Shown: positions 1 through 64,000 of the stretch, piece after piece | Position numbering within the stretch: position 1 is the first letter of the stretch | Layout of the letters: the number at the start of each line of letters is the position of its first letter | Assembly (NCBI GenBank): GCA_965207225.1 | Contig: CBDBLV010000004.1 | Location: forward strand, 32,001 to 96,000 | Source: Dehalococcoidia bacterium | GTDB lineage: Bacteria > Chloroflexota > Dehalococcoidia > Plut-88900 | Reading direction: 5' to 3' | DNA length: 64,000 nt | The notes under the pieces: model-generated | The model's database searches: none | Told to the model about the DNA's origin: nothing | The model's input: the letters and a program-made list of their open reading frames with translations, nothing else | Made by a program: the position numbers and the translations under genes

Positions 1-1595
1 AGCTGCTGGAAGGCATCTTCAGGCGCTTCAAGCTGAATGCCATCTTTGCCTATGCGATAGCCGGGCTTGTCCTCGGGCCAGTCGGCGGGTTGGTTGAAGA
101 CAGTTCGGAGTTGGACCTAATCCTGGGCCTGGGAATCTTCATCTTTTTCTTCCTTATCGGGCTGGAGGAGTTGGACATCAGAGGCTTCGTGGCGGCCATC
201 CGGGGACGCTTGTTCCTGGCTTCAGTTTTATCGGTGGCCATATCGCTTCTAATTTCCCTGGCGGTAACGACAGACTTCCTGTTTGACCTGCACTTAGACC
301 TGGATTTCACGCAGGCCCTGGGCCTTGCCGGTGTATTGTCGTTGTCAAGCCTGGGACTCGTGGCAAAGGTGCTGATTGACGAAGGGAGGCTGAAGGAGCG
401 CGTGGGCGTGCAGATCTTCACAGCAGTAATCATCGCCGAGCTGATCGCGCTATTTGTCGTGGGTTTCACTATCAGCGAACACTTCGGATCTGAAGAAAAC
501 GGCCGGGGCCTAAGCTGGGTCAGTGTATCGGTCCTTGTAGGGCAGATTCTCGGGTTTGCCATTGTCACATGGCTAGTTTCGACACTGATGTTGCCAAGAG
601 TGATAGTGCTGCTACACCGGTTCCTAAGGGTGCCTCAGCTTTCATTTGGGCTTCTGCTCGGCGGACTTTTCCTGGTTGTGGTTGCTGCCGAGGCGGCCGG
701 GCTCCACGGGTCTATCGGGGCTTTACTGTTTGGAGCGGCGCTGTCGACGCTGCCCTACCAGGTGAGGCGCGACATCATGCCCGGGATGCGGGGCACGGCC
801 GAGGGGTTGTTCGTTCCGCTGTTTTTCGCCTCTGCAGGTCTACATCTGAATCTCGAGTTCCTCGATCTTCCCTGGGAGACCGTGCTCGCTTTGGCTCTCG
901 TGCCTCTTGGAGGCAAATTCGTAGCGGCGTTTGTCAGCGCGTACATCACCCGCCTGAATGCACCCTTTGCCACCGCGATGGGGCTGATGGCCAAGGGCGT
1001 GGCAGAGATTGCCCTTCTGTTAGTGTTGCTGAAGTCGGGAGCTATAGGCGATGGTGTCTTCTCCCTGCTAGTGCTGGTGATGTTTGGATATATCCTTCTA
1101 ACTCCGATGGGGATCAGCTTTTCCCTTCGGAGAACCCGACTCTCTGAGGAAATAGTGCCATCAGGGCAAACGCCTCCATCGTTGGACCGGTTTGCCCTGG
1201 AGGGCATCAGAGTAAAGGATATCCTGGACCGGTCTCGCAGATACCCTGAACCCACACTTACTGTCAAAGCGTTTATCGAGAGCTGGATGCTGCCGCAGCA
1301 GCATGACTACGTAGTTGCGGACAAGGAAAGGTGCGCGGGCATAGTCTCATTAAGTATGCTGCGCTATCTCCCACGGGGAGAGTGGGACCGGACTGAGCTT
1401 AGTCAAGTGTTGCGCCGCAACACTCCGACCGCAAATCCGGATGAATTTCTGGAAGACGCACTACAGCGTATGACTGAGAATTCGCTGACCGTGCTCCCTG
1501 TGATCGAGACGAAGACGGGTAACTTCATGGGTACGATTTCAAGCCACGAAGTGTTGGAATTGGTGGTGCTCACGGCCACGGGCCACGAAAATTGA
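1..1595 (+). CDS. Cation:proton antiporter (CPA2/Kef-like) with C-terminal CBS pair; 5' end truncated by window
   Basis: Frame is open from position 3 (LLEGIFRRFKLNAIFAYAIAGLVLGP) into ORF 90..1595. About 12 TM segments with GLE, LSSLGLVAKVL, GALLFG, FVPLFF and KGVAE motifs, then a CBS-like tail (DALQRMTENSLTVLPVI..GNFMGTIS). Confidence 0.88.
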   Translation, partial: LLEGIFRRFKLNAIFAYAIAGLVLGPVGGLVEDSSELDLILGLGIFIFFFLIGLEELDIRGFVAAIRGRLFLASVLSVAISLLISLAVTTDFLFDLHLDLDFTQALGLAGVLSLSSLGLVAKVLIDEGRLKERVGVQIFTAVIIAELIALFVVGFTISEHFGSEENGRGLSWVSVSVLVGQILGFAIVTWLVSTLMLPRVIVLLHRFLRVPQLSFGLLLGGLFLVVVAAEAAGLHGSIGALLFGAALSTLPYQVRRDIMPGMRGTAEGLFVPLFFASAGLHLNLEFLDLPWETVLALALVPLGGKFVAAFVSAYITRLNAPFATAMGLMAKGVAEIALLLVLLKSGAIGDGVFSLLVLVMFGYILLTPMGISFSLRRTRLSEEIVPSGQTPPSLDRFALEGIRVKDILDRSRRYPEPTLTVKAFIESWMLPQQHDYVVADKERCAGIVSLSMLRYLPRGEWDRTELSQVLRRNTPTANPDEFLEDALQRMTENSLTVLPVIETKTGNFMGTISSHEVLELVVLTATGHEN

Positions 1596-1790
1596 TTCCG
1601 AAGCGCAACCGCCCGCACTCTTAGATTATTCTTGAGACTCTTGCCAGGTGGCCCATGCGGCCAAACATCAACGTTGACACTTTGTCTCCAAAAAAGATGA
1701 CTTGATACGGCAGTGCTGTTTGCTGATTCGCTCCGAGCTTTGTTTTCCAGGCCTCCAGCAGCACCATTGCGCCGAGATTCACATTGAGCA

Positions 1791-1818
1791 TTGAGAATTG
1801 GGAATTCTGGTGTATAGT
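1791..1818 (+). promoter_or_regulatory. Putative sigma70 promoter upstream of the SulP gene
   Basis: TTGAGA (1791-1796), 16-nt spacer, TATAGT (1813-1818). Confidence 0.4.
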
Positions 1819-2031
1819 GGGCCAAGCAATGTCCTTGCTCCCGTCCATCTGAGGTGGCAATAGGGATGAGACTTGCCCCAGCGATACCCCGAGGATACCT
1901 TCCTCGGTGAGTGCATCAATAGCACTTAGTGCAAATTCGGTGGTCGCAGGGACAAGAAAGGAGCGATGCCCCAAAAGGCAATTTAATCGCTTCAGGGTAA
2001 AGGACATGACAACCACGCTTACAGGACTACC

Positions 2032-3687
2032 TTGCTGAATAGCATATCGCCACGTGTTTCGGAATACGGTATAAGTGGCGTACGCGGCGATGTTCTTGGC
2101 GGCGTCACTGCGGCAATAGTAAGTCTGCCGGTAGCATTAGCCTTCGGACTGGCGGCGGGGCTTGGCCCCGCCGCCGGCATTTATGGCGCGATTTCGGTGG
2201 GATTCTTTGCCGCCGTGTTTGGGGGCACCAAATCTCTAATTTCAGGCCCGACGGGTTCGATGACGGTGGCAATGGCTGTCATTGTCGAGACGAGTGCGGA
2301 CAATATCGCAGAGGCCTTCACCATTGTCGTCATGGCGGGGATGTTCCAGATCCTGTTCGGGCTGCTCAGGATCGGCCGGTTCGTCACGTACACGCCCTAT
2401 TCCGTGATTTCGGGATTCATGACGGGTGTCGGGGTGATCATCATCCTGGTGCAAACGTTGCCATTCATGGGGGCAGAGGTAGCAACGGGCGGCCCGATAG
2501 GCACTCTGCGGAATATCACTTCGATATTTGACGAATTCGAGAGCAATGCACTCGGGATAGCTGCAATTACCCTGGTCGTGGCCATACTGTGGCCAAACAA
2601 GTTCGACAAATATCTTCCCTCTACGCTTGTCGCCCTGGGAGTCGGGACGTTGGTTAGCGTGGTATGGCTCACCCAGGCCCCCACGATCGGGACCATCCCA
2701 ACGGACCTGCCGTCCTTCGCAATGCCGGACTTTGCACCCGACACCCTGGTACGCTCCATAGAGCCGGCGATAGTCATTGCGCTGGTTGGATCGGCGGACA
2801 CGCTGCTTACGGCGCTGGTTGCGGACTCGATGACCCGTTCCCGGCACGATCCCAGCAGAGAGTTGCTGTCCCAGGGTATTGGCAACGTATTCACCGCCTT
2901 CATACGTGGGCTACCCGGGTCGGGGGCCACGCCGAGCACGGTAGCAAACGTCCGGGCAGGGGGCCGAACCTTTGTATCTGGAGTGGTGTCGGTGGGGATC
3001 CTGGTGGTGCTGGTCCTGATGCTGGGAGAGTACGTGGCGTCGATTCCTAACGCAGTGCTGGCGGGGATCCTCGTGAAGGTGGCGCTTGACACCATAGACT
3101 GGCGGTTCGTGACCCGCATACACCGGGTCCAAAAGGAACACATGGTAGTCATGCTCCTCACCCTTGGACTTACGGTCTTCCTAGACCTGGTTGCGGCGGT
3201 TGCGGTGGGTATGATTGCGGCTGCGGTGACCAGCGCAAGGCAGTTCGAGAGACTGGAAATGGACAGCGTAGTGTCCGTGCCGATTCTCGACCAGGTGTTT
3301 TTCGGGACTCTGGATGAAGAGGACGACTTAGACGAATACACTGCGAGGGTTGGGCTGGTTGCGCTTAGGGGCACATTTACTGTGGCATCCTCCAGCAAGC
3401 TCATCGATACGATAGGCGAAGACATCAGGGAGCACGAAGTGGTCATCTTAGACTTCACCGACACCGTCTATATCGACGACAGTGCGGCCCTGGTGGTTGA
3501 ACAGCTGATTGAGACGTCCTTTAACTACGACACGCAGTGCATCATCATGGGGCTCCAGGGGACACCAGCACAGAACTTGCAGGGCCTGAACGTCTTGAAG
3601 CAGGTACCGCCAGACCAAATAGTGGAAGATAGGGACCAGGCGAGAGCGGTTGCTGCGAGGCTGCTGGCACAGAAGGCTACTACCTAA
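2032..3687 (+). CDS. SulP family inorganic anion transporter with STAS domain (BicA-like)
   Basis: GDVLGGVTAAIVSLPVALAFG, ISGPTG, PYSVISGFMTG and ELLSQGIGN motifs; C-terminal STAS (VILDFTDTVYIDDSA). Confidence 0.93.
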   Translation: MLNSISPRVSEYGISGVRGDVLGGVTAAIVSLPVALAFGLAAGLGPAAGIYGAISVGFFAAVFGGTKSLISGPTGSMTVAMAVIVETSADNIAEAFTIVVMAGMFQILFGLLRIGRFVTYTPYSVISGFMTGVGVIIILVQTLPFMGAEVATGGPIGTLRNITSIFDEFESNALGIAAITLVVAILWPNKFDKYLPSTLVALGVGTLVSVVWLTQAPTIGTIPTDLPSFAMPDFAPDTLVRSIEPAIVIALVGSADTLLTALVADSMTRSRHDPSRELLSQGIGNVFTAFIRGLPGSGATPSTVANVRAGGRTFVSGVVSVGILVVLVLMLGEYVASIPNAVLAGILVKVALDTIDWRFVTRIHRVQKEHMVVMLLTLGLTVFLDLVAAVAVGMIAAAVTSARQFERLEMDSVVSVPILDQVFFGTLDEEDDLDEYTARVGLVALRGTFTVASSSKLIDTIGEDIREHEVVILDFTDTVYIDDSAALVVEQLIETSFNYDTQCIIMGLQGTPAQNLQGLNVLKQVPPDQIVEDRDQARAVAARLLAQKATT

Positions 3688-3744
3688 CACAGTATCGGCG
3701 CAGCTCCCCTGAGCTTTAAGACTGCGGTTGTAGCCGGCTCAGTT

Positions 3745-4278
3745 CTAGCCCTTGATCCTGAGGGGCAGGCCCGCCGTCATGAAGTAGACAACGTCGGCTT
3801 CCGCGGCGATGAGGCGGTTGACACGACCCAGTTCATCGGTAAAGACCCTGCCTAGTTCCGTAGTCGCAACGAGACCCAACCCCACCTCATTGGAGACGAC
3901 TATCCAGGAAGCATGTCCTCTCCCGTAAGCCTCCAGTAAATCTTCCACATCAGATGGAATGTCGCGACGGTTGGATCGGATGTCGGGCGTACTGTGGAGG
4001 AGGTTGCTGACCCAGAGGGTGAGGCAGTCCAGGACCACCGTATCGTACTCTCCCAGGGCGGGGGCAAGGGCTGCAGTGAGTTCCAGGGGCTCTTCCAGGG
4101 TGTCCCAATGGTCGGGGCGGCTTTCTCGGTGAGCCTGGATGCGGGCTTCCATCTCCGGGTCAAGGGGTTCTGCGGTGGCCAGGAAAAGGACGCGATCGGC
4201 AGGTGCTGCGAGTTCCTGGGCGAATGAACTCTTGCCAGAGCGAATACCACCAAGGATGAGGGTCAACTGCTTGGTCAT
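3745..4278 (-). CDS. cobU: Bifunctional adenosylcobinamide kinase / adenosylcobinamide-phosphate guanylyltransferase
   Basis: GGIRSGKS P-loop, EMEARIQAHRESRP, LDCLTLWVSN, VSNEVGLG; lies in a corrinoid operon. Confidence 0.95.
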   Translation of the reverse strand: MTKQLTLILGGIRSGKSSFAQELAAPADRVLFLATAEPLDPEMEARIQAHRESRPDHWDTLEEPLELTAALAPALGEYDTVVLDCLTLWVSNLLHSTPDIRSNRRDIPSDVEDLLEAYGRGHASWIVVSNEVGLGLVATTELGRVFTDELGRVNRLIAAEADVVYFMTAGLPLRIKG

Positions 4279-4323
4279 ATAAAGCTCCTCATTTGCTCCC
4301 TGTCTGGATCCGTAAACTCTGAT

Positions 4324-5085
4324 TCACCAAAGATGTGGTTGGAACAGCCAAGAAAACTGTTCATAGAGGACCAGGCCAGTCAATAGAACCGAGACCTCAG
4401 TCAATTCGTTAACTGCGCCGTAGGTGTCCCCAGTCATTCCGCCCAGGAGTCGGGAAGTGAAGCGTCCTATTGCGAGGGCCACGACCAGGGCCACAGCGGC
4501 CAGAACAAGGCCTCCGAGCCCGAGAATCAGCACTCCGACAGCCGCTGCGATACCCAGCCCTAGCGCGTCCATCCACCATCTTGTCTGCACCTTAAATGAA
4601 GTACCGAGTCCCTGGTCTCGGGCATATTTGAAAACGATTATGGTGAGAAGCATTCCGGCACGAGAGAGAGCTGGAAACAAGACAAAGAGTTCGGTTCGCA
4701 TTTCGGTGTCGACGGATGCGAGGAGGGCCCATTTGAAGATAAGAAGCGTAGCACCGCCGATAACCGCAAAGGCGCCAACGTGGGGGTCGCGGAGTATTTC
4801 CAAGCGCCTTTCGCGGGAGTAGGCGCCGAAAAGGGCATCGCAGGAATCCAGGAAACCCTCGGTGTGAAGGGCTCGGGTGAGTACGAGCAGAGCGATGACG
4901 AGAAGGGCCCCGACCACGAATGGCGGCAGGACCATGCTTACGGCTAAGTCCAGACCTGCGAGTATTCCTCCCAGCCCAAGCCCTACCAAGGGGAAATATG
5001 CTCTTGTGCGACCCATGGGCCGGAGGTCACGGAAGCCTACGGGGAAGATGGTCAGGAAGGAGACTGCCAGTCGGAGGCTTGTCAC
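4324..5085 (-). CDS. cobS: Adenosylcobinamide-GDP ribazoletransferase (cobalamin synthase)
   Basis: FLTIFP, ALHTEGFLDSCDAL, RLEILRDPHVGAFA and GGMTGDTYGAVNELTE motifs; membrane protein. Confidence 0.95.
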   Translation of the reverse strand: MTSLRLAVSFLTIFPVGFRDLRPMGRTRAYFPLVGLGLGGILAGLDLAVSMVLPPFVVGALLVIALLVLTRALHTEGFLDSCDALFGAYSRERRLEILRDPHVGAFAVIGGATLLIFKWALLASVDTEMRTELFVLFPALSRAGMLLTIIVFKYARDQGLGTSFKVQTRWWMDALGLGIAAAVGVLILGLGGLVLAAVALVVALAIGRFTSRLLGGMTGDTYGAVNELTEVSVLLTGLVLYEQFSWLFQPHLW

Positions 5086-5090
5086 GTGGG

Positions 5091-6167
5091 TTAGATAACT
5101 TGGGCTGTGGTCTTGCGATTAGAGACACCAGCTTCGGAGAAGGATGCCATATCCGACAGACATGCGGCAGCGGCTTCGATTATGGGCATGGCGAGAGCCG
5201 CACCCGTACCCTCCCCAAGTCGCATGTCAAGGTCCAGTACGGGGCTCAGGCCGAGGTGAGAGAGAACTGCACTATGACCTTTTTCTGCTGAGAGATGGGC
5301 GGCAACCATGTAGTCTCGGGTGTGGGGGCAGAGGCAGTGGGCGATAAGGGCGGCGGCACCGGAGACGAATCCATCCAGCACGATGACTCGTCGGGCGGAA
5401 GAGGCTCCCAGAATGACGCCAGCGAGGACGCCGATTTCGAAGCCGCCCACCTTGGTCAGGATACCGAAGGGGTCGTCGGGGCTTGGTTGGTTGGTGCGCA
5501 GTGTTTGCTCAACTACGTTGATTTTGTGCTTAAGTTCATGGTCGTTACGACCCGTGCCCCGACCCGTTGTTTCTTCAGGTGGCCTTCCAGTCATGGCCGA
5601 TGTTATTGCGCTGGAGGCGGTTGTGTTGCCGATACCCATGTCGCCCGTGCCGATCAGGTCAGCGCCCCTGTAGGCTGCCTCGAGGGCAAATTGAAAGCCG
5701 GCGGTGAGGCAGTGTCGGGCCTGGGTACGAGTCATGGCGGGGCCTGACGAGATGTCGGCGGTTCCGGGGCCAGAGCGAACCGACCTCAAGTGCGAGTGGT
5801 CGGGGAGTGGTTGGGCAGTGCCTGCGTCTACGATTACCAGTTCTATACCTGAGCGTCGGGCTATTGCGTTTATGGCCGCTCCACCTGCAAGGAAGTTGAG
5901 CACCATCTGTCGGGTGACTTCCTGGGGGTAACCTGTGACGCCTTGCTTGACGACGCCGTGATCACCAGCAGCCACTATGATGGTCTTTCCTCGTATGGTC
6001 GGAGATTCCGTGCCGAATACGCCGGCTAATTGGATGGATAACTCTTCCAACCTCCCCAGGCTTCCGGGAGGCTTAGTCAGTTGAGATTGTCGGGACCGGG
6101 CGGCGGTTATGGCATCGGAGTCGGCGGGGGTGATGCTTGAGATGATCTGGTCGAGGTCGGGGGTCAA
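5091..6167 (-). CDS. cobT: Nicotinate-nucleotide:dimethylbenzimidazole phosphoribosyltransferase
   Basis: LTKPPGSLGRLE, AGDHGV, GDMGIGNTT, LDGFVSG, LDMRLGEGTGA. Likely TTG start at 6167 overlapping the cobO TGA (the track's start at 6251 is probably too long). Confidence 0.95.
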   Translation of the reverse strand: MTPDLDQIISSITPADSDAITAARSRQSQLTKPPGSLGRLEELSIQLAGVFGTESPTIRGKTIIVAAGDHGVVKQGVTGYPQEVTRQMVLNFLAGGAAINAIARRSGIELVIVDAGTAQPLPDHSHLRSVRSGPGTADISSGPAMTRTQARHCLTAGFQFALEAAYRGADLIGTGDMGIGNTTASSAITSAMTGRPPEETTGRGTGRNDHELKHKINVVEQTLRTNQPSPDDPFGILTKVGGFEIGVLAGVILGASSARRVIVLDGFVSGAAALIAHCLCPHTRDYMVAAHLSAEKGHSAVLSHLGLSPVLDLDMRLGEGTGAALAMPIIEAAAACLSDMASFSEAGVSNRKTTAQVI

Positions 6168-6739
6168 AACTCTATACCCTTCTGGGCGACGATGCCATGA
6201 TCTTCGTAGGGGTGCTTGATAACGTTCATTTCGGTGACGAGGTCGGCGCAATCAATGATTTCCTGGGGGGCATAGCGGCCGGTGATTATCACGTGCATTT
6301 TGGGCGGTTTCTGCCTGAGGGTTTCGACGACCTCTTCAATCGGGACCCAGCCGTAGTGCATGGGGTAGGTGAATTCATCGAGGACGATGATGTCTTCTGC
6401 GCCCTCCAGGATGGCCTTTTTACAGCGGTCCCAGAGCGCCACTGCCATCTCCGTGGTCTGGTCCATGTCTTTGGATAGCCAGGTAAAGCCGTCGCCAAAG
6501 GACTCCATGGGAATGCTGAGCTTGGCCGCGGCCCGGTTTTCTCCGAAGCGAGCACCCGTGTGCTTGATGAACTGGAACATCCTGACCTTAAAGTCCCGTC
6601 CCCAAGCCCGAAATATAACGCCCAGGGCGGCTGTGGTCTTGCCTTTTCCGTTACCGGTGTTCACGATGATCAGGCCGGTGCGGCCGCGGCGTCGCCTGGC
6701 AGGCCTTTCAGGGACTAAAGAAGGGTCCAGGGTGTTCAT
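6164..6739 (-). CDS. cobO: Cob(I)yrinic acid a,c-diamide adenosyltransferase (BtuR/CobO)
   Basis: GNGKGKTTAALG, QFIK, GDGFTW, VLDE, IITGRYAP, ADLVTEM, KHP, AQKGIEF. Confidence 0.95.
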   Translation of the reverse strand: MNTLDPSLVPERPARRRRGRTGLIIVNTGNGKGKTTAALGVIFRAWGRDFKVRMFQFIKHTGARFGENRAAAKLSIPMESFGDGFTWLSKDMDQTTEMAVALWDRCKKAILEGAEDIIVLDEFTYPMHYGWVPIEEVVETLRQKPPKMHVIITGRYAPQEIIDCADLVTEMNVIKHPYEDHGIVAQKGIEF

Positions 6740-7644
6740 TGCTCTCCTCCCTTCTCATACGACTGGCGGCTGTTTGACTCCAGGAAACACGGGTCGGAAA
6801 TGGATTCGGGCGAGAAAGGGGTGAATTGGCCGTTGGCAGGGGAGTGTTCTTCCACCGGACCGATCAGGCTCAGGGTCAGAGCCCCCGCTATCGGGTCCCG
6901 GTAGACTGATACGTTCACGCCGAAAGAAGACGCTATGGTGCGAGGGGTGAGGACATCCTCCGGGGAGCCCTGGGCGAGGACTCTGCCATCTTTCATTAGG
7001 ACTAGACGGTCGCAGTATCGGGCTGCCAACTGGAGATCATGAATGGCAGCGATTGCGGTCAAGCCGCCGTCCACAAGCTTGCGAACGAGACCGATGACCT
7101 TGAGCTGATGCAGGATATCCAGATTGGACGTTGGCTCGTCGAGAAGGAGGACACGGGGTTGCTGGGCGAGAGCCCGGGACACGAAGATGCGCTGACGCTC
7201 GCCGCCGGACAGGGTGTCGAGGGTCCTGTCGGTGAATTGTTCAGTCTCGGTGAGGCGCATTGCCTCCCTGGCAACGAGATTATCCTTCTTGCCCTCGATC
7301 TGGAGTCGGCCCATGTGGGGATACCTGCCCATCAGCACCAGCTCCAGGGCAGTAAAGCCCTGGGTGTAGGGTGCGATCTGAGGAACGATAGCAAGGGCCC
7401 GGGCAATGTCCCTGGGCGTGGCATGCTTCAGGTCAGAGCCTTCCAACAGCACAACGCCTTCGCTGTAACTCAGAATGCCTGCTATTACCCTGAGCAAGGT
7501 GGTCTTGCCCGCACCGTTAGGGCCTATAAGCCCCACGAGCTGGCCCCGTTCGGCGCTAAGGTCTACACAGTCTAGAAGGGTCTGTGCGTCAACCTCGTAA
7601 TGGAGGTCTTTAGCGCTTACGGGTCGATTTTCTGTGTCTGCCAT
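6736..7644 (-). CDS. Cobalamin/iron-chelate ABC transporter ATP-binding protein (BtuD/FepC-like)
   Basis: GPNGAGKT, MGRYPH, LSGGERQR, LLLDEPT, AIHDL. Confidence 0.92.
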   Translation of the reverse strand: MADTENRPVSAKDLHYEVDAQTLLDCVDLSAERGQLVGLIGPNGAGKTTLLRVIAGILSYSEGVVLLEGSDLKHATPRDIARALAIVPQIAPYTQGFTALELVLMGRYPHMGRLQIEGKKDNLVAREAMRLTETEQFTDRTLDTLSGGERQRIFVSRALAQQPRVLLLDEPTSNLDILHQLKVIGLVRKLVDGGLTAIAAIHDLQLAARYCDRLVLMKDGRVLAQGSPEDVLTPRTIASSFGVNVSVYRDPIAGALTLSLIGPVEEHSPANGQFTPFSPESISDPCFLESNSRQSYEKGGEQ

Positions 7645-7651
7645 GGCAAAG

Positions 7652-8866
7652 CTACTCGGCCAAGCTGAACTGGTAGTCTATGGGTTCGGTGAACAGGTCG
7701 GGCCAGAGGAGTCGGGCCAATTCCTCGGCGCCCAGTATGTTCCAGTGGGAGAGGGTGGTGAAGTGCTTGCTCTCGACTATGTGGACCTGGCCATTCTTGA
7801 TGGCCGGGACTTCAGCGAGGGCTTCGTTATCCAAGAGGCTCTGGCGAAAGTCTCCGGCGCCGAACTCGGGAGGTTGGGGAATGATCACTATGTCAGGGGC
7901 CATGGAGATGACACCTTCCAGGCTAGTGGTCGCATTGGCAACAATTCCCGCTTCTTCAGCGGCATTTATACCTCCTGCGGCAGTGATAACACCACCTTCC
8001 GTGGAATCAGCGCCGGCGGTCCAAATACTATCGGAATACCGGGTCAGGGCCAGGACACGGGGCTTGGGGACAGCGGGGGCGGTTGTGGCGACCAATGAGT
8101 GATATCTTGCCCCTACTTCCGCAGCGAACTCGACTGCGCGTTGCTCTTCACCAAGGATGTAGCCCATCAGGAGTATATTATCGATCCTCTCTGCGGGGCC
8201 TTGTACGAGATCGGTCTGGATGACTGGGATGTCGAGCCTAGATAGAGCATCGATTCCCTCGGCTGAGAAGAAGGGGCTGGTAACCACGACGTCGGGGGTG
8301 AGGGCGATGATGGTCTCGGGGTCTCTCGTAATCACCGGGAGGGCCTGCACCAAGGAGGCCACATTCGAAAATGTGGCGTTTTTGGTCGGATCTCCCACGC
8401 CGACCAGCCTAGACAAAGGAATTAGGGATACGGCTAATTCGTCGTGCCCGACGGAGGCGGTGATGAGCCTCAGAGGCTTATTTTGGATCGTGACGAGACC
8501 GTTAAGCCCCTCAACTTCGCGAGGCCAGCCGAAGTTGGTCGGGTCGACTATACCGGAGACGCCTTCAAAGTAGGACACCAGAGGTACGGGAGTGGAAGTA
8601 GGCACGGGCGTGGGCACAGAGGTAGGCGTTGGCGCCGGTACAGAGGTAGGAACAGGTGTCGGGTTGGAGGGCAAGGCCGTAGTCGGATTTGGCGTCGATG
8701 TAGGGGCAGGAGCTGCAGTTGGCGAAAGGACCGCGGTCGGGGCAGCGGTGGGTGGGGGAGGAGAGGTTGGGGCTGGAGTCGGGGTCGCGGATGTACACGC
8801 GGCCAACAACAGAACCATCAGGACAACCAGGGACACGATGGGCATTAAGAAACGCTTAGACGACAA
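7652..8866 (-). CDS. Cobalamin ABC transporter substrate-binding lipoprotein (BtuF-like) with Pro/Thr-rich linker
   Basis: Lipobox LLAAC, ~70-aa PTS/PTP low-complexity linker, PETIIALTPDVV, AAGGINAA, VPAIKNGQVH; B12 riboswitch operon. Confidence 0.85.
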   Translation of the reverse strand: MSSKRFLMPIVSLVVLMVLLLAACTSATPTPAPTSPPPPTAAPTAVLSPTAAPAPTSTPNPTTALPSNPTPVPTSVPAPTPTSVPTPVPTSTPVPLVSYFEGVSGIVDPTNFGWPREVEGLNGLVTIQNKPLRLITASVGHDELAVSLIPLSRLVGVGDPTKNATFSNVASLVQALPVITRDPETIIALTPDVVVTSPFFSAEGIDALSRLDIPVIQTDLVQGPAERIDNILLMGYILGEEQRAVEFAAEVGARYHSLVATTAPAVPKPRVLALTRYSDSIWTAGADSTEGGVITAAGGINAAEEAGIVANATTSLEGVISMAPDIVIIPQPPEFGAGDFRQSLLDNEALAEVPAIKNGQVHIVESKHFTTLSHWNILGAEELARLLWPDLFTEPIDYQFSLAE

Positions 8867-8893
8867 GGTAGCTCCTTTCCAATTTTTGAATTC

Positions 8894-9973
8894 TCATAGT
8901 GAGTAGACCTGTCGTTTGTTCTTTATCAGCAAAAATATGAAAAAGGGAGCGCCGACGAAGGCGGTGATGATGCTTACAGGGAGCTCGGCGGGCTGGATGA
9001 CGGTACGGGCGACGGTGTCGGCGAGGATGACGAAAGCAGCTCCGCCGAGGGCGCTCATGGGGACGAGTACACGGTGGTCGGGGCCGAGGACGAGGCGAAG
9101 GATATGGGGTGTGACAAGGCCGACAAAGGCAATAGTGCCACTAACAGCGACGGCAGACCCCGTGACTAGGGCGGCGGCCCCAAGGAGAGTCACGCGTGTG
9201 ACGCCGACGCGTATGCCCATTGAGCGGGCTTCGTCATCACCGAGTGTAAGGAGGTTGAGGTCGCGAGCCATGATCGCTATCACTGCGGTCCCGGCCAAAA
9301 TCAGGGGAGCGGATATACGGACGTGTTCCCAGGAACGGGAGTCGAGGCCTCCGGCGAGCCAGAAGAGGATCTCCCGGAGCGCTCCATTGTCGGGGAGGAG
9401 GATGATAATGGCGGAGACGATGGCACCCAGGAAGGCATTGACTGCGACGCCGGCCAGGAGAAGAGTAGCCATGGAGAAACGACCTCCGACCGCGGCTATG
9501 CCGTATACGAGGAAGGAGGCCCCCAAGGCACCCACGAACGCAAAGGCCGGAAGGGCAAGGAAGAATAGGCTAGTAATCCCCGTGGCGATGGCAACAACTG
9601 CGCCAACGGCGCCGCCTGCGGAAACGCCGATTATCCCGGGGTCGGCCATAGGATTGCGGAAAAGACCCTGCATGGTGGCACCGGCTACGCCGAGGGCCAT
9701 ACCGACAAGGGCCCCGACCGCGATTCTAGGGAGGCGGATTTGTTCGATTACGAGAAGTTCGGTGCGGGTGAAGGAGGCAAAATCCAGCCCAATGTAGGAC
9801 AGGATAACGGAGGCAACGCGATCAGTGGAGATGTTAACCGGGCCCAGGCTCAGGGACGCCAGCGCAGTTCCGAACACGAGGAGAAGGATGACGGAAGAGC
9901 TGGCTGTCAATCGGGTCACTACTCCCGACTGACGGTAGCTACGCAGTGCATTCGCACCGACAACTCGAATCAA
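8894..9973 (-). CDS. FecCD/BtuC family ABC permease
   Basis: IRLPR, QGLFRNPMADPGIIGVSAGG, LGDDEARSMG, IAFVGLVTPH, GAPFF; AGGAGG SD before the TTG start. Confidence 0.93.
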   Translation of the reverse strand: MIRVVGANALRSYRQSGVVTRLTASSSVILLLVFGTALASLSLGPVNISTDRVASVILSYIGLDFASFTRTELLVIEQIRLPRIAVGALVGMALGVAGATMQGLFRNPMADPGIIGVSAGGAVGAVVAIATGITSLFFLALPAFAFVGALGASFLVYGIAAVGGRFSMATLLLAGVAVNAFLGAIVSAIIILLPDNGALREILFWLAGGLDSRSWEHVRISAPLILAGTAVIAIMARDLNLLTLGDDEARSMGIRVGVTRVTLLGAAALVTGSAVAVSGTIAFVGLVTPHILRLVLGPDHRVLVPMSALGGAAFVILADTVARTVIQPAELPVSIITAFVGAPFFIFLLIKNKRQVYSL

Positions 9974-9975
9974 AA

Positions 9976-10005
9976 AGACCTCCTGCGGTTCTCCGCTAGA
10001 GGTCT
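9976..10005 (-). promoter_or_regulatory. SD-sequestering hairpin (riboswitch expression platform)
   Basis: Minus strand AGACCTC-TAGCGG-AGAA-CCGC-AG-GAGGTCT pairs over the AGGAGG SD immediately before the permease start. Confidence 0.65.
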
Positions 10006-10074
10006 CGATGTGCGCTGGTCGGGATTGTTCCCTGGACTCGAGGGACCCTCTCTGAGGCGGAGAGTGGTCACCTT

Positions 10075-10236
10075 CCGTTCAGGCAGGTCTCCTGACTTGC
10101 GGGTTGGGTCTGTGCCCCGATCCCTTCCCACCGGCGTACCGGCAGTGGTCTCGGGCCAAGTTCCCCGCTTACAGTGGCGCTACCGTGGCGGTCTTTCACC
10201 GCCTTCCCTATTCTCCCTGGGCGGGCACCTGAACGG
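10075..10236 (-). ncRNA. Cobalamin (AdoCbl) riboswitch
   Basis: Minus strand reads AGGTG..AATAGGGAAGGCGGTGAAAGACCGCC..GCCACTGTAA..CCACTG..GGGAAGG..AAGTCAGGAGACCTGCC (B12 box). Closed by CCGTTCAGG/CCTGAACGG; upstream of the btu/cob operon. Confidence 0.96.
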
Positions 10237-10265
10237 GCAGTGTATATGTTTTTGAGTTGCGGGGT

Positions 10266-10294
10266 ATGATAGGGGTGCCGTGAGAGCGTGTCAA
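10266..10294 (-). promoter_or_regulatory. Sigma70 promoter of the riboswitch-btu-cob operon
   Basis: TTGACA-N17-TATCAT on the minus strand, about 30 nt upstream of the riboswitch. Confidence 0.8.
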
Positions 10295-10500
10295 TGGCCA
10301 GTTAGGGCGAGATGCGAGCCTGAAGGGACTACATTGCATTACATAACGTTCGTTGCTGCCCATTTTCGGACGGATAAATTCGAGGCGGAAACGAAATGAT
10401 GTCGGATTGTGGGTTGAGGGCAATGGAGGGAAGCCAATGATAGACTACCCCGATCCATTCGAGGTGTTAAGTGTCGAGATTGGGAGGGCATTGCACTGAG

Positions 10501-11016
10501 ATGGATGTATATGTGCTAAGACACGGAGTCGCGGACGAGAGGGACTTCCGGAAATATCCCGACGATGACTTACGTCCCCTGATTCCGGAGGGCGTCGACA
10601 AGCTTAGGCGACAGACCAAGGGCTTGAAAGAGATGGGATTGTCGGTAGACCTGGTGATCTCCAGCCCCCTGGTTAGGGCAGTGCAAACGGCCGAAATAGC
10701 CATGGAAGGACTGGGTATTACCAACGAGTTGGCATATTCGGAGAGCTTAGTGCCGGAGGCGCACCCCTATCTCCTGATGGAGGAGTTGGGCAACAAATAC
10801 TCGACCCAAGACAAGGTAATGGTGGTGGGACACGAGCCTCATATGAGCAGCTTTGTGTCGATGGTTGTGAGCGGAGATCCGAACGGGCTTATCCGCTTGA
10901 AGAAGGGCGCTTTGTGCAAGCTGAGGATTCCGAGGCTGGACGGAGTCAGGTCGGGTTGGCTGGAGTGGCTCATGACCCCAGACCAGATGATCAAGATGGG
11001 TGAAGGGCAAGTTTGA
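10501..11016 (+). CDS. sixA: Phosphohistidine phosphatase SixA
   Basis: MDVYVLRHG, DDLRPL, SSPLVRAVQTAEI, VGHEP, LKKG; ATG at 10501. Confidence 0.85.
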   Translation: MDVYVLRHGVADERDFRKYPDDDLRPLIPEGVDKLRRQTKGLKEMGLSVDLVISSPLVRAVQTAEIAMEGLGITNELAYSESLVPEAHPYLLMEELGNKYSTQDKVMVVGHEPHMSSFVSMVVSGDPNGLIRLKKGALCKLRIPRLDGVRSGWLEWLMTPDQMIKMGEGQV

Positions 11017-11127
11017 GGATAGAAGTCGAGGTAAGTTAGGTTACATAACGCACAATTGATACGAGAGAATGTAGAAGAGTAGGGCGAGCGGCAAAAGTGA
11101 CAAGGAATCAAGTGCTGAAGGCAACAG

Positions 11128-12054
11128 ATGACGGCCAGAAATTTACCGACTGAGGAAGAGGTTCTGGGTTATGCTGAGAGCTACTCCAACTGGGGCCGGT
11201 GGGGGCCGGACGACCAATTGGGGACACTAAACCTAGTGACGGCTGAGAAACGTCTGCAGGCTTCTCGGTTGGTGAAAGAGGGCGTTTCCGTCTCCTGCTC
11301 CTGGACCATCTCGCCAGACCTGCCGGGGGAAACGATGTCGCAGGTGCTGCACTACATGACGGCGACGGGGGAAGCTGGTCAGGAGGCAGAGGAATCGGGG
11401 GACTTTATGGGGATTGCCTATCACGGCAACACCATCACTCACGTGGATGCGCTTTGCCACATCTTTTCCGGCGGGAAGATGTACAACGGATTCCCGGCCA
11501 AGCTGGTGAATAGCGAGTCGGGAGCAGAGGTGGAGTCGGTGGAGTTGCTGGCGCAGGGGGTCGTCACCCGGGGCGTGCTACTGGACATTCCTCGGCTTCG
11601 CGGGGAGCGATACCTCGATGGCCCGGACCCAATCTTACCTGACGAGCTTGAAGAGGCAGAGAAGGCCCAGGGGGTGAAAGTGGAGTCAGGGGACGTTTTG
11701 CTCATTCGGACGGGTCACCTGGCGAGGTGCTATGCGGGGGAATTGTCGGCGTCGGATGATCCGAGGCCCGGGCCACATGCCTCCTGCATACCGTGGTGGA
11801 GAGAGCGAGACATAGCCATGCTGGCGGGAGACCAATCCAACGAGGTGTTTCCATCGGGATACGAGGGCATAAGGTCGCCAAACCATTCGATTGCTCTGCC
11901 TCACCTGGGGCTGTGGCTGATAGACAATGCCAACCTGGAGGACCTGGCCGAGGCCTGCGCCCAGCGCAGGCGGTGGGAATTTATGATGGTCATTGCGCCA
12001 CTCAGATTCAAGAACGCCACCGGATCTCCGGCCAATCCACTCGCAATTTTCTAG
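11128..12054 (+). CDS. Cyclase family (kynurenine formamidase-like) metallo-hydrolase
   Basis: NWGRWGPDDQLGTLN, HGNTITHVDALCH, RGVLLDIP, GDVLLIRTG, TGSPANPLAIF. Confidence 0.88.
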   Translation: MTARNLPTEEEVLGYAESYSNWGRWGPDDQLGTLNLVTAEKRLQASRLVKEGVSVSCSWTISPDLPGETMSQVLHYMTATGEAGQEAEESGDFMGIAYHGNTITHVDALCHIFSGGKMYNGFPAKLVNSESGAEVESVELLAQGVVTRGVLLDIPRLRGERYLDGPDPILPDELEEAEKAQGVKVESGDVLLIRTGHLARCYAGELSASDDPRPGPHASCIPWWRERDIAMLAGDQSNEVFPSGYEGIRSPNHSIALPHLGLWLIDNANLEDLAEACAQRRRWEFMMVIAPLRFKNATGSPANPLAIF

Positions 12055-12099
12055 CCGAGAGTATGGGTTAGAAGGTTCGTCAAACAAAGGGCCAATGCC

Positions 12100-12540
12100 A
12101 TGCGAATGACCAATGAAGAAGTGAAGCAATACCTGGATGAGCCCCGAATAGCTAGAGTAGCGTCGAACAGCCCAAGCGGGTATCCGTACTTGGTGGCTAC
12201 ATGGTATGCGTACGAGGATTGTGAACTGTACTTCTTCTGTGGGAGGCGAGCGCCGAGGGCGTCGGCGCTGCAGGAGGACCCGAAGATGGTCTTCCTAATC
12301 GACGATGACCATTACCCGTACAAGCACGTGACGATTCATGGGATTGGTCACTTGGAGGAGTCGCAGGCAAGGACCGATGAGTACGTCGAGAGGATAAGCA
12401 TCAAGTATCTCGGGCCTGATATGGGTCTCAAGTACGCGGAGTCTCTAAGGAGTTCAATCGACCCGGTTCTCATTAGGGTGGAGATAACCAAGCTGATTTC
12501 GTGGGACTACTTCACGGGTGGCTACAGGACCAAGGCCTAG
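12100..12540 (+). CDS. Pyridoxamine 5'-phosphate oxidase-like (PPOX/FDOR) protein, possibly F420-binding
   Basis: MTNEEVKQYL..IARVAS..GYPYLVATWY, DPKMVFLID, PYKHVTIHG, KYLG, ISWD pattern. Confidence 0.78.
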   Translation: MRMTNEEVKQYLDEPRIARVASNSPSGYPYLVATWYAYEDCELYFFCGRRAPRASALQEDPKMVFLIDDDHYPYKHVTIHGIGHLEESQARTDEYVERISIKYLGPDMGLKYAESLRSSIDPVLIRVEITKLISWDYFTGGYRTKA

Positions 12541-12576
12541 GGGCGTGGGCGTACAAGTCCCGGTGACGGCGGTGGG

Positions 12577-14979
12577 ATGAAGACGGCTCTGGGCGGCATA
12601 CGCATCCTGGACATGGCTAGGGCGGAGGGCCAGTTTTGCGGTCGGGTACTGGCGGATGTCGGGGCGGAGGTGATCAAGGTGGAGCCGCCGGAGGGAGACC
12701 CGGCACGACGAGAGCTACCCTTGATGGCAGGTAGGTTGGAAGGTGAGTCGGGGCTGGGGTTCATTCATTTCAACACGAACAAAAAGAGCGTCGTACTTGA
12801 CCTGAACACAACCGAGGGCCAGTCACAACTCCTCCGGTTGGCATGTACTGCGGATGCGGTCATAGAGACCGGGGGGGAATCGTGGATTAACTACGCTATG
12901 CTGGAAGAGGCGAATCCGGGGCTGGTTCGGGTTTCGATCTCGGGGTTCGGGTTGGAGGGGCCGCACAGCAGGTGGAAGGCACCGAGCATCGTGGTGTCGG
13001 CAATGGGCGGGATCATGTACCTGTGTGGGTCGCCGGAGAAGGCACCTCTCGCAGAGCCCGAATACCAGCGGTTTCACCTAGCGTCGACGTTTGCGGCATA
13101 TGGGCTTCTACTGGCGTTGAGGGCTCGGGAGGGGAGTGGGAGAGGGCAGCGTGTTGAGGTATCGTGCCAGGAGGTAAATGCGTCCCAGCAGCACGTGGTG
13201 GTGAACTACGGTGCCAATGCGGCGGTACTGGTGCGAGAGGGAAACCGGGGGCCGTTGGGTGGGGGGATGCCGGAGGGGGTATATCCGGGGAGCGACGGCT
13301 TTTGCCACGTGGTGATAATCCCCCGGGGGCACTGGCGGAGCCTGCTAGAGTGGATGGGCAATCCCGAGCCCTTGACAGACCCGATCTGGGAAAACAGGCA
13401 CGTGCGCAACGCCAACCTGAACTTTATTGAGCCTCCGGTTCTAGACTTCATGAAAGGGCTGACCAAGGAGCAGCTGTTCAGGCAGGGACAGGACCGTAGG
13501 GTGCCGATTGGGCCTATCAACCGTCCGGATGAGTTCACCCGGGACCCGTATGCCGCAGAGCGAGGGGTGTTTCTTGAGGTGGAGAGGCAGGGATCGGGAC
13601 GATGCATACAGGTCGGGAGCCCATTCAGGATGAGTGAGACCCCGGGTGCGATATTCGCCCCGGCCCCGCGCCTGGGGGAGCACAACGAAGAGATTTTGGG
13701 GGGCACAGCCTTGCAAGAGCCCCAGAAGCAGTCGACTGCAGGCAATCCTCGTCGAGCAAACAAAGCTGGGACCGGGTTGCCGTTGGAAGGCATCCGGGTG
13801 TTGGACTTCACCTTTGCGATTGCCGGGCCGGTGCTGACGCAGCTGCTGGGGGAGAACGGGGCCGAGGTGATAAAGGTGGAGTCGGAGGCGAGGCAACAGA
13901 GGGGTCGGGCGCGGGAGGGGCTGGACCCGAAGGTGGTCCTACAGCAGAGGGTCACCTTTGCCGACGTGAACCGCAACAAGCTCAGCGTTACAGTGAATAT
14001 GGGTAAGGAGGAAGGGCGGGAGGTGATCCGGAGGTTGGCCCCGCTATGCGATGTGGTGGTGGAGAACTTCAGTCCCCGGGTTATGGACAGGTGGGACTTC
14101 GGATACGAGCAATTGAAGGAGCTGCGGCGGGACATCATCATGGCCCGGCTGCCGGCTTTCGGGCTATCTGGGTACCACCGAGACTACCTGGGTATGGCTT
14201 CCATAGCCATGAGCATCACGGGGCTTTACCACCTGTGGTCGTATCCCGACGAGCCAGAACCCGCCGGCCCTCCCGTCTGGACGCCCGACTATCTGAGCGC
14301 GGCCATGGGCAGCGTAGCTATCGTGGCTGCGCTGCGGCATCGGGACCGTACAGGAGAGGGGCAACTGATAGAGCTGGCGCAGACTGAAGCCCTGGCCTCG
14401 ATTCTAGGTGCAGAGTACATGGACTATCTTGTCAACGGTTCAGTGAGTGAGCCGATGGGCAATAGACACTCGTGGATGGCGCCGCACGGGGCGTACAGGT
14501 GCAAGGGCGAGGATGCCTGGTGCGTAATTGCGATCGGGAGTGAGGAGGAGTGGGAGAATCTGTGTTGGGTGATGGGGAGCCCGGTATGGTCTCGGGAGGA
14601 TAAGTTTGGGGACATGGCGAGCCGGCATGCAAATCAGGACGAGCTGGATGCGAGGATAGAGGAGTGGACTCGAGAGAGGACGCCGGAGTCGGTGGTTGAG
14701 ACACTGCAGGGAGTCGGGGTGGGGGCTGGGGTGGTGCAGGACGGGAAGAGGCTATTCAATGATCCACATCTGAGGGCTCGGGGGTTCTTCACTCCCTTAG
14801 ATGATCCGGGCACCGGGTCGATGGACTATCCGGGGCCATACATACGGCTATCAGATACGCCGGGTCGAGTGGAGAGGTGTCACGGGTTTGGGGAGGACAA
14901 CTTGTACGTGTTTGGGGATCTACTTGACATGCCGGTGGCGGAGGTGGAGAGGCTGGCGAAGATTGGGGTGTTGGCCTAG
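12577..14979 (+). CDS. Family III (CaiB/BaiF) CoA-transferase, tandem two-domain fusion
   Basis: Two repeats: LGGIRILD..LADVGAEVIKVEPP..NTNKKS and LEGIRVLDF..AGP..GAEVIKVES..NRNKLS..VENFSP. Confidence 0.92.
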   Translation: MKTALGGIRILDMARAEGQFCGRVLADVGAEVIKVEPPEGDPARRELPLMAGRLEGESGLGFIHFNTNKKSVVLDLNTTEGQSQLLRLACTADAVIETGGESWINYAMLEEANPGLVRVSISGFGLEGPHSRWKAPSIVVSAMGGIMYLCGSPEKAPLAEPEYQRFHLASTFAAYGLLLALRAREGSGRGQRVEVSCQEVNASQQHVVVNYGANAAVLVREGNRGPLGGGMPEGVYPGSDGFCHVVIIPRGHWRSLLEWMGNPEPLTDPIWENRHVRNANLNFIEPPVLDFMKGLTKEQLFRQGQDRRVPIGPINRPDEFTRDPYAAERGVFLEVERQGSGRCIQVGSPFRMSETPGAIFAPAPRLGEHNEEILGGTALQEPQKQSTAGNPRRANKAGTGLPLEGIRVLDFTFAIAGPVLTQLLGENGAEVIKVESEARQQRGRAREGLDPKVVLQQRVTFADVNRNKLSVTVNMGKEEGREVIRRLAPLCDVVVENFSPRVMDRWDFGYEQLKELRRDIIMARLPAFGLSGYHRDYLGMASIAMSITGLYHLWSYPDEPEPAGPPVWTPDYLSAAMGSVAIVAALRHRDRTGEGQLIELAQTEALASILGAEYMDYLVNGSVSEPMGNRHSWMAPHGAYRCKGEDAWCVIAIGSEEEWENLCWVMGSPVWSREDKFGDMASRHANQDELDARIEEWTRERTPESVVETLQGVGVGAGVVQDGKRLFNDPHLRARGFFTPLDDPGTGSMDYPGPYIRLSDTPGRVERCHGFGEDNLYVFGDLLDMPVAEVERLAKIGVLA

Positions 14980-16193
14980 CCTGCAGAGGCCAGATCAAGC
15001 CTCGGGGGGAGGGTGACGGGGCCGGAGGCCCGGGAGGGAAGGAGGACGGTGGCAGTGCCGATGGCTGTGACCTCATCCCGGTGGTCTTCGACCTTGATAT
15101 TGATTGTCACGCGATGTTCACTATCTTTGACCTCTTTGCCGGCCACTTGACCCTTGACCCACACGGTGTCTCCGATGTAGACGAAGCGGCGGACCTGGCT
15201 ATCGAGGGATACGAGCCAAGCGTCGTCGCCCATCCAGTCGGTGACTAGATGGGCAAGCCAGGCGACGCGCTGCTCTCCGAAATCGTAGGGGTGGGGGTTT
15301 CCGGTAAGGCGGGCGATATGCTCGTCCCAATGGACGGACTCGGCGATATCCGGGACGCCGTCCGCGTTTACGACATAGGCCCTGGGGTGGGCTTTGCGCC
15401 ATTGATAGGCAAGGCGATGAGCACCTGGAAAGAGCATGGCGAGGCCGTTGCCCATCTTCCAATTGACCATATCTGTAACGGTGAGCGGGCCCTTGATAAG
15501 GGGAGGGAGGGTGTCGCCGGGGTTGACGTCTTCCCAATAGCGAGGTTGGCTGCCGCGTCGGGCTTCGGACTCGTAGGCCTTGTCGAGGCACTCAATGTCC
15601 TCGGGGGTATAGGCCTGCTTTTCGTAGTGGGCGTATTTCTTGCGCTCACCCCACTTCTTCTGCCTGCCACCTCGGAACTCCTTCTCGTCCGCCACGACTA
15701 CCAAGTCGCCGTGCTGGTTTTTGAACTCTTGCCTAATGACCTCTACTAGAGCTCTGCCGCCGGTGAAGGAGCTACGTTTCTCCTGGAAGTCCTGGCGGAA
15801 GCGCCGGGCTGACAGGGTGTCGCCGGGGTAGATGGGCCTGAGCCAGTAGATGGTCTCTCCGATATACCAGGAGTGGATGCCGCTAAGGGGGTCCCGGGAG
15901 TTGATGCGGTCCTGCTCAGTCCAGTCCCGGGGCTCGGGATTGCCGGTGCTGCGATAGAAGAGGGGTGGAGCTATCATGCCGCCCCATCGGGTCTCGGGGC
16001 CGTAGTTGCGGTCGCAGAAGAGGGGGTTGTCGTCACCCGTGCCATGGGAGAAATGGCGGATAGCGTCAGACGTTACGAACTCATTGAAAGGCTGGTGTAC
16101 CTTGAGTGGAGCGCCGATCCTGCTGCGGGCGAGGGCCAGCATTTCGTCGGTGATTACCCGCTCTTCCTCTTTTGTAGAGACTTGTTGCTCCAT
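14976..16193 (-). CDS. Tandem MaoC/FAS1-like hotdog dehydratase
   Basis: DAIRHFSHGTGDDNPLF..GMIAPP..PIYPGD, then a second hotdog domain RYWEDVNPGDTLP..VHWD..VTDWMGDD..YIGD. Confidence 0.85.
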   Translation of the reverse strand: MEQQVSTKEEERVITDEMLALARSRIGAPLKVHQPFNEFVTSDAIRHFSHGTGDDNPLFCDRNYGPETRWGGMIAPPLFYRSTGNPEPRDWTEQDRINSRDPLSGIHSWYIGETIYWLRPIYPGDTLSARRFRQDFQEKRSSFTGGRALVEVIRQEFKNQHGDLVVVADEKEFRGGRQKKWGERKKYAHYEKQAYTPEDIECLDKAYESEARRGSQPRYWEDVNPGDTLPPLIKGPLTVTDMVNWKMGNGLAMLFPGAHRLAYQWRKAHPRAYVVNADGVPDIAESVHWDEHIARLTGNPHPYDFGEQRVAWLAHLVTDWMGDDAWLVSLDSQVRRFVYIGDTVWVKGQVAGKEVKDSEHRVTINIKVEDHRDEVTAIGTATVLLPSRASGPVTLPPRLDLASAG

Positions 16194-16212
16194 GATTCCC
16201 TCGATAGGGTCG

Positions 16213-17475
16213 TTAGACGTCGAGTTCCTTCAATGCACCCGAGACGGCCCGCTCTTCCATTATGACGGCTCCTTCACCAACGAGTTCAAGCACTCTTTCT
16301 CGGGAGAAACCCAGCAGGTCCCGGAGCACCGGGACGGAATGCTCTCCCAATAGGGGGGCGTGGTCTTTGGCCCCGGAACGCGAACCTGAGAATCTGAAAG
16401 GAGAGTTGAGGACTTTGACGGGACCGAGCACGGGATCTTCGACTTCAGCCAGCAGGCCGCGCTCTTCGGTTCTCGGGTCTGCAAGAACGTCCTGAATGGA
16501 AAGGACCTCGCTGCCGACGACACCTCCAGCGTCAGTGAAGGCGTGGACGGCGTCCTTTACGGAGGGGAATGTCAGGACCCATTCTTCGATGAGGGAATCG
16601 ACCTCTCTCCAGCGCAGCTCGCGGTCCGGAGGGGTGAGGAATCGAGGGTTGGAGGCGAGGTCGGGTCTGCCCATTACCCTTGTCAGGTTCTCCCAGCCTT
16701 CCTGGGTGACTGCTGCCAGGGTGACGTAGCCGTCCCGGGCCTTGTAGATGCCGTGGACGTTGACCACGGGTCTGCTCTTCTTGGGGAGTTGCTGCCCTCC
16801 GCTGATCAGCAGGTATTCGAAGGCCCATTCGTTTTGCCATATAAGGGAGTCGACAAGGGAAAGATCAACGTGCTCTCCTTTGCCGGTAACCGACCTTCTG
16901 TAAAGGGCGGCGCAAATGGCCCCGAAGGCGTGGGATCCCCCGACGGTATCTCCCACAGCAGTGCCGACGAGCCTGGGCCGGCCGTCGGCGTCTCCGTTAA
17001 GGTGGGCGACGCCGCTCATAGCCTGGGCGGTGTGGTCGGCGGCGGGGCGGTTGACGTAGCTCCCGGTCTGACCGTAGCCGGATATGGAGCACATGATAAT
17101 ACCGGGATTGGTCAGGGACAGGGAAGGGTAGTCCAGGCCGAGGCGGGCCATAACGCCCGGCCTGTAGTTTTCGACTACCACGTCACAGAGGTCGGCCAGA
17201 TCCCTTGCTATAACCTTGCCTGACGGCAAACGGAGGTCCAGGCAAAGGCCTTTCTTGCCGACGTTGTGCTGCATGAAGTAGCCGCTGATGCCCTCCTCGG
17301 TGACGTACATGAAGTCCCGGGACTGGTCGCCTGGCGGGGGTTCGATCTTGATTACCTCGGCGCCGAGATCGCAGAGGAGCCGGGTGCAGAAGGGGCCGGC
17401 GAGGGCCCGGGTAAAGTCGAGGACTCTCACGCCTGAGAGTAGTCCGGCGGCGTTTGGAGTTGGGGTCGGGCGCAC
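16213..17475 (-). CDS. Family III CoA-transferase (CaiB/BaiF)
   Basis: LSGVRVLDFTRALAGPFC, NVGKK, VENYRPG, SISGYGQTG, catalytic GD. Likely GTG start at 17475 after AAGGA. Confidence 0.92.
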   Translation of the reverse strand: MRPTPTPNAAGLLSGVRVLDFTRALAGPFCTRLLCDLGAEVIKIEPPPGDQSRDFMYVTEEGISGYFMQHNVGKKGLCLDLRLPSGKVIARDLADLCDVVVENYRPGVMARLGLDYPSLSLTNPGIIMCSISGYGQTGSYVNRPAADHTAQAMSGVAHLNGDADGRPRLVGTAVGDTVGGSHAFGAICAALYRRSVTGKGEHVDLSLVDSLIWQNEWAFEYLLISGGQQLPKKSRPVVNVHGIYKARDGYVTLAAVTQEGWENLTRVMGRPDLASNPRFLTPPDRELRWREVDSLIEEWVLTFPSVKDAVHAFTDAGGVVGSEVLSIQDVLADPRTEERGLLAEVEDPVLGPVKVLNSPFRFSGSRSGAKDHAPLLGEHSVPVLRDLLGFSRERVLELVGEGAVIMEERAVSGALKELDV

Positions 17476-17580
17476 CAGGATATTCCTTACAAGATCTCGG
17501 TCTGTACTTACACAGTTGCCGGTATTATATAGTGGCGAAAGTTCCCAAACCCACGGTCGGCCCAGTCCCATTCCACAAAG

Positions 17581-19782
17581 ATGCTGAAAAAGACCATTGA
17601 ACCCCTTGAGCTTCTGAAGTCCCGGTTTGGATATGACCAGTTCTGGCCACTTCAGGAGGAGATAATCGGAAGTGTGTTGAAGGGTAAGGACTGCCTGGCG
17701 TTGATGCCGACGGGCGGAGGGAAGTCGCTGTGCTACCAGTTGCCGGCCCTAATGGTTCCTGGGGTGACACTGGTGGTGTCACCGCTGATAGCGTTGATGA
17801 AGGACCAAGTTGACGCTCTGAATGCAAATGGGATCCCGGCGCGGTTTATAAATAGCTCGATGTCGGGGGGTGAGATAGAGCAGGCGCAGCGGGAAGTGAG
17901 GGCCGGGCTGGTGAAGCTGCTCTACGTGGCGCCGGAGCGGCTCCCGGGGCCCGGGTTCCGGCGTTTCCTGATGGACCTGAAACTCAGCCTAATTGCAGTG
18001 GACGAGGCGCATTGCATTTCCGAGTGGGGCCACGAGTTCCGACCCGACTACCGTAACCTGGTTGATCTGAGGCGGGACTTTTCCTCGGTGCCGGTGATTG
18101 CGTTGACTGCCACGGCTACGGAGCGGGTACGGGATGACATCATCGAGCAGTTGGAATTGCAGAGAGGTCGGGTGTTCAGGTCGAGTTTCAACAGGGCCAA
18201 CCTGAGCTATTCTGTGCGGCCAAAGGCGGACTCCTGGGACGGACTAGTGTCGCTGCTGGAGAAGTACCGGGGCCAGCCCAGCATTATCTATTGCTTCTCG
18301 CGGCAGGAGACGGAGGAACTGGCTGGCAGGCTCAACAGGATGGAGTTTTCTGCAGCGCCATATCATGCAGGGCTTGATGCGGGGACGAGGAGACGGGCAC
18401 AGGACGATTTCATACGAGACAAAACTCCCATAATCGTGGCCACGATTGCCTTCGGGATGGGGATAGACAAGCCCGACGTGCGGCTGGTGGTGCACTACAG
18501 CATGCCGAAGTCGGTGGAGGGGTATTACCAGGAGACGGGTCGGGCGGGGAGGGATGGGTTGCCCAGCGAATGTGTGCTGTTTTTCTCGCTCGGGGACAGG
18601 GTGCGGCAGGACTACTTCGTCGGGCAGATTCAAGACGAGGTAGAGCGACGCAACGCCCGCGAAAAGCTGGACAGGATGGTGGACTACGCTCAGCTACCTA
18701 CGTGCAGGCGCAGCTATCTCCTGGAATACTTCGGAGAAAAATGGGGAGAGGAGAGCTGCGAGGCCTGTGATGTGTGCCTGGACCCGAGTCGGGAGTTTGA
18801 CGGGACGGAGATTGCACAGAAGATCTTGTCGGCGGTGGTGAAGACCGAAGAGAGGTTTGGGGCGACCCATGTTATCAACGTGCTAGTCGGGAGCAGGGAT
18901 AAGAGGGTGTTCAGGTTCGGGCATCACGATCTGAGCGTGTACGGGATAGTTAAGGAGTTCAGCAGGGAGCAATTGAAGGAGATTATCGGTCAGCTTCGGG
19001 CGAAAGGGTTGATGGTGAGGAATGAGGGTGAATTACCGACCTTGTCCGTTTCGGGCGAGGGATGGGAGGTGCTGAGGGGCAATGAGAGGGTGGTGTTGAT
19101 GAAGCCGGTGGACCGGGTTAGACCGAGCCGCTCGACGGTGCGGGAAGTGATGACGCAATACGACAAGGGACTGTTTGAAGAGTTGAGGGTTCTGCGCAGG
19201 CGGCTGGCCGAGGAGCGGAACGTGCCGCCCTACGTGGTTTTCGGGGATGTTCCCCTGAGGCACATGGCGGCGACATATCCTCGGAGCCGAGAGGAGTTTG
19301 CACGGATCCACGGAGTCGGGGAGGCGAAACTGGATGAGTATGGGCCGGAGTTCGTGGAGGTGATCCGGGGGTACGTGGAGGCGAACGGGATAGAAGTGCC
19401 AGCGGGGCCTGTTCCGCTGTTTCGTGATGAGGGTCGGGGGAGTGGGACATTCAGTGACGGAGTGTTAAGCAATACGTACGAGAGAACCCGAGAGATGGTC
19501 GAGGAAGGGATGACTTTGGACGAAATTGGGGAGAGTCGGGGGCTGGCGCGGAATACGGTAATCGGACATCTTGAGAGAATAGCGCGGCAGGGTGTGTCCC
19601 TTGACCTGGCTCGTATCCTTCCGGACGCGCAGAGATTTGCCAGGATAGAGCAGGCGTTTCAGCAGTCGGGGGGCGTGCTCCTCACGCCGGTCAAGGAGAT
19701 TCTCGGGGACGAATATGACTACGAAGAACTGAAGCTGGCTCGAATTCAGCTGTTTCAGACCGGAAAGCTGCCCAGTGATTAG
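17581..19782 (+). CDS. recQ: ATP-dependent DNA helicase RecQ
   Basis: PTGGGKSLCYQ, VDEAHCISEWGHEFRPDY, ATIAFGMGIDK, QETGRAGRDG, Zn-binding Cys cluster, RQC, HRDC and C-terminal HTH. Confidence 0.97.
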   Translation: MLKKTIEPLELLKSRFGYDQFWPLQEEIIGSVLKGKDCLALMPTGGGKSLCYQLPALMVPGVTLVVSPLIALMKDQVDALNANGIPARFINSSMSGGEIEQAQREVRAGLVKLLYVAPERLPGPGFRRFLMDLKLSLIAVDEAHCISEWGHEFRPDYRNLVDLRRDFSSVPVIALTATATERVRDDIIEQLELQRGRVFRSSFNRANLSYSVRPKADSWDGLVSLLEKYRGQPSIIYCFSRQETEELAGRLNRMEFSAAPYHAGLDAGTRRRAQDDFIRDKTPIIVATIAFGMGIDKPDVRLVVHYSMPKSVEGYYQETGRAGRDGLPSECVLFFSLGDRVRQDYFVGQIQDEVERRNAREKLDRMVDYAQLPTCRRSYLLEYFGEKWGEESCEACDVCLDPSREFDGTEIAQKILSAVVKTEERFGATHVINVLVGSRDKRVFRFGHHDLSVYGIVKEFSREQLKEIIGQLRAKGLMVRNEGELPTLSVSGEGWEVLRGNERVVLMKPVDRVRPSRSTVREVMTQYDKGLFEELRVLRRRLAEERNVPPYVVFGDVPLRHMAATYPRSREEFARIHGVGEAKLDEYGPEFVEVIRGYVEANGIEVPAGPVPLFRDEGRGSGTFSDGVLSNTYERTREMVEEGMTLDEIGESRGLARNTVIGHLERIARQGVSLDLARILPDAQRFARIEQAFQQSGGVLLTPVKEILGDEYDYEELKLARIQLFQTGKLPSD

Positions 19783-19838
19783 CTGAACGCAAATTATATG
19801 GAAGTCCGGCTTGGGATTAATCAGATAGGAGTTACGTA

Positions 19839-20813
19839 ATGACAGTAGCGAGTGGGTCAAGGACGCTGAAGGTGGGGTTGATGCTGCCTCAGACGGAGGG
19901 GCTTCGGGGGTCGGGGGTGAGGGGATGGGAGGAAGTCAAGGAGATGGCACTGCTGGCGGAGGAGGTTGGGTTTGACTCGGTGTGGTTGGTGGACCACTTG
20001 CTGTACAAACTGGAAGGGGAGGAGCAGGCGCGGGGCGTGTGGGAGTGCTGGTCACTGGTGTCGGCTGTGGCGGCGATAACGGAGAGGGTGGAAATAGGAA
20101 CACTGGTGATGGCGATGGGATGGCGGAACCCTGCGCTCTTGGCAAAGATGGCATCTACGGTGGAGGAAATCAGCGGAGGGAGGCTGATACTGGGGCTCGG
20201 GTCCGGGTACCACAAGTTTGAGTACGAAGCCTTCGGCTACGCCTTTGACTACAAGGTGAGTCGATTCGAGGAGGCTATTCAGATAATTCATGGGTTGCTC
20301 CGGAATGGATACGTAGACTTCGAGGGTCGGTTCCACAGTGCGAAGCAGTGTGAACTGAGGCCGCTCGGGCCGAGGGAGGGGGGGCCGCCCATCCTGATAG
20401 GAGCGAGCGCACCCCGAATGTTGGCCGTGGCAGCGAAATACGCGGACGCCTGGAACGCCTACTACGACGATACATCGAACAGCGTTGAGGGCGCGGTAAA
20501 GTTGCGTTCAGTGGTAGATGAGGCTTGTCGTAAGGAGGATCGAGGGCCGGGCACGCTTGAGCGCACGGTTGCGGTGTTGATAGCAGAAGCGTCGGCGGAC
20601 CCGTGGTGGGACCGGATGCCATCGGACCAGATGAGGGACCAGTCGCCGCTGATACCCCTGGCCGGGCCCCCGGATGAGATAGCCGGCATACTCCGGGAAT
20701 ACGAGCGAGAAGGCGTAACGCACATCCAGATCTGCATGGAACCGACGACCGTCAAGACAATAGAGCAGCTCGTACCGGTGCTGGAGGAGTTGGACAAGCT
20801 GAGCGCGGGTTAG
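19839..20813 (+). CDS. LLM class flavin-dependent oxidoreductase
   Basis: AEEVGFDSVWLVDH, RNPALLAKMA, SGGRLILGLGSG, PPILIG. Confidence 0.9.
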   Translation: MTVASGSRTLKVGLMLPQTEGLRGSGVRGWEEVKEMALLAEEVGFDSVWLVDHLLYKLEGEEQARGVWECWSLVSAVAAITERVEIGTLVMAMGWRNPALLAKMASTVEEISGGRLILGLGSGYHKFEYEAFGYAFDYKVSRFEEAIQIIHGLLRNGYVDFEGRFHSAKQCELRPLGPREGGPPILIGASAPRMLAVAAKYADAWNAYYDDTSNSVEGAVKLRSVVDEACRKEDRGPGTLERTVAVLIAEASADPWWDRMPSDQMRDQSPLIPLAGPPDEIAGILREYEREGVTHIQICMEPTTVKTIEQLVPVLEELDKLSAG

Positions 20814-22834
20814 TCGAGGTGGTCTAGGGCGGGGTCGGACATTGCGCGTTCTACGAAGCGGTCGGCGTCCTCTTCGAGGATCAAACGCTCTTCGAGCAGG
20901 CGTTGGCAAGCCAATGTGACGAGTCGGACGTAGCGGGCACGAGAAACATAGCGTTCTTCAATCGAGAGCCGCGGATCTCCTTTGGCAATGCGCTCTTCCC
21001 GGGTATTTGCGAAGGGGAGATAGCTACCGTAGACGGCGGCCATGGCATTCCCGGCTTGGCCAGGCAGCCTGAAGTTCCAGCCGGTGTAAGTGGCCAGTGG
21101 GACCTCGAGTTCAGGGCCTCGAATTCCGGGCACATCGTTACCATCTGCGTCGACGTGGGGGACAAGGACGGTGTATTGTCGACTCTTGTCTTCCACCGGG
21201 GGTTCGACGGAGAGAATGCCGTTGTCGAATTCCGGGCCGTGGTCTTGGACGTAGAGTCGGTTGGGAGCGGATGGGGGGTTGACGCCGAGGATGGCCGGGA
21301 ATGCGGTGGTGACGGTTTCGGCGGGGACGGAGTTCTCTGAGTCGCGAGTGGGGACGCGGCTATCGGGGGGTACGGCCCCATCCGTTACCCAGGCGTCCAG
21401 GTTATCCAGCATAGCGCGGAGTAAGGCGGTGACGTTGAGCGGGTTGGTGGGGTGCTTGAAGGAAGCGTAGTCGGGGCCTTCGATGTGGTCGGGGCTGTGC
21501 TCCGCAGAGGCGAACAGGTAGATGCGTGAGCGCTCGTGGTCGGGGAGGTCGTTGCCGAGGGAATCGGTGTGGACGAGGGAGCCGCGGCGCTGCCAGTACT
21601 CGGAGGCGGACTGGGTGTGGATGACGAGGGGGTCGGTCTCGGGGCGCTTAAGGATTCCGTCGGTCTTCTCGGTTATGGCGTCGGTGGTGACGGAATAGGC
21701 ATGGGGGAACTGGTCGGAAGGGTAAAGGTGGTCGTAGTGCTGTCTCGGGTACCTGCCGGGCTGGGAGAAGCGGTAGTTGACGAATACGCGGCCTCCTCCC
21801 GAGACAAAGGGTGAAATGCCGGCAAAGACCTGCCTCCCTTCAGCATCTTCGTTGAAGCCCCGGTAGGTGAATTCCCGAAGAAAGCGAGCGCTCTGGGAGC
21901 AGCCCCAGCCGTAGACTTTTTCGATGCCTGCGCCGTTGTCGCGGACGGGGTTGGGCTGACCTGCGGAGTCGGAATCGGCGTTGAGGAGGAAGGATATGAG
22001 GTCACGGAGACCGGTGAAGCCGAGTCCCATGACCAAGGGGTCTTTGGCCGTGTAGACGAGCTCGTAGATCCAGCCGGGCTTGAATCCTTCGGGGAGGTAG
22101 ACGTCGGTGGGGGAGGGGATGGGGTTGCCCGAGGCGTCGGGCTTGGCGAACTGCCAGGCTTCGGGAGGGATGGGGATGCGGGGGTCGGTCTCGTAGTTGC
22201 GGTAGGTGAAGACGGCTTCGGAGGTATCGAGGGAGGCGGGCGCATAGGCCCGGGTGTAGGCGTTGCCGCTGAGGGGCATGGAGACTATCGTGGAGGCAGA
22301 GTCGAGCTTTGTGAGGGCGTCACCGGGGGAGAACTCAGTACGGACGGGCCCAGTGATGGGCGTGCCGTTCATGGAGGCCACCGGCAGGCGCATGGCCATG
22401 CGGTTGTCGCCGGGAAGTATGTCTCCCTGCCAGCCTGACCAAAGGACTGTGTAGCCCCGACGCATCAGGAAGCCGTTACCGGCGTCGTCGACAGATGTTG
22501 GGTCGTCGACCTGAGGTGCGTCGTTGAGGAAATGGACGAGTAGCTTAGTGCCGCGGTTATTGACGTCGTACACCAGGCGTCGGTTGCCGCGAGCCATGTT
22601 CATGGGTTTGAGCATGAAGAAATCGGTGGAGTATTCGACTAGGCCGTCTGCATTGCGCTGAGCGTGTTCGATGTCTATGACGGAGGAGAAGGCAGGGGAG
22701 TTCGGGTTGACGGCGAAGTCGACGCGGCCGACGAGCTTTTCATAGGGGCCAACATCTCCGAAGGCGATGCCTGCTGCGAAGGGGACTCGGGAGTGGATTT
22801 GGAGTCTGATTTGGATGGGGTTGGCGTCTGGCAA
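20810..22834 (-). CDS. Alpha/beta hydrolase domain protein
   Basis: FGDVGPYEKL, DVNNRG, GWQGD, GCSQSARFL nucleophile-like motif, EYWQRRGSL, GDPRLSIEERY. AGGAGG SD before TTG at 22834. Confidence 0.78.
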   Translation of the reverse strand: MPDANPIQIRLQIHSRVPFAAGIAFGDVGPYEKLVGRVDFAVNPNSPAFSSVIDIEHAQRNADGLVEYSTDFFMLKPMNMARGNRRLVYDVNNRGTKLLVHFLNDAPQVDDPTSVDDAGNGFLMRRGYTVLWSGWQGDILPGDNRMAMRLPVASMNGTPITGPVRTEFSPGDALTKLDSASTIVSMPLSGNAYTRAYAPASLDTSEAVFTYRNYETDPRIPIPPEAWQFAKPDASGNPIPSPTDVYLPEGFKPGWIYELVYTAKDPLVMGLGFTGLRDLISFLLNADSDSAGQPNPVRDNGAGIEKVYGWGCSQSARFLREFTYRGFNEDAEGRQVFAGISPFVSGGGRVFVNYRFSQPGRYPRQHYDHLYPSDQFPHAYSVTTDAITEKTDGILKRPETDPLVIHTQSASEYWQRRGSLVHTDSLGNDLPDHERSRIYLFASAEHSPDHIEGPDYASFKHPTNPLNVTALLRAMLDNLDAWVTDGAVPPDSRVPTRDSENSVPAETVTTAFPAILGVNPPSAPNRLYVQDHGPEFDNGILSVEPPVEDKSRQYTVLVPHVDADGNDVPGIRGPELEVPLATYTGWNFRLPGQAGNAMAAVYGSYLPFANTREERIAKGDPRLSIEERYVSRARYVRLVTLACQRLLEERLILEEDADRFVERAMSDPALDHLD

Positions 22835-22962
22835 GAGATAGTCCTCCTGGTGGGAGTCGAGTGCGAGTACGAGGAAGTGTACCACCTAGTTGATCAGGGC
22901 ACTTTTGTGGATTTCGGAAAGCACCTATACTGGCCGCGTTCAATGTGTCGGCAGGATAAGGG

Positions 22963-23424
22963 ATGAAGAAGACCATTTACCTGGCGAACCCATACGGGTT
23001 TTCGGTGCAGCAGAAGTCTTTGCTGCTGCCGGAGTTGGTGGCGGCGCTGGAGGGGCTCGGTTTGGAGGTGTGGGAGCCGTTCGAGCGGAATAACCAGGTG
23101 GACTTTGCAGAGTCGGGGTGGGCGTACCGGATCGGGCAGGCGGACTTTCGGGATGTTGTGGAATCGGATGGGATATTTGCGGTGGTAAACGGCGTGCCGC
23201 CGGACGAGGGCGTGATGGTGGAGCTGGGGATGGCGATTGCTTTGAAGAAGCCGACGTTTCTCTTTCGGGATGACTTCCGGGGAGCGAGCGACAGCGGGGA
23301 ATATCCCCTGAACCTGATGCTGTTCACCGGTATGCCGCAAGAGGAATGGCGGGACTACTATTACACGTCTATCGAAGAACTGGCATCGAGGGAGAAGGCA
23401 CTGGCGCGGTGGGCGCAATCCTAG
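22963..23424 (+). CDS. Nucleoside 2-deoxyribosyltransferase family protein
   Basis: IYLANPYGFS, PPDEGVMVELGMAIALKKP, PLNLML. Confidence 0.85.
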   Translation: MKKTIYLANPYGFSVQQKSLLLPELVAALEGLGLEVWEPFERNNQVDFAESGWAYRIGQADFRDVVESDGIFAVVNGVPPDEGVMVELGMAIALKKPTFLFRDDFRGASDSGEYPLNLMLFTGMPQEEWRDYYYTSIEELASREKALARWAQS

Positions 23425-23440
23425 ATATGGAGGAAACGAG

Positions 23441-25048
23441 ATGACCCGAGGCATGGTAGTAGCCCCACAACCCGAGGCGGTCGAGGCGGGAGCGGTGGTG
23501 CTCAAGGAGGGCGGCAATGCTATTGACGCCGGTATAGCCTGCGCGTTCGTGCAGGGGGTGGTGGACCCGCAGATGACTGGGATTGCAGGGTTCGGGAGCT
23601 TGCAAGCATATCTGCCGGGTGTTGGGGTGCATAAGTGCATCGACTTTCACGGGAAGGCGCCACTGGCTACAAAGCCGGATATGTGGGAAGACCTGATCGA
23701 AGGGGAGGCGCGGGACGGCTTCGGGTTCATCTTGAAGGGCAGGGTGAATGACCTCGGGTACCAATCGATCACGGTGCCCGGGAGCCTGAAGGCGTATGCG
23801 GAGGCGCACTCGGCGTGGGGTCGGGTGCCCTGGGCAGAGGTCATGGCCCCTGCCATCGAATATGCCAGAGAAGGGGTGTTGGTCCGGCCCCAGGTGTACG
23901 AGTGGTGGGTCAATGATGACCGGTTTGGCAGGGTGACGCCCGTGGAATTGCTTTCGTTGACGGAGTCAGGGAGGAGGATCTATTTCAACGGTGACGGGAA
24001 TGTGAAGAAGGTCGGGGAGCGGTTGGACAACCCGGACATGACGTCGGTGCTGGAGCACCTAGCGAGGGTCGGGGCTGATGATTTCTACACCGGGGAAATT
24101 GCATCGAAGATCGTGGCGGATATGGAGGCAAACGGGGGACTGATCTCGATGCAGGACCTGGTCGACTACCGGACCACACATTGCGAACCGCTACGCGGGT
24201 CATACCGGGGCTTCGACGTCGCTACGAACCAGCCCCCGGGCGGGGGAGTGCTGCTACTCCAGATGTTGAACGTGCTGGAAAACTTCGACCTGGCTGGAAT
24301 GGGCCACAACTCGGCGGAGTACGTGAGGACGGTTACGGAGGCAATGAAGCGGGCCACGGCGGACAAGGATGCGCATGTCGGGGATCCGGCGTTCGTGGAT
24401 GTACCCGCGGGTCGGCTGACGTCCAAGGAGCTGGGTCGGGAGTATGCAGATGCGATCAGGCGGGGTGAGAGAGGCAGGGTGGAGAGGATGAAAGAGGCAG
24501 TGGAGTCCAAGAGTACGACTCACGTGTGCGTGGTGGATGAGGAAGGGAATGCCTTTACGATGACTCACTCGCTGGGAATGCCGTCGGGTGTGATAACGGA
24601 GGGGCTGGGGTTCATGTACAACGGCTGCATGGCGGTGTTCGACCCGAGGCCGGGTCGGGCGGGGAGCCTGGCGCCGGGCAAGAGCCGGTTCTCTTCGATG
24701 TGCCCGACGATAGTGTTCCGGGACGGGTCGCCGTACGTGGTTATAGGGGCGCCGGGTGGTACGCAGATCACGATGGGTGTGCTGCAGGCGGTGCTGAATG
24801 TGCTGGACTTCGACATGTCGATGTCGGATGCGGTGTCGGCGGCGCGGTTCTCGGCAACGAGCAACCCGATCGATGTGAGCAACCGGATACCCAGGTTCGT
24901 GACCCGGGAGCTGGAGGATGAAGGGTACGAGGTTATCAGGTGGGCGGCGTCGTACGCCTTCGCCAGGGTGCACGGGATCAGGTTGGATGACGGGGTGTGG
25001 TCGGGTGGGGCGGACCCGGCAGGCGACGGGATGGCGCTGGGGGTATGA
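23441..25048 (+). CDS. ggt: Gamma-glutamyltransferase
   Basis: GGNAIDA, VPG, FYTGEIA, autocleavage STTHVCVVD, SSMCPTI, GAPGG. Confidence 0.93.
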   Translation: MTRGMVVAPQPEAVEAGAVVLKEGGNAIDAGIACAFVQGVVDPQMTGIAGFGSLQAYLPGVGVHKCIDFHGKAPLATKPDMWEDLIEGEARDGFGFILKGRVNDLGYQSITVPGSLKAYAEAHSAWGRVPWAEVMAPAIEYAREGVLVRPQVYEWWVNDDRFGRVTPVELLSLTESGRRIYFNGDGNVKKVGERLDNPDMTSVLEHLARVGADDFYTGEIASKIVADMEANGGLISMQDLVDYRTTHCEPLRGSYRGFDVATNQPPGGGVLLLQMLNVLENFDLAGMGHNSAEYVRTVTEAMKRATADKDAHVGDPAFVDVPAGRLTSKELGREYADAIRRGERGRVERMKEAVESKSTTHVCVVDEEGNAFTMTHSLGMPSGVITEGLGFMYNGCMAVFDPRPGRAGSLAPGKSRFSSMCPTIVFRDGSPYVVIGAPGGTQITMGVLQAVLNVLDFDMSMSDAVSAARFSATSNPIDVSNRIPRFVTRELEDEGYEVIRWAASYAFARVHGIRLDDGVWSGGADPAGDGMALGV

Positions 25049-25055
25049 GGGAGGG

Positions 25056-25934
25056 CTATTCGTATTCACCTCCCCTTTCGTAGAAACGCTCGGAAGAGAT
25101 CGAGATGTCCCCAAGAGCCTCGTCAATTCCCACCTCGAGTATCGACCTACTGTATGAGTGCCTGCCCTCTGTGTTGTCGAAGAACTGACCAAGAGGAGAA
25201 ATCATCAAGTAGCTGCCAGTCATGAGTTCATTGTTTTCTGGCACCACTCTGACGCCTCGCCACTCGACGGTACGGTTGCGCTCTACGTATTGATTGAATT
25301 CATCCTCCGTGATTGAAAATTCATCGATGCGCTCGTCATTCTGCCGTTCTACCCGCAGCACCTGGAAAATCTTCCATCGCTCAGGATGGACGACACTGAT
25401 GAATTTCCGAAAATCTTCATGGCAATTGTAGCGGTTCACCACCGTGTTGATTTTTAGGCGAATACCTTGATCTTTGACCTGCTCACATACGCGCATGTAT
25501 GCGTCGGCGTCCATTGACTGGCCTCGCAAAGTGCGACCGATTTTTTTCTGCGTGTCGCAGTCTATGCTGTCTATGCTGAGGGCGAGGATATTAAGACATC
25601 CCGCCACTTCGTCCAGCCAATCATCCGTGATTTTCGATCCGTTGGTTACTATGGATGTCTGCAACCCGTTCTCACTAGCACGGCGGATTAGGGAAGGGAG
25701 CCAGCGACACAGTGTTGGCTCACCGCCAGCGAAGTTTATCTTTTTGATTTTGGTTTCTGCTATCAAGTCGATAAGTCTAAGCGCATCCGGTTCCTTCAGA
25801 TATTTCACATTCTGCATGTTCGGAAGATCGGGGAACGTTGCAAAACAAAAGCCGCACTTCATATTGCACGGCTTCCAAAGGTGGTAGTTGACTGTTGGAA
25901 CTAAAAAGACCTTGGGGCCGTTATGCACCTTCAT
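25056..25934 (-). CDS. Prokaryotic viperin (antiviral radical SAM ddhNTP synthase)
   Basis: VNYHLWKPCNMKCGFCF (CxxxCxxC in the viperin context), KINFAGGEP, SIDS, LKINTVV, PERWKIFQVL, QND, ENNELMTGSY, GQFFDN, SILEVG. GGAGG SD before ATG at 25934. Confidence 0.92.
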   Translation of the reverse strand: MKVHNGPKVFLVPTVNYHLWKPCNMKCGFCFATFPDLPNMQNVKYLKEPDALRLIDLIAETKIKKINFAGGEPTLCRWLPSLIRRASENGLQTSIVTNGSKITDDWLDEVAGCLNILALSIDSIDCDTQKKIGRTLRGQSMDADAYMRVCEQVKDQGIRLKINTVVNRYNCHEDFRKFISVVHPERWKIFQVLRVERQNDERIDEFSITEDEFNQYVERNRTVEWRGVRVVPENNELMTGSYLMISPLGQFFDNTEGRHSYSRSILEVGIDEALGDISISSERFYERGGEYE

Positions 25935-26040
25935 TCTCACCTCCGACCCATATAGCGGCACCAGTCTTGGTGAAAAGACAGTTGCGACGACTCAAATGGT
26001 CGTGCGGCAGCACCGCCGGGTCTAGTATTAAGTCACATAT

Positions 26041-26078
26041 AGTATAGAGGGGCACTACATACCAAGCAAGGGCACTAC
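26041..26078 (-). promoter_or_regulatory. Viperin promoter with overlapping direct-repeat operator
   Basis: Minus strand TTGCTT (26069-26064), N17, TATACT (26046-26041). GGGCACTAC direct repeats at 26050-26058 and 26070-26078. Confidence 0.55.
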
Positions 26079-26172
26079 GGAGCAGACGGATTGACTTTGG
26101 CGGTATGAAGGCTGGCCGCTGGGGCCTCCCTGTTGCGCCAAAGGTTGAGACTTCTACAAGACGGGATGGCAA

Positions 26173-26613
26173 ATGCGCAAACAGTCTTCTAGTCCTATCA
26201 GTGAGTTCAGGCGGGCATTCTGGGCGTTATACGCTGAGAACTACCCGGAAGATGCGGCCAAGGCCGGTTGGCGACCGGGGTATGCCCGGAGCAATGTGTG
26301 GTTTGAGTCCGCGCACCCTGGAATTATCGTGTCGTTGTATCTGGCCCAGAAGGAAGTGGGCATATATTGCACTTCTCCGTGGGGAGCGCCGCAGGTGGAT
26401 GTCTTTCCCAACCTGGAGGGTTATGAAGAGGTGATGCGTCGGGAGCTGGGGGTGGAGGTCGGTCCTTCGAAGGACTTGTATGGGGCGGTGAAGGTCTGGC
26501 GGGTTGACACTCGGGATAGGGGGAACTGGGAGGCTATGGCGAGATGGATGCACCGGGAGTTGGAGGCGTACCTGGAGGTTATCGGGAGGGGGCCTGAAAG
26601 CCGGGCAGAGTAG
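26173..26613 (+). CDS. DUF4268-like domain protein
   Basis: EFRRAFW N-terminus and DRGNWEAMARWM C-terminus resemble DUF4268; codon bias matches + strand genes. Confidence 0.55.
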   Translation: MRKQSSSPISEFRRAFWALYAENYPEDAAKAGWRPGYARSNVWFESAHPGIIVSLYLAQKEVGIYCTSPWGAPQVDVFPNLEGYEEVMRRELGVEVGPSKDLYGAVKVWRVDTRDRGNWEAMARWMHRELEAYLEVIGRGPESRAE

Positions 26614-26690
26614 CCTTCCCCAAGCGGGACTTTGTTCGGTGTGGGTTCTTTGAGGGCCTGGGTGACGAGTTATCAGTGCGTGTACCGCCC

Positions 26691-26725
26691 CCGCTCGACC
26701 CTTCGACTCCGCTCAGCGTGAGTGG
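26691..26725 (+). repeat. REP-like palindrome family C (CCCTTCGA..CTCAG..TGAGCGG)
   Basis: Similar copies at 45516-45548, 57149-57196 and 62840-62886. Confidence 0.65.
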
Positions 26726-26761
26726 CCCCACCACTGGGGACTGGGTGGGAGCTCTACGCTG

Positions 26762-27988
26762 TCATTTGGCATCGCCGTTCCTGGGGCCACGGAGGCCGTG
26801 GATGGCAAGGGCGACAGGAGCGAGGAGAGCGCCGGTAAAGGCAATACAAAGGAGGGCGAGGCGGAGGTCGTCGGTGGCGTCCTGGACGTAGCCTACGATG
26901 AGGGGGCCGATGGCATTGCCCAACCAGATCGAAGTCTGCATGAAGGCGATACCCACGGCGACCTCACGGGGTCGGATGCCGGGGAGCTGGTAGACCATGA
27001 TCATAAGCAGCGGGAAATAGAGGTTGGCCACGCCTCGGGGGATGGAGAGGAGGATGAGGAAGAGGGGGGAGGTGATGAAGAGGAGGCCTCCGTTTACGGC
27101 GGCGGTGGAGAGGCCGGACAGGGCGAGGGTGGTGGTGCGGAACCTGTTGAAGAAGGGGATGACGTTGAAGAGGTAGACGGCTGCACCGGCTCCGAAGAGG
27201 CTGAGGCCGAAGACCGCGCCGGGTACATTGTCGGAAACCAGCAGTCCTTCTTCTGCATGGGTGGGCCAGAAGTGTTCGAAGGCGGAGCCGCCGATGGAAA
27301 CGGCGAACATGCCAAGGCCCATCAGCCACAATTGCTTGTACCTGAGTACGGAAAGCAGGGGATTCTCCTGCTGAGACTCGAGGCGGGTGTGGTATTCGCC
27401 GACATCCCGTTCTCGGCCGAGAACGGTCCAAGCTGCGGCGGTTGTCAGCCCAATGCCACCCATGACCATGAGTACCGGACGCCAACCCCCGAGGGCGCTG
27501 TTGAGAACGGGGGTGAGGAAGAATATGACGCCCATGATGAGGTCGATGGCGCCAAAGACTACGCCTGTGGTGACTTGCACTTTGCCGGGCGGCGACCACT
27601 GCTGGATGATGAGCGCCCTGGGCGACTGGTTGGCTATGAAGCTGATGCCAAGGCCAACGCGACCGATGACCAGGATGGCGAAGTTGGGGGCGAAGGCCTG
27701 TAGAAGGGTGAAACCGCCGATACCGAGGAAGGTGATGAAGGCAACGCGCCAGGGCCTGTACCGGGAGAGCCAGAGGTTGAGGGGGATGGCGAGGAAGAGG
27801 TTGCCGAAGACTACAGAGGCACCGAGCCAGCCTTGCTGGATTGATGAAAGGCCGAGCTCTTCGCTCATGTCCGGGAGGAGGAGGCCAATAACGAAAATGC
27901 TGGAGAGGGCCATAGCGACCCCCGTGGTCAGGTTGCCGACTACTATCCAGCGGCCTTTGAAGCTATCGACGTTCTGTTGGCTGGTCAA
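26762..27988 (-). CDS. MFS transporter
   Basis: About 12 TM segments, LVIGRVGLG motif; paralogue of 57295..58539 (shared QDATxDLRLA tail). Confidence 0.85.
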   Translation of the reverse strand: MTSQQNVDSFKGRWIVVGNLTTGVAMALSSIFVIGLLLPDMSEELGLSSIQQGWLGASVVFGNLFLAIPLNLWLSRYRPWRVAFITFLGIGGFTLLQAFAPNFAILVIGRVGLGISFIANQSPRALIIQQWSPPGKVQVTTGVVFGAIDLIMGVIFFLTPVLNSALGGWRPVLMVMGGIGLTTAAAWTVLGRERDVGEYHTRLESQQENPLLSVLRYKQLWLMGLGMFAVSIGGSAFEHFWPTHAEEGLLVSDNVPGAVFGLSLFGAGAAVYLFNVIPFFNRFRTTTLALSGLSTAAVNGGLLFITSPLFLILLSIPRGVANLYFPLLMIMVYQLPGIRPREVAVGIAFMQTSIWLGNAIGPLIVGYVQDATDDLRLALLCIAFTGALLAPVALAIHGLRGPRNGDAK

Positions 27989-28098
27989 TTACCACCTTTA
28001 GGTGTTGCGGTTGTGCTACCTGCTCGGTAGATCCTCGACAAGGTCAGGTGAAACGGGCAAGCGTTGTGTCTTTGGGTGAATGGGTGGGCACTACTACA

Positions 28099-29154
28099 TT
28101 AGCGGAAGCTGGGGATGACCTCTTTGGCGAAGAGCTTCATGGAGTCGACGATCTTTTCGTGGGGGACGCGGCCGCCCATTTCGAACCAGAGGAGCATCTC
28201 ACCGACGGGGAGTTCGGAGCGGAACCAGTTGAGGCGCTCGATGGTCTTGTCGGGGGTGAGGTAGAGGTCGACGCCCTTCTTTACGATTTGTTCGTGAGAG
28301 TGCTCGTCGCGGGCCTCTTTAAAGTGGCGGTACTCGGGGACGGCGTCGATGGTGCGGGCCCCGGCGGGGGTACTGAGGTTGACCTTTAAGGCATCGAAGT
28401 AGTGGTCGACGCTGGGGCGGGTGGCGTCCTGGGCGGCGGCGACGGTCTCGGAGGTGAAGGTGGGCTGGAGGATCTTCATGAAGTCGGGCTTGGGGTCAAG
28501 GCCCGCTTCCTTTTCCACCTGGCGATATGTGGCGGCGCGCTCCTTGAGGGTGTCCATGGAAGTAAGGAACAGGCCGGCCATGACGCCCATGCGCCGCCTG
28601 GCGGCCATGTCGAAGACGCCCTGGCTGCCGCTGGCGGCCACGGTGAGGGGCGGATGGGGCTGCTGAACGGGTTTGGGGACGATGGAGGCCTCCCGGACCT
28701 GGAAGTGCTTGCCTTCGAAGGAGAAGTTGTCATGGGTCCAGGCACCCACGAGGACGTCGAGGGCTTCGGCGTAGCGCTCACGGCTGACCTCAGCCTTGAT
28801 CTTGAAGGGGTCGTAGAAGGTGAGAACGCCACGGCCCACGCCGAACTCAAGCCTGCCGTCGCTGAGGTTGTCGACCATGGCGCCTTCCTCGGCGTTGATG
28901 AGGGGGTCGTGCATGGGGATGATGTTGACGCCGAGGCCGATGCGCATCCGAGAGGTGCGCTGGGCGATGGCGGCGGCCATGATGTTGATGGAGGGCATGA
29001 TGCCGAGGGCAGCGTCGAAGTGGAGCTCGCCGAGCCAGACGGAGTCGAAGCCGAGGTCCTCGGCGAGCTCAATCTGGTAGAGGACTTCACGGTAGCGGTC
29101 AGCGGCGCTCTGGTCGGGGTGGCAGGGGATCTGGTAGAAGATGCCGAATTTCAT
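28099..29154 (-). CDS. LLM class flavin-dependent oxidoreductase
   Basis: MKFGIF, AEDLGFDSVWLGELHF, SDGRLEFGVGRG, PKPVQQPHPP, SMKLFAKEVIPSF. Confidence 0.92.
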   Translation of the reverse strand: MKFGIFYQIPCHPDQSAADRYREVLYQIELAEDLGFDSVWLGELHFDAALGIMPSINIMAAAIAQRTSRMRIGLGVNIIPMHDPLINAEEGAMVDNLSDGRLEFGVGRGVLTFYDPFKIKAEVSRERYAEALDVLVGAWTHDNFSFEGKHFQVREASIVPKPVQQPHPPLTVAASGSQGVFDMAARRRMGVMAGLFLTSMDTLKERAATYRQVEKEAGLDPKPDFMKILQPTFTSETVAAAQDATRPSVDHYFDALKVNLSTPAGARTIDAVPEYRHFKEARDEHSHEQIVKKGVDLYLTPDKTIERLNWFRSELPVGEMLLWFEMGGRVPHEKIVDSMKLFAKEVIPSFR

Positions 29155-29240
29155 GGGGTGTTCACCTCTTCTTTGGGGAACTCTGTGTGACTGATTGCCA
29201 GGAGCATGATTGAGGTACGGGCTGGGTCATCAGGGCCAAA

Positions 29241-29279
29241 GACCCCACCCCAGATTCCTCGCGGAGCATCGGAATGACA
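29241..29279 (+). repeat. REP-like palindrome family B (AGATTCCTCGCGGRGCATCGGAATGACA)
   Basis: Near-identical copies start at 31641, 34535, 39665, 43147, 45610 and 62960. Confidence 0.8.
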
Positions 29280-29296
29280 ATAAGCATGGGGCTCCT

Positions 29297-30772
29297 TTAG
29301 GGATAATACAACTGGCGGGCGGCGTGCTCCAACTCGGGGCGGAAGTCGGGGTGGGCGATGTTGATGAGGGCCTGGGCGCGTTCGCGCTGGGACTTGCCGA
29401 GAAGCCGGGCGACGCCGTATTCGGTGACTACGTAGTCGGCGAAGGTGCGGGGGATGGTGATGGCCGATCCCACTTCGTGCCGGGCCACGATCTTGGAAAC
29501 CGTACCTCCGAGGGCCGTGGAAGTGAGAAGGGTGATGCCGCGGCCACCTTCGGAGAGGACTGCGCCGATGTGAAGCTCGGGCTGGCCGCCGGTGCCGTTG
29601 TAGAGTCTGCCACCGAAGAGGGTCTCGGAGTTGATCTGGCCGGTGAGGTCGATAGAGACGGCGTTGTTGATGGCGACCTGGTTGGGGTTGGAGGCGATGT
29701 TGCGGATGTTGAGGATGTGATCGGCGTCCCATAGTTCGACGAGGGGGTTAAGGTGGGCGAAGGCGACCTCGTCGGGGGTGCTTCCCATGAGGCCCGAGAA
29801 GACGGTCTTGTCCTTATGAAGGACTTTACGGCTGCCGTTGACGATGCCCCTTTCGACGAGGGAGATGATGCCGGGGGCGGACATCTCGGCGTGCCAGCCG
29901 AGGTCCTTCTTGTCGTCAAATACGCCGAGGGTGGGGAGGTAGACGCCGGGGGTACCGACGCCGATCTGGAGGGAGTCGCCGTCGCGGATGAGGCCGTGGA
30001 CGTACCCGGCGATCTTGAGAATGGCGTCGGAGGGCGGGACCCAACCGGCCCAGCGGGCCCAGCTCCTGACCTGGGAGACATCGGCGTACATGAGGGCGGG
30101 GATGGCCTCCTGGCGCTGGTAGCCGGACATGAGGGGGGAGATTCGCTCGAGTTCGGACCTGAGCTCGCCTTCGGGGAGGGTATCGAGGAGCTTCTGGCCA
30201 TCTTCGAGGGAGAGGGCGGGAGGGGTGTGTGCGACGAAGCGGTCGATCTCCGAGACGTGGATGTAGTTGGCGCCGTAGGTGCGTATCTGGTTTTCGTCGA
30301 CCTGGGCGATAACGCGGGAGGCGTGGGCGGCGACGCGGCGCTTGTCCCATAGCTCGCCGCCGAAGCTGCAGAAGCCTCGTTGGTCGGGCGGGGAAGTGAC
30401 GATGAAAAGGTAGTCGACGGCCCGGGGCTGGCGGCCTTGTTCTTCGAAAGGCTTCAGGCCGGTAGAGAGGAGGGAGGGCTCAAAGTCGACATAACGCTGG
30501 TCGTGGGCGGGCCGCGCCACGTCGCCGAGGTAGAACATGATGGTGATGGGGAAGGAATTGTCCCATCCGGGCCGGAGCCAGCCGGGGTCGTAGTGGCAGC
30601 CGAGGAGGTGGAGCTTTACGTTGCACAACTCGTCACGACGGGCGGCGAGGGCGTCGAGGAGGCGGGTAGGCTCGGGGCTGACGGAGACGGTGACCTCATC
30701 GCCGGAGGAGATAGTGGAGACGGCATCCTCGGGGGAGACGAGGTTATTGCGGTAGTGTTGTCGCCAGTCCAT
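29297..30772 (-). CDS. Acetyl-CoA hydrolase/transferase (4-hydroxybutyrate CoA-transferase-like)
   Basis: MDWRQHY..VSPEDAV, PPDQRGFCSFG, LQIGVG, HAEM, IDLTGQINSE, GTGGQ, VVTEYGVA, IAHPDFR. Confidence 0.9.
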   Translation of the reverse strand: MDWRQHYRNNLVSPEDAVSTISSGDEVTVSVSPEPTRLLDALAARRDELCNVKLHLLGCHYDPGWLRPGWDNSFPITIMFYLGDVARPAHDQRYVDFEPSLLSTGLKPFEEQGRQPRAVDYLFIVTSPPDQRGFCSFGGELWDKRRVAAHASRVIAQVDENQIRTYGANYIHVSEIDRFVAHTPPALSLEDGQKLLDTLPEGELRSELERISPLMSGYQRQEAIPALMYADVSQVRSWARWAGWVPPSDAILKIAGYVHGLIRDGDSLQIGVGTPGVYLPTLGVFDDKKDLGWHAEMSAPGIISLVERGIVNGSRKVLHKDKTVFSGLMGSTPDEVAFAHLNPLVELWDADHILNIRNIASNPNQVAINNAVSIDLTGQINSETLFGGRLYNGTGGQPELHIGAVLSEGGRGITLLTSTALGGTVSKIVARHEVGSAITIPRTFADYVVTEYGVARLLGKSQRERAQALINIAHPDFRPELEHAARQLYYP

Positions 30773-31047
30773 AGAAGGGGAAGGGAGAGGAGTCTCGGCA
30801 ATGTTAACACAGGACTGGCGCTCCAATGGGTCCAGTTATTCAGTTGTGAGGTTGGGGGGCGGGGGTTATGGGTGGGGGGCGGGCTCCTGTTGGCTTGGGG
30901 GATGGGCTAGGAGAGGTCGGAAGAGGGGAATGCCAGCGCCCCCTCATCGGCGTAAGCCGGGGCGTCGGGGGTCGGAACGTGGGCAATTGCCCGCCTGGGG
31001 AGACGGGCAATCTTCGCAAGGCCGGGTAGGGCGTTGCGGGCGTACCT

Positions 31048-31323
31048 CCGCGCAAAGGCGCGGGCATCCACAGCGGAAGGGAAAGCTCGCAAAGGGTTAG
31101 CTGTGGGAAATACATCTGCGGCGAGCCTGGGCAGGCATCCACGGCGGAGGGGGGCACTCGCGGGGGTTAGCCGTGGGAACATCTGCAGCGAGTCAAAGCA
31201 GGCATCCATCCGTACGCCTCGCTGGGCGCAGGTGGGGTCCTTCCGCGCCGAGGCGCGGGCATCCACGTCCGGATGGGGCAGCAGGGTTAGTTGCTGCTCC
31301 CGGGTGACGCCGGACGGCAGTGG
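31048..31323 (-). ncRNA. Candidate structured RNA or DNA: four tandem hairpin modules (CCAC..GTGG-ATGC-CYGC..GCRG)
   Basis: GGCATCCA on the + strand at 31063, 31134, 31201 and 31258, with compensatory base changes in three separate stems (see findings). Confidence 0.5.
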
Positions 31324-31538
31324 TCGAGAGGGGGCGCTGGGCTTTGAACTTCCACGGGGGAAGGGTGAAGGGCCGAGGGACACGGTAGGTGGAAAGGGGG
31401 TAAGGAGGAGGCGCGTGTCGGCAGAGGGTCGGTCCCATACCGACCGGGTGCGACGGGGCCATGTGAGGCCATTGCGACTCATGGGACTCCTTTGGTCCTT
31501 TCCTGTATTGGTGGTCCGACATACAGGGCCGGTGCCAC

Positions 31539-31568
31539 GAACATAGGTATAGCACATACATTTACCAA
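31539..31568 (-). promoter_or_regulatory. Putative promoter with a degenerate LexA/Cheo-like box
   Basis: Minus strand TTGGTA-N17-TATGTT. GAAC-atag-GTAT at 31539-31550 overlaps the -10. Confidence 0.35.
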
Positions 31569-31640
31569 ATCAATAGGTGGTAGAAGGGGTTTGGGGACAA
31601 AGGGAGGTGTGACAAGGAAAGATGTGGGTGGTCAAGTCCT

Positions 31641-31668
31641 AGATCCCTCGCGGGGCTTCGGGATGACA
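31641..31668 (+). repeat. REP-like palindrome family B copy
   Basis: AGATCCCTCGCGGGGCTTCGGGATGACA. Confidence 0.7.
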
Positions 31669-31855
31669 GGGAAGGAGGTGGGGGCGGTTGACGGCCGCGA
31701 GAGGTCCGTCGTGGGGCATTGGGATGAGAGGGGAGAAGGAATGACGGGTGTGGGGGGTTCCTATAGAATACGGCGGCTTGTTCCCGTTGGTTGAGAGGGG
31801 TGTGTGGAGAGGTCGGGTTGGGAAGCAGATAGTGCAGGGTGGAGGCCCGCAGAGA

Positions 31856-33094
31856 ATGAAGCAGAGCCGTACTGCCTGGTTGACCCGCTCCCGTGCGCTG
31901 AGCTCGCTGGAGCATCGGGGGTGGAGGAGGCTGTGGTTCGTCAGCCAGCTTTGGCACCTGCCCTTCTGGATGGACTACATCATCCTGGGATGGGTGATCC
32001 TGGAGCGGACGGACTCGCCGTTCCTGGTGGCGCTGGTCGGGGCGGCGCGGCTTCTGCCGATGGGGACGCTGGGGTTCGTGGCGGGGACGCAGGCCGACAG
32101 GTGGCCTCGAAAGAGCATGTTGGTCGGGGCACAGGGTTTGAACTTCGTGCTGTCGGCGGGAATGGGAGTGGCCCTGCTGCTCGACCTGCTGGAGCTGTGG
32201 CAGATGTACCTAGGGGCATTTCTCATCGGGATTGCCTGGGCAATCGACTACCCGGTGAGGCATTCGATAATCCGAGACGTGGTGCCGGAGGACGTGGTGG
32301 TGAACGCGATGGCGATAAACGTGGCGTCGTGGATGGGGTCGGCGATGGTGGGGAGGTGGGTGGCGGGATGGATGCTGGACGTGGCGGGGCCGGGGGAGGC
32401 GTACATATTCATCGCGGTGTCGGTGCTGCTGGGTCTGCTTTTCGTGCTTCGGGTACCGGTGCCGAGGGCAGTCAAAGTGGCCGCGGTGCCTGAGTCGATG
32501 ATCAAGAGCGTGACGTCGGGGCTGAGGTACGTGTGGGGGAACGGACCAATTAGAGGCGTGCTGCTAATCACTCTCGGGGCGAACATACTACTGTTTCCAC
32601 ACATACAGCTGCACGCGGTGTTTGCGAGGGACGTGTATAACGTGGGGGCCACGGGGCTGGGGTTCCTGAGCGGGATGGACGGACTGGGATCGATGATTGG
32701 GTCGATCACGATAGCGGCACTGGGGACGCTGAGATACAGGGGCCGGATATTCGTCGTGGGGTCAACGGTGCTGGGGATAGGGGTGCTGCTGTTCAGCCTG
32801 ACCCCGACGTTTGGGCTGGCGTTGCTGGCGCTGCTGTTTGCAGGATTCGGGCAGGGAGGCTTCACGACGATGCAGACGACGATAGCGACGACGGCGTCGA
32901 CGCCGGAGATGAGGGGTCGGGCGATGGGTGCGGTGGCAATGGCGATCGGGTCTCTGCCGCTGGGGATGGTATACATCGGGGCGCTGGCGGAGTGGATCGG
33001 GGTGCAGAGGGCGGTAACGTACAGCAGCGTGGCCTTCTTGGTAGTGGTGCTGCTGACGGCGGTGACGCAGCCGGGGATCCGTCGGGTGGGGTGA
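31856..33094 (+). CDS. MFS transporter (MFS_3/EntS-like)
   Basis: WVILERTDSP, GTQADRWPRK, EMRGRAMG; likely start MKQSR at 31856. Confidence 0.88.
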   Translation: MKQSRTAWLTRSRALSSLEHRGWRRLWFVSQLWHLPFWMDYIILGWVILERTDSPFLVALVGAARLLPMGTLGFVAGTQADRWPRKSMLVGAQGLNFVLSAGMGVALLLDLLELWQMYLGAFLIGIAWAIDYPVRHSIIRDVVPEDVVVNAMAINVASWMGSAMVGRWVAGWMLDVAGPGEAYIFIAVSVLLGLLFVLRVPVPRAVKVAAVPESMIKSVTSGLRYVWGNGPIRGVLLITLGANILLFPHIQLHAVFARDVYNVGATGLGFLSGMDGLGSMIGSITIAALGTLRYRGRIFVVGSTVLGIGVLLFSLTPTFGLALLALLFAGFGQGGFTTMQTTIATTASTPEMRGRAMGAVAMAIGSLPLGMVYIGALAEWIGVQRAVTYSSVAFLVVVLLTAVTQPGIRRVG

Positions 33095-33123
33095 GGGGGG
33101 AGGGTCCCACCCTGGGGAGAGGA

Positions 33124-33164
33124 ATCACCCTCACCCTAGCCCTCTCCCATCGAGGGAGAGGGGA
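33124..33164 (+). repeat. REP-like palindrome family A (CACCCTCACCCTAGCCCTCTCCC..GGGAGAGGG)
   Basis: Related copies at 39610, 46840 and 62772, and within 34338 and 60917. Confidence 0.8.
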
Positions 33165-33211
33165 CAGGACCCCACCCCCACGGAGAATCTAAGAATAAGG
33201 AGTATGGATAG

Positions 33212-34279
33212 ATGAAATTTGGGTTGTTTTTCTTTGCGGAGAATCCGGAGGAGTTTAGGACACCGAATGCTGAGAACTACCGGCAAGCGTTGGAGCTGAC
33301 GGAACTGGCGGAGGACCTGGGGTTCGATCAGGTATGGACTGCGGAGCACCACTTCGACGCGCAGTATCCGCCCAACCCATTCATCCTCTGCGCGGCGATG
33401 GCGGCGAGGACGAGCCGGATAAGGATCGGGACGAACATCTGCATACTGCCGCTGCACCACCCGCTGATCGTGGCGGAGAATGCGGCGATGGTGGACGTGC
33501 TGTCGAATGGGCGGTTCGACCTGGGGCTGGGGGTGGGGTACGAGAAGACGGAATTCGAGACGCTGGACGTGCCGAGGAGGGAGCGAGGCCGGCGGATGGA
33601 GGAGGGGTTGCAGTCGATCATCGGGCTGATGACGGAGGAGAAATTCACGTTCAGGGGTCGGCACTTCCACTTTGACGGGGTGACGATGCTGCCCCGGCCC
33701 GTGCAGAAGCCGCACCCACCGATATGGGTGGCGGCAGAGAAGAGGCCCGTGGGTGACGAGATACCACCAGCAATCGAGAGGGCGGCGAAGTACGGGTGTC
33801 ACCTGACGGGGCCGCGGGACCCGGAGATGCTCGGGCCGTACGAGAGGGCACTGAGGAAGTACGGTCGGGAGCCGGGGGAGTATTTCAGGAACGTCATCCG
33901 CAACTGCTATGTCGGGGAGACGAAGGAGCAGGCGTGGAGGGACTATGCTCCCCATGCGCTGGCGCAGATGCGAGGGTATCTGCCCAAGTACACGGAGGCG
34001 GGGATATTCGAGACGATGGCGGGTGAGATGTTCGGGAGGCTGCCGCTACCGAGTGCGGAGGAGTTGCCGGGCCTCGCGGAGTCGGGGGAGGTGCACTTCT
34101 TGGGGAAGCCGTTTGTGGTCGGGACGCCGGATGAGGTGTGTCGGGCGGTGGAGGAGGACGAGAGTCGGGGGATCACGCATTTCCTGGCGTGGATGCAGAT
34201 AGGGGGGATGGATGCGAGAAAGACGAGGAGCTCGATGAGGTTGTTTGCGCGAGAGGTGATGCCGCATTTTCGGGGGTGA
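33212..34279 (+). CDS. LLM class flavin-dependent oxidoreductase
   Basis: MKFGLF, AEDLGFDQVWTAEHHF, SNGRFDLGLGVG, PVQKPHPPIW. Confidence 0.92.
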   Translation: MKFGLFFFAENPEEFRTPNAENYRQALELTELAEDLGFDQVWTAEHHFDAQYPPNPFILCAAMAARTSRIRIGTNICILPLHHPLIVAENAAMVDVLSNGRFDLGLGVGYEKTEFETLDVPRRERGRRMEEGLQSIIGLMTEEKFTFRGRHFHFDGVTMLPRPVQKPHPPIWVAAEKRPVGDEIPPAIERAAKYGCHLTGPRDPEMLGPYERALRKYGREPGEYFRNVIRNCYVGETKEQAWRDYAPHALAQMRGYLPKYTEAGIFETMAGEMFGRLPLPSAEELPGLAESGEVHFLGKPFVVGTPDEVCRAVEEDESRGITHFLAWMQIGGMDARKTRSSMRLFAREVMPHFRG

Positions 34280-34337
34280 GGGCGTTGTTGGAGGAGATGG
34301 GCTGGAAATGCGTGTGCCATCTCCCTCTCCCACATCA

Positions 34338-34562
34338 AGGAACCCTCACCCCCTTGATCCCCCTCTCCCTTAGGGCCTTCAAGGGAGAGGGGGAAACAAG
34401 AACAGAGGCCCGCGCCTTCGCCATAGGCGAAGGCGCGGGCCTCTAGTTCAGTACTGGGGGGAGGGATTCCGGCTCGGAGCGGAAGGATGACGGGGTTAGA
34501 CAGCTAGGGCACCCGGGAATCTGGATGACGCGTGAGATTCCTCGCGAGGCCTCGGAATGGTA
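34338..34562 (+). repeat. Composite palindromic element (family A frame, 19-bp perfect palindrome, family B copies)
   Basis: 34338-34460 is homologous to 60917-61061; B-like units at 34464-34492 and 34535-34562; lies between convergent genes. Confidence 0.75.
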
Positions 34563-34578
34563 TAAGGGGGGAGGGCGG

Positions 34579-37500
34579 TCAGGAGGCGGGTTGGGTGGTG
34601 GGAGGGGCGGTGGCGACCATTTGGGCGGCGACTAGCTGGGCGTAGAGGCCGTTGAGCTCCATTAGCTCGTCGTGGGTGCCTTCTTCAACTTTGCGGCCTG
34701 CGTCCAGCACTACGAGCTTGTCGGCGTCCCGGACGGTGGAGAGTCGGTGGGCGATGATGACGGTGCTTCTGCCGGTCATGAGTCGGTTGAGGGCCTGGCG
34801 GACCTGGTGTTCGCTGACGGCGTCAAGGTGGGATGTTGCTTCGTCGAGGATTAGGACGGGGGCGTTCTTGAGGAGAGCCCGGGCGATGGATATGCGCTGG
34901 CGCTGACCGCCGGAGAGCTGCATGCCTCGCTCGCCGACCACGGTGTCGTATCCCTCGGGGAAGGAGGCTATGAAGTCGTGGGCGTTGGCCTGTCGGGCGG
35001 CTTCTTCTATTTCTTCCTGGGTGGCGTCAAACTTGCCGAGGGCGATATTGTCGCGGATGCTAGCGTTGAAGAGGTAGGTGTCCTGTGTGACAAAAGCGAT
35101 GCTGTCGCGGAGGGGGTCGAGCCTGAATTCCTTGAGGTCATGGTCGCCTAGCGAGACCTCACCGGTCTGGGGGTCCCAGAAGCGCATGAGAAGGTAGGCA
35201 CAGGTGGTCTTGCCCGCCCCGGACCTTCCGACGAGGGCCACGGTCTGGCCGGGCTCGACGGTGAAGCTGACATCGGAGACGGCCTGGGGGAGGTCGGGGC
35301 CGTAGGCGAAGGAAGCGGCGTTGAATCGGACCAGAGGGGCCTTTGCCACGGCGGGTTGTCCGGGGGCGGCGACGCCCGGGCCATCGGCGACGGGGAGGGG
35401 TTCATCGTGGACGGCAAAGACTCGTCGGCCTGCGGCGAGGGTCTCCATGAGGTCCTTGGCGGTGCGGGCGATGTCGGAGACCGGGGAGAAGGTGGAGAGG
35501 GCGAGGAGGGCGGCGAGGGGAAGGTCGGGGCGGTCCATACGGCCTTCCAGGACGAGCCATGCACCCATTGCCAGAACAGCGAGGCCCCCGAGGCCCGTGA
35601 CCGCTTCGATGAAGGCGGTCTGGGAGTCCTGGGCCTTCTTGGCCTTGGTCTGACTTCCAGCGAAGTCCCAACCCCGCTCCCGGATATCGCCAGTGCGGGT
35701 CGGGCCCTGGCCGAAGGCGGCGATTTCGCGCATGCCCTGGATGTTATCGACCATCTGAGCATGGATGCCGCCGAGCTTGCTCAGGACTTCGTCGCCGAGG
35801 CGTTCATTGGTCTTCTGGTCATAGAAGGGTCGGATGGCAACGGCGAGAAGGAAGGGCAAGAGGACGATTGCCAACGGCCAGGAGATGAGGGCCAGAGTGA
35901 TAAGAACTGCAAGGGGCACGATAAAAGCCACGAAAGCCGGACTGATGGTGTGGGCGAAGAAATATTCGATCCTTTCGATGTCGCCGCCGACGACGCCAAC
36001 GATGTCTCCTGAGCGGCGCTTGACCAGATAAGCGGGGGCGATGGAGTCCATCTTCCGGTACATGTCGATACGCATTTCGGCGAGGAGTCGGTAGGCAAGA
36101 TCGTGAGAGAGCCAGCCCTCGGCCCAGGTGAAGAAGGCGGTCAGGGGAGCAAACACCCCTAGCAGAATGAGATAGAGGGTAAGGTCCCCGCCGCGGAAGA
36201 CCTGGCCGACCAGCAAGGCGCTAACGACGCCCAAACCGATGATGGATCCATGGTGGGCTATGCCGAGGACGAAGGTGACTACCTGCTGCTTCCACCAGGG
36301 GTTGATGAGGGTCATCAATCGACGGAGGATAGTGAGGGCGCCCATGGGTTGGGCGGGTCCGATGTCCGTGGGTGCAGGTTCGAAGACTTCGTCGGGGATT
36401 GTGGGGGGTTGGGCATCGGGTGTGGCGGCTCCATCGACGGAGGAGGCTGCACGAGTCGGTTTGACAGCGAATCCTGCGGCTTGCTGGTCAGCCATGAGCC
36501 GGGAGTAGACCCCACCGGCATTTATCAATTCGGCATGGGGGCCGACCTCTACGAGTCGGCTGTCATCGAGGACGAGGATACGGTCGGCGCCAACGATGCT
36601 GGAGAGGCGGTGGGCAATGATGAGGGTGGTGCGGCCCTGCATAAGGCGGTCGAGGGCTTCCTGGATGAGGGCCTCATTCTCGGCATCAACGCTGGAGAGG
36701 GCCTCGTCGAGGACCAGTATCGGGGCATTCTTCAGAAGGGCCCGGGCGATGGCAATTCGCTGTCGCTGACCGCCGGAGAGCCGGATGGCGCGCTCGCCGA
36801 CGTAGGTATCGTAGCCCTGGGGAAGCTGGGATATGAACTCGTGGGCGTTGGCGGCTCGGGCGGCGGCTTCCAATTCCTCCTGGGTGGCGTCCTGCTTGCC
36901 GAATCGGAGGTTGTCGGCGACGGTGCCGTGGAAGAGGTAGGTGTCCTGGGTGACAACGGAGATGTGCTCACGGATGTGGTCCAGGGGGAGGTCTCTCAGG
37001 TCCTGGCCACCTAGCAGGATGCGGCCTTTCTGGGGATCGAAGAAGCGGTAAACGAGCCAGACAATGGTGGACTTACCAGCGCCACTGGGCCCGACCAGAC
37101 CAAGTTTCTCGCCTTGGCCGAGGGTAAAGGAGACATCTTCGAGGGCGTTTCCTCGGCCCTGGTCGTAGGCGAAGGTGACGTTCTCGAACTTGATCTCGGG
37201 GGTGAGGGTGGGCGTCTCGGCGACAGTTGGTTTTTCGGGGTCCTTGATTTCCACGGACTCAGCCATGAGGTTGAAGATACTCTGGGCGGCGGCGCTGACG
37301 ATCATGCCCTTGTGGTAGAGCATGGTGAGCTCGCGGAGGGGCTTGAAGACCTCGACGCCGAACATCATGACGATAAGGAGGGTGCGGATCTCCATGTCGC
37401 CGGCTGCGACCCTACCGGCGCCCACCCCAAGGGCCACGGCGGCGCCCGCCGAAATGCCCAGTACGGTCACGCCGCCAGTCGCTATGTTGGCGGCGAGGAC

Positions 37501-38205
37501 ACCCATAGTGCTCCGGTAGAGGGTCCGCGCACGGTCGGCGAGGCGGTCGCCGTGTCTGCCGCTCTGGCCGAAGGCCTTGAGGGTGGCGAGGCCCTGGACG
37601 CCATCCAGGAAGTCGGCGCCGAGGGAACCGTAGGAGCGGTAGCGGTGCATGCTGCTCTTCTGATTCCAACTGTGAAAAACAGCGGGAGCGACGAGGGTGA
37701 AGAGGGCAAAACCAAGGAAGATCAGGGCCACGGGCCAATCCAGGACGGCCATGAATACAAAGATAAGGATGGGGGCGATGGCTGCAATCAGAATCTGGGG
37801 AAGGTACTGTCCGAAGAAGGTCTCAAGGCCTTCAACACCATCGCCGAGGGTGAGAATGACACCGCCGGTGCGTCGTTGGTCGAAGTGGCCCGGTCCGAGG
37901 GCCAGGCAGTGCTGGTAGAGATTCTCACGGATCTTGATCTTGACGATGCTGGAGGTGTGGTGGGCGGTGCCGTTCTGGAGGTACTGGAAGATGCCGCGAA
38001 CACCGATAAGGATGGCGACACCGATCATAGGAAAAGCGAGGGAGGAGTACTCGGCCTCGCCGCGGAAGACCCGGGCGATGACGATGGCGAAAATTGCGAG
38101 GCCTGCGACACCGGCTCCGACCGCGATCAGACCCAATACAGTGGAAAGGAGAATTCGGAGCCGGACGCCCTTCGTGAGTTGGAACAGTCTGATGTCGAAG
38201 TACAT
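34579..38205 (-). CDS. Fused double (TMD-NBD)x2 ABC exporter, CydDC-like
   Basis: Two TMDs and two NBDs (GPSGAGKS/LSGGQRQR/LVLDEA and GRSGAGKT/LSGGQRQR/LILDEA); LETFFGQYLPQ and HDLAYRLLAEMR motifs; likely start MYFDIRL. Confidence 0.9.
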   Translation of the reverse strand: MYFDIRLFQLTKGVRLRILLSTVLGLIAVGAGVAGLAIFAIVIARVFRGEAEYSSLAFPMIGVAILIGVRGIFQYLQNGTAHHTSSIVKIKIRENLYQHCLALGPGHFDQRRTGGVILTLGDGVEGLETFFGQYLPQILIAAIAPILIFVFMAVLDWPVALIFLGFALFTLVAPAVFHSWNQKSSMHRYRSYGSLGADFLDGVQGLATLKAFGQSGRHGDRLADRARTLYRSTMGVLAANIATGGVTVLGISAGAAVALGVGAGRVAAGDMEIRTLLIVMMFGVEVFKPLRELTMLYHKGMIVSAAAQSIFNLMAESVEIKDPEKPTVAETPTLTPEIKFENVTFAYDQGRGNALEDVSFTLGQGEKLGLVGPSGAGKSTIVWLVYRFFDPQKGRILLGGQDLRDLPLDHIREHISVVTQDTYLFHGTVADNLRFGKQDATQEELEAAARAANAHEFISQLPQGYDTYVGERAIRLSGGQRQRIAIARALLKNAPILVLDEALSSVDAENEALIQEALDRLMQGRTTLIIAHRLSSIVGADRILVLDDSRLVEVGPHAELINAGGVYSRLMADQQAAGFAVKPTRAASSVDGAATPDAQPPTIPDEVFEPAPTDIGPAQPMGALTILRRLMTLINPWWKQQVVTFVLGIAHHGSIIGLGVVSALLVGQVFRGGDLTLYLILLGVFAPLTAFFTWAEGWLSHDLAYRLLAEMRIDMYRKMDSIAPAYLVKRRSGDIVGVVGGDIERIEYFFAHTISPAFVAFIVPLAVLITLALISWPLAIVLLPFLLAVAIRPFYDQKTNERLGDEVLSKLGGIHAQMVDNIQGMREIAAFGQGPTRTGDIRERGWDFAGSQTKAKKAQDSQTAFIEAVTGLGGLAVLAMGAWLVLEGRMDRPDLPLAALLALSTFSPVSDIARTAKDLMETLAAGRRVFAVHDEPLPVADGPGVAAPGQPAVAKAPLVRFNAASFAYGPDLPQAVSDVSFTVEPGQTVALVGRSGAGKTTCAYLLMRFWDPQTGEVSLGDHDLKEFRLDPLRDSIAFVTQDTYLFNASIRDNIALGKFDATQEEIEEAARQANAHDFIASFPEGYDTVVGERGMQLSGGQRQRISIARALLKNAPVLILDEATSHLDAVSEHQVRQALNRLMTGRSTVIIAHRLSTVRDADKLVVLDAGRKVEEGTHDELMELNGLYAQLVAAQMVATAPPTTQPAS

Positions 38206-38381
38206 AAGCCAGCGGTCGGAGGCCAGGCCCCGGGGCATAGGCCGCCTGTCGGAGCCCGACAAGAGATTATATATTCAAGATGGGGTATTGTAAACACGTT
38301 TGGACCATGTATCCGAGGAGCTTGCTGGACTGCTAAAATTCCCGCAAGCCAAAAATGACCGTGAAAGGAACCTAGCGAGCG

Positions 38382-39521
38382 ATGAAAGATTACGTAGCCG
38401 TTGACGTGGACGGGCACATCATGGAGCCGCCCGACCTCTTCGAAAGGAATCTGGAGCCGAAATATCGTGACAGGGCATACAAGCTGGTGGTGGACGATGA
38501 GGGTATCGAGCATCCGGTGATGGACAACGTGTGGCTGGACGACACCCGGCCCCCGGGGACGGTTTCCGTGTACGGGGCAGTGGACAAGCCGATAGAAGAC
38601 TACCTGGGGGCGAAGGTGCACTACCGAGAGTCGATGGTGCCCGGGGCATGGGTGCCCGAAGCGCGGCTGAAAGTAATGGACGAGGAGGGCATAGACATAG
38701 CGCTTTTTTACCCTTCGCTGGGGCTGGACTGGGAGAGCTCTTGCGATGACGCCGACCTCGTTGCGGCACATTGCCGGGTGTACAACGACTGGCTAATCGA
38801 CTTTTGCAAGACTGACCCGAACAGGCTGGTGCCAATTGCCCACATTTCCTTCATGGACGTGGAGCAGGCGGTGGAGGAGACGCGTCGGGTGGCGGGGTTG
38901 GGGGCGAAGGGTCTGATGATGCTTGCGTTCCCGCCACGCAACGGGCAACCGTACGGTGAGCCGGTCTACGATCTGATCTGGGCGGAGGCGGAGAGCCTCG
39001 GGTTGCCAGTGGGGATTCACGTACACGGGGGCGGGACACGGTTCGGCGGGGACTACTTCTACCCGCACCCGTGGAAGGCATCCTGGTGGTGGTGGTTCGT
39101 GACCGCGGGAGAGTTCGTCATCGATTCGTTTACGTCGATGTTCCAGGGCGGGATGTTCGACAGGTTCCCGAACCTGCAGGTTATTGCGCTGGAGTCGGGG
39201 TGCGGGTGGCTGGCGTACTGGCTGGAGCGGATGGACGAATATTTCGAGAGGTACGGCTTCGAGACTCCGATGCAACTGGACAGGCCCAGCGAGTATTTCC
39301 ACCGGCAGTGCTGGATCTCCATGGAGCCGAGCGAGAAGATCGGGCTGACGATGATGCAGCTGCTGGGGGCGGACCGGTTTTTGTGGGCGTCGGATTATCC
39401 GCATTCGGATGCTGAGATGGGGACAGTGGCGCAGCTGAAGAGAAACCTGGCCGATCTGCCCGATTCGGAGTTCAGGAAGGTGCTGGGGGAGAATGCGGTG
39501 AGGTTGTATGGTCTTTCGTGA
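38382..39521 (+). CDS. Amidohydrolase family 2 protein
   Basis: DVDGHIMEP, MDEEGID..FYPS, YNDWL, FDRFPNL, ESGCGW, ASDYPHSD. Confidence 0.92.
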   Translation: MKDYVAVDVDGHIMEPPDLFERNLEPKYRDRAYKLVVDDEGIEHPVMDNVWLDDTRPPGTVSVYGAVDKPIEDYLGAKVHYRESMVPGAWVPEARLKVMDEEGIDIALFYPSLGLDWESSCDDADLVAAHCRVYNDWLIDFCKTDPNRLVPIAHISFMDVEQAVEETRRVAGLGAKGLMMLAFPPRNGQPYGEPVYDLIWAEAESLGLPVGIHVHGGGTRFGGDYFYPHPWKASWWWWFVTAGEFVIDSFTSMFQGGMFDRFPNLQVIALESGCGWLAYWLERMDEYFERYGFETPMQLDRPSEYFHRQCWISMEPSEKIGLTMMQLLGADRFLWASDYPHSDAEMGTVAQLKRNLADLPDSEFRKVLGENAVRLYGLS

Positions 39522-39609
39522 GGCGACATAACGGATGGAAGACTGGGGGGTCAGTGAGAGTGTGCGGTGTTGAGACTGCACATAACGCATACGCTATGCA
39601 AAACAGATA

Positions 39610-39692
39610 ATCACTCTCACCCCAGCCCTCTTTCTTGACGGGATAGGGGACCGGACCCCGCCCCAGATTCCTCGCGGGGCATCGGAATGACA
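39610..39692 (+). repeat. Composite REP-like element (family A + family B)
   Basis: TCACTCTCACCCCAGCCCTC.. followed by AGATTCCTCGCGGGGCATCGGAATGACA. Confidence 0.75.
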
Positions 39693-39740
39693 GTTGGGCG
39701 AATGCGCTGTCGAAATTCGAAGATTTAAATTGGAGGAGTT

Positions 39741-40646
39741 ATGCCGAAGATAGGGCTGGTGGGGCTGGGGGTTATCGGGCAGATCTATGCCGTCAACTTG
39801 ATAAAAGCCTTTGGCCCCATAAATGTCTACGACGTGGACCGGCCTCACATGGCGGTGGCCAGAAGCCTAGGAGGGATAGTGTGTGAGAGTGGGGAGGAAC
39901 TGGCAGCAGCGTCGGAGGTCGTTGTCCTGGCACTGCCCAACCCCGAGGCAGTACGAGCCGCAATGGGTAAACAGAACGGCCTGCTGGAGGGTGCAGTACC
40001 CGGAACCGTCATAGTGGACCTGAGCACAATTGACCCTATGACGGCATTGGAAATGTTTCAGGTTGCCAAAGAGCAGGGTGTGGACTACCTGGACTCGCCG
40101 ATAAGCGGGGGTCAGCCAGGCGGGGCGGGAACGGACGGGGCAAGGGCGGCGAACGTGACGTTCATGGTAAGCGGGGACAAGGCAGCGTTTGAAAGGGCGA
40201 GACCGGTGATGGAGGCCTTGGGCGAGAAATTCTTCTTCCTCGGCAAGGCCGGAACGGGGACTAGAGTGAAGCTGTTGAGCAATTTCGTGAGCGGGATGGT
40301 GAACCTGATTTCGGCGGAGGCTTTTGCTCTCGGGGCGGCGGCGGGTATCGACGCCAAGACGTTGATGGATGTGTTCGACGAGACGGATGCGGACTGCTAT
40401 TTCATGCAGAACTACGTGCGGCCCCGGATTGAACGGGGTGACTTCGAGCCGGGTTTTTCCATTGACTTGCAATACAAAGACCTGCGGCTGATGAGTGAGT
40501 GGGCACGGGAGGAGGGAATCCCCGTGCCTATCAATGACCTAGGCGTGCAGCTGTACCAGATGGCTCGGGCAGCGGGGCTTGGAGGGAAGGACCTGGTGGA
40601 GTCGGTGAATTATTGGGCACGGGTGTCGGGGATTGAGACTCCCTAA
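39741..40646 (+). CDS. NAD(P)-dependent beta-hydroxyacid dehydrogenase (3-hydroxyisobutyrate dehydrogenase family)
   Basis: IGLVGLGVIG, VDLSTIDP, LDSPISGG, KLLSN, FEPGFSIDLQYKDL. Confidence 0.9.
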   Translation: MPKIGLVGLGVIGQIYAVNLIKAFGPINVYDVDRPHMAVARSLGGIVCESGEELAAASEVVVLALPNPEAVRAAMGKQNGLLEGAVPGTVIVDLSTIDPMTALEMFQVAKEQGVDYLDSPISGGQPGGAGTDGARAANVTFMVSGDKAAFERARPVMEALGEKFFFLGKAGTGTRVKLLSNFVSGMVNLISAEAFALGAAAGIDAKTLMDVFDETDADCYFMQNYVRPRIERGDFEPGFSIDLQYKDLRLMSEWAREEGIPVPINDLGVQLYQMARAAGLGGKDLVESVNYWARVSGIETP

Positions 40647-40669
40647 CAGAAACTGAAGCCCAGACCGGG

Positions 40670-41812
40670 CTATAGGCCGTAGAGACGGGCGCAGTTGTCC
40701 CAGAGGATCTTACGGAGGCTTTCGCGTGGGAAGTCGAGGGTGAGGAGCATATCGACGGACTTGGGGTAGCGGCTGTCGGGGTGGGGATAGTCGGTGGAGA
40801 AGACGATATTGTCGTCGCCGAGCCAGTCGATGGTGTATTTGCCGGGCTCTTCGTCGGCCTCCACGGAGGTGAAGCACTGGCGCTTGAAGTAGTCGGAGGG
40901 CATGTGGGGCATTTTGTCCTTCAGGGCTGACTCCCGGTGTTCGTAGTGCTCGTCCATGCGCCATATCCAGAAGGGCGCCCAGCTACAGTTGCCCTCCAGG
41001 AAGGCGAACCGGACGCCCGGGAATCGCTCCGTGACGCCGCCCATGATGATGGCGAGGCAGGCATACATCTGCTCGATGGGGTGGGCAGCAAGGTGCTCGG
41101 TGGTCCAGAGGTTTTCGTGGTGGCCATCGAAGCGTTCACCCATGGCTACGGGGAGCTCACAGGGGGTGCCTTCGTGGAAGCCGACGGCCAGATCGTGAGT
41201 CTGACACTCGGCCCATAGGCGGTCATAGTAGGGGTGGTTCCAGTTACGGCCCTGGACTGGATTAGGTCGGAGGAAGATGCTCCTGAAAGCGTAGTCATTG
41301 GCGACGCGTCGGGTCTCGGTGACGGCGGCGTCGATGTTCTGGGCGGGGACCATGCCGGAGCCAAACATCCTGGTGGGGCTGCCCTGGCAGAACTCAGCGA
41401 GCCAGTCGTTGTAAGCGCGAGAGATAGCCGCAGCAAGATCATCGTCGTCGTAGACCTTGGCGTGGGCGAAGAGGCCCATGGAAGGGAAGAGAAGGGCGAG
41501 GTCAAGACCCTCGGCGTCCATGGCCTCAACCTGGGTGTCGGGGCCCCAGCCCCGGTCCTGGAAGGAGAGAAACTCGTCGAGGCGGCCGTAGCGCCTGGCA
41601 AGGTCGACGTACATGTCGCCTTCGTCGGCGAAGTTGTCCTGATCCCGGGCGATGACGCGGCCATCGTGCTTGAGGCGTAGATCCATGAAGTACTCTTCGG
41701 CACCGACGGGGGCATGGTCCCGGAAGTCGGGGGGCATGTAGGTCTGCCAGAGGTCGGCGGGTTCCATGACGTGCATGTCACTGTCGATGACTTTGAAGCC
41801 GTCTTTTGCCAT
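40670..41812 (-). CDS. Amidohydrolase family 2 protein
   Basis: IDSDMHVMEP, YNDWLAEFC, FLEGNCSW, STDYPHPD, DNCARLY. Confidence 0.92.
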   Translation of the reverse strand: MAKDGFKVIDSDMHVMEPADLWQTYMPPDFRDHAPVGAEEYFMDLRLKHDGRVIARDQDNFADEGDMYVDLARRYGRLDEFLSFQDRGWGPDTQVEAMDAEGLDLALLFPSMGLFAHAKVYDDDDLAAAISRAYNDWLAEFCQGSPTRMFGSGMVPAQNIDAAVTETRRVANDYAFRSIFLRPNPVQGRNWNHPYYDRLWAECQTHDLAVGFHEGTPCELPVAMGERFDGHHENLWTTEHLAAHPIEQMYACLAIIMGGVTERFPGVRFAFLEGNCSWAPFWIWRMDEHYEHRESALKDKMPHMPSDYFKRQCFTSVEADEEPGKYTIDWLGDDNIVFSTDYPHPDSRYPKSVDMLLTLDFPRESLRKILWDNCARLYGL

Positions 41813-41855
41813 TGTAGTGCCCCCTCCCTCAGGGCATTTTCCACCCTCAGGATGG

Positions 41856-42464
41856 TTACTGCAATGGGGTGATGCGCATGGCGAGGCGGGGGAGCCAGTT
41901 GCGGGGACGGGTGACTATTGGGCCTCGGACGACCTTAAAGCCGGCGCGTTGGAAGATGGGTTCGGCACCGAAGAAGATGTTGTCATCTCCCGTGCGCTCG
42001 TTTCCAGCCCTGGGGTAGGCCTCGACGGCAGGGGCGCCGTTGTCGAAGGCGTACTGGGCGGCGGCGCGAACGAGGGCCACGGCGATGCCCTGGCCCCGGG
42101 CGGCGGTGCGGACGGTGACACAGGGGATAACCCAGACGTTTTCATCGTCGACGCGGGGCGTGGCGCGTGACTTTGCGACGCGGGTGAGTTCGTCCCTGGG
42201 GGCGACGGCGGCCCAGCCGACGGGTTCTTGGCCCCGGTAGGCGAGGATGCCAGGGGCGATAGGGCGTCGGGCCAGGTCTTCCATGGCGATGCGGCGTCGG
42301 TTAGCCCCGGAGCCTTCACCGGGAAGCTTGTTCCACTGGGGTCCAGAGACCCGGGGGAACATGCACCAGCAACTACTACCCCAGCTTCCGCGGAGGACGA
42401 CTTTGAGGTCATCCATCAAGTCGGGGGTGAGGGGCTTGAAGGTGAGGGAGGTTATATTGGTCAT
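41856..42464 (-). CDS. GNAT family N-acetyltransferase
   Basis: CWCMFPR, EPVGWAAVAPR, ARGQGIAVAL (acetyl-CoA motif), VEAYP; likely start MTNITS. Confidence 0.85.
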   Translation of the reverse strand: MTNITSLTFKPLTPDLMDDLKVVLRGSWGSSCWCMFPRVSGPQWNKLPGEGSGANRRRIAMEDLARRPIAPGILAYRGQEPVGWAAVAPRDELTRVAKSRATPRVDDENVWVIPCVTVRTAARGQGIAVALVRAAAQYAFDNGAPAVEAYPRAGNERTGDDNIFFGAEPIFQRAGFKVVRGPIVTRPRNWLPRLAMRITPLQ

Positions 42465-42648
42465 CAGGCTATCTTCACAAGGGCGATTGCGGCCCGAGGG
42501 CTCCGAGTCCTTGTTGTGACCAGTAGTGCATCCAGGTAAGGCCCGCCAGTACCCAAGGCGCAATTGGGCTAAACAACGCCTAGGGTTGTGTCGACAGGGG
42601 TTGGGAGGTACCGGTTGGAAGGAGGCCTATGGCCTGATGTGACCGTTA

Positions 42649-42912
42649 TTACCAGCGGGGGCGTCGGGGCTCTTTGGGTCGGGCCCGGTCAACGGTAAGG
42701 GGTCTGCCTTTGAGCTCCTTGCCGTTAAGGGCTTGAATCGCAGCTTCACCTTCTCCATCGTCCGTCATCTCGACGAAGCCGAAACCGCGTGAGCGGCCGG
42801 AATAAGGGTCGGTAATCACGCGGGCTGAGTCGACGGCACCGTAGGGGTCGAAAGCTTCTTTCAACTCCTCATCGGTCAGACTATACGGAAGGTTGCCGAC
42901 GAAAATGTTCAT
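42649..42912 (-). CDS. RNA recognition motif (RRM) RNA-binding protein
   Basis: RNP2 NIFVGNL and RNP1 RGFGFVEM; GGAGG SD. Confidence 0.95.
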   Translation of the reverse strand: MNIFVGNLPYSLTDEELKEAFDPYGAVDSARVITDPYSGRSRGFGFVEMTDDGEGEAAIQALNGKELKGRPLTVDRARPKEPRRPRW

Positions 42913-43146
42913 GAACAGGTCCTCCAGGGCCTAGTATCTCCTGCTTCTTGGTCCATAAACGGCCGCTTAGCGCGTCCATATACAGATGCTGAAGTCGGGG
43001 TGCATTCTATCATAGAAAGAGGAAATGCAACTACCTCTCGGGGTTGTTACGCAATTGCGAAAAGTGGGGTGAGTCGGACGGAGCCGATACCCAGTTGCCT
43101 GTCCTTGAGAGCGCTGGTAATACCGGGCATGGCATGACCCGGCTCC

Positions 43147-43174
43147 AGATCCCTCACAGGGCATCGGAATGACA
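43147..43174 (+). repeat. REP-like palindrome family B copy
   Basis: AGATCCCTCACAGGGCATCGGAATGACA. Confidence 0.7.
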
Positions 43175-43288
43175 GGTTAATGCGCCGGGTTTGCGGGCAG
43201 TGGGTATAATCAGGAGCAGTCCTTGGCATTGCGATGGTCTGAATTTCAAGATTTCTGAAGACCGCCGGGTATTGGGGGAACTAGGGAC

Positions 43289-43669
43289 ATGGGTGCGCGG
43301 CGACAGTTTATAGACGTGACTTATTCGTTCTTTGTCGCGCTGGCGATTGCGCTGATCCTCTTTTTGACTGTTCACGCGGTGCAGTCCCGACCGGACATTG
43401 CCGAGGAGACGCGAGAGCGGGTAGGGTTCCTGCTGCTGTTCCCACTATCGATCGCGATAATCACTGGCACGGTCGGCTTTGGGTTGGCTCTGCTGAACTG
43501 GAGGGAGTGGCGCCTGCTGCTCCTGGCATTCCTAGGCGTGGGGAGCCTGTTGAACGCGATACTCGACGTGTCCGATGCGCTGACGTACTTTGTGGTGGCG
43601 GTTTTCCTGGCGGTCGGGATGTATTTCGCGCTGGAGTGGTTCGGGATCAGGAGGCGGCGCAGGGTCTAA
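43289..43669 (+). CDS. Small hypothetical membrane protein (about 4 TM)
   Basis: Four hydrophobic stretches, Arg-rich C-terminus, upstream TATAAT near 43205. Confidence 0.65.
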   Translation: MGARRQFIDVTYSFFVALAIALILFLTVHAVQSRPDIAEETRERVGFLLLFPLSIAIITGTVGFGLALLNWREWRLLLLAFLGVGSLLNAILDVSDALTYFVVAVFLAVGMYFALEWFGIRRRRRV

Positions 43670-43677
43670 GGTCGGGG

Positions 43678-44307
43678 CTAGGCGCGGAAGGCGACCATGA
43701 GGCCGTCCCGTAGGGTGAGGAGGACGTTGTTGACCCGCGGATCATTGGTAACGTAGTCGTTCAGGGCGACTATGGCCCTGTCGCTCTCATCCTTCGGGTC
43801 CAAGACCTTGCCCGACCAGAGCGTATTATCTACGGTTATGACGCCATTAGGCGAAATCAGGTCTATACACTTCTTGTAGTAGTTGAGGTAGTTGGTCTTG
43901 TCGGCGTCTATGAAGACGAGGTCGAAGGGGCCGGAGAGGGTTTCGAGGGTCTCAAGGGCAGGGCCGACGCGGAGGTCGATCTTCTTGCCGTGGGGTGATT
44001 TGGCGAAGAATTCGCGGGCGAGGGGTCTGGGTTCGATGTCGCAGGTTATGAGTTGGCCGTCGTCGGGCAGGGCGTGGGCCATCATGAGGGCGCTGAAACC
44101 GGTGAAGGTGCCGATTTCGAGGACTCGCTTTGCGCCGGAGACGCGGATGAGGGCCTGGAGGAGGGTGCCGATCATCTGGTCGGAGAGCATTTCGGCGTCG
44201 GGTGCGGAGTTGTAGGTGGCCTGCCTAAGCTCCTCCATGATGGGGGGGAGGGGGGTGGTGTGGGCGAAGGCGTAGTCGTCGATTTCTCGGGGGACGATTC
44301 CGATCAT
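43678..44307 (-). CDS. Class I SAM O-methyltransferase (caffeoyl-CoA OMT-like)
   Basis: VLEIGTFTGFSAL, FDLVFIDADK, DNTLWSG, LRDG. Confidence 0.92.
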   Translation of the reverse strand: MIGIVPREIDDYAFAHTTPLPPIMEELRQATYNSAPDAEMLSDQMIGTLLQALIRVSGAKRVLEIGTFTGFSALMMAHALPDDGQLITCDIEPRPLAREFFAKSPHGKKIDLRVGPALETLETLSGPFDLVFIDADKTNYLNYYKKCIDLISPNGVITVDNTLWSGKVLDPKDESDRAIVALNDYVTNDPRVNNVLLTLRDGLMVAFRA

Positions 44308-44332
44308 GGGATACTCCTGGGGGTGATTGGGG

Positions 44333-45466
44333 TTAGTTGAACTGGGGTATAACGCGTTCCGAGAAGAGGGCGAGGCTGCGCATCACCTGCTGGAAGCTGA
44401 GGCCGGGGAAGTTGAGGAAGAGGGCGATGTGCTGGCAGTTTAGCTCGGTACGGTAGCGTTCGATCTGTTCGGCGACTGAGTCGGGGGTGCCGACCATGAT
44501 GAGATCGTGCTTGAGCTGGAAGTCAAACCAGTCGAGGTCCAGGTCGCCGTCTTCAGTTTCTCCGTCTACAAAGGAGTCTTTGGACGCCTTCTCGGGGTCG
44601 CGCTTGTTCCAGACGCCGAGCATGTTGGCACCCGGCCTGACGGCTTCCACGGCCTCTTCCATGGTGTCAGCGACGTAGGTTGCGATCATGACGGCCAGCT
44701 TGTCACCGAAGTTGTTATCTTCGCCTCTCGATTCCCGGGCTGCGTCGTAGTAGGTGTTCCAGATCTCCCTGATCTTGCCAAGGGAGACGGTCTGGCACAT
44801 GGTGGAGATGCCGCGCTTGCCGGCCAATTCGTGAGAACTGTTGGAAGTGGACATCTGGAAGATGGGTGGGTGGGGCTTCTGGACGGGCTTTGGGTGAACG
44901 CCGAGGGCGATCATCTCACCATCCGGGGCGTGGAACCTAGAGTCGTGGGCCCAGGAGTTGGGCTCGTGCCAGCCGGGTTCCGGGAAGGTGAAGTGGTTGC
45001 CGCGATAGCTAAATGCTTCCTGTTCCCAGGCGCCGATTATCACGTCGAGGCATTCGTTGAAGTACTCGGAATTGAGTTTGGGGTTGCGGCGGTCGCCCGT
45101 GGCAGTGAACTGGGCCGAGGCGCGTGTATCGAAGCCCCGAGCGATGCCGAAGTCGACGCGTCCGTCAGTGAAGTTGTCGAGGAGAGCGATGCCCTCGGCG
45201 ACTCGAAGGGGGTGCCAGTCGGGGAGGATGGTGCCGCACTGTCCGATTCTGAGTCGGTCGCTGTTCTTTATGAGGCCCGCGCCCATGAGGATGGGGTTGG
45301 GGGAGGCACGATACCAGCCATCCCATGCGAAGTGGTGCTCGGCGAGCCAGAGGCCGGTGAAGCCGCCCTGGTCGATGAGGCGAACCTCCTGGTGCATTTC
45401 GTCCATGAGGGTGTCCCAGGCGTATTGCTCTCCGACGTGGTAGTAGGGTGTGCAGTCGAACCTCAT
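44333..45466 (-). CDS. LLM class flavin-dependent oxidoreductase (tandem paralogue 4)
   Basis: MRFDCTPYYHVGE, WLAEHHFAWDGWY, GRVDFGIARG, PVQKPHPP. Confidence 0.92.
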   Translation of the reverse strand: MRFDCTPYYHVGEQYAWDTLMDEMHQEVRLIDQGGFTGLWLAEHHFAWDGWYRASPNPILMGAGLIKNSDRLRIGQCGTILPDWHPLRVAEGIALLDNFTDGRVDFGIARGFDTRASAQFTATGDRRNPKLNSEYFNECLDVIIGAWEQEAFSYRGNHFTFPEPGWHEPNSWAHDSRFHAPDGEMIALGVHPKPVQKPHPPIFQMSTSNSSHELAGKRGISTMCQTVSLGKIREIWNTYYDAARESRGEDNNFGDKLAVMIATYVADTMEEAVEAVRPGANMLGVWNKRDPEKASKDSFVDGETEDGDLDLDWFDFQLKHDLIMVGTPDSVAEQIERYRTELNCQHIALFLNFPGLSFQQVMRSLALFSERVIPQFN

Positions 45467-45515
45467 TTGTTACCTCTTGTGCTCGTGGGGGGCGCGGGTG
45501 TGGCGAATTCCCTCA

Positions 45516-45636
45516 CCTCTCATACTTCGAGTGCCTCAGCATGAGCGGCCCAGGCCCCTCCAGGTTGGAACAGGCAAAGGTCCCGCCGAGGGGAAGGGGA
45601 CACCACCCCAGATTCCTCGCGGGCATCGGAATGACA
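45516..45636 (+). repeat. REP-like family C and family B copies between LLM paralogues
   Basis: CTTCGAGTGCCTCAGCATGAGCGG and AGATTCCTCGCGGGCATCGGAATGACA. Confidence 0.7.
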
Positions 45637-45667
45637 TTTGCCGACAGCTGCTTGACTAGAGAAGAGG

Positions 45668-46819
45668 CTAGGCATGAGAGAACCGGGGGATGATGTGTTC
45701 GGAGAAGAGGGAGAGAGACTTCATTACCTGCTGGAAGGAGAGGCCGGGGAAGTTCAGGAATAAGGCGATGTGCCGGCAGCCTGTCTGGGAGGTTATGCGT
45801 TCGATTTGCTCGGAGACGGAGTCGGGGGAGCCGACCATTATGAGGTCGTGCTTTAGCTGGAAGTCGAACCAGTCGGAGTCAAAGTCGTCATCGTCCATCT
45901 CCTCTTCAGTGAGGGTGGCGAGTCGGGCCTTGTGAGGGTTCACTGACGACCATGCTGCGAGGCGGTTGGCGCCCGGGCGGACAGCTTGGACTGCCTCTTC
46001 ATAGGTGTCGGCGATGAAGGTGGGGCGCATGACGGCAACGCCTTCGCCGGTCTGGAGCTTATAGCCGAGTCTGTCGGAGGCGGCCTGGTTGTGGGCGGCG
46101 AAGGCCTCGTTAATTCTGCCCTTGGAGAGAGAGGCGCACATGGCATTGTAGCCCTTGGCCCCGGCATAGCCGAAGGAACCGGCGGACTCGGCCATGATGT
46201 AGACCGGGGGTCGGGGCTTCTGGTAGGGGCGGGGGGTTACGCCCAAGGCAATAAGCTCACCGTCCTCTGCATGGTACTTGGGGTCTCTGATGAGCTTGTT
46301 GGTCTCGTACCAGCCGGGGGAGGGGTAAGTGAAGAACTCGCCATTGTAGGAAAAGGAGTCGTTTTCGAGGGCGGCGACAGCGATTTCGAGAATTTCGCGG
46401 AAGAGGGCGCGGTTATGGGAGGGATCAAGGCGGCGGTCGGCCTCTTTCGAGAACTGGACTGTGGAGCGGGTGTTGATTCCACGTCCGGCTCCGAAGTCGA
46501 CGCGGCCTTTAGTGAGCTGGTCGAGGAAGGCGATGTCCTCGGCGACTCGGATGGGGTTCCAGTCGGGGAGGATGGCGCCGCACTGGCCGACGCGCATCCT
46601 GTCACTCTCGGCGATGAGGTCGGCGCCGACGAGGATGGGGTCGGTCGGGGCCCGGTACCAGCCGTCCCAAGCGAAATGGTGCTCTGCGAGCCAGAGGCCG
46701 GTGAAGCCACCCTGGTCCATAAGCCGGACTTCCTCGCGCATCTCCTTGACGAGGGTGTGCCAAGAGTAGTCCTCGCCTACGTGGTAGTAGGGCGTGCTGT
46801 CGAATCTTATGCTTGACAT
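45668..46819 (-). CDS. LLM class flavin-dependent oxidoreductase (tandem paralogue 3)
   Basis: IRFDSTPYYHVGE, WLAEHHFAWDGWY, DWFDFQLKHDLIMVG. Confidence 0.92.
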   Translation of the reverse strand: MSSIRFDSTPYYHVGEDYSWHTLVKEMREEVRLMDQGGFTGLWLAEHHFAWDGWYRAPTDPILVGADLIAESDRMRVGQCGAILPDWNPIRVAEDIAFLDQLTKGRVDFGAGRGINTRSTVQFSKEADRRLDPSHNRALFREILEIAVAALENDSFSYNGEFFTYPSPGWYETNKLIRDPKYHAEDGELIALGVTPRPYQKPRPPVYIMAESAGSFGYAGAKGYNAMCASLSKGRINEAFAAHNQAASDRLGYKLQTGEGVAVMRPTFIADTYEEAVQAVRPGANRLAAWSSVNPHKARLATLTEEEMDDDDFDSDWFDFQLKHDLIMVGSPDSVSEQIERITSQTGCRHIALFLNFPGLSFQQVMKSLSLFSEHIIPRFSHA

Positions 46820-46839
46820 ATTGTGGGGCCCGGGGAAGG

Positions 46840-46880
46840 ATCACCCTCACCCTAGCCCTCTCCCGTCGAGGAAGAGGGGA
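46840..46880 (+). repeat. REP-like family A copy
   Basis: ATCACCCTCACCCTAGCCCTCTCCCGTCGAGGAAGAGGGGA. Confidence 0.78.
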
Positions 46881-46888
46881 AAGAATCT

Positions 46889-48019
46889 CTAGCTGAAGCG
46901 GGGGATTATCTTGGTGGCGGCGAGTTCCAGGGAGTGCATCACCTGCTGGAAGGAGAGGAGGGGGATGTTGAGGAAGAAGGCGAGGTGGGGGCAACCGGTC
47001 TCGGACTCCAGGCGTTCGATCTGCTCGGAGACCGTTTCGGGGGAGCCGACGAGGATGAGGTCGTGTTTTAGCTGGAAGTCGAACCAGTCGAGGTCAAGGT
47101 CACCTTCTTCAAGCTCTTCTTCACTGACCATAATCTTGCGGATTTTGTCCGGGTCGGTGGTAATCCAAGAGGCGAGGAGGTTAGTGCCTTCGCGGGCATC
47201 GGCGACGGCCTGCTCATGGGTGTCGGCTATGTAGGTGGGACGCATGACGGCCAGGTTCTGCCCATAGGGGAGGTCTCGGCCCGCAGCCTCCGAAGCGGCG
47301 TTGTTGTATGCCCGCCAAGCGTCCTTGATGCGGCCGTGGGAGATTGAGAAGCACATGGCCCCGATGCCCATCTTTGCGGAGTAGACATGGGAGCCGGCGG
47401 ATTCCACCATGTTGAAGACGGGCGGGTGGGGCCGCTGGAAAGGCCTGGGGGTGATACCAAGGGCCTTGAGCTCGCCGTCATCGTTGTGGAAGCGGGAGTC
47501 GAGGCCCAGGGGGTTGGTCTCCTTCCAGCCGGGAGCGGGGTAGGTGAAGTACTCGCCCTGGTAGGTGAGGGCCTCGTTGCGCCATGCGCCGAGGATGACT
47601 TCCAGGGTCTCGTTGAAGAGGGCGCGGTGTTCTTCATTGCGGCGGTCTGCTTCCTCACGGAACTGGATAGTGGCGCGGTTGTTGATGCCACGAGCGACGC
47701 CAAAGTCGACGCGGCCCTTAGTGAGCTGGTCGAGGAGGGCGATGTCCTCGGCGACGCGGATGGGGTTCCAGTCGGGGAGTATGGTGCCGCACTGGCCGAC
47801 ACGGAGGCGGTCGCTTTCACCTATGAGGTCGGTGCCGAGGAGGATGGGGTTTGGGGAGGCTCGGTACCAGCCGTCCCAGTGAAAGTGGTGCTCGGCGAGC
47901 CAAATGCCAGTGAATCCGCCCTGGTCCATGAGACGGACTTCTTCGCGCATTTCGTCGACGAGGGTTTCCCATTCGTAGTCTTCGCCTACGTGGTAGTAGG
48001 GGGTGGAGTCAAAGCGCAT
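46889..48019 (-). CDS. LLM class flavin-dependent oxidoreductase (tandem paralogue 2)
   Basis: MRFDSTPYYHVGE, WLAEHHFHWDGWY, DWFDFQLKHDLILVG. Confidence 0.92.
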   Translation of the reverse strand: MRFDSTPYYHVGEDYEWETLVDEMREEVRLMDQGGFTGIWLAEHHFHWDGWYRASPNPILLGTDLIGESDRLRVGQCGTILPDWNPIRVAEDIALLDQLTKGRVDFGVARGINNRATIQFREEADRRNEEHRALFNETLEVILGAWRNEALTYQGEYFTYPAPGWKETNPLGLDSRFHNDDGELKALGITPRPFQRPHPPVFNMVESAGSHVYSAKMGIGAMCFSISHGRIKDAWRAYNNAASEAAGRDLPYGQNLAVMRPTYIADTHEQAVADAREGTNLLASWITTDPDKIRKIMVSEEELEEGDLDLDWFDFQLKHDLILVGSPETVSEQIERLESETGCPHLAFFLNIPLLSFQQVMHSLELAATKIIPRFS

Positions 48020-48171
48020 TCGTTGTCTCCCGGGTCAGGTGTCCGATGCGAGAACAAAGGAGGGGGCCGCCGGGGCGATTATATACCATGGACACTCTAA
48101 AGGTGCGTGTAGGAAGCAGTCAGGCGAGCACCATCCCTCTGGATTCCTGGCTCCGCAGGAATGCCGAGACC

Positions 48172-49305
48172 CTACGTGAAGCGGGGCATGACCTTTTCGG
48201 CAAAGAGGGTGAGGCTCTTCATGGTCTTTTCGAAGGTAAGGCCGGGGAAGTTGAGGAAGAGGGTCATGTGGTCGCAGTTGACGGTTTCACGCAGGCGGTG
48301 GATGTCTTCGGCGACGGTGTCGGGTGTGCCGATGCAGACAAGGCCGTGCTTGCGCTGGAAGTCGAGCCACGGGAGATTAAAGTCGCCAGGGTCAAGTTCG
48401 TCCTCGGTGGCCATGGCGGAGTAGGCCTTGACGGGGTTGTGGGAGTACCACCTGCCAAGCTGCTTCGAGCCCCAACTGACGTCTTCAATAGCCTGTTCGT
48501 AGGTTTCGGCGACGTAGGTGGGCCTTACGACACAGAGTTTCTCTCCGAAGGCGACATCGCGGTGTTGGGCCCGGGACATGGCTTCCCGGTGAGCGGCCCA
48601 TGCTTCCTTAATCTTGCCGATGGATATGGACTGACAGAAGACGCCAAGGCCACGGCTACCTGCGAACTTGTGAGAGCCGAGGGAGTCGGCCATCTGCCAG
48701 ATGGGGGGGTGGGGCTTCTGGAAGGGCTTGGGGAAAACGCCCATGGCTTTCAACTCGCCGCCGGGGGCGTGGTAGTCGGGGTCGTAGACCATGGGGTTGG
48801 ACTCGACCCAGCCGGGGACCGGGAACTTGTAGAACCTGCCTTCGTGCCGGAAGGCTTCCTGGGTCCAGGCACCGACGATAATGTCCAGGGACTCGGAGAA
48901 GAGGGCGTAGTTGGACTCCTGGTTGCGCCTGTCGGCGTCCAGGTTGAACTGAATGGAGGCGCGGGTGTCGATGCCGCGGGCGATGCCGAAGTCGACGCGG
49001 CCCTTGGTGAACTGATCCATGAGGGCAACGTCCTCGGCGACGCGAAGCGGGTGCCAGTCGGGGAGGACGACGCCGCATTGGCCGAACCTGAGGCGGTCAC
49101 TGAAGCGGGAGAGGCGGGTGCCCAAAAGGATGGGATTGGGGGCGGAGTTGTACCAGCCGTCCCAGGCGAAGTGGTGCTCGGCGAGCCAGAAGGTGGTGAA
49201 ACCGGCCTGGTCGGCGAACTTGACCTGGGTCTCGGCTTCGTCGACAAGCTTCTCCCAAGGGTAGGTCTCGCCTACATGGGTGTAGAGGGTGACGTCAAAG
49301 CGCAT
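48172..49305 (-). CDS. LLM class flavin-dependent oxidoreductase (tandem paralogue 1)
   Basis: MRFDVTLYTHVGE, WLAEHHFAWDGWY, PFQKPHPPIWQ. Confidence 0.92.
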   Translation of the reverse strand: MRFDVTLYTHVGETYPWEKLVDEAETQVKFADQAGFTTFWLAEHHFAWDGWYNSAPNPILLGTRLSRFSDRLRFGQCGVVLPDWHPLRVAEDVALMDQFTKGRVDFGIARGIDTRASIQFNLDADRRNQESNYALFSESLDIIVGAWTQEAFRHEGRFYKFPVPGWVESNPMVYDPDYHAPGGELKAMGVFPKPFQKPHPPIWQMADSLGSHKFAGSRGLGVFCQSISIGKIKEAWAAHREAMSRAQHRDVAFGEKLCVVRPTYVAETYEQAIEDVSWGSKQLGRWYSHNPVKAYSAMATEDELDPGDFNLPWLDFQRKHGLVCIGTPDTVAEDIHRLRETVNCDHMTLFLNFPGLTFEKTMKSLTLFAEKVMPRFT

Positions 49306-49380
49306 GAGTGGTGGTTCTCTTTTCGGTTGGGAACGGCAGTTTGCACCCAGTTCGGGGATGCTGCCTGAATGATGTAGCTC

Positions 49381-50259
49381 CTATGAGAGCTTATCTGTGA
49401 TCTCCTTGTATTCGCGGAAGGCGTCGAGGTGGTTGGCTACGGTGTCGAGGCCGCAGTTCATGGTGTCGAGGTAGAACTTGTTTCCACCGATTTCGTGCCA
49501 GGCAGTGACGTAGTCTGCGATTTGATTCATGGGCATGTCGTCGAGATTAATCTGAACGGCGATCTCGATGTCGTTCGGGTCCCGACCCGCCTCCAGGGCA
49601 GCATTCCGGATAACCTCCAGCTTCTTCTTAGCGTTGCCAGGGTGATCGGTGGTCGGGAACCAGCCATCGCCGAGGCGCCCCGTTCTCTGAAGGACAGGGT
49701 AGGCGTCGCCGCCAATCCAGAGGGGTATGGGCTGCTGGACGGGGAAGGGCTTCATACCAGCCTGTCGGATGGTGTGCCAGCGGCCCTGGTAGTTGACGAC
49801 TTTTTTGGTCCAAAGGGCGCGCATGACGTCGATCTGCTCCTCGATGCGCTTGCCCCGGTTGTGGAAGTCCTCGCCGAGGGCCTCGAACTCCACGGGGTTC
49901 CAGCCGACGGCGATGCCGAGCACCAGGCGGCCGTTGCTGAGGTTGTCGACCTCGGCAGCCTGCTTGGCAATGAGGGTTGTCTGGCGCTGGGGTAGGATGA
50001 CTATGCCGGTGATGAGCTTGATGCGCTCGGTGATGGCGGCGGCGTAGCCGAGAAGGACCATGATCTCGTGGAAGTTGTCGTCGATGTCATAGAAAAAGTC
50101 GACACCGCTGTTGTTGTAGAAGTCGGTGTTGGCGCCCAGGACGTGGTCATAAACGACGAGGCCCTCGAAGCCCATCTCTTCGCTGGCCTGTATGATCTCT
50201 TTCGCGGGCCCCGGCTCCGAGCCTATCTCGGTCTGGGGGAATACGACTCCGAAATCCAT
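49381..50259 (-). CDS. LLM class oxidoreductase, probably F420-dependent
   Basis: MDFGVVFPQTEIG, YDHVLG, ILPQRQT..AKQAAEVD, GWNPVEFEALG, IPLWIGG, GDGWFP. Confidence 0.85.
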   Translation of the reverse strand: MDFGVVFPQTEIGSEPGPAKEIIQASEEMGFEGLVVYDHVLGANTDFYNNSGVDFFYDIDDNFHEIMVLLGYAAAITERIKLITGIVILPQRQTTLIAKQAAEVDNLSNGRLVLGIAVGWNPVEFEALGEDFHNRGKRIEEQIDVMRALWTKKVVNYQGRWHTIRQAGMKPFPVQQPIPLWIGGDAYPVLQRTGRLGDGWFPTTDHPGNAKKKLEVIRNAALEAGRDPNDIEIAVQINLDDMPMNQIADYVTAWHEIGGNKFYLDTMNCGLDTVANHLDAFREYKEITDKLS

Positions 50260-50268
50260 GACGGCCTC

Positions 50269-51330
50269 CTATCTCTTTCTTCCGGTGAGTATATATCGGG
50301 TGGGGAGGGGGTGGTCGGGTTCTTTGACGTCGGCGAATCCGGCGTTGGTCATCAGGCGGCGAAGCTGGCCCTGGGTGATCATGCCGCAGCCGACTAGGGC
50401 CTCGTGGAGCTGGACGCCGGCCATCATCTGGTAGGCGGGGTTGTCGCGGTAGTCGGCTGGGGAGTCGGGGTAGGGAAGCTCAGAGACTATGATAGCGCCG
50501 CCGGGGCGCAGGGCCTTGTGCGCTCGATTGAGGACGTTTTCGTAGGAGTCGGGGCCGCCGACCTCGTGGAGGGTGACGTTCATGGTGAGGAGGTCGAAGG
50601 CAGAGTCGTAGTCCATGGCGTTGGCGTCGGCTTCCATTACCCGGGCGCGTTCGCCTAGACCGGAGTCGTCAATGGCCTGGAGAGCTAAGGCTGTGCTGGG
50701 CGCGTCGTACTCGATGCCGAGGACACGGGCGTTGGGGAAACGCCTAGCGTAGTGGACGACGCCGTATCCGGCGCCGGCGCCTATATCCAGGATGTCCAAG
50801 CTCGACATAATGACATCATTGGATAGGACTTGGGGAAGGACGGAGTCGGTGATGACGGCGTAGTCGGGCTTGGTCATGTTCTTGAGGGCCTCGAGGAGCC
50901 AAGGGTCGTGCTCGCTTCTCGGCCAGGTGCCGCCGTTGGGCAGGTATTTCGGGAAAGCATGCAGGTCTTGATGGAGGGCGGCGTTGAACTGGATTCGTCC
51001 GCCCAGGAAGAGGGGATCGGTCGGGTCAAGGAGGACGGACTGCATGTGAGGGGTGAGGCAGTAGCCTGAGGTCTCGTCCCAATCTAGCATTTCGTAGGCG
51101 TAGGCGGCGCGGCACCAGATGGCGACGTAGCGGGTTTCGTAATCGAGGCGCTTAGCCAGTACCTCGTCGCTGATTCCCTGCCCGCCACCCTGGGAGATTC
51201 CTGCAAAGAGGCCGGACTTGAGGCCGATGTCGGCGACCCACGTTGCCTGGTAGCCGAGGATGTAGTCGACGAGCTTGCGCCAAGCGGCTTGCTTGCCGGG
51301 CTGTTGCGTTGTGGCCTGTTCGGGTGTCAA
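50269..51330 (-). CDS. Class I SAM-dependent methyltransferase with N-terminal wHTH-like region
   Basis: ILDIGAGAG, FDLLTMNVTLHE, LRPGG. Likely TTG start at 51330 (the track's start at 51492 overlaps the divergent gene). Confidence 0.85.
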   Translation of the reverse strand: MTPEQATTQQPGKQAAWRKLVDYILGYQATWVADIGLKSGLFAGISQGGGQGISDEVLAKRLDYETRYVAIWCRAAYAYEMLDWDETSGYCLTPHMQSVLLDPTDPLFLGGRIQFNAALHQDLHAFPKYLPNGGTWPRSEHDPWLLEALKNMTKPDYAVITDSVLPQVLSNDVIMSSLDILDIGAGAGYGVVHYARRFPNARVLGIEYDAPSTALALQAIDDSGLGERARVMEADANAMDYDSAFDLLTMNVTLHEVGGPDSYENVLNRAHKALRPGGAIIVSELPYPDSPADYRDNPAYQMMAGVQLHEALVGCGMITQGQLRRLMTNAGFADVKEPDHPLPTRYILTGRKR

Positions 51331-51403
51331 GGTAGCACTCGTCGATTGAAGAATGGGGCCGGTCGGGTAATAATACCCCGAAATCCAGCACACCGGACAA
51401 GGA

Positions 51404-54400
51404 ATGAGCATGTTCAAAATCGGGATAGACGTAGGGGGAACGTTCACGGACCTGGTGGTCACGAGGTCGGGGGAGGGGCCCCGGTTATACAAGACGCCTT
51501 CGACGCCTCAGGACCCCTCTGAGGGGGTGTTGGACGGGCTTCGGGACGTGGCGGAGGACTACGGGCTGGGGATGACGGAGCTGTTGTCCAATACGTCGAT
51601 GGTCATACACGGGACGACAGTGGCAACGAACACGCTGGTGGAGCGGAAGGGGGCGGGAGTAGGGCTGGTGACTACGGGAGGATTCCGGGACCTGTTGGAA
51701 ATGCGAGAGGGCATGAAGGAGGACCGTTACAACCTTCGGATGAAACAGATGGAAGCCCTGGTGCCCCGGTATCTGCGAATCGGGGTGCCGGAGCGCACCC
51801 GGGCGGACGGTTCGATAAAGGAGGAATTGGACGAGGATGCGGTGGCGGAGACGGTTAAGGAGATGCTTGGGGAGGGGGTTGAATCGCTGGCGGTGTGCTT
51901 CCTGTTTTCGTACCTGAACCCGGAGCACGAGCGTCGGGTGGGGGAGATTATCGAGAGGCTGGCGCCGGGGATGTACACGTCGCTCTCGCACGAGATTCTG
52001 CCGCAGATCAAGGAGTTCGACCGGCTGAGCACGACGGTGGTGAACTCGTATGTCGGGCCGGTGTTCGGCAGGTACCTGACGCGGCTGAAGGAGCGGCTGG
52101 TGGCGTTCAGCAATGACAACGACATCCTGATAATGCAGTCAAACGGCGGCGTGACGCCTATCAACGATTCGAAGAACCAGGCGGTGAAGGCGATCCTGTC
52201 GGGGCCGGCGGGCGGGGTGGCGGGGGCGCAGAGCTTCGGAGAGCTGGTGGGAGAGAGCAACCTGATCGGGTTCGACATGGGTGGCACGAGCACGGACATA
52301 TCGCTTATAGAGGACGGCGTCCCGCACGTGACAACGGAGCAGTTCGAGGGCGGGTGGAAGATTGCGGTGCCAATGATAGACATCCACACGCTGGGGGCGG
52401 GGGGCGGGAGCATAGCGCGGGTTGATCCGGGAGGAATACTGAGGGTCGGGCCAGAGAGTGCGGGGGCAGAACCGGGGCCTGCGTGTTACGGGAAGGGCGG
52501 CGACAAGCCGACGGTTGCGGACTCCAACCTCGTTTTGGGGTTCCTATCGGAGACGAATTTCCTGGGGGGCAGGGAGGCGTTGGACAAGGACAAGGCGGAG
52601 AAAGCGATCAGCAAGAACATCGGAGGGCTGGGGCTGTCGACGGTGGAGGCGGCGTACGGCGTGCACCAGGTGGTGTCGACGAACATGGCGGAGGGGATAC
52701 GCTTGCTGGCGGCAAGGCGGGGAGTCGACCCACGGGACTTCTCTCTGGTGGCGTTTGGGGGATCGGCGGGGCTGCACGTAAGCGAGATAGCAAGGCAGCT
52801 ACACATTGAGCAGGTGTACGTGCCCTCGACTGCGCCTGTTTTGTCGGCGTACGGGATGCTGTCAACGGACCTGCGGTACGACTTCTCGCTTTCTCACCCT
52901 GTGAGTCTCGACAGTATTGACCTGAGGGAGGTGAGACGGCTGGCGGGGGAGATGGAGGAGAGGGGTCGGGTGAGGCTGCGGGAACAGGGGCTGGAGGACG
53001 AGGAAATCCGGGTGTCGGTGTCGGCGGACATGCGGTACCTGGACCAGATATTCGAGGTGAACGTGCCGGTGCCCGACCTGTCGCAGGAGGACTCGGCGGT
53101 GCTGGAGCAGTGGTCAGCTAACCTGCACCGGAGGTACCAGGAGCTTTATTCGTACCAGCAGTCGGACCAGGAGATAAGGCTTGTGACGCTACGGGCGTCG
53201 GTGTTTGGGGCCTTGCCCTCGGTAGATCTGCCCAAGCCGGAAGCCAGAGGCAAGGTGGAGGATGCGCTGAAGGGTGAACGAAGGGTCTACCTGGGCGAGT
53301 GGGCAGAGGTCCCGGTCTACGACATGGAGAAGCTGCCTGCGGGGTGGGAGATGGAGGGGCCGGCGATCGTGGAGTCGGACTTCACTACGATACTCGTACA
53401 GGCTGGGGACCAGGCGTCGGCGGACGGGTACGGCGGGATGCGGATGCAGGTAGCGATAGAGGAGGAAACGGAGGAGAAGGGTCAAGGGGGCAAGCCGGAC
53501 CCGATCACGGTGGCGGTGGTGGAGAGCCGGTTGAACACGATTGCGCTGGAGATGGCGGAGGTGATGATCCGGACATCGATGTCTCAGATCTTGAATTCGA
53601 GTCGGGACTTTTCGACGGCGATAATCGATGCGGACTGCCAGCTGGTGGCCCAGGGTGAAGGGATCCCGGTGCATATAAGCGCGTTACCGCTGGCAGGGAA
53701 GGCAGTGAAGGAGTATTTCGGGGAGCGGATATACGAAGGGGACATGTTCGCGCTTAACGACCCGTATTTCGGGGGGAGTCATATCCCGGACATCACGGTG
53801 ATCCTGCCTATCTTCTATGAGGGAAAGCTGCAGTTCTTTGCCGTGAACAGGGCGCACCACAGCGACGTGGGAGGGGCGACACATGGCGGGTACAACCCCT
53901 CGGCGAGCGAGATTTACCAAGAGGGGATCAGGATTCCCCCGCTGAAGCTGATAGAAAAGGGCGTGCCCCGGGATGACGTGCTGCAGATGCTGTCGGCGAA
54001 CGTGAGGCACCCGGAGAACTTCCTCGGGGACTTGCAGGCGCAGTTCGGGTCGGTGAGGATTGCGGCGCGTCGCATCACGAACATGCTGGACAGATACGGG
54101 GCGGAGGGGCTCAAAGCGTCGGTTGACGAGATCCTGCGTGGGACGGAGGTGCAGGTAAGGGACATGATCTCCTCGTGGCCCGACGGGGTGTACAAGGGGG
54201 AATCGCTGATCGATGACGACGGCTTCGGAGCGGAGATGGTGCCGATCCGGGCCACGGTGACGATAGACGGGGACAGGATGACCATCGACCTAAGCGAGTC
54301 GAGCAAGCAGGTCACGGGATTCATCAACAGCGCGTACGCGAACACGAGGTCGCTAGCGCACGTATCCCTGATGTACATGGCGCCCTTCGACGTGGCGAGG

Positions 54401-55126
54401 AACGAGGGATCGATGAGGCCGATCACGGTGGTGGCGCCCAAGGGTCTTATCGTGAATCCCAACCCGCCTGCGCCTGTGACGATGAGCACCAATCACTGCG
54501 GCGAGGAGATCGTGGAGGCGGTGTTCAGGGCGATGGTGCAAGCGGTACCTGATGCGGTGACGGCAGGCTTTTCTCGACGGCTGAGGTATGCGATCACGGG
54601 CGAAGACCCGAGCAATGGCCGGCGGTTTATCTGGCACTTCTTCCTCGGGAGGGGGGGAGGAGGGGCGTCGAGCGGGTTTGACGGGTGGTCAAACGTGGGG
54701 GAGATCAACGTGGCGGGAGGAATCCGGAGCCCAAGCGTTGAGGTGACGGAGGAGCGTTTCCCGTTTTTCATACCGCGCTACGAACTGCTGCCTGACTCGG
54801 GCGGGGATGGGCGGTGGAGGGGAGGACTCGGGAGCGTGGTGGAATTGGTGTACGAGGGGTCGCCCGGGGCCCGGCTGAACACGGCGGGAGACGGGATAGT
54901 GAATGCACCTTTCGGGCTGCTGGGGGGAAGTCCGGGATGGGCCCATCGGTACAGCATCCTCTCCAACGGGAGCGAACGCGTTTTACATTCGAAGGAGACG
55001 GGCGTGCCGGTGAAACCCGGCGACATAATCCTCTGCTACGCGGCGGGGGGTGGGGGCTACGGCGACCCTTCGCTACGAGACGAAGACTTGAGAAAACAGG
55101 ACTTCAGGAATGGCTACTGTACATAA
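51404..55126 (+). CDS. Fused hydantoinase/5-oxoprolinase (A+B), ATP-hydrolysing
   Basis: IGIDVGGTFTD, HGTTVATN, SGPAGG, DMGGTSTD, GAGGGS, GPESAGAEPGPACY. B part: SRDFS, NDPYFGGSHIPD, HHSDVGG, EGIRIPP, GGGGYGDP. Confidence 0.93.
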   Translation: MSMFKIGIDVGGTFTDLVVTRSGEGPRLYKTPSTPQDPSEGVLDGLRDVAEDYGLGMTELLSNTSMVIHGTTVATNTLVERKGAGVGLVTTGGFRDLLEMREGMKEDRYNLRMKQMEALVPRYLRIGVPERTRADGSIKEELDEDAVAETVKEMLGEGVESLAVCFLFSYLNPEHERRVGEIIERLAPGMYTSLSHEILPQIKEFDRLSTTVVNSYVGPVFGRYLTRLKERLVAFSNDNDILIMQSNGGVTPINDSKNQAVKAILSGPAGGVAGAQSFGELVGESNLIGFDMGGTSTDISLIEDGVPHVTTEQFEGGWKIAVPMIDIHTLGAGGGSIARVDPGGILRVGPESAGAEPGPACYGKGGDKPTVADSNLVLGFLSETNFLGGREALDKDKAEKAISKNIGGLGLSTVEAAYGVHQVVSTNMAEGIRLLAARRGVDPRDFSLVAFGGSAGLHVSEIARQLHIEQVYVPSTAPVLSAYGMLSTDLRYDFSLSHPVSLDSIDLREVRRLAGEMEERGRVRLREQGLEDEEIRVSVSADMRYLDQIFEVNVPVPDLSQEDSAVLEQWSANLHRRYQELYSYQQSDQEIRLVTLRASVFGALPSVDLPKPEARGKVEDALKGERRVYLGEWAEVPVYDMEKLPAGWEMEGPAIVESDFTTILVQAGDQASADGYGGMRMQVAIEEETEEKGQGGKPDPITVAVVESRLNTIALEMAEVMIRTSMSQILNSSRDFSTAIIDADCQLVAQGEGIPVHISALPLAGKAVKEYFGERIYEGDMFALNDPYFGGSHIPDITVILPIFYEGKLQFFAVNRAHHSDVGGATHGGYNPSASEIYQEGIRIPPLKLIEKGVPRDDVLQMLSANVRHPENFLGDLQAQFGSVRIAARRITNMLDRYGAEGLKASVDEILRGTEVQVRDMISSWPDGVYKGESLIDDDGFGAEMVPIRATVTIDGDRMTIDLSESSKQVTGFINSAYANTRSLAHVSLMYMAPFDVARNEGSMRPITVVAPKGLIVNPNPPAPVTMSTNHCGEEIVEAVFRAMVQAVPDAVTAGFSRRLRYAITGEDPSNGRRFIWHFFLGRGGGGASSGFDGWSNVGEINVAGGIRSPSVEVTEERFPFFIPRYELLPDSGGDGRWRGGLGSVVELVYEGSPGARLNTAGDGIVNAPFGLLGGSPGWAHRYSILSNGSERVLHSKETGVPVKPGDIILCYAAGGGGYGDPSLRDEDLRKQDFRNGYCT

Positions 55127-56354
55127 GGGAAACGATTGCGACCTGGTTATCGCAGGAGCGGGGATCGCGGGGGCGAGCCTTGCGGTGTCGATGGCCCGTG
55201 CGGGGTACGGGGTTCTGCTGGTAGAGGCAACGACCGAGTTCAGGGACCGGGTAAGGGGAGAGTTCATCTTCCCTTGGGGCGTTGTCGAGGCGGGGAGGCT
55301 GGGAGTCTACGACGAGATTCTCGGGGCGGGGGGGCACCATGTTTTCTGGATGGACATGTACGGCGGTCCCAAGCGGTTGTTCCACGGCGACCTGGTGAAC
55401 GACACGGGGGCAGGGGTGTCGGCGGTGACTTTCTTTCACCCGACGATGCAAAGGAGCCTTATGGAGGCGGCGACTGAGTCGGGAGTGACGGTGGTGCGAG
55501 GGACGCGGGTGAAGGGGCTGGAGCGAGTGGGGGGGCAAATCGTGTTGCGAACGGAGGGAACGGTGGCGGAGGAGTTCAGGTGCCGGATGCTCGTGGGAGC
55601 GGATGGGAGGGGGTCGCAGACCCGGGCTTTGGGAGGGTTCCGGGTGAGTCGGGACCCGGATTCCAACATGGTTGCAGGGTTGCTTTTCGACGACATGGGG
55701 GTGGCTGACGATGCGGCACACCATTGGGCCAATCCTAACGCGGGGATAGCGGCAATCCTGTTTCCGCAGGGGAAGGGTCGGGTGCGGGCATATTACTGCC
55801 ACAGGTGGGACGCAGGATACAGGCTGAGTGGCGGTAAGGACGAGGAGAAGTTCATAGAAGGGTTCCTAAGGACGGGGGCGCCGGAGGAGGTGTTCTCGGG
55901 GGCGAGGCCCGCGGGGCCTCTGGCGACGTTCGAAGGGGCGCATACGTGGGTCGACCACCCGTACATGGACGGCGTGGCATTGATAGGGGATGCGGCAGCG
56001 ACGGGGGACCCGACGTGGGGGCAGGGGCTTTCGACGAGCCTGCGGGACTCGCGGCTTTTGAGGGACGCCCTGGTGTCGAATGAGGACTGGGAGTCGGCGG
56101 GGCATGCCTATGCGTCGGGGCACGACGCCTTTTACGAGATAAATCACACCTACGAAGTCTGGACAAGCCACCTGCTGATGGACCCGAATTCTCGGGAGCT
56201 CAGGGCTCGGGCGGTGCCGAAGTTGAAGATGGACCCGTTCGGGCACATGCACGCCTTCTACATCGGGCCGGACAGGTCGCTGGACGAGCGGTCGCACGCG
56301 GAGTTCTTTGCGGAGGTGGAGGACGTGGGGGTGGCCACGTCAGAAAGGCGATAA
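55110..56354 (+). CDS. FAD-dependent monooxygenase/oxidoreductase
   Basis: GAGIAG Rossmann motif, RVRGE, LVGADGRGS, LIGDAA..DPTWGQGLS. Confidence 0.88.
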   Translation: MATVHKGNDCDLVIAGAGIAGASLAVSMARAGYGVLLVEATTEFRDRVRGEFIFPWGVVEAGRLGVYDEILGAGGHHVFWMDMYGGPKRLFHGDLVNDTGAGVSAVTFFHPTMQRSLMEAATESGVTVVRGTRVKGLERVGGQIVLRTEGTVAEEFRCRMLVGADGRGSQTRALGGFRVSRDPDSNMVAGLLFDDMGVADDAAHHWANPNAGIAAILFPQGKGRVRAYYCHRWDAGYRLSGGKDEEKFIEGFLRTGAPEEVFSGARPAGPLATFEGAHTWVDHPYMDGVALIGDAAATGDPTWGQGLSTSLRDSRLLRDALVSNEDWESAGHAYASGHDAFYEINHTYEVWTSHLLMDPNSRELRARAVPKLKMDPFGHMHAFYIGPDRSLDERSHAEFFAEVEDVGVATSERR

Positions 56355-57116
56355 ATGACAACCGAAAACATTCAACGCATCTATCTGGACGGCCGGCACT
56401 ACGATCTGGCCTACAGGAACTTCACGGAAGATGTCGATTTCTGGATCGGGGAGGCGAAGCGTCACGGGGGGCCGATACTGGAACTGGCGTGCGGGACTGG
56501 ACGGATAGCTATTCCGCTGGCGAGGGAAGGGCTTGAGGTGACGGGGCTGGACCTGGTGGGGTCGATGCTGGAGCAGGCGCGGGTGAATTCGGAGGCGGAG
56601 GGGCTGGAAATCGAGTGGGTAGAGGCAGACATGCGATATTTCTCCCTGGGAAAGACGTTCCCGCTTATCATCTGCCCCTCACAGAGCATGTCGCGGATAT
56701 TGAAGGTCGAGGACTTCGAGAATTGTCTGTCTCGGGTCAAGGAGCATCTGACGCCGGCCGGGGTGTTCATAATGGAGCTGTACAACCCGTCGATGGAGAT
56801 CCTCGGTCAGGGGGAGGACAGGGCACCGTTCCTAGAGTACGAACATCCGGACGGCGATGGGACGGTGCGGGTAAATGTCAGCAGCACTTACGACACTGCG
56901 ACTCAGATCCAGCACCTGATACTGCACTATTCACTGCCGGAGGTGAAAGAGCAGCCGACGGAGCATATCAACATCCGGATGTATTTTCCTCAGGAACTGG
57001 AGGCCCTACTCAGATACAATGGGTTCGAGGTGGTGGAGAAGTATGGGAACTTCGAGGGTAAGGGATTTGAGTCGGGGGACGAGTACCAGGTGGTGGTGTG
57101 CGGGGTGAGTCCCTAA
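56355..57116 (+). CDS. Class I SAM-dependent methyltransferase
   Basis: ILELACGTGRIAIPLA, GLDL, ADMR, HLTPAG, ELEALL. Confidence 0.9.
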   Translation: MTTENIQRIYLDGRHYDLAYRNFTEDVDFWIGEAKRHGGPILELACGTGRIAIPLAREGLEVTGLDLVGSMLEQARVNSEAEGLEIEWVEADMRYFSLGKTFPLIICPSQSMSRILKVEDFENCLSRVKEHLTPAGVFIMELYNPSMEILGQGEDRAPFLEYEHPDGDGTVRVNVSSTYDTATQIQHLILHYSLPEVKEQPTEHINIRMYFPQELEALLRYNGFEVVEKYGNFEGKGFESGDEYQVVVCGVSP

Positions 57117-57148
57117 GACGCTCCCCGCCCATGCCGCCCATTAGACCT

Positions 57149-57196
57149 CCTTCGAGAGCCTTAGGACGGGCTTCGATTCCGCCCAGGGTGAGCGGA
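57149..57196 (+). repeat. REP-like family C, tandem units
   Basis: CCTTCGAGAGCCTTAGGACGGG followed by CTTCGATTCCGCCCAGGGTGAGCGG. Confidence 0.55.
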
Positions 57197-57294
57197 ATGA
57201 TGCCCGGCACCCGTAGGACATAGCCTAAATCTTCATTTACAATCCTCTGCGCCCCCGTGCGATTTCTGAATTCTGAAGTGGGGCGAGACGCTAG

Positions 57295-58539
57295 ATGGCA
57301 GTAGAATCCCAAGCCCTGAGCAGCGACACCGAGGAGAGAATCGGATTTCGGTGGGTGGTGCTGTCCTATTTGGGGCTGGCCAACGGGACGGTGGTGCTGT
57401 TCGTGCTTTCGCTGGGGGTCTTACTGCCATCGATCTCCGATGATCTCGGGCTGTCGCCGACGGCGCAGGGGCTGCTGGGATCGTCGGCGCTGTTCGGGAA
57501 CCTGGTGCTGGCGTTGCCGTTGAGCATCGTGCTGTCCCGGTACAGGGGCAGGGTGGTGCTGCTGGGGGCGCTGGTGGGGATGAGCCTGTTCGGGCTTGGG
57601 CAGGCATGGGCGCCGATATTCGTGGTACTGCTGGTAAGCCGGTGGCTGTTCGGGCAAGCGGCGGCAGCGATGCACCCGGCCAGGACGCTGCTGATAAACC
57701 AGTGGTTCCCGCGCCGAGAGATCATCTTCGCCAACGGTATTTTCAACGGGACTTACGGGGTCGCGGCACTGGCGGCCCTTGTGCTGGTGCCCTTCGTTCT
57801 GGAATGGCTGGACGACAACTGGCGGCTGGTAATCCTGTGCTGCAGTCTGCCCATATTCGCGTACACGCTACTGTGGGCGGTACACGGTCGTAGGGAGAGG
57901 ACTGTGGCCTCGGCGACGCAGGGTGCCAAGGAGAGGTTAGACCTGGGGAAGGTGCTGGGGCAGCCGGTGCTCTGGATTGTCGGGCTGGGGATGCTGGGGC
58001 TGAACCTGATGTGGAGCTCCCTGATCACATTCTGGCCGACCTTGCTGCTCGAGGAGTACGACATCTCTATCAAGACGTCGGGGCAGATGTTTGCGATGGC
58101 GGCGATGCTGGAGGGGGTGGGGAGCGTGGTTGTGGGTTACCTGGTGGCCAAGTGGGCGCGAAGGGACGTGATGGGTCCGACGATAGCGGCACTGGGGACG
58201 GTGGTGACCGTGGGGTCAGTGGGGATGGCGTGGACGGGGAGCATACCGCTGCTGATCATGTTCGCGCTGCTGCACGGGGTGGGATTCTCGCTGGTGCCCT
58301 TCGTATGGACTTTGCCGTACAGGATCCAGGGTTTCGGGGCGCGGGACATAGCGGTGGGCATCGGCTTCATTGAGACGTGCCTGCTGGCGGGAGGGGCCAT
58401 AGGGCCGGCGATGACGGGAGTCATCCAGGACGCCACCGGAGACCTGCGCCTAGCAATGCTGATAGCCTGCTCCTTCGCGGCGGCGATAGCAGTTGCGGGG
58501 CTGGTAGTGACCGTACGCGGACTAGGGAGTCGAGACTAA
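57295..58539 (+). CDS. MFS transporter
   Basis: About 12 TM segments, QWFPRRE; paralogue of 26762..27988. Confidence 0.85.
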   Translation: MAVESQALSSDTEERIGFRWVVLSYLGLANGTVVLFVLSLGVLLPSISDDLGLSPTAQGLLGSSALFGNLVLALPLSIVLSRYRGRVVLLGALVGMSLFGLGQAWAPIFVVLLVSRWLFGQAAAAMHPARTLLINQWFPRREIIFANGIFNGTYGVAALAALVLVPFVLEWLDDNWRLVILCCSLPIFAYTLLWAVHGRRERTVASATQGAKERLDLGKVLGQPVLWIVGLGMLGLNLMWSSLITFWPTLLLEEYDISIKTSGQMFAMAAMLEGVGSVVVGYLVAKWARRDVMGPTIAALGTVVTVGSVGMAWTGSIPLLIMFALLHGVGFSLVPFVWTLPYRIQGFGARDIAVGIGFIETCLLAGGAIGPAMTGVIQDATGDLRLAMLIACSFAAAIAVAGLVVTVRGLGSRD

Positions 58540-59672
58540 AGACCGTAGATCCCCCGGGCATTGAGGCCCATAACCTTGTCCCGGTCGTCGGGGGGGAGGG
58601 TTTCGAGGCTCTCCTTCAGGCGGGTGACGGGGGCTTCGCAGGAATCACTGTGGGGGTAGTCGAAGGCCCAGACGAGGCGGTCGGCGCCGATGAGGTTGGC
58701 GGTCGGGGCGCCGAGCTCGTCGTCGGGTTCCATGGAGATCCATCCCCGTTCGCTGAAGTATTCGCTGGGCTTCATCTTAAGGGATGTAGTGAAACCTATA
58801 AGCTCGAAGACCTCGTCCATCCTTTCGAGGAAATAGGCCATCCACAAGCAGCCGGATTCGAGGAGGATGATCTTCAGTTCGGGGAACCGGTCGAAGACCG
58901 TGCCCTGGAAGAAGCTGCAGAAGCTGTGCATGAGCTCGGTGGACTCCACGGTGAAGGTCCACCAGGACGGGTGCTTGACCTCGGGGTGGAGGATGGAGGA
59001 TGCCGAAGTGCCGGCGGAGCCGACGTGGAGGGTCACGGGGACGTCCTGGTCCTGGTGCTCGGCCCAGAGAGGATCCCAGTGGGAGGAGCCCCAGGAGATG
59101 TCTCTGGGCGGCCCGGAGGGGCCCTGGATGGCCTTCTTTTCCAGGCCCGAGAAACGCTTCATCTCGGAGACGCTTAGCTCAACATCGTGCCAGGGGAGGG
59201 TAAGGGCGGGGACGAGGCGGTCGGGGTGGGCGGAGCAGAAGTCGACGATCCAGTCGTTGTAGACGGTGCAGTAGGCGTTGGAGAGGGCGGGGTCCTGGAG
59301 GCGGGCGAAGGCGAGGCCGACGGTGGGGTAGAGGATGCTGATGTCGATGCCCTCGGCGGTCATCATCTTGACGCGCTCGTCGGGGTCCCAGGCACCCGGG
59401 ACACGGGCGAGGGACTGTTCCCAGGTGAAGTCGCGCTTTTCGAAGACGTGCTCCTTGCGCCAGGCCTGGGTCGTTCCGATGGCGGCGACGTTGGCGCTGC
59501 GGCCCTTGGAGTAGGTGCTGGTCATCACACCGTCGAAGCTCCAGTACTCGAGGCCCTCGTCGTCGATATCGATGCGGAGGGCGCGGGAGCGGTAGTCGGG
59601 GGCGATGTTTTCGGTCCAGAGGTGTGCAGGTTCGAGGACGTGGCCGTCTACGTCGATGAGTGGGGTTGACAT
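58536..59672 (-). CDS. Amidohydrolase family 2 protein
   Basis: DVDGHVLEP, YNDWI, FDRFPEL, ESGCLW, AFDYPHSD; close paralogue of 38382..39521. Confidence 0.92.
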   Translation of the reverse strand: MSTPLIDVDGHVLEPAHLWTENIAPDYRSRALRIDIDDEGLEYWSFDGVMTSTYSKGRSANVAAIGTTQAWRKEHVFEKRDFTWEQSLARVPGAWDPDERVKMMTAEGIDISILYPTVGLAFARLQDPALSNAYCTVYNDWIVDFCSAHPDRLVPALTLPWHDVELSVSEMKRFSGLEKKAIQGPSGPPRDISWGSSHWDPLWAEHQDQDVPVTLHVGSAGTSASSILHPEVKHPSWWTFTVESTELMHSFCSFFQGTVFDRFPELKIILLESGCLWMAYFLERMDEVFELIGFTTSLKMKPSEYFSERGWISMEPDDELGAPTANLIGADRLVWAFDYPHSDSCEAPVTRLKESLETLPPDDRDKVMGLNARGIYGL

Positions 59673-59733
59673 TGGGTTACCGCCTTTCGGAGAGTGGTCT
59701 CAATTCTACGCCAATAGACATAATGATGGCTGG

Positions 59734-60216
59734 CTACTGTTCGAGGTTGGGGGTGGGTTGGGGACGGGTACGGATGCCCGGGATGAAGCGGAGGGCGAGA
59801 ATGAATAGGATGCCGGTTATGGCGCCGACGGCGGCGAATATGCCAGCGCCTTCGAAGCCACCGAGGAAGGCTCCGACGACTGCTCCGGTGAGCGTGGCTG
59901 TGCCAGCGACCAGGAATCGGAGTTCGATTTCAAGGAGACGCAGGGGGACGATGAGAATTCCCGTAAGGGCGCCGGTGACCAGGCCGATGGCGCCAACGGC
60001 GGCGGCCGAGCGGGGCACCTCCACGGAGCCGCCGATGATGAGGCCGAGGAAGGCTCCCAGAGCGGCCCCGGCAATTGCGCCGCCCAAAGCCCCGAGAAAG
60101 AAGCCGCTCACGAGCCAGACCAGACACTTGCCGGACACGACGCCCATGAGGCGAAGGCGTCGGGGGAAGGCGGATGGGGATTCGGGGTGAGTGTCCAAGT
60201 TGGATTCAGGGGACAT
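59734..60216 (-). CDS. Hypothetical glycine-zipper membrane protein
   Basis: Repeated GxxxGxxxG hydrophobic helices; likely start MSPESNL at 60216. Confidence 0.6.
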   Translation of the reverse strand: MSPESNLDTHPESPSAFPRRLRLMGVVSGKCLVWLVSGFFLGALGGAIAGAALGAFLGLIIGGSVEVPRSAAAVGAIGLVTGALTGILIVPLRLLEIELRFLVAGTATLTGAVVGAFLGGFEGAGIFAAVGAITGILFILALRFIPGIRTRPQPTPNLEQ

Positions 60217-60313
60217 GATGCAAGGTTCCGATGGGGATATGTTAAAGCACGGGGGACGGGTGCGCCAATGAGCGGGAGGGCATGGGGCAACATCCGATTT
60301 GACATATAGTTGC

Positions 60314-60430
60314 TTGATTGAAGGGAGATTGAACTTGATTGAACCCTGATTGAACTTGATTGAAGGCTGATTGTTCTTGATTGAACGTTGATTGAACATT
60401 GATTGAACTCGTAGCTGTTTTGATTGAACG
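60314..60430. repeat. Helically phased tandem array of (T)TGATTGAAC-like units
   Basis: GATTG starts at 60316, 60327, 60337, 60348, 60358, 60369, 60379, 60390, 60401 and 60422. Confidence 0.9.
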
Positions 60431-60510
60431 ACGCCTGAAGGGGGAAAAAATTCATAGGGGCGATTTTTTGGTTGAGTGTGACTGAGGTTAAGATTGACAT
60501 AATGATGGGA

Positions 60511-60810
60511 TTAAAGGCTGAGGTTGCGCTCTAACTTTTCGTTGAGATCGTAGAGGGCGGAGCGCCGGCGGGGGTGGTCAGCGGGGAGTTCGGAGATGAA
60601 GATGAGGGTATCGATGATGTAGCCGGGCTGGGCTTTTTTGCTGCGGCGGGTCTTGCGCTGGACGTTGAGGAACCATCGGTGGAGGAAGGGATAGGGGGCG
60701 AGGGATGGAAGGAGGGATTCCTGTACGCGCTTGGATGCAAGGCCGTGTCTCAGGCGGTTTCGGTTTCCTTTGGGTGCGCCGGCACCGGGGCGCTTTCCTC
60801 CTGAGGGCAT
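60511..60810 (-). CDS. Small basic protein with GGKRPGAGAPKGNRNRLRHG motif (terminase-small-subunit-like motif)
   Basis: AAGGAAG SD, upstream TTGACC-N17-CATACT promoter, characteristic Gly/Lys/Arg N-terminal motif. Confidence 0.7.
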   Translation of the reverse strand: MPSGGKRPGAGAPKGNRNRLRHGLASKRVQESLLPSLAPYPFLHRWFLNVQRKTRRSKKAQPGYIIDTLIFISELPADHPRRRSALYDLNEKLERNLSL

Positions 60811-60916
60811 GGGGTTGTCACTTCCTTTGGAATAAATGTTTAGTAAGTATGTACAATTAGGGAGTTCGGGTCAAGGGGGATTGGCGCGGTTTGGGGAGAT
60901 ACCCCCTACCCTACAG

Positions 60917-61061
60917 AGGAACCCTCACCCCCTTGGTCCCCCTCTCCCCCTCGAGGGACTCGGGGCAGGCTCTTAGGGCCTTTAAGGGAGAGGGAGAGAA
61001 AAGAACAGAGGCAGAGGTTGGCGCTTCAGCGCCAACCTCTGCCTCTAGTTCAATACTGGGG
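60917..61061 (+). repeat. Composite palindromic element, second copy of 34338-34460
   Basis: Same frame, with a different 19-bp palindrome and a nested 24-nt insert. Confidence 0.75.
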
Positions 61062-61112
61062 AAGAGGGTGAGAGGTGTTAGACTAGATGTAAGACTAATC
61101 TTCGATTTGGCG

Positions 61113-62756
61113 GTGACCGATTTGACTTTCAGCCCGCTTCGACGCTTCCAAAAAACGACAAAGTTCCTGGTGGTTTCGGCGATTTCCTTAATCTGCCTGG
61201 CTGTATTGCTGGTTGGGTGCGGGGGAGGGGACGAAGCGGAACCGACCGCGGTGGAGGAGCTTACACCGGTGTCGGTATCCAGCCCTGAATCGACCGAGCC
61301 GACAGCAACATCGGCAATTTCGACGCCAGCACCCTCGGTGGATGAACCCGAACCGGCAGCAGAAACTGAGGGTGAAGGGGACAGCAAGGTCGAGCTGCTG
61401 TACAGGATTACCAGGAACAGGGTTGGAGAGCCGGGCAACGCGGAGGCAGTAGCGGCCATCCGGGAGATTGGGGACTCGGGGGACCCAGCTTTTGTGGTCG
61501 GGTTGAGCGACATTATCCAAGTGCCTTTGACGAGGGATGAGCTGCTATTCAATGCCGAGCAGGTGATCCCGACCATGCAGATGCTATCGGGACAGGAGAT
61601 TGCGTACGATGGAAAGTCCTGGGTCGAGTGGGTGGCGCAGCAGCCCGATTTGAGGCTGCCGGAGGGCTATTTCGGGTGGAAGGTTGACCTGCTGAGCCAA
61701 ATCGACTCCAGATTCAGGAACTACTTCACCATCGACGGAAGCGAAGGGCTGATGGACCCGGCAGACATAGACCTGGACCTGAGATTCATGGTGTGGGGCG
61801 GGGTGTTCCAGGATGACGGATCGGCGAGGTCGATACCATCACTGGTCAATCCGGCTATGGTGTCGGCGGAGGAGGCGGTGTACCTGAGGGACGACGACAG
61901 GGTGTTCGGAGTGTCGATAAACGGAGACTCGCGGGCGTATCCGTTGAGGATCATGAACTGGCACGAGATGGCAAACGACGTGGTCGGGGGTGTGCCGGTG
62001 GCGCTGGCGTACTGCACGCTTTGCGGGTCGGGGATCCTGTACGAGACGCAGGTGGAAGACGAGACGTACGTGTTTCGGAGCTCGGGGCTGCTGTATTTCA
62101 GCAACAAGCTGATGTACGACCTGACGACCGGCGGACTCTGGAACCAGTTCACGGGGATTCCCGTGACGGGATCGCTTGCGGGGTCGGGGGTGGAGTTGAA
62201 CGTGCGACCCGTGACCCTTACGACGTGGGGAGACTGGCTGGCATCGCACCCCGACACGCTGGCCATGGACGTAGACACGGGATTTCCTCGCAACTATTCA
62301 TCTGAAGGGGTGCCGGGTGCGGCGTACGTGGACTATTTCAGCAGCCCTGATCTCTGGTTCCCGGTGAACGTGTACGACGAGCGGCTGCAGGTGAAGGACG
62401 TGGTGTACGGGGTTGAGATCGGAGGGGAGGCAAAGGCGTATCCAGTGGACGTTGTCGGGGAAGAGGTCCTGGTCAACGATGAGGTCGGGGGGACGAACAT
62501 CGTTCTGCTGGGCAATCCAGGAACCAAGGCGGTGGAGGTGTTCGAGCGTGGAGATGTGGAGTTCGTGGGGCTCGTGACGGAGAACGGTATGACAACTCTT
62601 ACCGACGCGGATGGGATTGAGTGGCGGGTTACGGATTCACAGCTGGAGTCGGGGGACGGGAACATGACGCTGGCGAGGGTAGGGGGAAGGACGAGCTTCT
62701 GGTTCGGGTGGCGGGCGTTCTTCCCTGAGACGGAGTTGTACGGGGGTGGGGGGTAG
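61113..62756 (+). CDS. DUF3179 domain lipoprotein
   Basis: Lipobox LLVGC, acidic linker, IPSLVNP, RAYPLRIMNWHEMAND, YCTLCGSG, SGLLYFSNKLMYD, FWFGWRAFFP. Start uncertain (GTG 61113 or TTG 61122). Confidence 0.85.
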   Translation: MTDLTFSPLRRFQKTTKFLVVSAISLICLAVLLVGCGGGDEAEPTAVEELTPVSVSSPESTEPTATSAISTPAPSVDEPEPAAETEGEGDSKVELLYRITRNRVGEPGNAEAVAAIREIGDSGDPAFVVGLSDIIQVPLTRDELLFNAEQVIPTMQMLSGQEIAYDGKSWVEWVAQQPDLRLPEGYFGWKVDLLSQIDSRFRNYFTIDGSEGLMDPADIDLDLRFMVWGGVFQDDGSARSIPSLVNPAMVSAEEAVYLRDDDRVFGVSINGDSRAYPLRIMNWHEMANDVVGGVPVALAYCTLCGSGILYETQVEDETYVFRSSGLLYFSNKLMYDLTTGGLWNQFTGIPVTGSLAGSGVELNVRPVTLTTWGDWLASHPDTLAMDVDTGFPRNYSSEGVPGAAYVDYFSSPDLWFPVNVYDERLQVKDVVYGVEIGGEAKAYPVDVVGEEVLVNDEVGGTNIVLLGNPGTKAVEVFERGDVEFVGLVTENGMTTLTDADGIEWRVTDSQLESGDGNMTLARVGGRTSFWFGWRAFFPETELYGGGG

Positions 62757-62771
62757 GCGCCACGCCCGGGG

Positions 62772-62987
62772 ATCACCCTCACCCCAGCCCTCTCCCGTCG
62801 AGAGGGCTTTGCGTAACTTGCTGTTGGGGGAATCCCCCCCAGAATCCGCTCGACCCTTCGAGTGGCCTCAGGATGAGCGGATTCTGCCCCGCCCGTGGAG
62901 CTCGGGCATGCAACTGACTTGTGTTGCTGTCAGTATCTTGTAGGACCGACCAGCGCTTGAGATTCCTCGCGGGGCCTCGGAATGACA
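62772..62987 (+). repeat. Cluster of REP-like families A, C and B between convergent genes
   Basis: A at 62772-62806, C at 62840-62886, B at 62960-62987. Confidence 0.75.
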
Positions 62988-63005
62988 GGCGAGTACGGAG
63001 TAGTG

Positions 63006-63947
63006 TTAGCGGTAGTGGACCTGGGCGTTGATGCGTGTCTCTAAGGTGTCAGCGATTTCTTCTGCGAAGGAGGAGCCGACGCGGGAGAAGAGCCTCTGGA
63101 AGAGGGGGCGGCGGGGTCGGGCGTAGGAGATCTTGGGAGGGACATGGCCCAGTTCCGAGGCGAGGGCGATGGCCCTATCCATGTCGCCGACCTCGTCGAT
63201 GAGGCCGTACTCGACGGCTTTCTTGCCGGTGAAGATCTCGCCGGTGGCGTATTCCTTGACCTTGTCGGGGGTCATGCGGCGGGAGGCGGCGACGATGTCG
63301 ACGAATATGTCGAAAAACTGGGTGATGAGCTCGTCGCGCTTTTGCATTTCTTCTTTGGTCGGGTCACGGTAGAAGGCGCCCATATCCTTGTATTCGCCGC
63401 TCTTGGAGACGGTGACGTCTATGCCGATGCGCTTGAGAAGGTCCTTGGCCACGGGGCCGATGGAGATGACTCCGATGGAGCCGATGATGGAGCTGGGAAG
63501 GGCGACTATCTTCGTTGCGCCACAGGCGGCCATGTAGGCGCCGGAAGCGCCTATGCCCCTGACAAAGGCGATGACGGGCTTCCGGGCTGCGAGCCGGGTG
63601 ATGGCGCCGTAGAGGTACTCGGAGGCGGGGGCGGAGCCTCCGGGGGAGTCGATTTCAAGGATTACGGCCCGGACGCGCTTGTCTTCCTTGAGTCCATCGA
63701 TGAGATGGACGTACTCGCCGACCTTGGCACCGCCCTGAATGGCCCCGAAAAGCTCCACGATGGCGATACGGGGCTGAATGGGAAGGGCGAGGCCCCAGAA
63801 TGTGGGGCGGGAGTCGACAGCGGCGGCGGTTGCGGCGCTGGCAAGGTAGTGGCCGGTGACGCTGGTAAAGCGTCGGGCGGCTTCGTAGCCGATTCCTGCG
63901 CCTATGAGGCTAATGGGGAGAAGGTAGGCGTCTCTGGGGAGTTTCAT
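63006..63947 (-). CDS. sppA: Signal peptide peptidase SppA (S49)
   Basis: IDSPGGS, ASGAYMAA, GSIGV, KSGEYKDMG, TGEIFTG, GLIDEVG. Confidence 0.93.
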   Translation of the reverse strand: MKLPRDAYLLPISLIGAGIGYEAARRFTSVTGHYLASAATAAAVDSRPTFWGLALPIQPRIAIVELFGAIQGGAKVGEYVHLIDGLKEDKRVRAVILEIDSPGGSAPASEYLYGAITRLAARKPVIAFVRGIGASGAYMAACGATKIVALPSSIIGSIGVISIGPVAKDLLKRIGIDVTVSKSGEYKDMGAFYRDPTKEEMQKRDELITQFFDIFVDIVAASRRMTPDKVKEYATGEIFTGKKAVEYGLIDEVGDMDRAIALASELGHVPPKISYARPRRPLFQRLFSRVGSSFAEEIADTLETRINAQVHYR

Positions 63948-64000
63948 TGGTCCTCCGGGGGCTATTCCACAGGGTTGTTCGATTTAACGGTGGGATCGGG

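Follow-up and report, generated by a model that had tools for sequence, protein, structure and literature searches.

The 920-nt gap between the divergent acetyl-CoA hydrolase/transferase-family and MFS transporter genes of the window (the whole 64,000-nt stretch of Dehalococcoidia DNA that was analyzed) contains an array of hairpin modules at 31048-31323, and the question raised by this locus is whether the array is a structured RNA, a coding repeat, or an element that acts or spreads as DNA. Direct reading of the sequence confirmed the elements listed in a preliminary description of the array. Four GGCATCCA anchors lie at 31063, 31134, 31201 and 31258, with spacings of 71, 67 and 57 nt. Stem I occurs in two versions (CCACAGC/GCTGTGG at 31068-74/31100-06 and CCACGGC/GCCGTGG at 31139-45/31170-76), as does stem II (CCGC and CUGC). 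Both pairs of complementary loops are found (GCTCGC/GCGAGC at 31085-90/31121-26 and ACTCGC/GCGAGT at 31156-61/31188-93), and CUAACCC occurs three times on the minus strand. On that strand the motif GGAUGCC stands in the array at 31264-58, 31207-01, 31140-34 and 31069-63. The 64-kb window holds 6 matches to GGCATCCA, 4 of them inside the array (shuffled sequences gave a mean of 2.9, and 8/100 reached 6), and Tandem Repeats Finder reported 31063-31208 as a repeat of period 67 with 2.1 copies and 77% matches. The spacings had also been said not to preserve the reading frame in every case, which is correct for the individual distances of 71, 67 and 57 nt, but their sum is 195 nt, or 3 x 65, so that the array as a whole stays in frame, the unequal 67 and 71 compensating each other; related arrays have periods of 60 and 72 nt. 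The preliminary description had recognized no known RNA pattern in the array, and Rfam 15 gave no match to it at gathering scores in the scan of the window, and at E ≤ 10 over 30700-31900 the sole match was a chance one to CRISPR-DR9 (15.1 bits, E 5.3).

Comparison with paralogues indicates that the array is not a stand-alone RNA, and that it is the 3′ domain of a unit of about 640 nt, 30931-31573 (Table 1). Similarity to two other copies in the genome spans 30923-31681 and 30923-31580 of the window, with unit lengths of 660-755 nt, and the genome holds 3 full units; the 291-nt array region is present in three copies of 100, 94 and 93% identity. In a DNA search of 41 genomes, matches were confined to the genus of the window (8/8 other species; 0/32 other genera), and full-length units, 15 in all, came from 5/9 genomes of the genus (three each from G000, the genome of the window, G008 and G005, four from G007 and two from G001). 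The alignment of these 15 units starts at a σ70-like promoter and conservation stops sharply after GAGGGGGCGCTGGCA, past which only orthologous copies stay similar to each other. The preliminary description had proposed a modular structured noncoding RNA. The strand-specific structure of the minus strand and the compensatory changes in it agree with this proposal, but the array is one domain of a multi-copy unit that runs from promoter to closing helix, and it lies in an open frame.

Table 1. Coordinates of the repeated unit, its parts and the adjacent genes (positions in the window).
Feature	Position	Strand	Remarks
Whole repeated unit (promoter, 5′ core and linker, then the hairpin array with its closing helix)	30931..31573	-	similarity to paralogues
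Promoter-like site: TTGATT (31573-31568), 16-nt spacer ending TGC, TATACC (31551-31546)	31546..31573	-	alignment with paralogues
Structured 5′ core: GGAG (31490-31487) and ATG region predicted to pair with GCGCCUCCUCC, two hairpins enclosed	31401..31504	-	model R1, 105.2 bits
Open frame, 191 codons, conserved ATG (31482-31480) to TAG (30909-30907)	30907..31482	-	
Closing helix, 5′ arm, CCAGCGCCCCCUC	31328..31340	-	pairs with 30933-30945
Second long-range helix, 5′ arm GCGUC; partner GACGC at 30962-30966	31306..31310	-	RNAalifold
Four modules, each GGAUGCC + hairpin 1 + hairpin 2	31040..31264	-	array of the preliminary description
Hairpin UUGCCCG..CGGGCAA, decayed fifth module	30987..31010	-	aligns with GGAUGCCUGCG..CGCAGAUGAUU in relatives
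Closing helix, 3′ arm, GAGGGGGCGCUGG; end of conserved unit	30933..30945	-	pairs with 31328-31340
Acetyl-CoA hydrolase/transferase-family gene	29297-30826	-	AcetylCoA_hyd_C + AcetylCoA_hydro domains
MFS transporter gene	31748-33094	+	domain search

The putative σ70-like promoter near 31546-31573 was called from the alignment with paralogues: the site is conserved in position in 17/17 cores of the genome, and the paralogues read TATACT where this copy reads TATACC. A consensus promoter/terminator scan reported no terminator and missed the promoter on the minus strand of this copy, because the scanner requires a T at the last −10 position and TATACC ends in C.

The first ~165 nt of the unit, comprising the promoter, a leader hairpin, AAAGGAG, the ATG six bases later and a further ~80 nt free of any indel, occur 17 times in the genome, joined to at least 4 different downstream sequences. 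To describe this part of the unit we built a covariance model (R1; 104 positions, 42 sequences, 26 pairs), in which GGAG and GAG.CGC around the ATG pair with a downstream GCG.CUC.CUCC. The pairs were formed in 92.5% of 1092 cells, as compared to 33.6-45.6% with slid partners, and 25 cells were changed on both sides, against 6.6 ± 1.9 in shuffles (0/500 reached this value); one pair, for example, is G-C in 25 sequences and U-A in 12. R1 detected 17 copies in this genome and 9-19 in each of nine genomes of the genus, 121 in total. It found none in three other genera of the order and, in 145 other genomes of the class, nothing except two marginal matches at E about 0.09. Exact 17-mer scans of genome and metagenome contig collections returned only chance matches outside chromosomes titled 'Dehalococcoidia bacterium'; R1 matched 0/80 of the metagenome loci found in this way (80 of 120 loci were covered) and 1/48 of those in other genomes (80 of 110 genome loci were covered), the one match scoring 27.4 bits and being seeded by the 17-mer itself. 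The unit family thus appears to be confined to one Dehalococcoidia genus, and it matched no Rfam family.

Other subfamilies of this 17-copy family (L052, L053, L056, L059 and L062 in the genome of the window; L038, L043 and L044 in relatives) carry tandem ~165-nt duplications, and their frame reads DSTVVTIG...LPSLRVVERFWWTG...VWGC, which is domain-like by eye. A possible terminase origin of these subfamilies, which look terminase-nuclease-like by eye, was considered; searches of Pfam, PHROGs and PDB sequences gave no match. Judged by eye, the next gene 3′ of the 17 units of the genome runs in the same direction in 12 cases, in the opposite direction in 3 and unclearly in 2, and these genes include CoA-transferases, amidohydrolases, luciferase-like oxidoreductases, ETF, rpsB and others.

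Analysis of the 15 full-length units showed that conservation follows predicted pairing. The mean column difference was 0.064 at paired and 0.217 at unpaired positions, 3.4 times less (p = 5e-13), and GGAUGCC was nearly invariant across the 15 units. RNAalifold predicted 102 pairs, 9 of them with compensatory change, in nested long-range helices around local hairpins. When the stems of the preliminary description, both loop-loop pairings and the long-range helices were scored together, 95.9% of 1245 cells were paired in the 15 homologues, as compared to 25.5-46.6% with slid partners. Folding of the minus strand over 30931-31344 yields −195.6 kcal/mol (z = −6.48; 0/100 shuffles as good), the plus strand reaches a minimum free energy z of −3.31, and G-U pairs recur on the minus strand, both in the 15 units and in the modules. 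Because most stems are invariant among the 15 close units, covariation within them is weak, with changes on both sides in 6/83 pairs and pair-count measures that do not exceed those of shuffles; the decayed fifth module shows compensatory changes in 2 of its pairs in the 15-unit pairing table. Neither loop-loop pairing varies among the 15 units, and their CUCGC/GCGAG core recurs in more distant members, which is compatible with the proposed loop-loop contacts.

Stronger covariation comes from the closing helix. The GCGUC/GACGC helix is invariant in 15/15 units, and the closing helix, a perfect 13-bp inverted repeat with arms 380 nt apart, is likewise invariant in the 15 units. When more distant members were included, giving 21 homologues, two of its pairs varied (CG:15/UA:6 and CG:20/UA:1) with 0 one-sided changes; one further mismatch occurred in one sequence. 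The arms read CCAGCGCCCCCUC/GAGGGGGCGCUGG (n = 15), CCAGCGCUCCCUC/GAGGGAGCGCUGG (n = 5) or CCAGCGCUCUCUC/GAGAGAGCGCUGG (n = 1), the six distant array-type members with a changed helix (from G002, G003, G004, G006 and G008) possibly representing only two events.

The best covariation came from the modules themselves. When the genome was searched for junction motifs that have another copy in tandem, 52 modules at 14 loci were returned, namely three arrays of the 57/67/71 type, five with five or six units repeated at exactly 60 nt, and six 72-nt pairs. They share a common plan: GGAUGCC, hairpin 1 (CYGCGG..CCGCRG), AAGA.CCCC, and hairpin 2, which closes just before the next GGAUGCC. The hairpin-2 stems of 37 modules comprise 12 distinct arm pairs (CCGUGCC/GGCACGG, CCGCUCC/GAAGCGG, CCGAGGC/ACCUCGG, CCGGGGC/GCCCCGG, CCACGGC/GCCGUGG, CCACAGC/GCUGUGG and six others) with 6-7 of 7 positions paired, and stem positions 4-6 each show 4-5 pair types. 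This is the strongest covariation in the data; it and the other stronger signals come from paralogous modules and subfamilies and not from independent lineages. The compensatory changes between copies that had been reported earlier are thus borne out, the closing helix and the module stems both changing on their two sides, and where codon-type conservation in homologues had been named as evidence against an RNA, conservation of the pairing type was found. The comparisons indicate that selection acts on base pairs, not on amino acids. Taken together, these results lead us to favor, with modest confidence, the view that the modules are minus-strand RNA hairpin pairs forming the 3′ domain of a promoter-driven, helix-closed, multi-copy transcript of ~0.6 kb, whose frame is kept open without amino-acid constraint.

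An alternative, which we consider unlikely, is that the modules belong to a tandem palindromic repeat, selfish or neutral and loosely REP/BIME-like, that is spread and homogenized as DNA by slippage, unequal crossing-over and gene conversion and is tolerated only where the host frame is kept, so that the hairpins would reflect spread and not host function. The 52 modules at 14 loci, in three period classes, would fit this alternative, as would the confinement of the family to one genus and the surrounding intergenic DNA, which is rich in other short hairpin repeats (a neighboring one has 96 blastn matches). Module number and period also differ between species (72/72/60/60, 72/57/60 and 57/67/71), and unit copies of the same genome are more alike than orthologues, for which reason gene conversion could mimic part of the conservation described above. 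On the other hand, several units have counterparts at orthologous loci, between conserved flanks, in as many as four species, the stems are far better conserved than the loops, and the spread of a repeat hardly accounts for a covarying 13-bp helix that joins arms separated by 380 nt.

Enterobacterial REP/BIME elements are the closest reference for such a repeat. REPs are short G+C-rich imperfect palindromes, clustered and co-transcribed with neighboring genes, and their hairpins can stabilize transcripts; in BIMEs, REP pairs stand in alternating orientation, with many dispersed extragenic copies and a cognate RAYT (Y1 transposase). The modules examined here resemble them loosely, each consisting of two hairpins with G+C-rich stems of 4-8 bp. 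They differ in being strictly head-to-tail, with units of 57-72 nt and an invariant GGAUGCC linker, and in lying inside open frames at few loci, the unit here being closed by the covarying long-range helix. No match to PF01797, the Y1 (RAYT/IS200-type) transposase, was found in the genome of the window, which is 92.3% complete, whereas the control matched in 6/14 reference genomes. The BIME/REP-like alternative raised in the preliminary description thus fits only loosely, through the G+C-rich palindromic units: the order is head-to-tail, no transposase was found in the genome, and copies occupy orthologous loci. Dozens of dispersed, untranscribed copies, which had been named as the mark of a REP family, were not what the search returned, since the 52 modules are gathered at 14 loci, head-to-tail in transcribed units.

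A further possibility is that a real protein is made from the frame, highly expressed, disordered and built of proline/arginine-rich repeats, the hairpins being incidental or tuning its mRNA; on balance we regard this as quite unlikely. That the frame is maintained is clear. It is free of stops from the ATG to the end of the unit in 14/15 units (the exception, G007b, has a 1-nt deletion), and the distances from the ATG to the 3′ motif (537, 540, 543, 549, 552 and 603) are all equal modulo 3, so that every length difference is divisible by 3. Across the 17 units found in the genome, the ATG frame runs for 82-791 codons, 6786 in total, while the other two frames contain 224 and 113 stops over the same spans. 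Of 43 distinct copies taken from nine genomes, 39 have an ATG frame of at least 150 codons, as compared to 3 for frame +2, and the GGAG-N6-ATG signal is conserved in 42, although such counts overstate independence, because the copies are related and partly homogenized within genomes. Gene callers annotate units of this kind as hypothetical proteins, and a protein search with the product returned 21 unnamed predicted ORFs of relatives in public data and no other match.

By contrast, the amino acids of this frame show no constraint. Divergence by codon position was.162/.180/.155 (p = 0.92), with no third-position excess even in the conserved N-terminal 35 codons. The dN/dS of the ATG frame was 0.55-1.14, which does not set it apart from the two other frames, and that of the neighboring gene was 0.10-0.17; total divergence of the element amounts to about a quarter to three quarters of the synonymous divergence of that gene. 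Modules A, B and D are read in one frame and module C in another, conservation stops at the helix arm and not at the stop codon, with tails that differ between copies, and the product of the 191-codon frame has no match in Pfam or PHROG.

A sister gene family that uses the same module also speaks for a protein. The 60-nt arrays sit inside a 451-codon gene that lies outside the window (C4:181033-179678, minus strand), with a strong promoter of its own and an ATG that is nearly leaderless. In its product the arrays are read as 20-aa basic repeats ([TA]DACGTAPRKSPR...), after which come a conserved domain and an acidic tail. The three codon positions diverge by.054/.054/.148 in the globular domain after the repeats, a clear periodicity, and by.063/.079/.093 in the array part, with little periodicity. 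This family has 11 members in the genome, 5 close and 6 distant copies with 60-nt or 72-nt modules, and no match in Pfam or PHROG. The ATG frame of the 30931-31573 unit reads V/M-D-A at the junctions of modules A, B and D, in the same register as the T-D-A-C-G of the 451-aa repeats, and array-type relatives in other species read EADACGIAPRMISRSALLGV repeats. The earlier statement that the array is not a protein repeat therefore holds for selection at this locus and fails for its context, because the same module builds exact 60-nt in-frame arrays in a real protein gene family. One nucleotide repeat would then be used both as RNA structure and as coding repeat, a situation that is rarely in view.

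That a dimeric protein binds the modules as duplex DNA, in the manner of iterons or centromere sites, within an unconstrained stretch of frame (the lambda origin sits inside gene O) is highly improbable, for although the regular tandem units with two inverted repeats each and a frame kept while amino acids drift would suit it, the half-sites change together with no single recognition sequence among the 12 distinct arm pairs, the recurrent G-U pairs are A-C mismatches on the other strand, the long-range helix is meaningless in duplex DNA, and the neighbors of the unit, a CoA-transferase-family gene and an MFS transporter gene, include no replication or partition gene.

With regard to the RNA view that we favor, we compared the unit with known families of repetitive or large RNAs. 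In type III toxin-antitoxin arrays (ToxI), a structured RNA unit is repeated directly and in tandem after a promoter. Here too, RNA repeats stand in tandem behind a promoter-like site, but the next gene encodes AcetylCoA_hyd_C and AcetylCoA_hydro domains and is not a toxin gene, and the units are longer, unequal in length, and arranged in an array that lies in an open frame and is closed by a helix. Sponge RNAs such as CsrB/RsmZ, in which a short motif containing GGA recurs over many hairpins, titrate a protein; the array likewise has many hairpins and a repeated GGA-containing motif and could titrate a protein, but its motif lies between the hairpins and not in the loops, and a start signal and an open frame are present. 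A CsrA sponge was rejected, as PF02599 had no match in the genome of the window. OLE, GOLLD, ROOL, HEARO and raiA are large structured bacterial RNAs that were recognized by comparative genomics, with function unknown at discovery. The present unit is of similar size (~0.4-0.6 kb) and has nested long-range helices; it differs from them in having no Rfam match and 9-19 copies per genome in one genus, and in joining variable 3′ domains to a common 5′ core with the frame kept open. A CRISPR array was also rejected, because the whole unit repeats and the varying parts recur between arrays, so that they are not unique spacers. REP/RAYT elements, CsrB, ToxI-type arrays and the Rfam families each fail at least one defining test. 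In a small set of titles and abstract openings from the literature on sponge symbionts, Chloroflexi and repetitive extragenic palindromes, none concerned such elements.

Sequences from sponges contain the element in RNA data. A 424-nt contig in one sponge metatranscriptome covers 31055-31478 with 22 differences, and a 256-nt contig in a sponge metatranscriptome of another study covers 30973-31218 with 9 differences; both lie wholly inside the element, and as contigs they show no strand, ends or level and could stem from DNA carry-over. Two DNA runs cover the whole 4.2 kb. We found no cover of the flanking genes in the two RNA runs, a result that was not counted as evidence. Considering all of the above, the element is most likely a transcribed RNA with selected base pairs inside a frame that is kept translatable. 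It would be a new structured RNA element, probably translated, and is a candidate with no matching Rfam family.

How such an element might work can be sketched as follows. The transcript would start at the σ70-like promoter near 31546-31573, and its 5′ core would fold first, the Shine-Dalgarno-like GGAG and the start-codon region pairing with the downstream GCGCCUCCUCC. A C-rich linker would come next, and then the two-hairpin modules, spaced by GGAUGCC and shut by the 13-bp long-range helix. The core may gate ribosome entry. Rho is encoded in the genome, and the GC skew is +0.07 to +0.27 throughout the window (4-kb windows), so that the minus strand is C-rich. Such a very C-rich transcript would otherwise be an ideal Rho substrate, and ribosomes running through it would let the full-length, helix-closed array form instead of being cut short by Rho. 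The finished array would then act at the RNA level, as a multivalent platform or as a stabilizing structure, the invariant single-stranded GGAUGCC linkers between the hairpins being the likely contact sites. This combination of gating by the core, translation past Rho and action of the array as RNA is tentative, and we would rather expect some part of it to be wrong. A role of the unit as leader of the downstream gene is not needed, because that gene has its own conserved extended −10.

A generalization of this scheme, which we offer as speculation that is unlikely to hold, is a class of 'ribosome-escorted' structured RNAs, with a gated start and an irrelevant peptide, in which translation is kept so that the full-length RNA escapes Rho and folds into a helix-closed multivalent array that does the work. 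A bolder variant concerns the sister gene family, in which the 60-nt RNA module and its 20-aa arginine-rich unit may be a co-repeat, each binding the other. If the favored view is true, uncultured Dehalococcoidia possess abundant, highly structured RNAs that form a family specific to their lineage and are constrained in an unusual twofold way, base pairs being conserved and the frame kept open while amino acids are free. With these RNAs one could ask, in a natural setting, whether selection can maintain translation purely for its effect on an RNA.

Several features of the surrounding DNA were also observed. For the CoA-transferase-family gene, ATG 30772 is the probable start instead of TTG 30826: the alignment of four species turns codon-like from ATG 30772, and a conserved TGTTAACAT (extended −10-like) lies ~32 nt upstream of it. 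In two genes on the minus strand, C occupies 68% of third codon positions, and in a gene on the plus strand G occupies 63%, a contrast between the strands that is unusually marked. The sole Rfam match at gathering score in the window is a cobalamin riboswitch aptamer (RF00174) at 10065-10247 on the minus strand, 103.4 bits over the full model length. Just upstream of the promoter of the unit, at 31641-31678 and 31702-31739, stand two copies of another short hairpin repeat (AGATCCCTCGCGGGGCTTCGGGATGAC...); it is the 201-nt stretch with these AGATCCCTCGCGGGGCTTCGGGATGAC repeats that has the 96 blastn matches genome-wide, and it represents a separate, far more numerous REP-like family. Finally, a ~40-nt element at 33123-33166 is covered in all four runs by many unrelated contigs with loose ends on both sides, and its depths, which add up to 3479 and 5459 in the two DNA runs, mark it as a very abundant dispersed intergenic repeat.

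Follow-up and report, generated by a model that had tools for sequence, protein, structure and literature searches.

A proposed protein-plus-site module with a helically phased repeat array on a Dehalococcoidia chromosome

The chromosome of an uncultured marine-type member of the Dehalococcoidia carries a compact unit of about 590 bp, read here as a self-contained module made of a protein and its site. The module extends from about 60276/60306 to 60896 of the 64,000-nucleotide stretch of DNA analysed here (the window) and reads, on the minus strand, in the order promoter, Shine-Dalgarno sequence, 99-aa ORF and phased repeat array. As a whole it looks like a protein with its own docking site and not like a phage or SOS element. 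By analogy with the ParR-parC and StbA-stbS systems, the protein is predicted to oligomerise on one face of its own array, a reading to which we assign a probability of roughly 0.4. The first-pass annotation had placed here a TTGACC-N17-CATACT promoter, a Shine-Dalgarno sequence, a basic 99-aa ORF and a downstream array, all of which are present. The features of the region are the following.

60846-60874, minus strand: promoter (promoter scan), with the -35 hexamer TTGACC at 60874-60869, a 17-nt spacer and the -10 hexamer CATACT at 60851-60846.
60830-60841, minus strand: conserved 5'UTR box AAAC-N4-ATTC, a candidate operator, identical with the second of two boxes first annotated as LexA-like.
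60821-60827, minus strand: Shine-Dalgarno sequence AAGGAAG, 10 nt before the ATG; the alignment keeps AAAGGAR.
60511-60810, minus strand: 99-aa basic protein, with a disordered N-terminal arm containing GAGAPKGNRNRLRHG, then four helices (ORF, homologues, AF2).
60491-60499, minus strand: isolated repeat-like word TGTCAATCT, 14 nt past the stop codon.
60445-60469, minus strand: A6 tract, 13-nt C-rich spacer and T6 tract; the A-run/T-run pair is present in six of six loci, with differing spacers.
60411-60439, minus strand: lead-in TTCAGGCGTCG, first array unit and invariant extension (alignment of six loci).
60316-60428, minus strand: array of 10 direct units with the consensus GTTCAATCAAN (TRF, word counts, alignment).
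60276-60287, minus strand: second copy of a 12-nt word whose first copy, at 60814-60803, spans the start codon of the ORF.
60239-60268, minus strand: neighbour outside the module, candidate promoter of the next gene, TTGGCG-N18-TAACAT.
59734-60216, minus strand: neighbour outside the module, membrane protein of 160 aa with a glycine zipper (Pfam Gly-zipper_YMGG at E 1.9e-5, which falls short of the curated cutoff).

The array begins 83 nt past the stop codon of the ORF, and its units follow one another at spacings of 21, 11, 11, 10, 11, 10, 11, 10 and 11 (10.6 bp per turn; TRF score 127, period 21). Its G+C content is 37%, compared with 60.5% for the window. The array exceeds chance: the window has 16 copies of TTCAATC where 6.07 are expected (sd 2.35), none of 100 shuffles reaches 16, and nine of the 16 copies lie on the minus strand within 60316-60428, the tenth unit being the variant CAATCA. 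No second copy of the module and no further array was found in the window by tblastn, nhmmer or word counts. Over the arrays of six related loci the mean spacing is 10.57 bp (10.43-10.8 per locus); the units are thus one B-DNA turn apart and all lie on the same side of the helix. Three reading frames are represented among the arrays of the different loci, which makes the array non-coding, and Rfam returned nothing for it, either at the gathering threshold or at E <= 1. An alternation of 10 and 11 could also come from duplication of a 21- or 42-bp block instead of selection on phase.

Five full-length homologues were found in Dehalococcoidia genomes (L001-L005) and form, together with the window, six close loci on chromosomes of 3.0-3.4 Mb. 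Promoter, ORF and array occur in the same order and orientation in all six, with 5, 5, 9, 10, 10 and 14 units at 10/11 bp. The window shares its synteny with L001 and L003-L005, and a locus that keeps its place across five genomes is stably chromosomal. The genome OY764147.1 holds two copies, the syntenic L003 and L002, which lies amid unrelated genes (RNase D-like, MTHFR) and has only ~585 bp in common with the other loci (about 3918-4503), from the promoter to the end of the array. The ORF of L002 is closer in nucleotide identity to that of the window (85.5%) than that of L003 is (80.5%), and its array is of the window type (9-10 units vs 5). Judged by these alignments, the module travels as one piece and is the unit of duplication. 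The earlier view that promoter, small basic protein and phased array make up one compact unit is borne out by the co-occurrence in six of six loci and by the L002 copy.

The most conserved part of the module is the lead-in/first-unit piece, which contains an 18-nt first-unit stretch identical in all six loci. RNAalifold gives the lead-in no consensus structure (-1.4 kcal/mol). The nucleotide identity of the ORF among non-sister loci is 76-86%, and an invariant first unit beside an ORF identity that drops to 76% counts for selection on the site. In L004 the units have diverged, with the CAAYC core and the 10/11 spacing kept over 14 units.

The ORF (60810-60511) begins MPSGGKRPGAGAPKGNRNRLRHG and encodes 20 Lys and Arg against 7 Asp and Glu residues, a net charge of about +13. 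In 15 of 15 pairs among the loci dN/dS is 0.18-0.36, which places the protein under purifying selection. The protein is real and, by its charge, its arm and the hhalign match to a small terminase described below, looks like a binder of nucleic acid. Its family is large, unnamed and mostly from Chloroflexota, with more than 1000 clusters at 90% identity. The N-terminal arm is almost invariant across 132 members, and the source names seen were all 'hypothetical' apart from one probable mis-annotation. The ESM Atlas likewise returned hypothetical clusters alone, and a search for longer fused forms yielded two probable read-throughs. No family in Pfam, PHROGs, NCBIfam or PADLOC matches the protein at threshold. 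AF2 models built from 9 and from 132 sequences are of moderate confidence (pLDDT 70-71.5) and show four helices and no strand, with residues 1-22 disordered. Foldseek searches of both of these moderately confident models against PDB and BFVD gave nothing at E <= 0.001, and a sequence-profile search of PDB gave designed helical repeats alone, with no match of substance. Neither an HTH nor an RHH was detected by Pfam or in the AF2 models, within their moderate confidence; ParR is a ribbon-helix-helix protein. The anatomy of the module, its co-inheritance, the phasing of the array and the selection on the protein are matters of observation in these loci.

Binding of the protein to the array, its oligomerisation there and the output are what we infer. 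A constitutive-looking promoter would drive a very basic 99-aa protein composed of a body of four helices preceded by a flexible arm at the N-terminus (GGKRPGAGAPKGNRNRLRHG). Its presumed cognate site would lie directly downstream, with the conserved first unit acting in a nucleation-like manner ahead of 5-14 direct CAATC-core units. Several copies of the protein would then most likely bind side by side on the one face, forming a filament or a wrapped complex for which ParR/parC, StbA/stbS, TubR/tubC, RemA/upstream regions and small terminase/pac would be precedents. Such a complex would sit between the module's transcription unit and the promoter of the next gene, where its output would most likely be local and could consist in blocking or tuning transcription that enters the downstream gene; DNA packaging or segregation is a less likely output. 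As the array is found 3' of the gene, away from its promoter, it offers no evident route to autoregulation, and the 5'UTR holds one array-like word, only loosely similar.

In systems of the same geometry one protein unit is placed per turn (PMC2241845; bioRxiv 10.1101/2022.04.29.490116; PMC4737164). Of these, the type II plasmid partition system ParR-parC of R1 has 10 direct 11-bp iterons, each bound by one dimer on one face of curved DNA (PMC2241845), and shares with the module a small protein and a row of ten one-turn direct repeats. However, parC flanks and autoregulates the par promoter and is followed by the gene for the actin-like ParM, whereas here the fold is predicted to be all-helical, the array is 3' of the gene, an NTPase is lacking and the location is chromosomal. 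Neither ParA, ParM nor TubZ was found in the window, and there was no plasmid match. Among the marks of a centromere, direct repeats at about one helical turn are present; the moderately confident models show no RHH or HTH fold, and the repeats do not overlap the module's own promoter. StbA-stbS of R388 is likewise a single small protein without its own NTPase and a ten-repeat array; its 9-bp repeats with 2-bp spacers give an 11-bp cycle, and one-sided binding is how its authors interpret this (bioRxiv 10.1101/2022.04.29.490116). StbA differs in its PadR-like HTH, in the position of stbS in its own promoter and in its conjugative plasmid, none of which has a counterpart here (no HTH, no plasmid match). 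RemA, the Bacillus biofilm activator, is small, lacks a classical DNA-binding motif, assembles into rings and has been proposed to wrap repetitive DNA that lies far upstream of promoters (PMC8481266). Unlike the present protein, it has a fold related to LytTR, and its sites are poorly conserved and lie away from its own gene; neither Pfam nor Foldseek against PDB detected a sequence or fold relation between the two. Literature searches on Chloroflexi, direct repeats, centromere-like sites and small proteins found no description of such a module, and no paper carrying the protein's motif strings.

If the protein does bind the array, this would give a function to a large family of small proteins that has no name and is concentrated in Chloroflexota, where few regulators have been characterised. 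The module would then be a chromosomal addition, free of NTPase and HTH, to the few nucleoprotein devices that combine a single small protein with a single helically phased array, and at 590 bp the unit is small enough for direct testing in a heterologous host. Against the oligomerising reading stand the protein's lack of a recognisable DNA-binding fold, the ATA found where the start codon stands in the L004 ORF, and two more distant family members without a phased array (only two CAATCA words 9 bp apart in L006, none in L007). Six alphaproteobacterial ORFs that share the motif also have no downstream array. A further point against it is that the array strand, with more C than G and unstructured, would suit a role at the RNA level equally well.

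An RNA-level role is the main rival, unlikely but to be taken seriously. As single-stranded RNA in the 3' UTR of the small gene, the array would most simply be an exceptionally regular rut site, where Rho enters and stops the transcript short of the next gene, or else a platform for some RNA-binding protein, which might be the basic protein. No intrinsic terminator was found between the stop codon and the next gene, and the orientation of the array relative to the ORF is fixed in all six loci. The descriptor of rut sites is a series of YC dimers with spaced linkers (PMC6144790). Likeness to such sites is seen in the excess of C over G (32% C and 12.6% G in the 294-nt spacer, 25.6% and 11.6% in the array), in an RNA no more structured than shuffles (z = +0.72) and in YC dimers at linkers of about 9-13 nt, which form a chain of 12 in the spacer, against 6.6 on average in 300 random segments of the window. 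Yet chains of up to 16 are reached by random segments of this C-rich genome. Rho would need only spaced YC in C-rich RNA, which leaves the CAAYC core, the invariant 18 nt and the helical period unexplained; the tandem arrangement, the conserved 5-7-nt core and the invariant first unit set the array apart from rut sites. To our knowledge, natural rut sites are not known as tandem arrays.

Distinctly less probable is an array that serves as the operator of another host regulator and controls the downstream promoter, with the ORF as a linked bystander. OmpR/PhoB-type response regulators, the candidates for such a role, bind direct repeats at 10-11-bp spacing, and direct repeats on one face are a typical form of activator site. 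Between the end of the array and the conserved -10 of the next gene, farther downstream, lie 58-77 bp in the five syntenic loci; in L002 a -10-like TAGAAT follows after 59 bp. The -35 hexamers of the downstream promoters are weak or absent. However, it is the ORF that the array accompanies, whatever gene lies downstream. The glycine-zipper gene follows in the five syntenic loci and an RNase D-like gene in L002, and of the six loci only L002 lacks the TTGGCG-N18-TAACAT promoter. Moreover, no response-regulator gene was found among the window ORFs scanned, and the phase from the array to the -10 varies by 0.24-0.62 turn, a variation that is not significant at n=5.

It is very unlikely that the array is a functionless minisatellite, produced by slippage beside a small gene and carried along with it. 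The unit number is variable, and the order of units differs between the window and L001 despite 98.7% identity of their ORFs, as is typical of tandem-repeat turnover. But the array has been kept in six of six loci over about 20% nucleotide divergence, its core and spacing survive diverged flanks in L004, its first unit is invariant and it was copied along with the gene. The oligomerising reading, with the array as the binding site of the adjacent protein, remains the preferred one.

The first-pass annotation had proposed a terminase-derived protein under LexA control that would tag its own array as a start of packaging (pac-like, GTA-like or as a decoy), or a minimal selfish or anti-phage element, which we hold to be highly improbable. 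The likeness to SPP1/SF6-type small terminases (NF040601, phrog_1889) is genuine, but it is local, confined to the N-terminal GAGAPKGNxNAxKHG motif and the stretch after it. A genuine small terminase that shares the motif (L019, with HTH_23 and Terminase_5, adjoining a large-terminase-like gene) is aligned by hhalign with 96.5% probability over 58 columns. Of 36 family members, 23 match NF040601 (TerS_not_xtmA) at E <= 0.01, the best of them at 2.2e-6, and 5 match phrog_1889. The window protein itself scores 13.1 bits with NF040601 (E 0.055, residues 4-31 only) against a curated cutoff of 120 bits, so that full-length membership does not follow, and reaches E values of 0.26 and 0.45 in PHROG. 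It opens directly with the motif, where a small terminase has an N-terminal HTH domain, and BFVD holds no viral fold match. The geometry would suit packaging: ten units come close to the subunit number of a terminase ring, whose DNA-binding units lie one helical turn apart and around which some 100 bp of pac DNA are believed to be wound (PMC4737164). The module has also undergone at least one move or copying event. But no phage, integrase, terminase, capsid or portal gene was detected by Pfam among the window ORFs scanned, in agreement with the first annotation, and no large terminase, capsid, portal or integrase gene among the 7 ORFs around L002. PADLOC gave no match, and neither did 50,697 records of phages and 72,556 of plasmids; the six loci all lie outside prophages, and the synteny of five genomes also argues against a mobile element of this kind. 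A packaging, GTA or anti-phage role is not supported. If the protein binds its array, the evolutionary link to a segment of phage small terminase would point to a domesticated packaging-recognition part.

The LexA component of that proposal fares no better. The core GAAC-N4-GTTC is that of Gram-positive-type lineages and reportedly also of Dehalococcoides; a literature search found no paper on Dehalococcoides and LexA. The two LexA-like strings are present, GTACATACTTAC at 60854-60843 and AAACATTTATTC at 60841-60830, but they match this core at only 5/8 and 6/8 positions, counted against the Gram-positive consensus. The DNA covered contains no lexA, recA or uvr gene. The first coincides with the -10 region itself. 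In L002, L003 and L005 the 5'UTR box reads GAAC-N4-ATTC, which agrees at 7/8 core positions and is one mismatch from the Gram-positive core; an exact GAAC-N4-GTTC occurs nowhere in the window. Judged by the sequences of the boxes, LexA control of the module is not supported, and the damage induction first suggested is not borne out, as the boxes fit the LexA consensus poorly. Least probable of all is a minimal terminase-derived hitch-hiker without integrase, replicase or capsid gene of its own, whose oligomerising and arm segment and private pac-like array would recruit resident phage or GTA packaging or transfer machinery to the flanking chromosome, or decoy it; if true, it would be the smallest satellite-like element known.

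The promoter is the sole sigma-70-like site in 59600-61300, where 0.8 are expected by chance, and its -35 hexamer and -10 (CATAMT) are kept in five of six loci, L004 having TGTGAC and a 16-nt insertion. Micro-RNA-like Rfam matches at 60868-61058 fall on the upstream hairpin and were set aside as chance. Downstream of the ORF, ATGTCAAT is found in six of six loci; a small ORF starting at it was rejected, its frame differing between loci. The isolated word lies 68-70 bp from the first array unit in four loci and 57-58 bp in two, a gap of about one helical turn, and the A6/T6 pair may be a bend, a weak hairpin or an unwinding element. A search for terminal direct repeats as insertion scars turned up CAAACCG-like short words and a 12-14-nt repeat, in C-rich DNA. 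The homology between the window and L002 stops just past the second 12-nt word, and L002 carries a 14-nt version of the start-codon word at both places, with one mismatch.

The promoter, Shine-Dalgarno sequence, 99-aa ORF and phased repeat array proposed in the first-pass annotation are all present on the minus strand, arranged as follows.

60874-60869, minus strand: -35 element TTGACC, from the sequence scan
60851-60846, minus strand: -10 element CATACT, separated from the -35 by a 17-nt spacer
10 nt ahead of the ATG, minus strand: AAGGAAG in the 5'UTR
60810-60511, minus strand: 99-codon ORF
3' of the stop codon and ahead of the A6/T6 pair, minus strand: isolated word TGTCAATCT
Between the isolated word and the lead-in, minus strand: A6 tract, 13 nt, T6 tract
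Directly ahead of the array, minus strand: lead-in TTCAGGCGTCG
60428-60316, minus strand: array of ten direct units, consensus GTTCAATCAAN

The array units are spaced by 21, 11, 11, 10, 11, 10, 11, 10 and 11 bp, and TRF gives period 21 a score of 127 and period 11 a score of 87. Its G+C content is 37%, against 60.5% for the window. TTCAATC occurs 16 times in the window (6.07 expected; 16 reached by none of 100 shuffles), and nine of these words lie within the array. Two more, 19 nt apart, lie within a radical-SAM gene (25292-25317, minus strand), where the array is absent; this pair is probably due to chance.

The pairing of protein and phased array is genuine, conserved and inherited as a block, in ordinary chromosomal DNA of SAR202-like Dehalococcoidia. 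A word-indexed protein search finds eight close relatives among 10 candidates. A genome scan matching 146 stretches yields 22 confirmed loci; full-length relatives are encoded at five of them (L001-L005), each on a Dehalococcoidia MAG chromosome of 3.0-3.4 Mb. The co-occurrence of ORF and array, which the annotation had put forward for checking, holds in these five loci and the window: the array lies downstream of the ORF in 6/6, with the same orientation and the same order throughout (promoter-like region, ORF, ATGTCAAT, A-run/T-run pair, TTCAGGC, array). The promoter TTGACC-N17-CATAMT is kept in five of the six, the exception being L004, which has TGTGAC and a 16-nt insertion. The window array has 10 units, and those of L001-L005 have 10, 9, 5, 14 and 5, respectively. 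Kilobase-scale synteny with the window is seen for L001, L003, L004 and L005. L002, from the same genome as L003 (OY764147.1), matches the other loci only over ~3918-4503 of the locus, from ~80 nt 5' of the ATG through the array end, and is flanked by a membrane protein gene, an RNase D-like gene, MTHFR and sarcosine-oxidase/GcvT genes. Because the match is so confined and the flanks are unrelated, the copied unit is the ~585-bp promoter-ORF-array block, of which this one genome carries two copies. The L002 ORF is closer in nucleotide identity to that of the window (85.5%) than is the syntenic L003 ORF (80.5%), and its array belongs with the longer ones, which suggests that L002 arose by transfer or conversion rather than by an old in-place duplication. 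A 12-nt word over the ORF start codon (60814-60803, minus strand) is repeated exactly at 60287-60276, ~30 nt past the array; L002 carries a version of 14 nt, one position mismatched, in each of the equivalent places, and window-L002 homology ends just beyond the second copy. The repeated word may be the scar of a duplication, or it may recur by chance in such C-rich DNA.

The units of the six arrays are spaced at an average of 10.57 bp per helical turn (10.43-10.8 for individual loci). In the alignment, the first unit with its 3' extension (18 nt) is identical in 6/6 loci and TTCAGGC is likewise invariant, whereas ORF nucleotide identity drops to 76%. The distance from the isolated upstream word to the array is 68-70 bp in four loci; in the other two it is 57-58 bp, shorter by about one turn. 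The array of L004 (OZ244800.1) is the most diverged yet also the longest; TT is changed to CC and the 3' flanks are variable, but the CAAYC core recurs every 10 or 11 bp across 14 units despite the divergence of the units. The ORFs of the window and L001 are 98.7% identical, yet their ten units each come in a different order, indicating rapid turnover of an array whose geometry is nonetheless preserved. Given the higher-order periods of 21 and 42 bp, block duplication alone could yield the 10/11 alternation.

The ORF is a real gene, as dN/dS is 0.18-0.36 in 15/15 pairs and the sole length difference among relatives is an in-frame 3-codon indel. L004 has ATA (4001-4003) where the other loci have ATG; the ORF is otherwise intact, and there is no alternative in-frame start between the preceding stop and the ORF. 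The protein is basic (20 Lys+Arg, 7 Asp+Glu) and its family is uncharacterised: the 99-aa protein reaches the threshold of no family in Pfam, NCBIfam or PADLOC, and none of 51 family members scanned reaches the Pfam cutoff. With a profile built from close relatives, 349 representatives are retrieved from 1.84 billion proteins at E <= 0.001; a broader profile retrieves 1020 clusters from 7779 candidates at E <= 1e-5. In the 120 clusters listed, all source names but one, a probable mis-annotation, are 'hypothetical protein', and any organism named there belongs to Chloroflexi or Dehalococcoidia; ESM Atlas clusters are also hypothetical and mostly from Chloroflexota. Only two longer forms were found. 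It is the N-terminal arm, MPxGGxRxGAGAPxGNxN..HG..S, that hardly varies. AlphaFold2 models (pLDDT 70.1 with 9 sequences, 71.5 with 132) both show this arm at low confidence and without secondary structure, followed by helices at ~27-37, 41-56, 63-74 and 80-97. Foldseek with these models finds no match at E <= 0.001 in PDB or BFVD, and a PDB sequence search returns designed helical repeats only. The C-terminal tails of 215 family proteins are enriched in Asn-Gln (192 observed, 51.5 expected; 51 for the reversed Gln-Asn control), which may reflect AAYCAR-rich DNA at the 3' ends, or a protein motif.

Co-inheritance, block copying, the invariant first unit, the helically spaced core and a strongly basic protein with a conserved flexible arm together point to a protein that would recognise the array and build up along a single face of its DNA, a reading to which we assign a probability of about 0.4. 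Protein copies would assemble side by side on one helical face, with the first unit and its 21-bp gap as a putative nucleation point, and the output would be local and transcriptional, with the assembly serving as roadblock, insulator or tuner. Such a role is favoured over segregation or packaging, as the module has no NTPase, terminase or replicon and, in both genomic contexts, the array sits between the module's transcription unit and the promoter of the next gene. Three known systems share this geometry: parC-ParR, with ten 11-bp iterons each binding one dimer (PMC2241845); stbS-StbA, with ten 9-bp repeats on an 11-bp cycle and, like the module, without its own NTPase (bioRxiv 10.1101/2022.04.29.490116); and the terminase rings (PMC4737164) and RemA rings (PMC8481266) around which DNA is proposed to wrap. 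No description of the module was found in the literature searched.

The array could instead act at the RNA level through Rho-site-like features, although this is unlikely. The 294-nt spacer is richer in C (32%) than in G (12.6%), no intrinsic terminator was found in it, and suitably spaced YC dimers form a chain of 12 in it (mean 6.6, maximum 16 in 300 random segments); C>G content and spaced YC dimers are used for predicting Rho sites (PMC6144790). Action on RNA leaves the conserved core, the invariant first unit and the helical period unexplained. Searched at gathering score and at E <= 1, Rfam has no match to the array, whose RNA is predicted to be unstructured (z = +0.72); for the lead-in, RNAalifold gives no consensus structure. 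A coding array was rejected, as the open frame over it differs among the window, L002 and L004. Response regulators of some kind bind direct repeats at 10-11-bp spacing, but use of the array by such a protein or by some other regulator is improbable, because the array travels with the ORF and not with the downstream gene.

The small-terminase motif noticed in the first pass is real. In a Faecalibacterium small-terminase locus (L019), adjoining a gene that looks like a large terminase, the protein has HTH_23 and Terminase_5 domains and two copies of the motif; hhalign aligns it with the family profile across 58 columns that take in the motif and the helix after it, at 96.5% probability. NF040601 is matched by 23/36 family members at E <= 0.01 (best 2.2e-6) and phrog_1889 by 5/36. 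However, the window protein scores 13.1 bits against an NF040601 cutoff of 120 and, unlike the L019 protein, has neither an HTH nor a terminase partner, and neither tblastn nor blastn returns a match from 50,697 phage and 72,556 plasmid records. The 99-aa protein is therefore best taken not as a terminase but as a protein with a segment in common with one terminase family. The packaging role is unsupported. GAAC-N4-GTTC is reportedly the LexA consensus for Dehalococcoides. The two LexA-like strings do exist but match it at only 5 and 6 of 8 positions; the first is the -10 itself, and the second, kept as GAAC-N4-ATTC in L002, L003 and L005, may be a candidate operator for some regulator. Since the boxes are weak, the exact LexA core is absent throughout the window and the DNA analysed offers no SOS gene to compare with, damage induction is unsupported rather than refuted, and the combined SOS, terminase and packaging proposal is very improbable. 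A neutral minisatellite is hardly probable, as conservation speaks against it.

Beyond the close loci, co-occurrence does not extend to the two distant family members with available DNA (L006 and L007), which lack the array. In L006, two CAATCA words lie 9 bp apart, and a 9-bp x2.9 repeat (3234-3259), the only TRF match in the 6.9-kb locus, lies just 3' of the gene; L007 has a 33-bp x3.9 repeat downstream (4610-4738) and, just 5' of the start codon, an 8-bp x3.8 repeat ACTGAACA (3960-3989) like the 5'UTR word of the close loci. These two anecdotal cases hint at lineage-specific repeats. Six alphaproteobacterial small ORFs (PNSGNRKGAGAPKGNRNA...; L009, L011, L012, L013, L015 and L016) have the motif alone in common, and the downstream array is found at 0/6; by eye, several lie directly 5' of luciferase-like monooxygenase-looking genes. 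Two Fluviicoccus ORFs (L014 4001-4591 and L020 4001-4606) begin with MPSGGKRPGAGRP, followed by what by eye is an S24 (LexA/UmuD-type) peptidase-like part, and the next gene in L020 resembles a Y-family polymerase. Contacting DNA may be a general function of the shared N-terminal arm.

By Pfam, the window is ordinary chromosome, with many luciferase-like monooxygenases, amidohydrolases and CoA-transferases, as well as RecQ and transporters. The annotation's statement that no phage gene, integrase or large terminase lies nearby is upheld: no phage, integrase, terminase, partition or response-regulator genes were detected among the window ORFs scanned, and no tRNA was found in the window. Within the 64 kb, 19839-50259 holds eight luciferase-like monooxygenase and four Amidohydro_2 paralogues and several CoA-transferases; such paralogue expansions are typical of SAR202-type Dehalococcoidia. 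Cobalamin salvage genes sit behind a cobalamin riboswitch (103.4 bits; 10065-10247, minus strand), which precedes an ABC/FecCD/periplasmic-binding transporter and cobU, cobS, cobT and cobO. The module itself has a divergent DUF3179 lipoprotein-like gene on its 5' side and a glycine-zipper membrane protein, then an amidohydrolase, on its 3' side. A perfect 19-bp hairpin with a T-rich run (60994-61058, stem 61006-61047) lies 5' of the module in the divergent intergenic region, where no gene ends; in L001 the flanks are identical but the stem is wholly different, so the sequence has been replaced and the structure preserved. G-rich/C-rich repeats with GGGGTGAGGGT-type words occur in intergenic DNA at 60900-60990, ~57100-57220 and 62750-62940, and such repeats also lie 5' of the module in both L001 and L005. 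Their appearance is that of a REP-like family spread across the genome.
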